A stretch of 64,000 bases of DNA from Eledone cirrhosa (lineage: Eukaryota), in assembly GCA_964016885.1 (NCBI GenBank), contig OZ024741.1, positions 226,362,001 to 226,426,000 of the forward strand, in the 5' to 3' direction. Positions 1 to 64,000 of this stretch are shown one piece after another. Positions within the stretch are counted from its first letter, which is position 1. Each line of letters begins with the position of its first letter. The translations under genes were made by a program, and so were the position numbers. The notes under the pieces were generated by a model. The model did not search any database, had not been told where the DNA came from, and saw nothing but the letters and a program-made list of their open reading frames with translations.

Positions 1-1450
1 TACCTATTAATCACTCTCACCACACCCTCTCTACTTCCATCTGCATTAAACCAACAGACTCCCAATCTTACCTCGACTTCACCTCCTCCCATCCAACCCA
101 CGCCAAACACTCCATAGCCTATTCCCAATTCCTCCCTCCTCGTCGACTCTGTAGCCAGGACGACGATTTCGAAACCGATTCCCTTCGCATGGCTTCGTGC
201 TTCATCCAGCGTCGATATCCCCCACCCCCACCTTGATCCAAGCTGCTCTCACCCGCGCCCGTGAAACAGACCACACCAACGCCCTCTCACCTCACCCCCG
301 CCCTTCCAACACCCGTGTTCCTTTCCCTCTCATCTACCACCCCAGCACCCTACCACTCCGGTGAGATATCCTCCATTCCATCCGTATCCTCTCTTCTGAC
401 CGAGTCACTTCTCGCTTTTTTCCAAACACACCCATTACTGCTTTTAAGCGCGCCCGAAACCTCCGCGACCTCCTGGTTCGTAGTTCTTGTTCGTCCTCTC
501 CCACGACTCCACCCGGCTCTCATCCTTTTTCCCGTTCCCGATGCAACACTTGTCCCTTTATTTCCACCCTCACCACTCTTACAGGCACTAACGGGTCTTT
601 CCGTATCCGTCATTCCTTCACCTGCACATCCACCCACGTTGTCTATGCCCTTCGTTGTTCCCTTTGCGGGTCTTTATATATCGGACAAACGGGACGCCGT
701 ATGGCGGACATTTGAGGGACATTCGACTCGGTTTAGATACTGCTGTCGCCCATCATTTCTGTTCTCCTGGTCATTCTTCCCTACATGTTTCAGTCCTGGG
801 TGTCCTTTTACATCATGGATCACACGTCTCGCGCACCAGGAGTGAACAAAGTCTGATTCAACATCTTGTGTCCTATTCCCCTCTTGGACTCAACTCACCT
901 CCCCAATTTCTCTAATACCCCGTCTATTATCACACCCCTAGATTCCTATCGCTTTCTCTTTGCTCATAGCTTCATACTTACATGCACACACACTCTTTTA
1001 CTCACATATACACACATATCTCTTCTTAGCTTCGTACGGACCTATAATAACACACAACACACACACACACACACACACACGCGCGCGCGCACACATACTC
1101 ATGCTTACACACGTGCTCAAGTATAGCTCTTTTTAAAAGACTGTTTTTTTTCCATTTCACGTAGACGCGCGCCATCATCCACTTTTCTAAAAATCAAATC
1201 ATACACAAAACGCCAGCACCAACAGTTTTGGAAGAGATGTCAACATGAATGGACCTATTATTTTTATCTAAAGACATTTTTTCCAATTCCATCCCGCCCG
1301 TGCCCTTAATCTATTTTATTTCTCATTCTTTCTTCTGATGAAGGACTAGCTTCCGAAACGTTAAGACCCCCTTCCTGCTATATCAAGCGTTAACATAATA
1401 TATCCCTTCCATATACTGAACCGACTGTGTTATTATTTCTGTTTACCTTT

Positions 1451-1452
<2 letters not shown>
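1..1452 (+). mobile_element. Penelope-like retroelement, decayed 3' part (RT thumb, GIY-YIG endonuclease, 3' pseudo-LTR), Neptune/Poseidon-like
   Basis: Frameshifted translation SIPYSQF..RRLCSQDDDF..M..F, LYIGQTGRR, VAHHF.SPGH, EQ.LI..L..PLGLN. HHR at 1331-1366. Ends in (TA)n. Confidence 0.85.
1331..1366 (+). ncRNA. Minimal type-I hammerhead ribozyme in PLE pseudo-LTR
   Basis: tctt-CTGATGA-a-gga(ctagct)tcc-GAAA-cg-TT-aaga: stem I tctt/aaga, stem II gga/tcc, palindromic stem III aacgtt. Confidence 0.8.
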
Positions 1453-1522
<70 letters not shown>

Positions 1523-1523
1523 G

Positions 1524-1593
1524 CCTCGTCTGACGAACGAATGAAGACGCTTCTTTCGTATTCGCCTCATTCGGGAAACTTCTGGTAATGAGG
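1524..1593 (+). ncRNA. Type-I hammerhead ribozyme
   Basis: cctcgt-CTGACGA-a-cgaatga..tcattcg-g-GAAA-ct(tct)g-GTA-atgagg: stem I 6 bp, stem II 7 bp, GUA cleavage triplet. Confidence 0.8.
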
Positions 1594-1694
1594 TAATTAT
1601 ATTGTATTGATTTTTATACATTAAATTTTGCTCTGATACTTACATAGAGCACTCTTCACTTCTATGACCTTTTCTGTTTTCAACGGAAATTTCA

Positions 1695-1736
<42 letters not shown>

Positions 1737-1766
1737 GGAGTGCAACGTCATCATTACCCCAGCAGA

Positions 1767-1852
1767 GGTCCGACGAGCTTTTTTATTCAAGAATTGGGTC
1801 AGATTGATACAGATCGAACCTTGAGCTAATCAATAGCGAAACGCGCGTCACC
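1767..1852 (+). ncRNA. Hammerhead ribozyme-like motif (U4C core variant)
   Basis: ggt-CCGACGA-gct...agc-GAAA-cgcgc-GTC-acc: palindromic stem III acgcgcgt, long stem II insert (ttcaag/cttgag). Confidence 0.65.
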
Positions 1853-2154
1853 AATCAATAAACGCAATGAAGACATAACAAATCGTCCTTGTATTATTGT
1901 ATATATGTTGATGGTAGTGGTTATGTTATTGGTGGGGATCGGTTGTTGTTGCTGTTGTTGTTGGTGGTGGTGTTGGTGGCGACTCAATCTTTCATTTATC
2001 AGCAAAAATTATACAGCCATATTATCTAACGTGTCCTGCGATTTTTTTTTTCTTTGTTACTAAGACGAAAAGGAAGATGAGGCTGCTATTTCTAGAACAT
2101 CTACCTGCGACGTAGAAGCACTCTCGTTATCTTGGTGGTGAGAAAGTTCATAAT

Positions 2155-2340
2155 TGTTTCTACTTTAGGCACAAGGCCAGCAATTACCCAGTGCATTACT
2201 GGTACTTTATTTTATCGACCCCGTAAGGATGAAAGGCAAAGTCAACCTCGGCGGGATTTGAACTCAGATCGTAAAGGGACGTAACTATACTGGAAAGCAT
2301 GGCGTCCGACTCTCTACCGATACTGCCAATCCACCGCCAT
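2155..2340 (-). mobile_element. tRNA-derived SINE with target-site duplication
   Basis: Reverse complement has A-box-like TGGCAGTATCGG, B-box GAGTTCAAATCC and core GACTTTGCCTTTCATCCTTACGGGGTCGATAAA. Flanked by agaaagtt(c/g)ataat at 2141-2154 and 2344-2357. Confidence 0.9.
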
Positions 2341-2766
2341 ATCAGAAAGTTGATAATGATAGTTTGTTCGGTTAGTGTGTGGTGCAGAGAAAGATGGTGG
2401 CGGTAGATTGATGGAGAAGCAATGGAACAACAAAGGATCTAGTAGCGCCCTCTCTCCGTTGGGATTTATTTAAAAAGGAAATCAAGTATTACTAGTGTTG
2501 GGAGAGTCAGATGAGCGATATAGTCGTTCCAAACAGATGGTAAGAACAGTCTCTCTACTAATGGCTGGCAGTGAGCATTTCTTACGTCATTGTTAGCACT
2601 CACATCTCTTCGCCTTTTCTTTCTTTCCATTTCCTCCTGTGTCCCTCCCTCCATACCAATCACACATACAAACAGATGTAATATATATATATAGAGATAC
2701 ATATATAGATAGATAGATAAATAGATAGAGAGATAGAGAGATATATATAAACATATATATATACAT

Positions 2767-2802
<36 letters not shown>

Positions 2803-4451
2803 TTGTTAGCCACAATATATATAATATATAATATATATATATGCTAGGCTCACTTACATGTAAATATCCATTAACAAATGTATATACATGCATACGCACA
2901 CCTAAATGTATGTTTGTGAGTTAGTGCACATGTTTATTTATATGTACAGGTTTACAATATTTTTCATGTCATCCAATTGGGATTTTGGTTGATTGTTCAT
3001 ACGGGCGCCTTGAGAAGAAACAACTAATAGTTTTTTATGATTGTGTTTTCACGTAATCACAGTATGTATGTATGTATGTTCTGGTTTTATAATGTTATAA
3101 ATGTTTACCAATAGAGAGAGAGAGTCGGTTTTTAACATAGACACAAGACTCATTGGAATTTTGACAACATCACCTTGGTAGATGTGTTGGCGTGTCTGCA
3201 TGCGTGCGTGTGTGTGTGTGTGCAGGTATGGATGTTATTGTATGTATGGATGCGTATGTTCTGAGTCATATGTCTGTATGTCCTGCAGGGTGTCGAAAAT
3301 CACCCTCCTCACCAAGTAAACTTGGTGGGGATGCAGGTTGTACTGGGTTACATGTTACTCGACATAAGAGTCAACGGCCATCCGAAAGTGTACCGCGCGG
3401 TTAAACCACTGGGAGTGAAGGACCCCTAGCCTTTCTCGGAGCATTCTTGTAGGAGACGGCAACTCAGGAAACTGGGATAACTCCAATATAAAACCTGCGG
3501 CTCAGTAGTTACCGATGATGTTGATTTTTTCTTCTTTTTAGGTTATAGCTACTGTCGCTCAGAGAGTGGGATTGGCTCAGTGCACAGTCTTTCCTCACTT
3601 TAAAAATATCTTCACGCACAGGCATTGCACGATAGAATTAATTAATAATTATTAATAATGGTGTATCGTGCAATGGCCATACTCGATAACGAGAAGGCAG
3701 CCATCATGCATGTATGTATTTATGTATGCATGTATGTACCCGTAACTCCTGATGGAATCGTTGAGGTGCCGTAGTGACATACGACGTGTCTTACGCATAT
3801 TAAACCTAGCAGAGCCCATCTTTCTCCAGATCTCAACACAGCCGATATCTTCCAGAGGAGAGGAAATGAGAAAGAGATATAGAGGAAGAATCAACCCCAA
3901 TGGGTCCTTTATTATTCGCCTTTTGGGGATTTGAACTCAGAGCTCAGAAGCCTGGCACTAACATCCGACGTTCTGACGACTCTGCCATTCGCAGTATTTT
4001 AATGAATTCGTAATTGGTCGAGTCTTATCTCAAACTTTCCATGTTATTATCAAGTATTTCTTTATTTCTTGGTTTCCAACTATATTTCGAAAGTCAAGAG
4101 ATGTTTTCCGTGTGTCAATGGCGGGATTAACTTCTACAGTTGTATTTGACTTTTAATGAGTGTTTGTTCGTTTAGATGATTTATTCATTAATTACATGTG
4201 TATACTCGTGTATCCCAGTGGTTACTGTAGTTAGGGAATCAATTATATTATTTTTTATACCCATCAAGTACTGTGATCGATGTAATCGACTTTCCTTTTC
4301 TCTTAAAGTTTTTGGCCAGCATTAGAAACCATTATTTCTTTTCTTTTTTGTGATTGTCAAGTACATAACTTGCGCATGCATATATATTGTAGTGACCACT
4401 GTTGTTTTTGTTGTTGTTTAATCCCGGGTCAACTCTGATTGATCAGTATTA

Positions 4452-4635
4452 TTGGATTGGCAGTATCGGTAGAGGGTCGGACGTCATGCTTTCCAGCATA
4501 GTTACGTCCCTTTACGATCTGAGTTCAAATCCAGCCGAGGTTGACTTTGCCTTTCATCCTTACGGGGTCGATAAAATAAAGTACCAGTAATGCACTGGGT
4601 AATTGCTGGCCTTGTGCCTAAAGTAGAAACAATTA
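4452..4635 (+). mobile_element. tRNA-derived SINE (same family)
   Basis: Near-identical to the reverse complement of 2155-2340. Confidence 0.9.
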
Positions 4636-5754
4636 TAATCAAAGGCAATCGTCTCGTGTCTAACCGTCTGTGTGATAAGTTGTTGTTTCTTTCTTTCAAG
4701 TATATTATATGTCGACTACATTATCTAGTTCATCAGTATATGTTTGGGCGTGACAAAGTGCTTTAATTGATATTTGATCCTTATTACTACTAGTTTAGTT
4801 GTATACAGGTATGATCTAATAAGAACTAGTCTTGCATTATGCCTGTCCCTCGACTCCTGAAAGAATTGTTGGGCGCTAACATGCCAACTAATACCGCAAT
4901 ATACTCTACCTGATCTAACAACTATCAATTTACCGGCTAAGAAAGCTTCAAGGCCATACACAGTAGTTAGTGTTATTGTGAGGTACACACAGGTTACTTA
5001 TTAGAGAGCTGCCAATCTCTAAAAACCCAAACAGAGATTACCATAAAAAAGGTGCCCACAAACGGGGAAAAATAAGGCAAAATAGGGAGATTTGACATAG
5101 TGAAATCTATACCCATTTTCACGCGAGAAGACATGTTTCACCCATCCCAAAGTGAGTGGAAGATCTCCCTGTCGGACTGGGAGAGTTGAAGGTCTATTAT
5201 TACTTAGGTGTTAAAGACCCACAGTGGCTGCTAAGTTCATATTTTGGTGACCATAGGAGTATTAACGTTTTTTGAAGTCATGTCGTGGTTAACATTAATA
5301 TCAAAAATATTACGAGATGTTGTATACTAGTATCAAGACAAAGTGTGTGTTGTGGGCTGGAAAATTAAGCAGAACCAAAATTTCAAATACATTAGCACTG
5401 CTAAGGCTCCCAAAACAAACGACTCTACAAATGTGATCCTCTAACCTTTAAAAACTAAATATTCTGTGTCTGTCAGGCAAGAACCCTAGACCATTGTATA
5501 AGGTCTCGAAACGTTAACAAGTGCTTATTGCATTCTAAGTGAGATAGCAAAACTAGAAATGTGGAACAAAGAAAGACATAATCAAATTTGATTAAAAATT
5601 AATCACATACTCTACTCATAAAAAATACATACACACACACATACACACAGATATATGCAAAAAAAAATATATATATATATATATATTTGCATATATGTAT
5701 GTATTTTTTATGAGTAGAGTATGTGATTAGTTTATATATATATACATATACATG

Positions 5755-5818
<64 letters not shown>

Positions 5819-5860
5819 TACACACATACACACATATATGAATATATTCTCGCATACACG

Positions 5861-6010
5861 GGCATGGTACATGCATGTATATACACTCACTCAGAAACAT
5901 GGATGCTCGCATACATATTCACACACCCCGCACACATGCATTCTAACCAATGTCTCCCTAGCAATAAATCAACAAATTCAATTAGTAATTAATTAAGATT
6001 CCTAATACTA
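5861..6010 (+). repeat. ~150 bp segment duplicated at 7779-7927
   Basis: atggtacatgcatgtatatacactcactcagaaacatggatgctc...aattaattaa occurs twice with few mismatches. Confidence 0.85.
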
Positions 6011-7083
6011 ACATGCACTACACATATGCGCGCGCACGCGAATAAAAACATTCATTCCAAAGTTGTAGCCATCAAATATAATTAGCAATTAATTAACTAT
6101 CTCAATATTAATGATACGTAATATAGTGGAGACATTATCCAATATTAATTTAATGTGCACACGTATACAACTTACTGTCCACACATAATTAAATGGCGTT
6201 CTTATTGGGAGCTCGTTTACAATTCAGTCGTACATCACCCTTAATCCACCTGCTGCCTAGAAGTAGTTTACCTTCCATGGATTATCCGTTAGTCTCGACA
6301 ACAAGCATCCAAATGTACAATAAACTAAACTACCTACTCATGAAAGCAACGTTTAGTTGTTTGTGTATTTAACAAGCATGTGCACCTTTAACAGGTAGAA
6401 TCAGCGTGGTACATTATGCAACAAAGCTGCCCCATTGAAATATATGCACAATCTATCCGATGAGCTTCCACACAGTTTCACACCACTTACCTTCTCCCTC
6501 TGCGTTTTAATAACTTTCCTATGTTTTTTTTTTGTTTTTTTTTTTTGTTTTTTTTTTGTTTTTGTTTTGTTTTGTTTTTCATAATCGTCCGAAGATCAAA
6601 ATAGTAAAGCTTCGTAGTGAGATCAAACCTAAAAACTAATGATTTCGGATTGAATTTCTTAACTCCTCGGCCACGCCAGCGTTGAACCGAATTCTACCTG
6701 TAGTTCACTACGAGTCTAGCTTTGAAAGGTCTTCCCTAGTTCACTTTCACATTTACTTGTCCTTAACATCGGCCCACCTACATTTAATTACTATTTTATC
6801 TGTAATGTACACAATCTCACCCCCAAACAGCAGTTTGAAGTACGATATAAAGTAACTAAATCTTCCTCAATTTAAACCCTTATGAAAATGAAAACAACAC
6901 CGGCAATGTTATACATACAAAATGCAATCATGATAGACCCTAAAAAGAATAGTGCTATATTATACGAGACCACCCGTGACCCACCGGGTCACGTTCGCTT
7001 AAAGATAATTTTTAAAAAATCATGTTCACATAAAAATAATTTTTACCGCTCTCTCTTTCTGCCTTCCATTTTCCTTTCCTGTC

Positions 7084-7273
<190 letters not shown>

Positions 7274-7939
7274 GCCTCTATTTCAATCTACTCTCTCATA
7301 ACCACTATCTCTTTCTCTCTATTTATGAAGGTACCCGGAAAAACCCCCGTATCTTGGGAACCCGTGCTCCGATATATGCGAAACTTGTTTTATTCCATTT
7401 GTATTCCCATTTCAGAGGCAACTTCCTTTCAAAGTATTATCCTATTATGCACCGTTGTGGGTGTATTAAATTACAGAGAAACACACAATCGCAGAGTTTT
7501 AGTAGGATATAGATTTTATTGGAAGTTGAAAATTCATGAATCTTTGCTCCAGGTTTCAAACTTCTGTTGTTCGAACGATTATGAAAAATGAAATATAGGA
7601 AAGTTATTAAAACAAACACACAATGGATATGATTGAGTACTTAAACATGTATTGATTGAATAAGATGGAGACAAATGTACCTTATTAACTAATTATTGTA
7701 CACAAATGTGTAGGATATCATCCTCACTGCTTTTCTTTTTTAAGAACTTTCATTTTTCATTTATTGGTATGAATACATATGGTACATGCATGTATATACA
7801 CTCACTCAGAAACATGGATGCTCGCATACATACTCACACACCCCGCACACATGCATTCTAAACAATGTCTCCCTAGCAATAAATCAACAAATTCAATTAG
7901 TAATTAATTAATATTCATAATACTAACGAGCAGCACACG

Positions 7940-7989
<50 letters not shown>

Positions 7990-8067
7990 CATAATTTGTT
8001 GGCAATTCAACAAATATATATATTTATAACTGATTCAAAGCACTCGACAAGTTTTCTGGAGTATAAT

Positions 8068-8114
<47 letters not shown>

Positions 8115-8249
8115 GATACAGTGGGCTAGTATTTATAGATAGATGGAAAAATAACATGAACGAAACCAATAATAAGAATAAGAATAGTAATAACAATAAT
8201 AAGAACATGGAAAAAAGAAGAAACGTGGATTACCTTAAATGATATCTCG

Positions 8250-8393
<144 letters not shown>

Positions 8394-9048
8394 GAGAGAG
8401 ATGGGTAAATGGATTATGAAACTCGGTGAAGTGCTGGAAGTAATTTAGACAGGAAAACCTATGAGACCATCTTTAATCTAAATGATACCCGAGCTACATG
8501 ATTTACAGTATATGGACTTGACCCACATTTGGCCAAAATAGATTTGATCTTTGTTACGGAAGTATTTCCTGAATCTGATAGCTAGGGAGAAATGTTTACC
8601 CATACCAACAGAGTATCTAATGACATTGTATGGATCACGTGTTAAAGATTTTACATTAAATTATTACGATTTTAGAATTACTAATGTCTGTCTACATCAT
8701 GGAAATCAACTTCTGCGTGGTTGCTGAAGCTGCTATGAATAGAAACGACTCCGTCTTATCACACTACCATATTTAAAAAGAAAAACAAAGGATGCGTTGG
8801 ATTATATAGTCTGATAGAGATTATACCTGAAAATTAAAAACTAACTAAAAAAAAATAATAACGAAACATGATATGCAAGGCCGGAATATATTTTATAATA
8901 GATCAGCTCGTTTAAAGTTGAACTCGGGCTAAACAAAAATAACAGCTACAACTATTACATTGATTCGTCTTGGTCACTCCAACTGCTCGATGCAAGAAAT
9001 AGCAGCAAAATATTTCTCAAATAACACCCTTGGAACTTTTTTGGACGC

Positions 9049-9350
9049 TGCATGGCGGAATGACTAATAAGTTCGCTTTTCAATCATTCGGTCTTGGGTT
9101 CGATTGCATTGCGTGACATCTTAATTAAGTGTTTTTGACCATTATTTCCAGTCGACCCAAGCCTTGTGAGGTATTGGGTAGACGGAAATTATGTGGAAGA
9201 CTGACGGATGGACTATACCTGTAATTCAAGGGTCAGCCTTGTTACACACTGTGTCACGTTGAATTTCCCTGAGAATTACATTAAATGTACACGTGTCTGT
9301 AGAACTCTCAGTCACTTGTACGTTCATTTCACCAGTTCTGTTGCTCGAAC
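9049..9350 (+). mobile_element. Second, decayed tRNA-derived SINE family
   Basis: gcatggcggaatg (A-box-like), gggttcgatt (B-box-like), then gacccaagccttgtgag..ggtagacggaaa..tgtggaag. A related minus fragment lies near 6460-6680. Confidence 0.55.
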
Positions 9351-9856
9351 AACTGGAACATGCATCACTGAAACCGACGGCACTCCATCCCTAGGTACTT
9401 TAAAAAGAACAAATTTAAAAATGTGATTTTAAATGCTTTGATCATAAGATAGGATGGTCGTGGATGAAATGCCGTTGACCAACAGTCAGCTCGATAAGAG
9501 ATGATCTGTAGCTAAACAACAACCATCACCACCAATATACTCCCCTAGATACCACACAAAGAGATATCTACGTAGTTGCCCCCTCAAATCACATCAAAAT
9601 GCTTTAAAAATGGAGAGGACAATGGATAATAAAATTTGGAGTGACGATGGTATTGTCTAGGGTAGAGCGCATGATCGTTCAGAGATTACTTGAAGTTTAA
9701 CATACAAAAGCATATAACCAACACAACCACGTGCACTCTCTTACAATTGTTTTATCTATGAGTATATAGATATTCATAGATATAGATATTCATGCACACA
9801 TACATGCATGCAAGCACTCATGTATACATACATACATACATACATACATACATACA

Positions 9857-9890
<34 letters not shown>

Positions 9891-11487
9891 CATATACACA
9901 TATACACATGCATATATGCATAGATACATACGTACATAGAGATATACATACATATATATACACATACATACAGATCTACATAGATACAGGCATATATAAA
10001 TAAACAAATGAATAAATACATACATACATACAATTATGCATACATACATACATACATACATACATACATACATACATACATACATACATACATACATACA
10101 TACATACATACAATTATGCATATGCGCGTTTGTGTTTATTCAGTCGTTCTTAGACGGAACATTACTTCACCTCTACTCCGAGTTTCTCCGATTCTGTAAG
10201 TGTTCACCGAAAACATACATACATACAATCATACATACATAAATACATACACACATACATATATACACACATACACACATACATACATACATCCATACAT
10301 ACATACACACACACACATACATACATACATACATACATACATACATACACACACATACGTACATGCGTGCATACATACATATGTACCTACCTACATACAT
10401 ATGTACCTACATAGGTACATATAACTGTAATGGTATAAACTGTGTGTGTGTGTGTTGAGGGTGCCTATCTATTTAATGTGTATGTGTATTGATTATCTAC
10501 TTAGCTACTCGATGCAGCAGATTTATGAAGGGGAACAAAAATGAGTTTGTGTGACATTCATGCATTTGTCAAGGTCGTTGGTGGTGTGGATGAGTGAATC
10601 AAAACTGGCTTGCACTTTATCTAACCAGGAGCTCACCATTTGTTCTATGTTGTGTACTTCGTCGCACGCACAAATGCACACACACACACACACACACATA
10701 CACACACACAAGAGCATGCATACATATATACATATATACATACATACATACATAGATAGATAGATAGATAGATACATACATGGCAAAAATTTGTGAAATT
10801 ATAAAACCAGAAGAACATGCAAACATACATGCATGCATGCATATATACATACAACATACATAATACATACATACATACATACATGCATGCATGCATACAT
10901 ACATACATACATACATACATACATACATACATACATACATACATACATACATACATACATACATACATACATACATAAAATCACACATATGTGTGTAAGT
11001 ATGTATGTAAGGTTTTTGAAGGATATTTTGTGAGCGACATTGCAATTCGTTGCTCGTGTTAGACAAGCCCTTTCCCTGTTTAAAAAACATGCTTAGCTCG
11101 ACATTTGCATTACTCTTCTCCCATACTCAATTAACTTATTCAGAAGTTTATGGTTTTAAATTCTTCGGAAATTCCTCTATTTTTTATTAAAGAAACAGCG
11201 TAATAATTTCTGTACTATATTTAAACCATAAACACGACATGCTCTGTGTTTGTTTTAAATTTTTAAATAATCGTGTGTAATGGTTTTCTTAATATATCGA
11301 TATTTTATAGTGCTGTTTCGTATACAATTTAAATATAATTTCTTAATTAAGACGACTGCAGAATCTTTGTTTCAAAACTACACTACTTGCAGGGATGTAA
11401 CGTTATTTACATTTTCTTGTTAAATATCAGCGTTTAAAATTAGAAATTAACTAACATCATGCTACACACACACAGACACATACGTAC

Positions 11488-11564
<77 letters not shown>

Positions 11565-11640
11565 ACACACACATATATATATATATTTAGAAGGAACAAA
11601 GGGGGTGTGTGGTGGTTACTTGATAAATTGTATTTAGACA

Positions 11641-11765
11641 TAAAAGGAAAGCACAAACAAGGGACAGCTCGCCTCTTCAGTTGTCTGCCGGCCGTCTCGG
11701 ACATTTCAATGCATTCGAGACCTCCAGACAATTGAAGAGGGGACGTGTCCCTTGTTTGTGATTTC

Positions 11766-11770
<5 letters not shown>
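11641..11770. repeat. Short imperfect inverted repeat next to (TA)n
   Basis: aaggaaagcacaaacaagggaca..cctcttcagttgtctg / cagacaattgaagagg..tgtcccttgtttgtgatttcctt. Confidence 0.75.
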
Positions 11771-11801
<31 letters not shown>

Positions 11802-12105
11802 CCGCAATGCTTTCAACATGTTTCTATGTTTTGTGAGGGCTCAACTTAGTCTAGTGTTGGATCAACGAGGAATCTGGTGTATGTTTATCAACGTGTAGGG
11901 AAAACATTGCCAGATCGCGGTTTCTTTTTATCAGCCCGTCAGTCGACTGCACATGTGAGCCAGATGAATAGAAAGAAAATATTGAAAAATAAACCATTCT
12001 TTAAAGTAATCCACTTGATCAGAGAACTGCTCGAACGAAACTGTCATCTGGTAGATATTCTATGTTTATCTTGCACTTAAAGAAACAAACCAACATAAAC
12101 ATACG

Positions 12106-12155
<50 letters not shown>

Positions 12156-12200
12156 TACATACATGCATACAGACATGCAGGCATACATACGCACATACAT

Positions 12201-12292
<92 letters not shown>

Positions 12293-12334
12293 GTGTGTGT
12301 GTGTGAGTCTGTGTGTGTGTTGTACAGAAACAAC

Positions 12335-12470
12335 ATCTATAAGACTAGAAAGATTTCATTCATCCGAATGAAACAGTTCTATTTCTGTAGGAGTCATTTC
12401 TACAGAACATAAAGATGCGTAAGTTCAACCAACGTATTGAGTACATTCTTTAATTGTGGTCACCTCCTGA
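12335..12470 (+). mobile_element. Decayed fold-back copy of the 28.4/36.3 kb HHR element
   Basis: tttcattc-atcc-gaatgaaacagttctatttctgtag matches the 3' half of the HHR; tattgagtac..tgtggtcacctcc matches that family's tail. Confidence 0.6.
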
Positions 12471-12498
12471 TCCCCTTCGAGAATCTTGGGAAACTACC

Positions 12499-12549
<51 letters not shown>

Positions 12550-12655
12550 TGTGTGTGTTGGGGACAGCTTTTGTTTTTCGAAGATATTATATTAAAAACA
12601 TGACTGAGCTCTCGACTGATCATTTTTATTAAAGATTTTCCGTGTGTATGTATGT

Positions 12656-12755
<100 letters not shown>

Positions 12756-12789
12756 ACCTTATCTATCTATATACCTACATATCTCTCTA

Positions 12790-12846
<57 letters not shown>

Positions 12847-12980
12847 ATACCTTATCTATGTATACCTTATCTATCTATATACCTACATATCTCTCTATCT
12901 CTCTCTCTCTATATATATATGTATACCTTATCTATGTATACCTTATCTATGTATACCTTATCTATCTATATACCTACATA

Positions 12981-13075
<95 letters not shown>

Positions 13076-13335
13076 ATGATGACGATGATGATGATAATAT
13101 TGATGTTAAACGTTAAGGCCACTCAAGACATATCTAGGTACTGTTTGGAATGACATTGGCGAAGAATATCTTATTTCAGCTGAAGTGTCATTTATCACTA
13201 TAGTTGATCAAGAGCTGTCTTCTAAATATCTGTTTATATCTTGCGTCATAGTGCGAAATAAATGAGTGTCTATGGGGGTGCGCGTGTGTGTGTCTGTATT
13301 CTTGTGTTTCTGTTTGTACAAGTACAACTACACTC

Positions 13336-13387
<52 letters not shown>

Positions 13388-13554
13388 AGACCAAGGAGAC
13401 CACTACTCATGGAAGAACTCAATGCATGGGGAGATGCAACATACGCTCACACAAACACACACACACACACACACACACATATATTTATATATACACATGT
13501 ATAAGAGTGCATGTATGTATTGTATGTATGTGTTTGTATATGTATGTATATATG

Positions 13555-13588
<34 letters not shown>

Positions 13589-13917
13589 TTTATGTATGTA
13601 CCTGTGTAAGTATGTATATATATATATATATATATATGCGAGTGTGTGTGTGTGTGTGTGTATGTATATTGGTAGGTAGGTCGGTACACTTACATGCATT
13701 TATTAATAGCTTTGTATTAAGAAAAGTCTACCCAACTACAGATACATTATATTTATACAAGAGTTTGAGAAGACGGTAGTAATATCTAAGAGACTTTCAA
13801 GAACTCACAATACACGTTTTTATGTGTGTCTGTGTGCGTTTGTGTGTGTGTGTGTATGTGTGTTTGCTCGTGTACATTTGGGTACATGTATTTGTTTATG
13901 TATATGATGCGTATGTA

Positions 13918-13975
<58 letters not shown>

Positions 13976-14117
13976 TAAACGGAATAGAAAATGCTGACAA
14001 ATTGTTCACAGTTGAAAAATGGTTTAATTAGAAATAAAAGAGTATTAGTGATTGTATTGGTTAGTATTCAGTTGTGGTTTTAAGTTTTTAAGTTTCTTAT
14101 ATAAATATATATATATA

Positions 14118-14203
<86 letters not shown>

Positions 14204-14269
14204 GTACAGCTATCAGTGCTATCAACTGTGGCATACACTTACTTTGTTTATATAGAATTTATTTTTGAC

Positions 14270-14905
14270 TCATACAGGGATTTTCCGTTATTTGTTCCGG
14301 CTCTTTCCGTTCTGAATTTAAATACTACCATGGTCAACTTTGCTTTTCATTTTTCCAGAGACAATAAAATAAAATACCAGTCAAATACTAGGGTCAATTC
14401 AATCGACTTTCCCTTCCTCCAAAATTGTTGGCCTTGTGCCTAAATCAAAAACATTATCTTTTTGCATTAACAGAATCGTTAGCATGCCGGAGAAAATGCT
14501 GTTTCGCATTTGTTCTAGCTCTTTGCCTTCTGAGTTCAAATCCCGCTAAGGCCGATAAAAGGAGGTAACATTAAATGTGCTGGGGTCGATATAAAAAAAA
14601 AATATCCCTACCCCCAGCACAAAATATTTGGCGTTGTGTCAAAATTAGAAATATTTGCTCATTTTTGTTATTGTTGTTATTGTTGTTTTTGTTGGCTGAA
14701 TCATGTCGTTCATGTGTTGAACAAAATGCCATGTGGTATTTGTTCTGGCTCTTTGAGTGCTGAGTTCAAATCCTGTTGAGTTGAAGTCAGTCAATCATTC
14801 TTCAGAGCTTGATAAAAAAAAAATACCAGTCAAGTACTGGGTCGATTTAATCGACTTTCCCCTCATCCGATATGGCTAGCCTTGTGCCTAAATTAGAAAA
14901 TATCA
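14270..14905 (+). mobile_element. Cluster of three decayed SINE copies
   Basis: Repeated gagttcaaatcc, aactttgcttttcat, gccttgtgcctaaa blocks. Confidence 0.7.
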
Positions 14906-15126
14906 TTGTCTATATATTAGTACAAATTACTTAATACAAAGATAGGAATATTTATTATTGGGTTTTAGGTAAATTTTGCTTTATATTCCATTACTTAATG
15001 CCATACCCGAAGGGAAACTTCAGATACACCTGGCAGTTTTATACTGTATATGTGTGTCTGTACATGTATTTGAGGATGTGTTTGTGTATATATATATATA
15101 TGTGTGTGTATGTGTGTGTGTGTGTG

Positions 15127-15162
<36 letters not shown>

Positions 15163-15226
15163 AGTGTTTTTTTAGAAATATGTAAGCCATCATATATGCC
15201 CCAGTTGTGCTATTTATTTAAAACTG

Positions 15227-15305
<79 letters not shown>

Positions 15306-15548
15306 CGTGTGAGTCTGTGTGTGTGTGTGAGTTTGTGTGTGTGTGTGTGTGTGTATGAGTGTTTTTTTAAAAAATATGTAAGCCATCATATATGCCCCAG
15401 TTGTGCTATTTATTTAAAACTGATGTGTGCTGGAGAGAAGGTGAGTATATATCAAGTTGTTGCTTTCGTGTATCCCACTGCACGTCCGGGTTCAGAAAAT
15501 TTGCAACTAATTAAACTAGCGGAAACATATATGAATACACACAGACAG

Positions 15549-16336
15549 ACAGACAGACAGACAGACACACTTATACACATAGATATATATATATACCCGT
15601 ATATACGTATGTATACACACATACAGACAAACAGACACACTTATACACATAGATAGATATATATATACCCGTATATACGTATGTATACACACATACAGAC
15701 AAACAGACACACTTATACACATAGATAGATATATATATACCCGTATATACGTATGTATACACACATACAGACAAACAGACACACTTATACACATAGATAG
15801 ATATATATATACCCGTATATACGTATGTATACACACATACAGACAAACAGACACACTTATACACATAGATATATATATATACCCGTATATACGTATGTAT
15901 ACACACATACAGACAAACAGACACACTTATACACATAGATATATATATATATACCCGTATATACGTATGTATACACACATACAGACAAACAGACACACTT
16001 ATACACATAGATAGATATATATATACCCGTATATACGTATGTATACACACATACAGACAAACAGACACACTTATACACATAGATAGATATATATATACCC
16101 GTATATACGTATGTATACACACATACAGACAAACAGACACACTTATACACATATATATATATATATATACCCGTATATACGTATGTATACACACATACAG
16201 ACAAACAGACACACTTATACACATAGATATATATATATATACCCGTATATACGTATGTATACACACATACAGACAAACAGACACACTTATACACATAGAG
16301 ATATATATATATACCCGTATATACGTATGTATACAC
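15549..16336 (+). repeat. 72-bp minisatellite, about 11 copies
   Basis: ccgtatatacg recurs at ~72-bp spacing from 15597 to 16315; unit built from degenerate CA/TA/GACA repeats. Confidence 0.9.
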
Positions 16337-16469
16337 TCATTGCCATGCACTTATTTATGTACATACATACATACATGCCTGCATACATTCATATATACAT
16401 ACATACATGCATACATACATATATACATACATATGCATACGTACATACATGCATGCAATCATACATACA

Positions 16470-17660
16470 TATAGACAGACAGACAGACAGACAGACCGAC
16501 AGATACACAGACCGACAGACAGACAGACAGATAGACAGGCAGACAGACAGATAGACATGCAGGCTGACAGACAAACAGATAGACAGACATACAGATAGAT
16601 AGACAGTCAGACAGATAGACCGACAGACAGACAGACAGACAGATAGACAGACAGACAGATAGATAGACAACCAGACAGATAGACAGGCAGACAGACAGAT
16701 AGACAGGCAGACAGACAGATAGACCGACAGACAGACAGATAGACAGACAGACAGACAGACAGATAGATAGATAGACAGACAGATATACAGACAGACAGAC
16801 AGATAGACGGGCAGACAGACAGACAGATAGAGAGACAGATAGACAGCAGACAGACAGATAGACAGTCAGACAGATAGATATGTTTCTTTTATTTGCCACC
16901 AGGGCATCAAAAGTGGGACAGTCAGACAGATAGACAGACAGATAGACAGACAGATAGACAGATAGACAGACAGGCAGATAGACAGGCAGATAGACAGGCA
17001 GACAGATAGACAGACAGATAGATAGATAGATAGATAGACAGGCAGATAGACAGATAGACAGATAGACAGGCAGACAGATAGACAGACAGATAGAGAGACC
17101 GACAGATAGACAGACAGACAGATAGATATGTTTCTTTTATTTGCCACCAGGGCATCAAAAGTGGGACAGTCAGACAGATAGACAGACAGATAGACAGACA
17201 GATAGACAGATAGACAGACAGGCAGATAGACAGGCAGATAGACAGGCAGACAGATAGACAGACAGATAGATAGATAGATAGATAGATAGACAGGCAGATA
17301 GACAGATAGACAGATAGACAGGCAGACAGATAGACAGACAGATAGAGAGACCGACAGATAGACAGACAGACAGATAGATATGTTTCTTTTATTTGCCACC
17401 AGGGCATCAAAAGTGGGACAGTCAGACAGATAGACAGACAGATAGACAGACAGATAGACAGATAGACAGACAGGCAGATAGACAGGCAGATAGACAGGCA
17501 GATAGACAGGCAGACAGATAGACAGACAGATAGATAGATAGATAGATAGACAGGCAGATAGACAGATAGACAGATAGACAGGCAGACAGATAGACAGACA
17601 GATAGAGAGACCGACAGATAGACAGACAGACAGACATACAGACAGACAGATAGACAGACC
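16470..17660 (+). repeat. (GACA/GATA)n array containing three ~250-bp tandem units, each with a 45-bp unique insert
   Basis: tatgtttcttttatttgccaccagggcatcaaaagtgggacagtc at ~16880, ~17127 and ~17379. Confidence 0.9.
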
Positions 17661-18401
17661 GACTTCGGGTATGAAACTAAAGAAAGGAATGTCAAGCAAG
17701 AGAAAGTAAATCTAAGAATATGTATTTCTATCTGTGTATTGAGTACTTTGTATTTTGTTAGGTTAATATATAGGCAACAACAGTTTCTAATTCAGGCAAA
17801 AGGCCAGCAATTGAATCAAACGTAATTTCCCCCCAAAAAAAATTGAGGCCCACATAAGAAATTATATTATTTAATGAGTTTATCAGACGTGGAAGGCCGG
17901 CGGCGTTGACTTTTTTGTGTACCTCTGAGACTGGTGGGTGGCAGGCTATAGACCTCGACTGTTTCTTGCAACTTTACAATAGGCAACAAAGTACCCGGGC
18001 GTGGGGCTAAATCGGGCAACGGAATATATTATTCTTATTGTTGATTTTGTTACAGTTGTGGTTGTTTAGTCCTAAGTTTGCCCTGATCGAGCAAACCTAC
18101 GATCACGGCAGACCAGCCATGGCGACCCGGTCTATTTAGGGCCTATGTGCAAGGGAAGGCTACGTTATTTAACGTATCCTCTCCTATATTTGTTTAGCAA
18201 TGACACTTACATAGTGTGGTTCAGTCTACATGTTTTCGATGATGACTAAAAACTCTGAAACACTCGTCTGGCATTCTCACACGGCTACTGCGATAGCTAT
18301 GATATGACCCCACATTAAAACATTAATAGCGAAATTTATATGAGTTTGTTATACATAAATATATCGAACATGCCCCAATATATATACATCACCTCCATTT
18401 C

Positions 18402-18461
<60 letters not shown>

Positions 18462-18726
18462 TGGAAGGGCAGTGTTTTTGACCATTTTCTGAAGTACCTC
18501 AGACTGGTGAGATGACGGGAACAATTTTTCCTCAAACCAAGGATTGGGCTTGCAACAGTGTGATTGTTGTCTACTTAAAATATATGCGATATAAAGGGAC
18601 ATTTGGCTGCTATTTCTAGAAGCTAGTTGAGCAACACTGTCAATGAGATTCCCTGCTATTTTAAATAGTTATTTACTTTTTATGCTAAGGGGATGTAATC
18701 TGTATGTGTATAGGAATGTGTCGGGT

Positions 18727-18837
<111 letters not shown>

Positions 18838-19096
18838 GTGTGCGCTTGTTTATATATGTGTATGTATGTATAAGTGTTTTGGGGAGTATGTAACCCATCA
18901 TAGATCTCACAGTTGGGCTATTTATTTAAAACTGATGTGTACCAGGGAGAAGTTGTGTACATCAAGTTGTTCCTTTCGTGTACCCAACTTCGGCTCGGGG
19001 TTCAAATAAAATTGGCGAAAACACGTACAGACACACCCACAAACACATACATGCATATACATACATACACACACATATTTATGTATATATATATAG

Positions 19097-19183
<87 letters not shown>

Positions 19184-19334
19184 AAGAGAGAGAAAAAAAT
19201 AAATAGTTAGGCAGACAGACAGATAGATATAGGAATGTGTATATACACAGGCGTGCGCGAGTATATACACTCAACTGTTATACATATATTTATGTAATAC
19301 GTAAGAAATAAAGGAACTGAAAACACTAACTGAC

Positions 19335-20267
19335 CTGTCTCCATAGTGATAGCTGTATGCTGTCACTAGCGGTAGTTTCCGAACTGAGCAGACCTGCCAC
19401 GATTAAATGACCACTGGGTAATAGAATTCCCAACATCACCGAAACCATCCTCTGCATGGGCATCAGTGTATAGACCATAAACACAACAAACGCAACCTCC
19501 CATACTCCTTGGATGGGTAGAGACAAGTACTTAGTATCCGGGTAGTAACTGTTCTGTAGAACTAAGCCAATGTTGCCGGGGACAGGGGTCGAACCGGCAT
19601 CATCCTCGTTGACAACATTGGTGACCGCTTCGTCTGTGAGACCGAACCGATTCTTTCCAGTCGCCTTGTTAGATGTAAAGCCGGACGGAAAAGAGGATTT
19701 TAGTACGGAAGGGGTTTCGGTACCCCCTTGCTCGTTGCTTGTAGGGTTAGCGTTGCGGTTGTTGTATTGGTGGTTATGGTTGGTTGGATGCTGTTTATAA
19801 GCTGTGTTACTGTGTCCTCTGTCTTTGTTGTTGAAGTCGGTTTGGCTTTCGAGAGGGGGTCGATCGCCGAATGGAATTGGGAAAGACATCGTGGCAAAAA
19901 TGACGAGGAAAAACATAAGGACGTAACATAGGGGTATGAAATACGTTTCTTCCATGTAGCGGGTATTGATGAAGACGAAAACAGCAATGAAGAAAAGGCA
20001 TTGTAATACCAAATAGATGCTCCGAATGGTCGGATAAAGGAGATAGAATAAATTCAGGGCTGCCAAGCAGATTGTTAAAAGTATAAACACGGCCAACATA
20101 TAACCAATACTGGTTTGTTGTAGTTTGTATATATATCTTTTGTATAACTTTTCCAGTTCAACATTATCAAACTCATACCGATTTAATAGTCGTTTTAATC
20201 TCTTTTTCCTCCGTGACATATTATAATCCGTTGGGTTTTTCCCTTGGGTTCCACCGTTTCCAGTCAT
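19335..20267 (-). CDS. First coding exon of a transmembrane adenylyl cyclase (rutabaga/ADCY1-ADCY8-like; N-terminus plus TM1-TM5)
   Basis: ORF has FDNVELEKLYKRYIYKLQ (adenylyl cyclase N-terminal F-x-x-x-ELE-x-LY-x-RY motif), five hydrophobic segments and QGVWEVAFVVFMVYTLMP...GILLPSGH (TM4-TM5 signature). It ends WRQ|GTCAGT at a phase-0 donor (plus-strand 19334/19335). No downstream exon recognised in 1-19334. Confidence 0.9.
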
Positions 20268-20870
20268 TTTATTATGACTATTGCTTATAATTGTAGTTAA
20301 TGTTAATTCTTATTACTGAGGCATTTCGAATAAGAAATAAAATATATCCAGAGAATAAAGAGGAAAGAAACAGCAGTAATAATAATAATAATGATAATAA
20401 TAATAATAGTTATAATAAGATAAGTAACAAATTTCCAATAAACAGAAAGAGAAAAAATAACAGAAAAGATTTGAAACAAATCAAAAAACAAAACAAACAG
20501 GGAGATGATGATGACTAAAGTTCTCCTCCTTCAACTTCACCTTTCTACTCTAAGTATCACTGCAACCGCCACTCCAAGTGCCACTCATAGTTGCACTTGG
20601 AGTTACTAGTGGTAAAGGAAGTCGAAAGATATGCCCTTGCAGCTACACGGATTACAGGATCAAAATATGCCCCTGTCTCTTTGACGTCCATTCGAAAACA
20701 GAAAAAAATGTAAAAAAATAAACTGAGAAAAGGGTAAAAATAAAGGATCAAATGAAAACAAAATTCCCAAGATATGTACGCTGACCTCTTTCTGTTTCTC
20801 CAGTCACTCTATTTATAGATTCCCTTCTCCTTGCCCTACCACCACTCCCGTGCCTCCTCTCTCCCCCTCC

Positions 20871-20909
<39 letters not shown>

Positions 20910-21152
20910 CATACACCGAAATTACCTCTCCTCTGACTCAGGCAAAATATTACGTTCTCTCCATTAAATTTCCTTTAGAAATTTATCAATTCTATCTATC
21001 TATCTGTCTATCTATCTCCATATATCTATGTATCTATCTATCTATCTATCTCCATCTATCTATCTATATGTCTGTCTATCTACCTATTGTTCTATCTGTC
21101 AGTTTCTCTATTTATTTATCTTTCTATATATCTATCCCTTCCCCCTCTCTCA

Positions 21153-21230
<78 letters not shown>

Positions 21231-21345
21231 ATATATATGTGTATATATATGTTTGTGTGTGTGTATGTGTATCACTGTAAAAGCACGGAGGAACAAAAAA
21301 CTCGACACAGTAGTACACTACCTTTCCTTCCTCCTCCTCCCTCTT

Positions 21346-21425
<80 letters not shown>

Positions 21426-21814
21426 TGAAACAGTACTAAGGTGAAAATAGTCTATTTAAGAGTCTTCAAAATAAAGATGCGTTGAAAATGTATATATATG
21501 CATATTTTTATTTGTATATATGTATGTTATACAAAATCAACAAGTCTATCTATGTAATTGTGATTATTTCCACATTTCCATTACAGAGCTACACTAAACA
21601 GTAAACTTTCGATATATTAATATAACAATTTTGTTATGTGTGTGCGTGTCTGGGTATGTGTTGCTTTTCTTCTTGATGCTGTTGTTATTGTTGTTACTGT
21701 GTTTTTGTTTTTTTTGTGTGTGTTTGGTTTTTTTTCTTCAAATGTCTCTGTAAAAGCAATTAACAATAATTACATAATTAATGATACTACTACTGCTGAT
21801 ACTGCTGCTGCTGC

Positions 21815-21855
<41 letters not shown>

Positions 21856-22023
21856 CACATGTGTATATATGTATACTGTTTTTTTTTTTTTTTTTTATTA
21901 TAACCAATGTGCTGTATTAACTGGCTTACCAATGCACACTGAATTTATTTGCCCTAGGTGTCAGGAAGACACTCGGCATATATCTCAGAAAAAGAAAATA
22001 AATAAAATAAAAAAAAATAAAAA

Positions 22024-22059
<36 letters not shown>

Positions 22060-23116
22060 GATGATGATGATCAGGTGCAAAAGTTTCAAAAGAAGGGTTG
22101 AAAGTAAGAAAAAATGAAAAGTTGGTAACAGCGCGGAGAAAGTGTAACTTTAGAGTAGTAGTAAATCTCCGAACAGTGGAAATAAAAATCAACTTATCTT
22201 AGTTACAAACTAAGTAGTAGTAGTAGTAGTAGTATTGGTAATGGTAGCAGTGGCGGTGGTGGTGATGGTGCTAGTGGTGGTGGTGGTGGTATGAGAAGAA
22301 GCAGAAGATGCAAAAACGGTTAAGTTTAAACTACATATGCATCTATTTATCTTTTTTTTCTTCCTTTCTTTGTCTCTCACAATCACAGACACTCTATCAC
22401 TCTCTTTCTCTCACTCTTCTCCCCCCCCCCCTTCTCCTTATATATATATATATATCTCTCTCTCTGTCTCACTGATATTTATACACTATAGTATTAACGG
22501 CAATAAATAAATATTTAGGATATATATCATTATATCATTATTAAAATATTACGAACGATTACAATAATGATTGTTTTTTTAAATACAAGCAACAAACGAA
22601 ACAATAAAAACGATCCCCGAAAGAAATTAAATTCAATAATTTTCAGGGTTAGTTATTAATTAATTAAATTAATAAATAATAATATAAAGAAAGGCACAAA
22701 TAAACATTAAAATGAAAAAACAACGAAGAAACTTTTAAATCAACATCACTTTTTTTTTAATATATATATATACATTTTTTTTTTTTTTGCTTAAAAGTTG
22801 TTATTTATATTTTCAAAAATGGTTATTTGGAGAAAAAATGTTTACAAAAACTGTAGTAATATATATATTATATACACGAGTCTTCTGTTTTGTTTTCCTG
22901 TCTGAGAAACCGATCACACGTCGGGGGAACCTCCAGTGTAACAGTCTATTGGATCAGACCCAATAATCAACTAGTATTCTTCACGGCTCTGTCGAGTAAA
23001 TTTTTCTATCATTTTCTAAAAACCAGTGCATGAATGTATGCATGTATGTATGTGTTTATGTAACAACATACGCACGTGCATATATATATTTATATATATA
23101 TATATATATATATATA

Positions 23117-23196
<80 letters not shown>

Positions 23197-23407
23197 GTGT
23201 CCGTGTTCGCTCATACCCCTTCGCCAAAAAGTACGAAGGTTGAGAGAGGTGAGAGTTCTACAACTAATTAATAAAATCAAACCATTGTACAATTCTTTCG
23301 GTATTTGGGACAGGTCGTCAATTTTTCAGAATATATATACATACATACACACACACACATTATAACATCATATAATACATCATATATATATATACAGATA
23401 CACACAC

Positions 23408-23451
<44 letters not shown>

Positions 23452-23557
23452 TTATTAAAATAACAGATTAAAGTTTAAGCAAAGAATCGCTTAATATATA
23501 TATATATATATGTATGTATTAATATATATATATTAATATATATATATATATAATATG

Positions 23558-23596
<39 letters not shown>

Positions 23597-23795
23597 GTTA
23601 TATATATATATGCTTCTGAGTTTCTTACATATCTTTATATCTTTATTTTTCAAAGTTATACACAGAAATTGACAAAGATTACTTCACGCACACAAGTGTA
23701 TAAACTATATATATATATATAGTGTGTATGTGTGTATGTTTGTATTTCTGTATATGTACTTTGTAATCAAACTTCGTTAACACATAGCAAATAAC

Positions 23796-23878
<83 letters not shown>

Positions 23879-24324
23879 ATGTATGTATGTATGTATGTAT
23901 GTATGTATGTATGTATACGTATGTATTTGTTTGTATATCTTAACTAGACTATATCTATTAAGAAGTGTCGATTCGTTTACTTTTTCTCTCTCTTTTTCTT
24001 TCTGTAATCGAAGCATAATAATAACAATAATATTAGATGCTTCTGCAAATACGCTAATACGCGGACACCGTGCTTCGTGGCAGGGAGAAGGGAGTGGAGA
24101 GATCGTTCCCGCCTACTTCCTTCTCGTCTAAGGTATTTTTTTTTCCTTTCTTTTAATTTAGCTGTTATCGTCATTTCAGCAACACTATTCTTTAAGAGTA
24201 TCAGTGATGCTGCTGATGTTGCTATTTCTGTTGTCGCTATTGCTGTTGTTGTTGTTGCTGGTATTGTTTGTGTTGCTGTTGTTGTTTTTATTGCTGTTTT
24301 TCTTTTTATTATTGATGTTGCTGA

Positions 24325-24546
24325 GGGCGGTGGATTGGCAGTATCGGTGGAGTCGGACACTATGCTTTGCAGCATAGAGTTACGGTCCTTTACGGTCTGA
24401 GTTCAAATCCTGCCGAGGTTAACTTTGCCTTTCATCGTTACAGGGTCGATAAAATAAAGTACCAGTAATGTACTGCGGTCGATTTAATCGACTTTCTCCT
24501 TCCCCCCCCCTCCAAATTACTGGCCTTGTGCCTATACTAGAAATCA
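24325..24546 (+). mobile_element. tRNA-derived SINE
   Basis: ggcggtggattggcagtatcgg...gagttcaaatcc...ctttgcctttcatc...ggccttgtgcc. Confidence 0.9.
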
Positions 24547-24622
24547 TTGTTGTTGTTGTTGGTGTTGTTGTTGTTGTTGTTGTTGTTGAGTACAGTGTTA
24601 TTTCGCTTGGCGCACTATTCTG

Positions 24623-24655
<33 letters not shown>

Positions 24656-24736
24656 AGTTGTTGCCTTCTCTATTACAATTGCTCCTGTTATTATAGATAG
24701 TTCTATCATTATCATCAGCTGCTTCGTCATCGTCGC

Positions 24737-24767
<31 letters not shown>

Positions 24768-24974
24768 GCCGTCTTTAGTGTTGTTGTTTGTTGTAGTGGT
24801 GGTGTTGGTGTTGTTGTTGTTGTTGCTGGTAGATTTGTTGTTACTGTTGTCATCACCTCTCCAGCTAACGATAATTCTACAGAGCCCGGCTTAGCTCTTG
24901 TCTCCATCTTAACACGTTTAACTCCACTCAACCAGCCTCCCTCCTGCTCTCTCTTCTGTAGGCTACTCCTTTAC

Positions 24975-25015
<41 letters not shown>

Positions 25016-25067
25016 TTCTCTCTCTCACTTTCTTTTTCTCTCTCTTTCTTTTTCTCTCGCTCTATTG

Positions 25068-25776
<709 letters not shown>

Positions 25777-26542
25777 TACTTTCCTGTATATATCTCTTTA
25801 TGTCTCTATTTCCTTCTGTTTCTTTACCAGTCATTCAGGCTCTTACCGGTTTCTCTGAGTCTATCTCTCTCTACGTGCGTGTCTGTCTCTCCATAACACT
25901 TTCTCTTTCTCTGTTTCTCCTCCCCCTCTCTCTCTCTCTATATATATATATCCGTGTGTATGTGTCTGTGTCTATGTGTCTGTGTGTGTATGTATGTGTG
26001 TCTGTGGGTGTTTGTGTGCGTATGTGTGTGTGTGTGTCTGTGTCTATGTGTCTGTGTGTCTGTGTGTGTATGTATGTGTGTCTGTGGGTGTATGTGTGCG
26101 TATATGTGTGTGTGTGTGTGTGTCTGTGTGTGTATTTTATTCTTATTCCCTCAGTTTCTCTCTTTCTCTCTCTCTTTCTCTCAGACACGCCGTGTTTTTC
26201 CCTCAAACATTCAAACACTCACTCACTCTCTCACTCATGTACAATACTAATACTACACGCACTCACAATCCCACACACTCATGTACACATTCAATATAAA
26301 ACGGTCGTCCCCATCTTCACCACACTCTTACACACCTAAGCAGTCACCTTAGCCACCTCTACCCAAACCTCCCTCACTAAAGTGTAATATTTCACTGATT
26401 TTTCATCTGTCCATAAGAACATTTCTTCCTTCCATTTCTTAACTTTTTGCTTTTTACATCACCTTTCTCTCTATTACCCCAATACAGTTTGTTTTTCTTC
26501 TAGTTATCTCTACTATTACATTGACTGGCTCTCTCTTCCCCT

Positions 26543-26612
<70 letters not shown>

Positions 26613-26652
26613 TTTCTGTCTACATTACTACATTTGTGGTTACCCTCTCGAT

Positions 26653-26693
<41 letters not shown>

Positions 26694-27882
26694 ATATAGT
26701 TTATTGTTATTTATCATTGTTAAAGATTTTATGTAAAACCCCCGCCATCACGTCTTGTAATGTCCCATTTTTTGTACACCCCTGTGGCAAATAAAGAAAG
26801 ATATCTATCTATATATCTATCTATATATCTATCTATGTAAATATCTATGTATACTTACCTATCTATTTATCTATCTATCTAACTAGCTATCTATCTACCT
26901 ATTTATCTTTATATCCATATATCTATCTATCTATTTATCTATCTAGCAATCAATCTACCTATTTAAATATCTATCTATCTATTTAGAAAGTTATCTATCT
27001 ATTTGAATATCTTTCTTTCTGTCTGTTTGTCTGTTTGTCTATCTCTCTATTCATTTATTTATTTATTTATTTATTTATTTATCTGCCTGATTGTCGGTTT
27101 GTCTCTCTCTCTCTATAAATATCTATTTATCTATCTATCTATAGGATGAGGAAAAGGAGGAGGAGAGGAAAGGAGTACAAACTCTTCGTACTCCTGGAGA
27201 TGAGGGTTGCACATTTTTTTCGGGGGTATGTGTTACCCATATAAACTGTCTCCCTCTATTGGGGAAAATCGATTAACTTTTTAAATTGCATTTGTGATAA
27301 CATTTTACACGTTTTTATTGTATGTAAACTTCCCCCTTTGTATTTGTCCCCTTCTTTTGTGCCCCTGTGGCTAATAAAGAAATATATCTATCTAAATAAA
27401 TGTTTTTCAACGATTACCTATCTATTAGTGTGCAAAAGTGAACTGAGAGAAATAATTAAAGTGAGCCAATATCGTGAATTTAGAGGATTCAGGTACATGA
27501 TGATGTACTGAATGGCTAACGCAAATAATTCTCGTGATTTTATAGAAAAAGGGAGATAATTTCGAGAAAATAAGGATTTATTGCACAAAAAATATAATTT
27601 TTCTCCTTTGAGGATATATCCGATGTTTGTAACTATGAAAGGTGGCAGTTACAAACCTATTTCGGTTATATGAGACGAAAGATGTATAGCTTAGTGGTGA
27701 GGATGCTGGACTTGTTTCTTGGACTGGGCGGTATGTTGCATTCTTGAACGAGATACATAATTTCACGTTGTTGTTTTTTCTCAAGAGTCTATTTTTTCCT
27801 GAAAAACTCTAGCTTGTGAAGTTCATGGTGATACTACGTTTCACTGAGCCAACGATTTGAAAAAATATCACATGTTCCAGTG

Positions 27883-27990
<108 letters not shown>

Positions 27991-28124
27991 ATTATTATTA
28001 GGGTAAACATTGATGCAATTCAATTCAAGCACTCAACGTACTTTTTCCACATAGGAGTGACGGAGTAAATATCGAATAAGTAAAAGCGAAGTAGTTTCAG
28101 ATGTTCAAGTCCTTTAATAATAAT

Positions 28125-28198
28125 GCTGTGATATATATTTCAATGACGACACTGGCCACACTGTTCTGTGTGCGAGTGTCGTGACATCATCAGACAGC
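28125..28198 (-). ncRNA. Type-I hammerhead ribozyme
   Basis: Minus strand gctgt-CTGATGA-tg..acgacact...agtgtcgt-catt-GAAA-tatat-ATC-acagc: stem I gctgt/acagc. Confidence 0.75.
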
Positions 28199-28387
28199 TT
28201 GTTACATAATAAGGTTGTTTCCGAGGCAATCCAAATTGAATCGACATGGGAACGGACGAAGTTCGTGCTTTGGGGTTTTTCATCCGTTCCCTTGTGAGTA
28301 CCAATTCACCCCCACCGGTCTGCGCAAGCGCATGTCCGAAGGAAGTTGACCATTAGCACCGCAGATTTCAACGAAATATATATATGA

Positions 28388-28436
28388 GATTCTACAGGAT
28401 TAGAACTGTTTCATTCTTTAGAAATCATCAGGAATC
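28388..28436 (-). ncRNA. Type-I hammerhead ribozyme in a fold-back element (28381-28562)
   Basis: Minus strand gattc-CTGATGA-t-ttc(taaa)gaa-t-GAAA-cag..ct-GTA-gaatc. The adjacent plus-strand arm lacks the CTGATGA core. Confidence 0.8.
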
Positions 28437-28561
28437 ACTTCTAAAGAATGAAACAGTTCTAGTCCTGTAGAATCTCATCTATATTAAAACTTTTATACTC
28501 TGCAATGTATTGAGTACCTTACTTACTGTGGTTACCTCCGATTCAACCCGGAATAACGTAC

Positions 28562-28634
<73 letters not shown>

Positions 28635-28799
28635 CCAGGTCACGTATCTCCTAGGGTAATCGTAGGGCCGCCGTATTGGTATACAGTGTTTCGTGGGCAC
28701 TTTTAAATACAGATGAATACAGGTCTGAATACAGCAGATTTATTTCAGAGAAGGATAAAGAGTGAGAGAATGGAAGAGAGAAAGATATATAGAGGAAGA

Positions 28800-28936
28800 A
28801 ACGACCCCAGTACTGTACTTGTATTTTTTATCAACCACGAAAAGATGAAAGGTAAAGTTCACCTCGGCGGGATTTGAAGACTGTGAGTAGAGAGCCGAAA
28901 CGAATACCGTAATGCATGCTATCCGACATTCTAACA
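28800..28936 (-). mobile_element. Decayed SINE
   Basis: gatgaaaggtaaagttcacctcggcgggatttgaa is the reverse complement of the SINE core/B-box. Confidence 0.75.
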
Positions 28937-28954
28937 ACTTTCCCAATTCGCCGC

Positions 28955-31598
<2,644 letters not shown>

Positions 31599-31850
31599 AC
31601 TGTTTTGTTGGTTATATATATATATATATACTGTTTGGTATGTAAACTATATATATATACTTGTCTCACTCGCTTTACGCGTTGCAATTGTCCTAATAAC
31701 TTATTTTAGTTATTGTCGCACCAACGTGAGGTATATGATTTTTAATGCGATGAAATACCAATGATCGTTGGCAAATCACTGATGCGGGACTCATTTTATA
31801 ACATGTAATCCATGTGCAACCATGCAGTATTCTTCTCCCCATATTTTTCA

Positions 31851-31992
<142 letters not shown>

Positions 31993-32077
31993 AAAGTTCT
32001 ATTTAAAATTGTTGGGATACAACAAGTAAATATTTTTATAACTGATATAAAGCACTCGACAAGTATTTGGAGTAGAT

Positions 32078-32416
32078 ATACGATATTAATAAATGGAAAC
32101 TATATTTATAAAACCATATTTATTTCATTATACATATTTCAGGGATACCAAATTAAATTATGGTATGCCTTCATCAGACAAAATACAATATATAACAGTT
32201 TTACAAATAAGCTTTGACGTACCCTTTCAAAATGCCACCATTATTTTTGGAAGCCATGGTTGCATTTTAAAAGAGTACGTCAAAGCTTATTTGTAAAACT
32301 GTTATATATTGTATTTTGTCTGATGAAGGCATACCATGATTTAATTTGGTATCCCTGAAATATGTATAATGAAATAAATATGGTTTTATAAATATAGTTT
32401 CCATTTATTAATATCG

Positions 32417-32419
<3 letters not shown>
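32078..32419. mobile_element. Fold-back element with two divergent HHRs (32121-32185 minus, 32312-32376 plus)
   Basis: tattttgt-CTGATGA-aggcatacca..tggtatccct-GAAA-tatgt-ATA-atgaaata and its mirror copy. A tail fragment of this family also lies at ~7990-8065. Confidence 0.8.
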
Positions 32420-32453
<34 letters not shown>

Positions 32454-32504
32454 CACACATACCACTCACACACTAATATATATATATATATAATATACTA
32501 TATA

Positions 32505-32857
32505 GTGCAAGCACCCCAGGACCTCATAAATAGTCGGGCTGAAACTGTCATCTATTGCGACCATAGACTACAACAATATTTCTATAGATGGACCCCGACA
32601 AATACTTAACCACTTGGGGCTTCCAACACTACACCCTGGCTCGACCTACTACGGTGGACTTACTATTAAACAACTTGGAGCAACACCATCATCCACCCTC
32701 TATTCTCCCTCTAGGGAGCTGCACTGCATATATTCAGCTGGGCGTACCTCGCTATATTCTACCACACAGAACTGCCGCTTATACCCAATAAACCCTTTAG
32801 ACAACTGATTATATAATTATACAAATTTTATCTAAAGTGTCTTTACCTTTCTAGGCC
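32505..32857 (+). mobile_element. PLE 3' fragment (endonuclease C-terminus and 3' UTR)
   Basis: Translates VQAPQDLINSRAETVIYCDHR, matching the LN-x-R-x-E-x4-C-x-H end of the 30.2 kb and 54.7 kb PLE endonucleases. Confidence 0.55.
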
Positions 32858-33092
32858 TTATAATATTACGAGTTGGTAGATCCAGTAAGTTCTTTGTTAA
32901 CTTCGGTGGGAAGAATTTTAGAGATTCCTGGTTAACTTGGGTTGGAGAACTTTCTCGCATTCGTCTCAAAATGAGATCAGGTTGTGTTGAAATGTGTGAC
33001 TATATATAAGATAGATTTGGATGTGTCTGGGGTGCGGCGTGTGGTGTTAATGAGTGTTGATGGTGATGAAGGTCCGGAGGAATTAAAGTATA

Positions 33093-33179
<87 letters not shown>

Positions 33180-33410
33180 ACACACACACATACACATACA
33201 CACTTCGGTGAGAAGAATTTTAGAGATTCCTGGTTAACTTGGGTTGGAGAACTTTCTCGCATTCGTCTGCCTGTGGCGATTGTCAAAATGAGATCAGGTT
33301 GTGTTGAAATGTGTGACTATATATAAGATAGATTTGGATGTGTCTGGGGTGTGGCGTGTGGTGTTAATGAGTGTTGATGGTGATGAAGGTCCAGAGGAAT
33401 TAAAGTATAG

Positions 33411-33488
<78 letters not shown>

Positions 33489-36113
33489 ACACACACACAT
33501 ACACATACATACACTCAGAAAATGGTGAGGTTGTAAGATAGAGGGTGTTTGAGAAGGTGGACGTAAACATACTCTCCTGCTGGTTTTATTTCATTAGCTG
33601 ACCTTTGATGAATTTATAATGGCATAGCTGAATCAACTCTTCCAAATCCATAAAGAATATCTACAAATTTCTATATCAAAGTTGAATTTAGGTGCTTGTC
33701 TGGGTTTTGATGAGGTGTAAGATACTTGTCTTTTCATAAGAATGGGGTGACAGGAAAAAGAGAATATATATATATTGTGTGTATATATATATATATGTGT
33801 GTGTATAAATATATGTGTGTGTATATATGTGGGAGATATATATAATATGTATATAGGATATGTATAGTGTATATATAGGATGTATATGATAAATGTGTGG
33901 GATATGTATAGGATATATATATGGTATGTATATAACATGTATGTATGGTATATGTGTAAAAAATATGTATATATGGGGTGTTTATAGGATATATATATAT
34001 ATATATATATGTGTATGTAGAAAAAAATATATATGTGTGTATATGTGGTGTGTATATATATATATATATGTATATAAACTGCATAAATCAGATGCCAACA
34101 GAAAAAAGCGGAATAAATCTTCCAACCATCTCAAGCAAGTGACAAAAAAAGGCAGTGCTTGAATTTGAACAGTGCATAGGAACCAATCCTGACAGTAAGG
34201 CGTTCTGGAAATATTTACATTCAAAGCACAGACCTCACTCTCCAGTTGATCCTCTGCGCAATCCCCACACAAGCCAGATCACTGACGATCCCAAAGAATG
34301 CGCAGAACTCATTGCTGAATGCTATGCAAGCATTTTTACTGTTGAAAACCAGAATGTACCATCTCCACCATCTCTAACATCAAATTCCATAACAACTATG
34401 GAATTTACACCTGCAATGTTGCGGCGTCACCTTAAGAATAAGCGCAACTATGCCTCCCCTGGTCTTGATGGTGTTACATACCTGCTTCTCAAACGTGGCG
34501 GGGATTTCCTTTTACACCAGCTTTCTTTCTTCTTTCAATACTGTCTCAATAATGGTGCTACTCCGGAGCAGTGGAAAACTGCCAGTGTCGTTCCCCTGTT
34601 CAAAAAGGGCAACCGCACGTCACCTGTCAACTAACGTCCAGTCAGTCTTACTAGCTGTATTGCCAAACTGATGGAATCCTGAGTCAGAGAAACACTTTGG
34701 AACTTCTGGAGCTCTCACAGCCTCATCCGGCCCTTGCAATTTGTATTTATCCCTAATTCCAGCTGCTGTGATCAGCTTATATAATTCCTTGAAGACATTA
34801 CCCGGATCACTGACTGTGGGTCATGGGTGGATGTTGTTTACCTTGACTTTGCTAAGGCTTTTAATTCTGTGCCACACAAAAGACTTATGGCGAAACTCTC
34901 TGCAATGGGGGTGAGGGAGGATCTTTTTAACTCAGCCGAAAAGAGGTAGTCACGGTTCTAGGACAGCATTCTTCACCATATGAGATGTCATCTGGTGTAC
35001 TACAGGGATCTGTTCTTGATCTCCTTTGGTTTGTGGCATATATTAATGACATAGATGCCAACTTAAAGAATGCCACGGTACTGAAATATGCAGATGACAT
35101 CAAGCTGTACCTTGAAATCAAAAAGACTGATCCTGAAACTAGAACTCTTTTCTACAATCAGACCTGGACACAATGTAGCAATGGATCACAGACTGGCAAC
35201 TGAAGCTGGCTGTGAACAAGTGTACCACCATGCATTTTGGGAGGAAAAACCCAGCGTCCACATACTCCCTCCACAACACTGATATCAAAAGTGAACGTGA
35301 CCTGGGCATTACTGTCAGTAGCGATTTGCGTTGGACAAAGCATGTCTCTAAGATTGTCAAGAAGGCCGAGGGTGTCTTGGCATCACTCAGCAAGACCTTT
35401 GTTAGCCGCTCTCCAGCCATCTATTTAAAGCTGTATAGAGCTATGGTACGACTACACTTGGAATTCGCATCGTCAGTCTGGAACCCCTATTTGGCTCAGA
35501 ACATTGACCTCCTGGAAACTGTTCAGACAAATGTTCCCAAACTATCCTTCTTTTCTCTTTTTCCTGTCCTCTTTTTCCCATTCTTATGAAAAGACAAGTA
35601 TCTTACACCTCATTAAAACCCAGACAAGCACCTAAATTCAACTTTGATATAGAAATTTGTAGAAGATATTTTTTATGGATTTGGAAGAGTTGATTCAGCT
35701 ATGCCATTATACATTCATCAAAGGTCAGCTAATGAAATAAAACCAGCAGGAGAGTATGTTTACGACCACATTCTCAAACACGCTTATTTACAACCTCACC
35801 ATTTTCCGAGTGTATATATATATATGTGTGTGGGGGGGGAGGGTACGTGTGAGTGTGTGTGTGTATACTTTAATTCCTCCGGACCTTCATCATCATCAAC
35901 AATCATTAACACCACACGCCACACCCCAGACACATCCAAATCTATCTTATATATAGTCACACATTTCAACACAACCTGATCTCATTTTGAGACGAATGCG
36001 AGAAAGTTCTCCAACCCAAGTTAACCAGGAATCTCTAAAATTCTTCCCACCGAAGTTAACAAAGAACTTACTGGATCTACCAACTCATAATATTATAATA
36101 TTATAATATTATA
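32858..36113. repeat. Long inverted repeat pair (32858-33763, with an internal tandem duplication, vs 35553-36097) bracketing a CR1 fragment
   Basis: gagttggtagatccagtaag..aaatgagatcaggttgtgttg..gtcttttcataagaatggg is mirrored at 35553-36097; (tattataa)n at the outer ends. Confidence 0.85.
34143..35530 (+). pseudogene. CR1-clade LINE ORF2 reverse transcriptase fragment, decayed
   Basis: KAFWKY, SPGLDG, WKTASVVPLFKKG, RPVSLTS, DVVYLDFAKAF, SGVLQGSVL, YADD, RLHLEFASSVWNPY; stops and frameshifts. Confidence 0.9.
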
Positions 36114-36176
36114 ACATTAAATCATAAACATTTTTAACACTACAAGTGAAGTCATTCTTTTCCATTTTTTTTTTAA

Positions 36177-36236
<60 letters not shown>

Positions 36237-36240
<4 letters not shown>

Positions 36241-36429
36241 GTTATTCCGGGTTGAATCGGAAGTAACCACAATAAGTAAGGTACTCAATACATAGCAGAG
36301 TATAACAGTTTTAATATAGATGAGATTCTACAGGACTAGAACTGTTTCATTCATTAGAAATCATCAGGAATCTCTGAGATTCCTGATGATTTCTAATGAA
36401 TGAAACAGTTCTAGTCCTGTAGAATCTCA

Positions 36430-36436
<7 letters not shown>
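36237..36436. mobile_element. Fold-back element with back-to-back HHRs (36322-36374 minus, 36375-36429 plus)
   Basis: tgagattc-CTGATGA-tttc(taat)gaat-GAAA-cag(ttctagtc)ct-GTA-gaatctca; palindrome centre at 36375; tail is an inverted copy of 28480-28562. Confidence 0.88.
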
Positions 36437-36528
<92 letters not shown>

Positions 36529-36550
36529 ATATAGATAGATAGATATAGAT

Positions 36551-36819
36551 GTGGTTACACAACAGTTAGTTCACCATACCGAGAACAATTGTTTCACCTT
36601 AGCGGATCCTCAGCTCGGTATGGCCATGGTTATAGGAGCAGGAAGGACAACGGTTGTCCTTCCTGTTCCTATAACCATGGCCATACCGAGCTGAGGATCC
36701 GCTAAGGTGAAACAATTGTTCTCGGTATGGTGAACTAACTGTTGTGTAACCACTTCTACCTAACTCGTCCCATGGACTGAGTGCTCTACCACTACAGATA
36801 TTACCTTCCAGTGTTCCAC

Positions 36820-36822
<3 letters not shown>
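36551..36822. mobile_element. 203-bp palindrome with two divergent HHRs (36574-36623 minus, 36681-36730 plus) plus a PLE pseudo-LTR tail
   Basis: ccataccgag-CTGAGGA-tcc(gctaa)ggt-GAAA-caatt-GTT-ctcggtatgg (10-bp stem I); one mismatch between arms; tail 36781-36822 matches 52543-52588. Confidence 0.88.
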
Positions 36823-36876
<54 letters not shown>

Positions 36877-36884
36877 CAGAGGCC

Positions 36885-37157
36885 ATATTCAGTTGATTCA
36901 GGTATATTTAAATTTCCATTATACATATTTCACTGAGGACTATCAATTATGATAGCCTGAGTCATCAGACGGCAAAACCTAAAATAAACATAGAGTTCTT
37001 AAGAAACCTTTCAATTTGGAAAAATCTATATGTTTCAAAGGAACTTTCTATGTTTATTTTAGGGTTTGCCGTCTGACGAGCTCAGCCTATCAAAATTGAT
37101 AGTCTTCACTGAAATATCTATAACGGAGTTTCAAATAAACCTGAATCAACTGAATAT
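36885..37157. mobile_element. Diverged fold-back element with two HHRs (36916-36972 minus, 37069-37126 plus)
   Basis: ccgt-CTGACGA-g..ctatcaa/ttgatag..ct-GAAA-tatct-ATA-acgg and a mirror copy with several substitutions. Confidence 0.78.
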
Positions 37158-38129
37158 AATACTCCGTCTTGTACCATTTATACAGGTCGTTTCTTTTTAT
37201 CTGCTTCACAACCGAGAGAGCATGGTGTGGTCCGCGTATCCCTGTTCTGGTAACCACTTATATATATATATATATGTGCAAATAGTTATTTTGATATAAC
37301 TTGCTTGGCTTATAGACAAGATTCGCTCTCTTTCTGTATTGACTAAAGATTTGGATCAGCCAAGGATATGGTAGATATTTCCCATTCTTGCTTCTATGAC
37401 TAACCATAATTAATGAGGGTTTCCATCTTGATATTGCGAGGATAAAGTCGGCTGATTGCAGTTATTTTATCACACACCATATTCAGATACCAATAATCTA
37501 TATTTGAGTGTGGGTGCATGTGTGCGTGTGTGTGTGTGTGTGTATGTGTGTGTGTGTGTGTGTGTATGTGTGTGTGTGTGTGTGTGTGTATGTGTGTGTG
37601 TGTGTGTTAAGTTATGCACATACTTACGCATATATGCATACACACACACGGGCGCATACATACCTATACATAAATGTGTGTGCGTGTGTATATAGATATA
37701 CAGAGAGAGAGAGAGAGTAAGTTTGAATAACATAACTGAATAATGAAACACATGTAAAGATGTATAATTAAATAAAAACAATTTCTAACTAGGCCTTGTA
37801 TGTTTTTCCTAACAAATTTATTTATACGCATTCTGTGAATTATTGGAAGCTGAAACTGATCATGGATTAACACTTGGAATATCTGGCATATTGAGGAGTC
37901 CATCTGATAAGTTGTCACTTCATTAATAGTTGCAGAATCATTCTACAAGTTTGATTTGACCAACAAAAGATAACAATTACTTTATCTTCTTGTCTGTTTG
38001 TGTGCATGTGTGTGTACATGTGCGGTGTGTGTGTGTATGAGTATGTGTGTGTGTGTGTGTGTGTGCGTGTGCGTGTATGCGCGTGTGTGTGTTTGTGTGT
38101 GTTTCTTTATATATATATAAATATGTATC

Positions 38130-38680
38130 AGCCAGCTCATGGAAGGCCGTACATTCCCTCGTTCATAATTGTTAAGGGCAAAACACTGAATGTAGTTGAC
38201 AAATGTGTATTTATTTGCAATGCACTCTTTCAATCTGGCTCACAAAAAAAAGAGATTTTTTGAGGATTGGAAAAGTATCTGATGCATTTGTGAATCTAAA
38301 ACAGCGTGTCAGGAATCAACATGGAATTAATGTAGATAAAAATATTGTGGGCTACCCTGCTTTTGACTTAAGCTGGATTACACATATGCGACAGAAAAAG
38401 TAATTGGAAAAATTTCATCAGAACTGTCACAGAGCAATCCGTACTATACCCTGGAAATCTCTCTCTCCAGATGTTCTCAATAGAGGAAACATAAGTTCGT
38501 TCGAATCAATTATGCTTATATGCCTAAGATGGTCAGTACATATTGTTCGTCTTTCTCGTAAGCACATTCCTAAACAACATTTCTACGGTGAACTAAGGCT
38601 AGAAAAAGCCCGCCACAAACTGAATCAACGGTATAATGAATTCTTAAGAGACAGGAGGAAATTCTTGAAAGAATAGGTTG
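38130..38680 (+). pseudogene. RTE-clade LINE RT C-terminal fragment, decayed
   Basis: IIVKGKTLNVVDKCVF, RIGKVSDAF, LRWSVHIVRL..HIPKQHFYGEL. Confidence 0.75.
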
Positions 38681-39071
38681 AAAATGCAAAGCAAATCAGA
38701 ATATGAATATTTTTTAAGAGCAACCTTCTAGATATGCTGAACTGAAAATTATATATCTCTTACTGGATATAATCATTTGTTTACACTGTATTGAAATATG
38801 CTTTTCAAAAGCATGTCTGAGATACCATTTAATTTCACATGATATAAACCAATATACATATGACCATAGAATATATATAAATGTCAAATTTGCCACAAAC
38901 GATGCATCCAGTATAAAGTCCGCGGTGATTCGAGAGGGAAAACTTTGCAATCAATAACTTTTAAACTCAACTGCAAAATTTGTCAATTTAACCTTTCGCT
39001 TCCTATCTAGACTTAAGAGCCAATTACGAGCTTACAGTTTTGTTTGTACCTCGAACAACGAGCATCATGGT

Positions 39072-39712
39072 ATGAATACGCACGTCACTCATCATGTCCA
39101 TTCGCCAGGCCATTCCTCCCTACATGTTTCAGTCATTGGTGTTCTTTTACATCACGGGTCACTTGCCTCGCGCACCTGGACTGAGCAGTGTCTGACTTTT
39201 CGCCAAAGATCCATTTTCCCTAATAGACTCAACTCCTCTCACCAATTTCTTTAATTTTATATATTCTATTTTTTCTAATTTTTAATTTCTTTTCTTCGAT
39301 TCCTTCCTTTCTATCATCTTCCCAATTCTTCAACTTTTCATTATTTTTCCTTACTTCTTTGATTCCTCATACCTTACATGTGCCTAATACCCACTCGATC
39401 CCTCACCACAACTATCATCATCATATATAATTCCATAATATTTATAACCTTCATCTTCATAAGTTATATTCATATACCATCTATTTCACATAATTACATC
39501 AACACCACCCACCACCACCCATCACCACTCATCCATCATAGCTTTCTACAATTATACATTTCCATACTCTTCACCATAGCCAATTATTTTATTCTTCAAT
39601 TCTTTAATTCTAAACTACATTGCTTCATACTCTTTACTCATTACCACTACACCACCGCCCCCATACTCTACTCCATCCTCACCACAGTACCTAAACATCC
39701 TCCTGCTCCTAA
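39072..39712 (+). mobile_element. Fragment of the PLE family at 1-1452 (endonuclease end and 3' UTR)
   Basis: HHVHSPGHSSLHVSVIGVLLHHGS is nearly identical to the 655-915 ORF. Confidence 0.8.
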
Positions 39713-40044
39713 CATATATATATGGATGAATGGGAACTTGTATGTTTCTATTCATATCTGTATGTATGTGTGCAGGCTTGTATATACTTATGTATTAATT
39801 TACATATTTACGCGTATTTTACGTGCATATATGTACGCATGTTTATATGTGTACTAACGTTCATATATATGTTCGTGTGAGTGTGTGTGTCGTGTATGTA
39901 CATATATGCATGATTTAATGCATGTTTATAAATATATGTGTGTGTGTATGTACATATATGCATGTATATATATATGTATGTATATAGGTATGTTTATAAA
40001 TATATATACATGTATATGTATATATCTATATATACATTTATTAT

Positions 40045-40820
40045 TTGGGAATATACTCAGGAATTTCCTAATGTTTGTTGAGTGAGTTAGAATTTGGCCG
40101 GAGTATCGCTATTAGCTTTCTTCGATTATGTATTTATATATTTACTCTTGGTGCAACAGATATGAACTTTCCCGATATAAGGTATGACTCTCTTTGTTTA
40201 CTTTTATATGAATATTGATTGTTAGTTCTGGTATCTCATTCTGTTATTTTGCCCGATAAAATATCTATGTGTCATTTAGCGGTGCGCACATATGAATATG
40301 TTTTCATATCCAATTGAGTTCTTAGCACGTGGCTTGAATTCTTGTCAGAGTTCAACGAGCTGCGCATGTATTATTTTTGGCGGTAGCCTCCTTCCTCCCA
40401 TTTTCGGGACAGTGTGAGATTTTCTTTAGAACTGCTGGACTAACAACCTAGCAGCTCCCTCAAACACTGCTGGTGATTATCGCTAAATATTGATGTTGAT
40501 TTGGTTATCAATATTGATATTATTGGGTTACCCACTGAAGATTTATAAGAGCCCACTTGAATAAGTATCTGTTGATCTTATACAAGTTTCTACATAACTT
40601 GGTATATTTTCACCCAACTTGTAGAAATCGTATAATGAAACGAGTCGTCTGGGAAGTGATATATTTGATATATCTCATATGAAATAATACAGCCAATTAT
40701 CCACACAATACAATATAGTTAGCACCCCAAACATTTAATTGGGAATATACTCAGGTATTTCCTAATGTTTGTTGGGTGAGTTGGAATTTGGCCGGAGTAT
40801 CGCTATTAGCTTTCTCCGAT

Positions 40821-40826
<6 letters not shown>
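40045..40826 (+). mobile_element. Non-coding HHR element with an 85-bp terminal direct repeat (period 694 nt)
   Basis: ttgggaatatactcagg...cgattatgta at 40045 and 40739; HHR 40531-40653; ends in (TA)n. Confidence 0.8.
40531..40653 (+). ncRNA. Type-I hammerhead ribozyme with a large branched stem II
   Basis: ccca-CTGAAGA-tttata...tataat-GAAA-cgagtc-GTC-tggg; insert has tataaga/tcttata and tttctaca/tgtagaaa helices. Confidence 0.72.
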
Positions 40827-40894
<68 letters not shown>

Positions 40895-40895
40895 C

Positions 40896-41008
40896 ATACT
40901 AACAGAAAAACCGCCCAAAGAGCGGTTTTCTGATAGCATATGTAGTGTGCATATTGATATTATACGCAAATATATATGCATATAGATATGATACGTAAAT
41001 TGAAAATT
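40896..41008 (+). repeat. Dispersed repeat with a 5' hairpin (second copy 50943-51056), possibly a Helitron/Helentron-derived end
   Basis: actaacagaaaaaccgccc..gagcggttttctgatag vs actagcagaaaaaccaccc..gagcgatcttttgctag. Class is inferred only. Confidence 0.5.
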
Positions 41009-41017
41009 GTCTTCACA

Positions 41018-41320
41018 GGCGGCTCGCCTAACTAAGGTAACTGGTGATGCTCGTGAAGGCGCTTGGCTGTTCCAGCGCATCAGCCTCGCTATCACCCCAG
41101 GTAACGCTGCGAGTATGCTGGCTTGCCTCAACAATTATTAAAGAGGTTTTCCAGTGCTCCTAGCGATATAGTTATCTTTTGTTCTAGCAGCGGTTCATTT
41201 GTCCACCCCTTTCGCTTGCCTTTTGTTGTATGTGGTCCTAGGTGTGTGTATTACCTGCTTGTGTGTGTGTTTTCTTTTTCCTTTCGCCTTTCTTTTTTTT
41301 CTCAAGTTTATAAAACAATA
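41018..41320 (+). mobile_element. CRE-like non-LTR element 3' fragment
   Basis: ARLTKVTGDAREGAWLFQRISLAITPGNAASMLACL matches the end of the 51922 ORF. Confidence 0.75.
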
Positions 41321-41902
41321 AAATAAAACTACAATTATATTTACACAACTGTGAATAAAATCGTAATTGACATTATGCACAGAAATTGAACGAATACTGT
41401 GTTACACTTTCCTCTGTAATCAGTAAAGTAATCCATGATACATTTAAAAAAAGATGATATTATATAAAAATGGCATTGAGTTCAAATCCTGCCGAGGTTA
41501 ACTTTGCCTTTCATCCTTACGGGGTCGATAAAATAAAGTACCAGTAATGTACTGAGTAATTTCTGGCCTTGTGCCAATAGTAGAAACAATTATATATAAA
41601 CGGCATTCAGGCAACATGTTATGAAAATGATATAACGAACGCTAACGAAAGAAGCCATTTAAAAGTTTGAAGAGAAGTAAATTGTGAAATAAGCAATACA
41701 TTACGTTTAAGATTATTTATGTTTCATCAAGAGTTAAGAAATTTAGTAGTTAAATTACATATTATTCGTTCAATGTTGTTACGAGGTCCTTTTCGTTTGG
41801 CTTGTATTCCAGTGTTACAACTGTAGTGTGCAGTGTAAATAGATTTAAAAGAGTCGAAGCTGATGTTGCAGCATATGTACAAACATTATTTGCATCTTAC
41901 AA

Positions 41903-42088
41903 TTGGCGGTGAATTGGCAGTATCGGTAGAGGGTTGGACGCCATACTTTCTAGCATAGTTACGTCCCTTTACAGTCTGAGTTCAAATCCCGCCGAGGTTA
42001 ACTTTGCCTTTCATCCTTACAGGGTCAATAAAATAAAGTACCAGTAATGTACTGGGTTATTGGTGACCTTGTGCCTAAAGTAGAAACA
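41903..42088 (+). mobile_element. SINE with an 18-bp target-site duplication
   Basis: attatttgcatcttacaa at 41885-41902 and 42089-42106. A partial SINE also lies at 41477-41592. Confidence 0.92.
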
Positions 42089-42147
42089 ATTATTTGCATC
42101 TTACAACTGTTTCGATATCGATCACCTCATATATATATATATAATAC

Positions 42148-43203
42148 ATGTAATCTGAGTTTTTCGAATATTAATAATAACATTCGATTCGTTTGCAATT
42201 ATGCAAACAAGCCTCAATTTTATAGCCATGTCAGTAAAATGAGCACTTCATTCTTGCTCTTGTGCTGGCATGCGAACAGAACTGCAGACACTTATGTTTC
42301 TGGGTATCATCCTTCATCAGTACAGCTCACTGTTCACCTGCCAAACTGTCAGAGCTAGTGAAAATATATGCTATTTTCAAAAATACCTAGAGACTGATCA
42401 GCCTGGTTTGCATATTAGCAGACCGGCTGATTAGTGAGATCTGCATATTAGCAGATCCACTGATCAGCCAGATTAGCATATCAGCACAGACTGGTCAGTC
42501 AGTTTCCTGTATACGAGCGATAAATGGCCGGCTTTGCCAAATTCAAATAAAAAAGAAAATTTCGCTCTACATGATGAAGGGTGATACCCAGAAACATTAG
42601 TGTCTGCAGATCTGTTAGCATGCCAAAACAAGAGCAAGAATGAAGTGTTCATTCTACTTACATGGCTATAAAATTGAGGGTTGTTTGCATAATTACAAAC
42701 GAATCGAATGTTATTATTAATATTCGAAAAATCTCAGATTACATTTATTGTATTCAGCCAATTTTCTTTTTTATTTGAATTTGGCAAAGCCGGCCATTTA
42801 TCGCTCGTATACAGGAAACTGACTGGCCAGTCTGCTGATATGCTAATCTGGCCGATCAGTGGATCTGCTAATATGCAGATCTGACTAATCAGCCAGTCTG
42901 CTAATATGCAAATCAGTCCGATCAGTCTTTAGGTATTTTTGAAAATAGCATATATTTTCACTAGCTCTGACAGTTTGACAGGTGAACAGTGAGCTGTACT
43001 GATGAAGGATGATACCCAGAAACATTAGTGTCTGCAGTTCTGTTCGCATGCCAGCACAAGAGCAAGAATGAAGTGTTCATTCTACTGACATGGCGATAAA
43101 ATAAAGTACCAGTAATGCACTGGGTGATTGCTGGCCTTGTGCCTAAAGTAGAAACAATTATTAATATTCGAAAAACTCAGATTACATTTATTGTATTCAG
43201 CCA
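42148..43203. mobile_element. Non-coding HHR element: inverted copy plus partial tandem (428-nt period), retrozyme-like
   Basis: Minus copy 42148-42561 (HHR 42279-42328). Plus partial copy from 42570 (core damaged). Plus copy 42761-43203 (HHR 42991-43040), interrupted by a SINE tail. Confidence 0.85.
42991..43040 (+). ncRNA. Canonical type-I hammerhead ribozyme (GUC)
   Basis: gagctgta-CTGATGA-agg(atgata)ccca-GAAA-ca(ttag)t-GTC-tgcagttc; 8-bp stem I. Confidence 0.88.
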
Positions 43204-43219
43204 TGTAGTGCGAACTTTT

Positions 43220-43270
<51 letters not shown>

Positions 43271-43481
43271 AGAGGGTGTAGTAAGGTACCAGGTGAACCA
43301 TACTGGTGGCTTAGTTCGGATGGATCTAGCTGTCGAAAGGGCCGGAGCTCAGCCCTCAGCGTCCTGAATCTTTTCATATGTCTATATATACATATAATTT
43401 AAAATTAAAGAAAGGAGTTAAGGACTCACATTAATCCCTCATAATTTAATGAGTTCAAGGTATATTCGTGGTTCTTTATAA

Positions 43482-44290
43482 ATCAGTATATAGAGAGAAG
43501 TACGCATAGAGATATGTGTTCAATCATAGGGGATCTCAAACCACCAGAGTAAAGAACATATTGTCTATGAAAGGAAAGGTGAATACAAATCAATGAAAAT
43601 AATAAATTAAAATGTACAAACCATCCGATAATAACTATTACACCCGGACATGCTCAAATAAGAGTATGTTTCGCCACAAAAAGTGAAGAATACATATTGT
43701 AGATGGTTCATCGGACGGAGGACAGATAATATGATCCGCGCTTCTAAAAATATATAAGAAGACACGCAAGGTATAGAGAGAAGACATGTGCGTTTTATAG
43801 TCGTTCTTTAATTTGATATATTGGCTCCTAATTCATTTCTATATGTAAGTTGAGCTTCTTAAGTTGTTCTGGGCTGCTGTTTTTAGCAGTCTTTTGGTCT
43901 ATTCACACCACCATGGGCTATAAAACGCACATGTCATTTCTCTATACCATGTGTGTTTTCTTAGGTATCTGATATATTTTTAGAAGTGCGGGTCATATTG
44001 TTAGACGACCTGCCAATGAGCCATCTATAATATGTAATCTTCATTTTTTCAGGTGAAACACTCTCATTTGAGCATGTCCGAGTGTTATAATTATAATTGG
44101 ATGGTTAGTACACTTTAATTTATCCTTTTAATTGATTTGTATTCACCTTTCATCCATATATATGTGCGAGAGGCGGGTGTGTGTATGGGTACTGTGGTGA
44201 TGATGGAGGAGACAATATGTTCATCATTCTGGTGGTTTTGGATCCACCAATGATTGAATACATATCTCTATGTGTACTTCTCTCTATATG

Positions 44291-44295
<5 letters not shown>
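43482..44295. mobile_element. Old fold-back element (arms 43482-43800 and 43918-44295) with two degenerate HHRs
   Basis: Minus ccgatga..GAAAcat..atGTCcgggt (43642-43718); plus acctg-ccaatga-gcc..ggt-GAAA-ca..GTC-cgagt (44008-44083). Confidence 0.7.
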
Positions 44296-44346
<51 letters not shown>

Positions 44347-44615
44347 GAGCTTTTCATTCGGAATGTGGAACGGAATTGATTTCCATTGTTCACACTTTGA
44401 ATTTGCCCGCCAAAAACCGGGGGTTACTTCCCTTGTTGGAAATAACACTGAGGGCTGCCAACGGTAGCAGTTCGGCGTGAATCCAATGTTCGAAATGGAA
44501 TACCACAAGCTTACATATTACGTAAATTGGATGGATGATTTCGGATTTCATAGAAACCTATCGGACGTATTGCAAAATAACGTCCAATTTGACCAGGTCA
44601 GTTGTCTAACCTGAT

Positions 44616-44810
44616 TAGTTTTTTCGTTGCTTTTAGTAATGTGTGGCTAGGTTTACCTACCGCAATTTTCAATTTGTCAAGCTGTCTAAACGTATGTTAT
44701 TACTCTAAAGCCTGCAACCTTATTGAGTGCTTTGCTGCTCATTCCTAATTGTATGTCGTTAGCTTGGCCACAGCCAAAGCTTCAATTTTACTAAGCTTCC
44801 ACTTGTGTAT
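44616..44810 (+). repeat. Dispersed ~190-bp repeat tail ending in (TA)n (copies 48370-48562 and 55935-56123)
   Basis: ttcaatttg..aagctgtctaaacgtatgttattactctaa..gagtgctt.gctgc..ttagcttggccacagc.agagcttc shared by three copies. Confidence 0.75.
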
Positions 44811-45107
44811 ATATATATTAGATTAGAGAAAACATCACGAGCGCTCTGTCTCAAAATTATTTTTGAAAAGCATTAGAAATGCGCAAACGGTAAAAACTTA
44901 AAACTAAAACTGAATACTAACCAATACTTATTACTAATTTATACTTATTCCTAATTAAACTATTTTTCACTGGGAAAAATTTGTCAGCATTTTCTTTTCC
45001 TTTTACTAATATATATATATATATATTATTATTATGTAAAAACAACATAAGGCAATTATTCCATTTAGGTTTTTTAAGATCCAAATTCAATAAACAAACC
45101 AGGATTT

Positions 45108-45167
45108 TTTCATTCTGAGGATTGAAAGCAAAACCTTTTGCTTTTAAGAAACCACTGGTAAATGGAA
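45108..45167 (+). ncRNA. Type-I hammerhead ribozyme in a fold-back element (45024-45270)
   Basis: tttcatt-CTGAGGA-ttgaaagcaaaa(cc)ttttgcttttaa-GAAA-cc(act)g-GTA-aatggaa; its 3' flank is mirrored at 45024-45078. Confidence 0.82.
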
Positions 45168-45446
45168 TAATTGCCTTATGTTGTTTTTACATAATAATAA
45201 TTAAGCTCTGTTGCTTACATAGAGCACTCTTTTTTCCTGGACTTTTCCGACGGAATTACTTCATTTACACATATATATATATATATACATATTTGTAGTA
45301 AGGCTGCTTGGATGCGTCCATAGGCGGTATGCCAGTTGAGCACTCTATGCCCCATCGGTGCAGAGTATAATAATATGGAAAACGAAGAATCAGTGATGCA
45401 TCGAAACACTGATTCTTCGTTTTCCATATCATATATATAAATATAA

Positions 45447-45748
45447 ATGTAATCTGAGTTTTTCGAATATTAATAATAATATTCGATTCGTTTGCAAAGT
45501 CTCATTTTTAAAGCCATGTCAGTAGAATGAGCCCCTCATTCTTGCTCTTGTGTTGACATGTAAACAGAACTGCAGACACTAATGTTTCTGGGTATTACCC
45601 TTCATCAGTACAGTTCACTGTTCACCAGCCAACTGTCAGAGCTAGTGAAAATATATGCCATTTTCTAAAATATACAGTGACTGATCGGCCTGATTTGCAT
45701 ATTGGCAGACTGGCTGACCAGTCAGATCTGCATATTAGCAGATCCTCC
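45447..45748 (-). mobile_element. Further copy of the 42-43 kb HHR element with an intact ribozyme at 45567-45616
   Basis: Minus strand gaactgta-CTGATGA-a-gggt(aat)accc-a-GAAA-ca(ttag)t-GTC-tgcagttc. Confidence 0.88.
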
Positions 45749-45787
45749 ACTTATACATATATATATATACACACACACACACGCACG

Positions 45788-45870
<83 letters not shown>

Positions 45871-46771
45871 GAAATACCAGACCAGCTCCCTCCACCAACA
45901 ATACACAAATACCCTCCCACAACTAACTGCTATCAATCTCGTCTACTACTGCATTCACCTCTGTACACACACAAACACATACACACATATACACTCGCAC
46001 CCACCGCAGCTCCCTACCAAGCCACTTCTGTTTTGCTTGCGCCACCATCTCTTTCCCTCCCTCCTCCCTCTCTCCAGCACCTGCCCCCCCCCCGCCCCTA
46101 CTTGGCCACTTTCTCTCTGACCGCTTCACTAACATCATTCGCGAAACATACCCATTCTCTTGGACTCCGGAATACACGTGGATATTCAGATACAAACATA
46201 AACGCTCACACATAGACACTTTCCCCCATGCAGAAATATACACACACCTATCCTCACACACATGCACACAATATAATTCTGCTGCAGACAATACAGAAAG
46301 GCAGAAACACCCGTGGAGACACGCATGCACACACACATATATATATTCACACAAACACACAAAAGTACACACTCATATATGTATATTAAGAATAGAAAAA
46401 ATCCCATACACACACACGCAGACACACAGTCACGTGCACAAACATGCACAAAAAACAAAGAACTCACAAGCATACACACACACAAGTGTACACACACCAT
46501 AAATATATAACAGAGAGAAACGTATGAGTGCACACACACATGCACACACACACACACACGCACACAAACGGAAGCAATAATGACACCTACCACTTTAGCT
46601 CCATCAGCACACACACAACTACACCCATGACACACCTGGACCCACCACTTCGGCCCTCACCTCCGACCGCTGGACCACTCGCCTACCATGCCCAGTATAA
46701 CAGTCTTTTCCCAACAATCTTTTTCAAACTTTCATGTACCCACCTGTTCTCTCCCTATCCGAACTCTCCAT

Positions 46772-46805
46772 TTCCTGACGAAGGACTGTCGTCCGAAACG
46801 TAGAA
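46772..46805 (+). ncRNA. Minimal hammerhead ribozyme at the end of a C/A-rich PLE-type 3' UTR (~45870-46890)
   Basis: ttc-CTGACGA-a-ggac(tgtc)gtcc-GAAA-c-GTA-gaa; similar to the 1331 motif and its downstream ccttcc..caagcgt. Confidence 0.78.
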
Positions 46806-46956
46806 CCTTCCTCCACTTCTTCCTTCCAAGCGTGATCCCTGTAAGATTTTGTATTTTTGCATCCCTCTGTTTATTTTCTTTTATTTGTTATATATATATG
46901 TGTGTATGTGTGTGTGTGTCTGTCTGTGTGCGTGTGTGTGTGTGTGCGCGCGTGTT

Positions 46957-47039
<83 letters not shown>

Positions 47040-48213
47040 TGTCTGGTGTGTGTGTTGAACAATGAAAACTAAAGGCGAAGGTCGATGCTTAATCAGTTCA
47101 CTGTTTTACGATCGTTTCAGTAAGTTGTTAGATCTTGATAAATCGATACAGTAACCAACTGATAGTGGGTATGTAACCACATTATTAGTCTCGATATTCC
47201 AGATCCAACTCACCGTCTTCCTTAGAAACAATGTCTGAGTAAAGCTAGTAAGCCATGACGAGTTAGTTTTAAAAGGTTTCTAGTACCTCTTGTATATAAG
47301 AAGCGAAAACAAAAGAGGGAAATGTTATGAGTAGGTGTTATTTTAACATCCTGTAAGAACAATGAGAGATATGTGTTTAAATTATCTAAGAAATACGAAG
47401 TAGCATCATGTAGAAGAATAAGATCAAAGTTATATTTCGAACAACAGACGTCTTTTAATATTAACAACTGAATGTTGCATTTCTAGACAGGGCGGTGGCT
47501 GAATGCATGCGTAGTCGATGCGTAGACGTCTCAACATTTGTATCTATAGACCAGTGTGGGTGCTGTTGTGTTGAAAGGGGACGTTGGGAGTTTTTATTTC
47601 ATTTGGCGGTGAGCATTTATCCATTCTTTTCTTTCAAATTTTCAAAAATTTAAAAAACACTTGTCCCACTTTGAACTTAAATTGACCCATGGTGATTAAA
47701 GACCCAACCACACACGAGCACCCACACACATACATTTGCTTTAGGTTTTGTACCCATTTGAACTGCGGCCATACACCAGATAACGTGGTAAGTCTTATGA
47801 ATTCAGTATCTTATTTGAAATTTAATTTGACAAGGGGCTGGGATGACAAAAATGTCCGTGCCCAAAGGGGGCGCTGGCTGAAAAAAGGTTGGGAAAACAT
47901 GCTATAGATAAACAGTCTATGCATGTACGTGTGTTTGAAATGACCAATATTAACAGCATGAAACAGTCGATGAAAACTTGCCACGCCCACCCACTCCCGT
48001 TCATCGACTTTGCATATCCGATATCATGATAGCTGCGGGCAGAAATGCATAAAGGTGAAAGGAGTCAGACATTCGGGCTTTACAGATTCCTTATTGAAAC
48101 CACCAATCGTGGTAATGTCGTGCAGCGATTCCATCTAGTGTTTTCAGAATGTTGTTTATCCTGGACCTCATAGTGCGAAATGTCGACATTGGTAACTAAA
48201 TAATAGAACGTGT

Positions 48214-48249
<36 letters not shown>

Positions 48250-48579
48250 CGCTTGTCCAGATTTCATGAGTCTTTCGAATGTGCAAGAGTTCTAGGTATT
48301 CCAGATTTTACATTATCGAAATTACTTTTTTTTTTTTATTTATACATATATATATATCAAATTATCCCGAGTTGATTTTCTCGTTGCTTTGGTCCTTGCG
48401 GCTGGCTCACCGGTCGCAGTCTTCAATTTGTGAAGCTTTCTAAACGTATGTTATTACTCTAAGGTTATTACTCTACCTTATCGAGTACTTAGCTGCACAT
48501 TCCGGGTTGCATTCGTTACCTTGGCCACAGCTAGAGCTTCGATTCTATTGAACTTCCATTTGTATATATATATATATAA

Positions 48580-49305
48580 ATGGAAAAATATGAAATTTCA
48601 TTTCTCACTCTTAGTACGGCTGATACTTAAATGTAAGTATGTATACGTACATACATATATGTATACAGACGTACAGCAGTATGTATATATATACATACAT
48701 GCACACATATATATATGTACGTATGGGTTTACCGAACATTTATTATAACGTTCGGTTTGTTTGTAAACAAACAGCCCGAATTAAGCCGTACAGTGTTCGG
48801 TAACCATCGTCGCCCTTTTGTTCAACACTGACAAAGGAACGATAAACTAGTTTCTAGCTTATTAGCTGTCATCAGCACCGTATACCATCCTGTCAGTCGA
48901 TTGAACGTTTGAAAGTATATACTTTCCTTATGCATATTAACGGCTGAGCAGCCTAATTTGCATATCGAGTGAGTTAGTTGGCCGGGCATAGCGAAAACGA
49001 TAAAGGGGAAAAATTAAATTTCATTTCTCACTCTTAGTACGGCTGATACTTAAATATAAGTATGTATACGTACATGCATATATATATACAGATGTACAGT
49101 AGTATGTATATACATACATACATGCACACATGCTAGAAAGTAGTTCATCGTTCCTTTGTCAGTGTTGAACAAAAGGGCAACGATGGTTGCCGAACACTGT
49201 ACGGCTTAATTCGGGCTGTTTGTTTACAAACAAACCGAACATTATAATAAATGTTCGGTAAACCCATACGTACATATATATATATGTGCATGTATGTATA
49301 TACAT
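48580..49305 (-). mobile_element. Non-coding HHR element: partial tandem (423-nt period) plus inverted arm; HHR 48840-48880
   Basis: aaatttcatttctcactcttagtacgg.. at 48593 and 49016. Minus cggtg-CTGATGA-c-agct(aata)agct-a-GAAA-cta-GTT-tatcg. 49131-49305 is the inverted copy, starting in stem II. Confidence 0.82.
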
Positions 49306-51079
49306 ACACACATAAGACAGTAGTCTTATATACTTGTATGGTTGTATCATGATGAAATAAAGGAAGAACGAGGAAATTTCATCTTTTGGAAATTTCTCTT
49401 TTCTGTTATATATCTCAATATATTGTAATACATATTTGGCTGTCGTAAATTTTGTATCAAATGTTGTAGTAGAATAAATATACATCTTCACTCATACATA
49501 TCTCCTCCCACCCAAGTTACACATAAGCAATTGTATTTTTATTTATTTTTCATGCTTGGCTACATTTTCTCAAATAAGAAATGTCGGCCTCTATTCGTTT
49601 TAGTATGGATTTTTAAAAGTTACTTTTTAAATGTCTTTTGTATTTTGTAAATTGCTGTCAGATATTTTTGATTTCTTTAACATCAAAGATTCAGAATCAT
49701 CACAATTTCTTTTTTCTTTTCAGACAGAAAATTATACGATTTATGGGAATTACGGTTGCAGTCTTTTTTTATATATACATATACAGGATGGGATAAAAAT
49801 TACAAATGATTTCTATATTTAATAACTAGTGCATCTTTATCTTATTTTTTTTCCTTTAAATTTGAAATATGATATATATATTATTTGATTTGAGAAATGT
49901 ATATATATTATTAATTTTCAACGTTTTCTTTGTGAAATCTGTAAAGCAAAATAGTAATTATAAATGATTTATTCAAATTTCAGGCCCCTTTCTGTATTTC
50001 ATATGCATTTAAATTTTGTAAGTAAAATTTATTGTAAAAAATTCAAGTGTCTTTTGTGATTATTAAAACGGAAATGGAAGAGGAAGGAAAATTCTCAAGG
50101 GTCACAGAAAAATGGGGAGGGGGTGGATAGACTCTAGGCCTAGGGCGTGGCGGTATCGGGGCTGTGCAAAAGCATTCTCGCAGACATTCCGTTGACGTTC
50201 CGATCTTGCAAAGAAGCTCGGCAGTACGGGGAGCCAAGTCCGCCTGAGGTCTCGACGGTGATCGGCGCGAAGAGGGAGCGGCCCGAAAATCTCCGGTATT
50301 TGTTTATCTTCCTTTCCTCTGGATTTTGTAAGTTGTTCTGATTTGTAATAGGATTTTCATTCTGAATAGCCTAAAACTAAAAGACGCCAATTTGGAAAAT
50401 GAAACAACTAATGTTTTTAAATGTAAAGAATATATCTTTATACACTTCAAATATAAAGAAAATATATGCTGAAAAATGAACCGCTGCTTAAAATCCCTAC
50501 CTGTAATGATTTTTTCATTCAAAAGATGAAATTATTTTTAGTTGAAAGGAAAAACAGAAAAAAAATTCAAAAATTCAAAAATAAACATCTGACTGGCACT
50601 TTATTTTGTCAATCTCGGAAGCAAAATTGACCGCGGCAAGATTTAAACACAGAATGTAGAAAATCGTAACTGAATACTGCAAAAAAATTTGTCCCACGCT
50701 TTGCCGATACTGTTAAGGCAACTCTCTAGTTATGTGTAGTATTAGAATACTGAAGAGTGGCAATGTAGTGAAAGCTGGATGTTGCAAAGTGGAATAAAGT
50801 GAGGCGCTAGCTTGATATTTTTGAAGTATTAAGATATCTAGAATTGTCGGAGCTGTGTAAGTTGGCTCAATTTGAAAGCAGAATTAAAGTACATAGGCTT
50901 TAAAAATATTTATTCATTAAACATACTGTATATCATTAAATATACTAGCAGAAAAACCACCCTTCGAGCGATCTTTTGCTAGCATATGGAGTGTGCGTAT
51001 TGGTATTATATATTGGCAAATATATATGCTTATAGATATGATATATAAATTGAAAAGTAAATTTGACAATATCTTATTC

Positions 51080-51712
51080 GCCCATTTATTTCTGAGATGG
51101 CCGTGGTGGCAGAGTCCTCCTCAAACACTCCTTCCAACGAGTCTGTCAGAAGCAAACATCTCTAACTGATCCAGCTGGATTCCAAAGCGTGACAAGCCAC
51201 GCTCATGGATGTTATCCAACTATCTTGCTCGGGGTCTACCTCTGGGTCTCTTGCTGGTTGGTTTTGCCGGAAAAATATGTCCAGCGATTCTTTCTTGAGA
51301 CATTCTAACCACATGCCCATAGTATCGGAGTTGTGATCTCTCAATCCAGAGAAGTAGCGGCTCCACCAGGAGTAACTCTCTGATCTCTGAGCTATGCCCT
51401 TTATCGAGTGACGTTACTCCAAAGACCCTTCTGAGGAACCACATTTCTGCTTTTTGTATTTGCAATTCTATTCTTTCGGTCATTACCCAAGATTCGTGAC
51501 CCTCCGTAAGGGTTGGCAGAAATACCAGGAAGACAGCGAGTTTGGCTTTTACACCTACCTCCCTTCTTCTGATTACTGAATGCTGAAGTTGGCGCATTAC
51601 TGCATCAACTTTTGCAATTCTTGTATTTAATTCAGCCTCTTGCCTTCAATCACTCATGAACACGGCTCTGAGATACTTGAACTTCTCCAGCTGCTTCAGT
51701 GGAACTCCATTC
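51080..51712 (-). pseudogene. RTE-clade LINE 3' fragment
   Basis: VNGVPLKQLEKFKYL, PTLT.GHESWVMT, AEMWFLRRV.G, SQLRYYGHVVRM, KRPRGRPR. Confidence 0.85.
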
Positions 51713-51904
51713 ACATGTATATGAATTTGAGCAGCTTCTGTCCATCCGTCCGTCACAAAATGTGTGTGTGCTTTTATGTGAATGTATGTGTGTTTAAAAG
51801 GACTTATAAACGGTGACACACACACACATATATATAACCTCACACATGTCGCTAATTTAAGAATGCCAACAAACTCACGCGCGTGCACATACACACACTG
51901 TCCT

Positions 51905-54890
<2,986 letters not shown>

Positions 54891-55096
54891 GTAAATATTT
54901 AGAAAAACGTTGCAACCGAAGGAAAACAGGAAGACGATACTTGTTCTTTGTAGAAATATTCAGGTGTTGTTTCTGCATGTTGATTATAAGTCTATAGAGT
55001 GCTCAATTTTTATATATTTCATACATATTTATCCTTATCGGGCCCTCTTCAGATTTTTAGGCTTCACATTTATTATTATTACTATATATATATATA

Positions 55097-55475
55097 TAGT
55101 AATAATAATAAACGTGAAGACTAAAATCCAAAGAGGGCTCGATAAGGATAAATATACATCAAATATATAAGAACCCTAGAGCAAATATTTATTAAAATAA
55201 CAGACTAAAATTTAAGCAAAGAATCGCTGCTTTCACCCTTAACGGGATCTTCTGAAACTAAAAAAACAATCTGTGAACGCAGAAGTAAATATTTCGAAAA
55301 ACGTTGCAACCGAATGTAAACAGGAAGACGATACTTTGGTCCGTGAAGACATTCCCTGGCAATCAACGAAAAAAAAGCAGATGAAACGTCGTTATGTGGA
55401 GTGATGATAACACATACACGCAAAGACAAAACCACGTTTATGATGTAAATGAAGTCGTAGACTAATATTCTATTT
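55097..55475 (-). mobile_element. Non-coding element with a variant-core HHR (55209-55259); second copy 59487-60070
   Basis: Minus agttt-CAGAAGA-t-ccc(gttaa)ggg-t-GAAA-gca..tg-CTT-aaa(t/c)t. Tail fragments at 23450-23491, 55010-55083 and 60103-60141. Confidence 0.72.
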
Positions 55476-56163
55476 AGGAAACCGAATGATTCTCGGCTAG
55501 AGAGTTAAGAATAATGTAAATAAATTAGTATAACGAAAATGACAAAGGTTATTAAAATCAAATAATTAAATATATACATATATATATATATTGATTGGTT
55601 AATTGTTTATGTTTGTTTAATAACATCTAGTTGAGTGCCTTAATCGGTTTGTGCAAAGGAATTTCCTTCGGGAAAATCATGTGGCTACTGGCCGTGTTTA
55701 CTGCTAATAGTCACAACCGGGGCGACCCAGAACGAAAACTTGTTGACGAAGTAAATTCCACTGTTCTATCTTCCAAAACCAATAACTTGCAGGCCCCTGC
55801 AACTGGATTTTGTTGATTTCGGATTTACAGAAAGCTAGCAGAGATATTATATATTATATGTTATATGTATTATATATTATATTTTATGTGTGGTATCAAC
55901 GCGTTGGGTCAGGTTTGTCATATTTTCCTGAGTTCAGTTTTTTTTTGTCGCTTTGGTCACTGCGGCTCGCCTATCGGTCGCTGTCTTCAATTTGCAAAGC
56001 TGTCTAAACGTAATGTTATAACTCTAAGGTAATATACCTTATTGAGTGCTTAGCTGCACACCCCGATGGAATTCGTTAGCTTAGCTGCAGCCAGAGCTTC
56101 CATTATGCTGTACTAAATTTTGTATATATATATATTATATATATATATATTATATATATTATA

Positions 56164-56530
56164 GTATGCATGTATACGTACATACATATATGTATACAGA
56201 CGTACAGTAGCATGCACATATATATATATACATATATACATACAAATGCATACAGGTACACATACATATATGCACGTATCAGTTTAGCGGCGCTTATTAT
56301 AACGTCGCTTTGTTCGTTTGTAAACAAACTGAAACGAACAAAGCGACGTTATAATAAGCGCCGCTAAACTGACACGTGCATATATGTATGTGTACCTGTA
56401 TGCATATGTATGTATATATGTATATATATATATATATGTGCATGCTACTGTACGTCTGTATACATATATGTATGTACGTATACATGCATACTTACATTTA
56501 AGTAAGTGCCATACTAAGAGTGAGAAATGA
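56164..56530. repeat. ~330-bp palindrome made from the 3' tail of the 48.6-49.3 kb family
   Basis: Arms mirror around ~56325; shares tatgtatacagacgtacag, ttattataacg, gtttgtaaacaaac and aagagtgagaaatgaaattt. Confidence 0.85.
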
Positions 56531-56561
56531 AATTTCGTTTTCATTTTGTTTCAATATATAT

Positions 56562-56621
<60 letters not shown>

Positions 56622-56628
<7 letters not shown>

Positions 56629-56885
56629 GGTATTATAATGAAATAGTATGATAGAATATTGAATTCTAAGTGTTAATTGAACAAGTACTTTCATGCTTTC
56701 GAAATCTTCAGGTTCATGATATGTGGTGACAGTCAAGTTTGCAATTTTCAACTGTTGAAAATTGCAAACTTGACTGTCACCACATATCATGAACCTGAAG
56801 ATTGCGAAAGCATGAAAGTACTTGTTCAATTAACACTTAGAATTCAATATTCTATCATACTATTTCATTATAATACCATTATATA
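56622..56885. mobile_element. Near-perfect 264-bp palindrome with two minimal HHRs (56678-56716 minus, 56790-56828 plus)
   Basis: tgaac-CTGAAGA-t-tgc(gaaa)gca-t-GAAA-gta-CTT-gttca; palindromic stem III aagtactt; one arm mismatch. Confidence 0.88.
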
Positions 56886-56975
56886 TTTTAAAGGATTGTA
56901 AATAAAACGAGTAAATCAGACAAAGTTGGAATTCCTCTTATTAATATAATCTTCTATACACAATCATACACACCC

Positions 56976-57045
<70 letters not shown>

Positions 57046-57172
57046 TATATATATAATATATATATAATATATATATATATATAATATATATATATAATAT
57101 ATATATAATATATATATATAATATAAATATATATAAATATATATAATATAAATATATATATATATAATATAA

Positions 57173-57206
<34 letters not shown>

Positions 57207-57365
57207 AATATATATATATATAATATATATATATATATAATATAAATATATATATATATATATATAATATAAATATATATATATATATATAATATAAATA
57301 TATATATATATATATATATAATATAAATATATATATATATATATATATAATATAAATATATATAT

Positions 57366-57399
<34 letters not shown>

Positions 57400-57480
57400 A
57401 CAAAGGAATTGTGGTAAGGAACCAGATGGACCTTAACGCACCAGAGTACTCAATACTTAGGGTAGTAGAGTAGTTGAGTA

Positions 57481-57544
57481 GTAGAGCTCAAGCCGTTTCG
57501 ACGGCTATTTCTGGAAATAGCCGCCGAAACGGCTTGAGCTCTGC
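57481..57544. repeat. Short palindrome, possibly a fold-back of a HHR 3' half
   Basis: gagctcaagccgtttcg..ggctatttc/gaaatagcc..cgaaacggcttgagctc; its left flank resembles 43277-43302. Confidence 0.6.
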
Positions 57545-57639
57545 CGTCCGGGTCATACTTTTTCCTATATATATATATATATATTTCGTTTCTGAATTTG
57601 TTTAGCAAGATTCTTTATCTGAAAACGTGTGTTGAAACG

Positions 57640-59406
57640 ATATTGTTATACTTTGGGAGGGTCATGTTGCAAATAAGAAACACACGCACCAGTTTAATGG
57701 AAAAACATATTTAATGGAAAAACATATGCCCAAGAGGAGGGAGCAGCCATTGGTGTTAGCATTGCAGGCGGCATTGCTAACCTATTCATGGTATGATGGG
57801 ACAGTAGACTTAAACTTAAACTTAAAGAACAATTAGAAGACCCCCTTAACCCTGTAATGTACTCCCCCTACGTTGATGTGATAAACATCGTAGTTAAAAC
57901 ACCCCCACTAGAGAACAGTCAGGAATTAGAGAAAAATACAATGGAAAGCATCCAGCAAATAGTTAACTCCATCCACCAGAGTATTAGAGTTACTATAGAC
58001 TACCCAAGCAGATACCCCAAACATCGATTACCTGTACTAGACACAGAGCTCTGGTTAGATACTTAGATACCATTAATAACAAAAAAACAAATCCTCCATT
58101 CCCATTATGCCAAACCCATGACTTCCAAATATCTGATCCACCGAAACTCAGCTGTTTCGGACCATACCAAAATCAACATACTGATTGCGGATTTGGTACG
58201 GGTGATGAGAAACGTGTCCTTCATGTGCAACCCCGAAGCACTAGAGAGACACATACAACACTTCATCCACCGTATGCAGTTCTCTGGTTACAATCAGAGA
58301 GATAAAATCAGAGAGTATAGAGGAGCCAGAACCAAATGGGAAAAAATGGTAAATAATGACACAAATGGGACCTGCCCCTTGTATAGGAACAAATTTCGGA
58401 ATAGAATAGAAAGAACTAGGAATAAGGCTAATAGAATAAACTCATGGTATGATAGCAATAAATACCAGAGTGTAATGTTCATCGATACAACCCCTAGAGG
58501 CGAATTAGCTCACACATTTAGAAGGGCCCTAGATAAACATAAACTCAATATTAAGATAGTAGAAAGACCAGGTACCTCCATAAAAACACTTATTAGCAAG
58601 ACATACCCTTTTCAAAGACCTCCCTGTATAGATAAGAAATGTATAATCTGTAAATTAAGCCCCCATATTAACTGTAAAACTAGAAATGAAGTATATAGCA
58701 TAAGATGTACTGAAGGACAATGTAGAGATAAAAATATAGTGTGCATAGGTGAGACAGCTCGTAGTATAGGGGAACGGATAAATGAATACTGACGAGACCT
58801 TCAAGATAGTAAAGAATCAACTGTACTCTACCAACAAGCTAAAATAGAACATAAGGGTAAATTAGAGAACATAGAAATAAAAATAGAATCTACACACAGA
58901 AAAGACGCAATGTTTAGACAAATCACAGAGGCAATAAACATAAATGAATTACAACCAAAATTAAATAGAAAACATGAGTGGAACAGCAACATCACAACTT
59001 ACAATTAAGGACAAAATAAAAACACACACGCACATAGAACAAACAACCAACCAGTAACATGTAAATAAACAAATAAATAAACGAATATAAACACACACAG
59101 ACACCCGGATGTAACACATGCGCAAATTAAGCACACAATACACACACAAAAACAAGATGGCGTAGAACAGAACAAAGGAGAGGCACAAAATACAAAGAAA
59201 AAATCCCCAGTCACTGAAGAGGTCACAGAATGTGTGACGAAAGAACTTTGACAATATATAAACAACCATCTGGTTGTGGAACCAACCAACCAACCGGAAA
59301 TTTATATATTCCTAAATTTATAAATTTATTATAATAAATTGAAGTGAAAGCAACTGGTGCGTGTATTTCTTATGGGCAACATGACCCTCCCAAAGTATAA
59401 CAATAT
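57640..59406 (+). mobile_element. 5'-truncated PLE (RT C-half, GIY-YIG, pseudo-LTR with HHR, inverted 5' piece)
   Basis: GAAIGVSIAG..ANLFM, YVD, RLPVLD, MQFSGY, TPRGEL, VYSIRC..IGETARS, RQITEA. 57640-57695 is the inverse of 59351-59406. Ends in (TA)n. Confidence 0.9.
59210..59252 (+). ncRNA. Minimal hammerhead ribozyme in PLE pseudo-LTR
   Basis: gtca-CTGAAGA-g-gtcaca(gaatg)tgtgac-GAAA-gaa-CTT-tgac. Confidence 0.82.
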
Positions 59407-59777
59407 ATATATATATATATATCAAGGGCGGTGCCCCAGCATGGCCTCAGCCGGATGGCTGAAACAGGTAAAAGAGTAAAAGAGAATAGTAATAATAATA
59501 AATTAGAAGACTAAAATCCAAAGAGGGCTCGAAGAGGATAAATATATATCAAATATATAAGAACCGTAGAGCAAATATTTATTAAAATAACAGATTAAAG
59601 TTTAAGCAAAGAATTGCTGCTTTCACCCTTAACGGGATCTTCTGAAACTAAAAAAATCAATCTGTGAACGCAGAAGTAAATATTTCAAAAAGTGTTGCAA
59701 CCGAAGGAAGAGAGGAAGACGATACTTTGGTTCGTGGAAACGTTCCCTGGAAAAGAACGGACAAAGACAAAGATAAT

Positions 59778-59963
59778 TGTTTCTACTTTTGGCACCAGGC
59801 CAGCAATTATCCCAGTGCATTACTGGTACTTTATTTTATCGACCCCGTAAGGGTGAAAGGCAAATTTAACCTAGGCGGGATTTGAACTGAGATCATAAAG
59901 GGAGGTAACTCTATGCTTCAAAGCATAGCGCCCGACCCTCTACCAATACTGCCAATCCACCAC
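59778..59963 (-). mobile_element. SINE inserted into the HHR element, 16-bp target-site duplication
   Basis: caaagacaaagataat at 59762-59777 and 59964-59979. Confidence 0.92.
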
Positions 59964-60151
59964 CAAAGACAAAGATAATACGTCATAATTTGGTGCGGTG
60001 AAAACAATTACACGCAAAGACAAAACCACGTTTATGGTATAAATGAAGTCTTAGACTAATATTCTATTAGGTGGTTCGTGGAGACCTCTATACATAGATT
60101 TGCAGCGATTCTTTGCTTAAACTTTAATCTGTTATTTTAATATATATATAT

Positions 60152-60259
<108 letters not shown>

Positions 60260-60314
60260 CAGAGCTTAACGTTGATTTGAAAATTAACTTTGTTTACAAA
60301 TAGCGGAGTTCTAT

Positions 60315-60394
<80 letters not shown>

Positions 60395-60687
60395 AAATCA
60401 AGGTTTAGCAAATAGAGAAAAAAATGTTTAAATAAATTTTTTAAAGTTCGCTGTACTTACTATATTTATCCTTACCGCGCGGTTTCAAATCCCAAAATAA
60501 ATGGATAATCCAGGCGGACCACTGTATATATGGTGGTGGTGGTGGTGGCGGCGGTGGAGGCGATATACCGGAAGTATTGAAATTTGCATCTTTTAAAAGA
60601 AGTGAATCGTGAAATACGCAATAAAATTATTTATGTTTAATCATCTGTTGCAAAATTTAGTACATATATTATGTAATATTCGTTCAT

Positions 60688-61165
60688 TGGTGGATTGGCA
60701 GTATCGGAGGAGGGTCGGACGCCATGTTTTCCAGCATAGTTACGTCCCTTTACGATCTGAGTTCAAATCCCGCCGAGGTTAACTTTGCCTTTCATCCTTA
60801 CGGGGTCGATAAAATAAAGTACCAGTAATGTACTGGGTAATTGCTGGCCTTGTGCCTAAATTAGAAACAATTATTTATTCAAAGTAATCCAATTTATTTT
60901 ACTAACGGGATTAAGAAATATATCGTGGACGCTGTCCCGCCCTCCTCCCTTTATTATAGTTAAGATGAGGGCGGTGGATTGGCAGTATCGGTAGAGCGTC
61001 AGACGCTATGCTTTGTAGCATAGAGTTATGGCTCTTTACATTCTGAGTTCAAATCCTATCAACTGAGTTTAACTTTTCCTATCATCCCTATAGAGTCAAT
61101 AAAATAAAATATAAGCTTATGCACCGGAGTAATTTCTGGCCTTGTGCCAAAAGTATAAACAATTA
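60688..61165 (+). mobile_element. Two SINE copies (60688-60873 and 60969-61165)
   Basis: Same A/B-box head and core as the other copies. Confidence 0.9.
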
Positions 61166-61531
61166 TATATACGAAATACATACTTGTATGTATACAGCTA
61201 TGTCGGAGCTAACATTTTAATTCTACTTTCAAGTTGAATCAACTTACACAGCTCCATATACAAATGGGGCTAATCAGCACATTTACTCAGACGAAAAGAA
61301 CTATGTGTTTTCGCCTGTTTCAAATTCCGGCAGATAGCACGGGAAGCACTGTCATGATGATGACCAAATCCTGAAATGTACTTGGACTGATGAAATCAGT
61401 TAGTCGATGCTAGCTGCCAATTTTTCAATATTCATAGCTAGGATTTCCAAATGTTTATTTATTAAACATACCGTATATCTTTAGATATACGAAATTCACA
61501 TACATACATATATATAGTAGATATACTAAAT

Positions 61532-61622
<91 letters not shown>

Positions 61623-61759
61623 ATGTGTGTGTGGGGGAGGGTGAGTATGTGTGTGCATGTATGTATGTGTATATATATATATATATATATATCTACGTTC
61701 GAATGAAAACATACATACATGCATACACGCATGCATACATACACACACACATACATACA

Positions 61760-63855
61760 AACACGACTAGTTACAAAATTACAAGTATAATCCATTAATG
61801 GAACAGTAAATATATGTAAAACATTCCAAAAATTCTGCATCTAATAACTGCATATACACATGTACAGATACAAAGCATATACACATGCACACATACAACT
61901 CAAAACATCCACATCCACACATACAGTAACATCCATACCTGCACACACAAGCATTCATGTAGACATGCATACATATCTACCTAGTTGATGTGTAAATTCC
62001 AATGAGAGAGTCTTGTATCTACGTTAGAAACCGACTCTCTCTCTATTAGCAAAAATTTGTGAAATTATAAAACCAGAAGAACATACATACATATATATAT
62101 ACATTTATGGACGATCTGAAACTCTATGCCAAGAACATGGATGGGATGAAGAAAAATCTTGACCTGGTTAGAACGTTCTCAAAGGATATAGGAATGGAGT
62201 TTGGCCAAGATAAATGCTCATACATGACTGTAAAGCGGGGAAAAACAACAACCCAATCTAGCAACATTGTCATCAATGGCTTTACTGTTTCACCGATATC
62301 TGATGAGGACTGCTACAGATACCTGGGGATAGATGAGAACATATCCTATAATGGTATCTGTAATAAACAACGCGTAACCAGGGAATACTACACCCGATTA
62401 AGAAAGATCTGGTCATCGGAACTCTCTGCGCAAAACAAAACAGTGGCTCACAATGTGCCTGTCCTAACACCAACGTTTGGAATAATCAATTGGACGATAG
62501 ACGAAATCCGAGCAGTTGATGTTGGAACTCGAAAAATACTAAACAACACCGGAAACTTCCACATCAACAGTGACATAGACCGCCTTTACTTGAAACGTAA
62601 GCAGGGAGGCAGAGGCCTAACATCAGCCCAGACAACATTTGAATGTCGCATCATATCTCTCCGACAACATCTACGAACCTCGAAGCGTAGGAGCCCGTCT
62701 CTCGAGCAAGTCTATGTGCTTGAAACAGATAAGATCATGATAGTTGGGAAGGAACTCCTCGAGAGATATTCCCTGTGTGATAATCAAAAACTCACACCCA
62801 GGGAAGTCGCTCAGAAGTATCGCAGTGAATCCATGGATGAAAAACTGCATATTTATCAGCAAAAAATTATGCATGGATATGTTGCCAGAGAGCTCCAGAG
62901 TGAGAGTAATATAGATAAGGAAAGTAGTCTATCTTGGACCAACAACCGCTATATTAGCTTCCACTTTGAAGGATACGCTTTTGCAATCCAAGAACAGGAG
63001 ATTAACACGAAATACCTGATTCACAAAAAAGATAGGGATGCAGGCAAAACACCTAGATGTGATAACAAGTGCAGACTCTGCAGAACTAACATCGAGGATA
63101 TAACCCCTGTCATCAGCAGCTGTCCAAAGATGTCATCGCGGTACTATCTACCTATGCGGCATGAAGTAGTGGCCAAAACACTGTACAATGCAGTTCGTAA
63201 AAAAGATAGCCCCGATAATAAACACATTAAAAGCTACAACAATGTGGAAGACATCCATGTACATAATATGAAAGAGTACTGGTGGAATGTTCCAGTAAAA
63301 ACCCCAATAAAATGCAGGCATAACAGACCAGATATTATGCTATGGGACAGGGAGAAGAAAACATGCACAGTAGTGGAAATTAGCTGCCCAGCAGATGCCA
63401 ATATAATATCAAAGATTAGTGAAAAGGAGAATATTTATGCAGAACTGATGAGAAATTTGCAGATACTCCACACTGATTACACCTTCAGATTTATGCCTGT
63501 GATTATTGGGGCACTGGGGTATGTTAGTAACTGCCTCAATACAAATCTTGAGAAGCTATGACTCACAGGCACAGAAAGAACACAACTAGTTAGGAAATTA
63601 CAAGTACAATCCATTAATGGGACAGTAAAAATATGTAAAACATTCCAAAAATGTTGCATCTAATAACTGCATATACACATGTACAGATGTAAAGCATATA
63701 CACATGCACACATACAACTCAAAACATACACATCCACACATACAATAACATCCATATCTACACATGTAAATTCCAATGAGAGAGTTTTGTGTCTATGTTA
63801 GAAACCGACTCTCTCTCTATTGGTAAAACTTTGTGAAATTATAAAACCAGAAGAA
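61760..63855 (+). mobile_element. R4/Dong-like non-LTR retrotransposon with restriction-like endonuclease, 5'-truncated, preceded by a tandem 3'-end copy
   Basis: ORF 62107-63561: MDDLKLYA, GGRGL, CRLC..S.C zinc knuckle, RH, NRPDI..D..VEIS..K. 61760-62081 duplicates 63579-63855. Both 3' ends run into (CATA)n. Confidence 0.88.
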
Positions 63856-64000
63856 CATACATACATGTATACGTGTATATGCAAGTGTGTGCATACGTGT
63901 ATATGCAAGTGTGTGTATGTATGTGCCGTATACTCTTAAGTACCTTAAGAGCTTTTGGAGCTAGTTGGGTAAACGGAAGTAGTGTTATTCGTGTTTATAG

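What the first reader, a model, noticed from the sequence alone, without database searches (positions are those of the whole stretch)
36237..37157. Three consecutive twin-ribozyme palindromes from three different families
Seen: within 920 bp there are three fold-backs separated by (TA)n, each with one HHR per strand pointing outward (six ribozymes). Arm identity ranges from perfect to clearly diverged, suggesting insertion at different times into one microsatellite. Inference: a transcript from either strand would carry ribozymes, but each could be masked by its own antisense arm.
Basis: partly seen in the sequence, partly recalled or inferred. Interest (0 to 1): 0.75.

Follow-up and report, generated by a model that had tools for sequence, protein, structure and literature searches.

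The report
Three stacked Penelope retrotransposon stumps
The three mirror-image repeats are real but ordinary here: each is a short back-to-back pair of ends of a Penelope-type jumping gene, three families having landed in the same TA repeat, and their self-cutting RNA motifs are likely silent passengers, although the ends may record how these elements copy their RNA.

Summary
In detail: three fold-backs, six outward-facing type I hammerhead cores, three unrelated sequences, (TA)n between them. They are not a ribozyme device. Each is a truncated Penelope-like element (PLE) end plus its inverted copy. Families A and B link to ORFs with Hydra-clade motifs; family C fits by architecture only. In all three, the two arms stop at two fixed outer points (the PLE 'tail'), so each palindrome has one tailed and one tail-less arm. 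An even 600-kb sample held 18 such hammerhead fold-backs (about 90,000 per genome), and other runs of three exist, so the trio is expected. C is older than A and B; A and B cannot be ordered. Folding predicts complete masking, and C's cores have decayed. What remains of interest is the likely mechanism: twin priming from both nicked target strands, and for family A run-off at a predicted capped RNA start at helix I. Earlier notes of this scan reached the same reading on other DNA of this genome. No long reads or raw RNA reads were on offer.

The parts
36177..36236 (.). (TA)n tract at the tailed end of insertion A
36237..36374 (-). Family A tailed arm (-7 to +131 from CUGA): hammerhead core at 36367, predicted cut after GUA at 36329, then the one-sided tail 36237-36313. 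Starts with a G where long copies have C.
36376..36436 (+). Family A tail-less inverted arm (-7 to about +53): core at 36383, predicted cut after 36421; 61 of 61 identical to the other arm
36432..36545 (.). (TA)n and TAGA tract between A and B
36546..36651 (-). Family B tail-less inverted arm (about -41 to +67): minimal hammerhead core at 36613 with palindromic helix III, GUU triplet
36653..36822 (+). Family B tailed arm (to +131): core at 36691, predicted cut after 36720, tail 36759-36822
36823..36870 (.). (TA)24 between B and C
36873..37020 (-). Family C tail-less inverted arm (to about +110): core at 36968, one G lost at the core/stem II border, 11 differences from the family majority in 155 nt
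37021..37258 (+).
37259..37274 (.). (TA)8 at the tailed end of insertion C

Best explanation
The three palindromes are three separate short insertions of Penelope-like retrotransposon ends, each one tailed arm joined head to head to one tail-less arm, that collected in one (TA)n tract, and their hammerheads are likely masked passengers. Shown: family identity, fixed outer ends, variable inner ends, shared variants between arms, high genome-wide frequency. Inferred mechanism (about 0.6): the element's GIY-YIG nuclease nicks both strands of (TA)n; one 3' end primes reverse transcription at the distal start (+131 in A and B), the other at an AU-rich proximal start (+53 to +60 in A, +67 in B, about +110 in C); both cDNAs read through the uncut hammerhead towards the RNA 5' end and are joined head to head by microhomology. 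Inferred for family A (about 0.6): the usual stop at -6 is the capped RNA start, so palindrome 1 is two run-off cDNAs. C inserted first; A and B came later in unknown order.
For: Family A: L310 has two hammerhead pLTRs around an open 713-aa ORF with RIRWR, DKT, YRDD, CxCx5C, IVY..YIG, CxxC and CxH. Family B: copies continue upstream into RT (YRDD), CSCRKPEAC, VIY..YVG, CGLC and CPH; A and B proteins are 40% identical. These motifs match the Hydra clade description (PMC8557442 section 11). Copies picked by their tail only (29 per family, window locus left out): an adjacent inverted arm in 19, 16 and 13 of 29; its outer end at the proximal site in 18 of 19, 12 of 16 and 9 of 13. In 11 of those 39, the tail-less arm reaches more than 50 nt further 5' than the tailed arm, which a simple fold-back cannot make. 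Arms share minority variants: A 44 against a shuffled-pair mean of 13 (max 23 in 200), B 25 against 4 (max 12), C 34 against 17 (max 31). Family A 5' ends lie at -10 to +10 in 19 of 29; 4,448 A-type fold-backs turn within a gap of 14 nt or less at the core, control 1; TATAAA sits at -36 in 41 of 49 long copies; an extra G at -7 in 12 of 17 junction arms. Frequency: 18 fold-backs in 600 kb, about 90,000 per genome (95% range 53,000-142,000), about 40 triples within 1 kb expected by Poisson alone; L136 is another run of three families. Inversion joints of families A and B occur in raw Illumina reads of other samples. In vitro, a PLE protein cuts and extends both strands, starts at two sites that bound the tail, and does not need ribozyme cleavage (PMC11167929).
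Against: No read or contig spanning this locus was found: the centre of palindrome 2 (36628-36647) had no cover in X1 or X4 contigs and almost none in RAD reads. Family C has no demonstrated protein: its GIY-YIG-like relic scored no better than shuffles (69 of 200 as high; no tblastn hit). Many palindromes are symmetric, which fold-back of one cDNA explains equally well, and later deletion could create the asymmetric ones. Shared variants could come from conversion between arms after insertion. The extra G could come from snap-back on helix I or from a rare natural variant (L056), and the -5 AG also reads as a splice acceptor. Head-to-tail joints in the same family start near -20 to -15, not -6. 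No RNA data. Pfam gave no hit above cut-off for either protein.
Confidence: 0.85

Rival explanations
1. Same PLE origin, but the second arm is made by fold-back: one cDNA self-primes at its 3' end, copies itself, and joins the target at an AT-rich site. The hammerhead helix I, not the RNA start, sets the turning point.
For: Many centres are symmetric with 0-5 nt overlap. Arms share private variants, including four A>G changes in both arms of L097. Family B 5' ends also cluster near helix I (10 of 29 at -10 to +10).
Against: 11 of 39 tail-less arms reach beyond the tailed arm, and three loci (L113, L152, L167) have non-overlapping arms. Family C's commonest stop is near -151, far from its hammerhead.
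Confidence: 0.3
2. The palindromes are selected regulatory or RNA-processing modules: paired ribozymes switched by their own antisense arm, or hairpin sources of small RNA acting on the elements or on the nearby adenylyl cyclase gene.
For: Helix I shows compensatory changes between family A and a sister subfamily (covariation 0.137, 1 of 500 shuffles as high; 10 related sequences). Long hairpins would be substrates for editing or dicing if transcribed (inference). An adenylyl cyclase N-terminal exon lies 16 kb away.
Against: The covariation belongs to the parent elements, not to this locus. C's arms decayed independently (15 differences, none shared). Centres vary between copies. The promoter-like region upstream of A is missing here. 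Tens of thousands of like copies exist.
Confidence: 0.05
3. One or more palindromes are assembly or library fold-back chimeras.
For: Palindrome 1 is perfect. The centre of palindrome 2 was not recovered in X1 or X4 contigs. No long reads could be laid.
Against: A chimera would mirror flanking DNA, whereas each inverted arm stops at the family's fixed proximal site. Palindromes 2 and 3 have mismatched arms. Inversion joints of the same families recur in raw reads from two or three other samples.
Confidence: 0.04
4. The palindromes are MITE-like units that move as whole hairpins.
For: 4,448 A-type fold-backs of near-equal size.
Against: Centre sequences differ from copy to copy, outer ends are unequal (one tail), and copies grade into long PLE copies.
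Confidence: 0.05

Closest known systems
Hydra clade of C-terminal-endonuclease Penelope-like elements (Craig et al. 2021, PMC8557442; passages plus sections 3 and 11 read)
   Same: RW[K/R], DKT, CxCx5C linker, CxxC and CxH around the conserved E and N, no CCHH between the GIY and YIG parts, hammerhead in the pLTR, (TA)n targets, inverted 5'-truncated copy, one-sided tail.
   Different: Tails here are 64-125 nt, against 30-40 bp in the paper. Family A's unit is 5.2 kb with a long microsatellite-like 3' region (Hydra generally under 3 kb). Hammerheads have U.U at 10.1-11.1. No tree with reference Hydra proteins was built. Family C is unassigned.
Poseidon PLE of Anolis (PAc) in vitro (Frangieh et al. 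2024, PMC11167929; parts 1-2 of 4 read)
   Same: Two internal RT start sites bounding the tail, downstream of a hammerhead near the ORF start; both target strands cut and extended; AT-rich target; ribozyme cleavage not required.
   Different: Different clade. The paper saw no strand difference in start site, whereas here most palindromes pair one distal with one proximal end. In family A the ORF starts after the tail, not inside the hammerhead.
Minimal PLE hammerheads (Cervera and de la Pena 2014, PMC4209133; parts 1-2 of 4 read)
   Same: Type I motifs in pLTRs, palindromic helix III in B and C; the paper already notes dual motifs 100-700 bp apart on opposite strands in Schistosoma; low activity in vitro.
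   Different: The paper's conserved G10.1-C11.1 pair is U.U in A and B and G.U in C. Family A has a longer helix III with an 8-nt loop.
L1 twin priming (recalled; only search listings seen)
   Same: Second target strand primes reverse transcription and gives an inverted 5' segment.
   Different: L1 arms do not overlap; here both arms usually cover the same RNA segment, from two fixed starts.
Metazoan non-LTR retrozymes (PMC7229834 passages; bioRxiv 10.64898/2026.07.22.740005 part 1 of 5 and passages)
   Same: Type I hammerhead repeats related to PLE pLTRs; family A also forms head-to-tail arrays elsewhere.
   Different: The three units here are inverted pairs, not tandem arrays, so they are not retrozymes.

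Membership tests
EN+ Penelope-like element (families A, B) | Single ORF with RT followed by C-terminal GIY-YIG endonuclease | tested here: met
   A: open 713-aa ORF in L310. B: RT and nuclease pieces in L186, L187, L189. Atlas neighbours carry GIY-YIG, RVT_1 and HTH_animal. Pfam GIY-YIG only E 0.008, below cut-off.
EN+ Penelope-like element (families A, B) | pLTR partial tandem with a hammerhead in each repeat | tested here: met
   A: L310 hammerheads at 4343 and 9518 flank the ORF. B: only the 3' pLTR after the ORF was seen.
EN+ Penelope-like element (A, B, C) | 5' truncation with adjacent inverted copy and one-sided tail | tested here: met
   19, 16 and 13 of 29 copies with inverted arm; fixed outer ends.
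EN+ Penelope-like element (family C) | Linked RT and GIY-YIG ORF | tested here: inconclusive
   Only a frameshifted nuclease-like relic by eye; not significant against shuffles; no RT found in 25 loci.
Hydra clade (A, B) | DKT, RWK, CxCx5C linker, CxxC and CxH, no CCHH | tested here: met
   A: RIRWR, DKT, CNCLNKEAC, CDLC, CMH. B: CSCRKPEAC, CGLC, CPH, no cysteine between VIY and YVG; B's N-terminal motifs were not recovered.
Hydra clade (A, B) | Insertion into (TA)n | tested here: met
   3' flanks and inverted-arm flanks are TA tracts in most copies listed.
Hydra clade (A, B) | Placement in the Hydra clade of an RT tree | not tested
   No reference PLE proteins were fetched.
Type I hammerhead ribozyme | Core CUGANGA, GAAA, UH with helix I open | tested here: met
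   All six; compensatory changes in helix I across A and its sister subfamily.
Type I hammerhead ribozyme | G10.1-C11.1 closing a stable helix II | tested here: not met
   U.U in A and B; G.U in family C, further damaged in both window copies. No Rfam hit.
Type I hammerhead ribozyme | Self-cleavage | not testable with these tools
   Needs an in vitro assay.
Non-LTR retrozyme | Head-to-tail tandem monomers each with a hammerhead | tested here: not met
   The three units are inverted pairs.

The most novel reading that the evidence does not exclude
The stumps are a genome-scale record of the PLE integration step: a PLE protein dimer primes two cDNAs on one capped, uncut RNA from both nicked target strands, one at each of two fixed start sites, and in family A the commonest product is a strong-stop-like pair that runs off the cap at hammerhead helix I. 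The same family also spawned a satellite of over 1,600 78-nt hammerhead monomers bounded by the proximal start site.
Probability: 0.45. Interest if true: 0.55.

Novelty: new member of a known kind. Interest (0 to 1): 0.3.

Why it matters
As a locus it matters little: it is a pile-up of common insertions. It is a warning that paired ribozymes in this genome are a default product of PLE insertion, about one every 33 kb. As a class, the ends give testable predictions for how PLEs form inverted pLTRs and tails, which Craig et al. 2021 list as unresolved: two starts used on opposite strands, one template, no ribozyme cut, and a predicted RNA start at helix I. An open full-length family A copy exists for an in vitro test.

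Tried and rejected
Rfam scans gave only hairpin-type miRNA matches below gathering scores and no hammerhead. Pfam and PDB sequence searches of the PLE proteins gave nothing above cut-off. The nuclease-relic test for family C failed. The 10- to 20-fold depth step at the family A hammerhead first looked like support for the 5' hot spot; it is confounded by the 78-nt satellite and by sister subfamilies and is not used. One search counts only one of two upstream variants (840 matches), so no genome-wide ratio is drawn from it. My first notes called the B nuclease 'CCHH'; it is the CxxC/CxH arrangement. Ribozyme cleavage as the cause of the turning point: no family A 5' end among 29 lies near the cut (+38) and 3 of 29 in B lie within 8 nt of it, so rejected as the main cause. 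Splicing at the -5 AG: most junctions keep that AG or its G, so disfavoured, not excluded. No fold, complex or homolog search was run. Supplements were not read; reference alignments in the supplement of PMC8557442 could bear on the clade call.

Full report
Observation. The region holds three inverted repeats separated by TA tracts, with arm identities of 61/61, 104/106 and 108/123. A motif scan found all six type I hammerhead cores, pointing away from each centre; 50 shuffles of the window averaged 0.34 cores. The same scan found more than a dozen other cores in the window, several in inverted pairs. Rfam's hammerhead models did not match. The three sequences are unrelated at the DNA level. 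I call them A, B and C and number positions from the C of CUGA.

What the families are. The window lies in G000, a 3.0-Gb genome; each arm has hundreds to over a thousand first-look candidates there. Family B copies run upstream into an RT with YRDD, a CSCRKPEAC linker and a GIY-YIG-type domain; a further B fragment lies in this window at about 53600-54890. Family A has a full-length copy in L310: two hammerhead repeats 5.2 kb apart around an open 713-aa ORF that begins shortly after position +131. Its motifs (RIRWR, DKT, CxCx5C, CxxC, CxH, no CCHH) match the Hydra clade as described in section 11 of PMC8557442. A and B proteins are 40% identical over 256 residues. Atlas neighbours carry GIY-YIG, RVT_1 and HTH_animal families; Pfam-A itself gave no hit above cut-off. 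For family C I found only a frameshifted nuclease-like relic that did not beat shuffles, so C is assigned by architecture alone.

Anatomy. To avoid selecting for palindromes I searched with the tails only and mapped 30 of the 40-41 reported matches per family, then left out the window's own locus. These are the best-scoring matches, so they lean to young copies. The tailed arm ends at +129 to +133 in A, +130/131 in B and about +212 to +235 in C, usually against (TA)n. An adjacent inverted arm was present in 19, 16 and 13 of 29. Its outer end fell at +53 to +66 in 18 of 19 (A), +64 to +67 in 12 of 16 (B) and +105 to +110 in 9 of 13 (C) (numbers typed; L105's 5' end was reset from -30 to -4 because the alignment had run into TA; L159 and L160 look like one duplicated locus). 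All three window palindromes follow this rule. It is the inverted 5'-truncated copy with a one-sided tail described for PLEs (PMC8557442, passages).

How it likely forms. Frangieh et al. (PMC11167929, parts 1-2 of 4 read) showed in vitro that a PLE protein cuts and extends both target strands, starts at two RNA sites that bound the tail, and does not need ribozyme cleavage. The fixed outer ends fit those two starts. In 11 of the 39 palindromes whose second arm ends at the proximal site, that arm reaches over 50 nt further 5' than the tailed arm, which fold-back of the tailed cDNA cannot give unless a later deletion trimmed it. The two arms share minority variants far more than shuffled pairs (A 44 in 39 pairs, shuffled mean 13; B 25 in 28 pairs, mean 4; C 34 in 26 pairs, mean 17; a few pairs are duplicates or mis-pairs). 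In the window, B's arms share two private changes. One template for both arms is therefore likely, but conversion after insertion would look the same. I put twin priming at about 0.6 and fold-back at about 0.3. The term comes from L1 work that I recall; I saw only search listings.

The centre of palindrome 1. Family A 5' ends lie between -10 and +10 in 19 of 29 copies. An exact pattern finds 4,448 fold-backs of A and its sister subfamily with a gap of at most 14 nt at the core, against 1 for the control; the window's own gap is 17 nt and is not among them. Tailed A arms number at least 7,151. Long copies have TATAAA at -36 in 41 of 49 (39-40 in 6, none in 2), followed by an initiator-like CCAGATT with A at -6; the 30-nt spacing is what I recall for polymerase II promoters. 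Of 20 listed junction arms with -6 to -1 intact, I dropped three with natural upstream sequence; 12 of the remaining 17 have G at -7 where long copies have C (9 of 14 without three that microhomology could explain). Both window arms have it. A G opposite the cap is a recalled property of reverse transcriptases. Against: helix I snap-back gives the same G, L056 shows a natural variant with it, tandem joints start near -20 to -15, and in Drosophila Penelope a splice acceptor maps to this same place (PMC4209133). B's 5' ends are more diffuse (10 of 29 at -10 to +10) and the window's lies at about -41; C's commonest stop is near -151 and the window's at about -55.

Is three in a row special? In 60 evenly spaced 10-kb stretches a strict scan found 47 cores, 11 outward pairs and no inward pair (three shuffles: 0, 1, 3 cores). 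An inverted-repeat scan found 18 fold-backs with a hammerhead-like core, or about 90,000 per genome, and 9 in this window. Poisson spacing alone predicts about 40 triples within 1 kb. Of 87 focal loci, 2 had two further fold-backs within 1.5 kb; L136 is three families split by TA tracts, and L222 in the even sample has two split by (TA)37. The trio is uncommon but expected.

Age. A's arms match the family majority at all 60 positions; B's differ at 2 shared positions plus a few others; C's differ at 11 of 155 and 8 of 115 with none shared. C is older than both (p 0.003, 0.004); A and B are not separable (p 0.53).

Ribozymes. Helix I covaries between A and its sister subfamily (10 related rows, so few independent events), which suggests selection in the parent elements. 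A and B have U.U instead of G10.1-C11.1; B has the palindromic helix III that Cervera and de la Pena link to dimer-dependent, weak cleavage. Folded alone, helix I forms in A+ (0.85-0.96), B+ (0.68-0.72) and B- (0.92-0.98), poorly in A- with its tail (0.08) and not in C; in the whole palindromes it is 0.00 in all six. Activity is untested.

Artefact check. No long reads were offered. The centre of palindrome 2 was not covered in X1 or X4 contigs, and its private variants were rare or absent there; this may be polymorphism, a filter, or error. Other inversion joints of B (X21, X22) and A (X21, X22, X23, X1) do occur in short-read data. The one-sided tails and mismatched arms argue against chimeras.

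Print and earlier notes. Five searches found the general architecture in print, including opposite-strand hammerhead pairs 100-700 bp apart, and no paper on twin priming of PLE palindromes; the library lacks most subscription journals. Earlier notes of this scan reached the same reading on other DNA of this genome; I had noted the PLE, tail and RNA-start readings before that call, and took the pointer to the Hydra clade and to shared A>G marks from it or alongside it. Verdict: real, new members of a known kind, interest 0.3.

Noticed in passing
L320-L326 (G000:C28 from about 30,497,000): A satellite of 78-nt monomers made of the family A hammerhead alone (about -20 to +56): 1,619 exact junction matches, all on one strand; 32 intact cores in the 3 kb of L323. 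Shorter than the 150-450 bp repeats quoted in PMC7229834. The joints also appear in reads of three other samples.
   Followed up: partly
L316 (G000:C1:83676000-83685999): Seven head-to-tail units of about 1.07 kb of family A 3' sequence, each with a hammerhead; retrozyme-like.
   Followed up: no
L310:4343-9518: Full-length family A element with an open 713-aa ORF; 24 genomic copies are identical over a 241-nt stretch, so the family is probably very recent.
   Followed up: partly
L097: Four A>G changes on the sense strand shared by both arms of a family A palindrome; looks like a copied edited RNA.
   Followed up: partly
window 19326-20309 (-): Adenylyl cyclase N-terminal coding exon (Pfam AC_N, E 4.5e-11); the trio lies 16 kb upstream of it on that strand, in an intron or outside the gene (not determined).
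   Followed up: no
window 28378-28484, 32078-32419, 42144-42748, 45026-45200, 55007-55173, 56627-56879: Six more hammerhead fold-backs; the one at 28378 is family A-like.
   Followed up: no
window about 53600-54890 (+): Broken family B ORF fragment (RT end, linker, nuclease) lacking its hammerhead end.
   Followed up: partly
window 36685 and 36619: Both arms of palindrome 2 carry a private T>A that turns a U.U mismatch of helix I into a pair; possibly a templated correction.
   Followed up: no
window about 34100-35530 (+) and 62071-63561 (+): LINE-type reverse transcriptase fragments, by sequence resemblance and a weak RVT_1 hit for the second.
   Followed up: no
L197-L256: Many hammerhead families in this genome lack the G10.1-C11.1 pair (U.U, A.A, A-U seen), and the strict scan implies over 200,000 cores per genome.
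   Followed up: no
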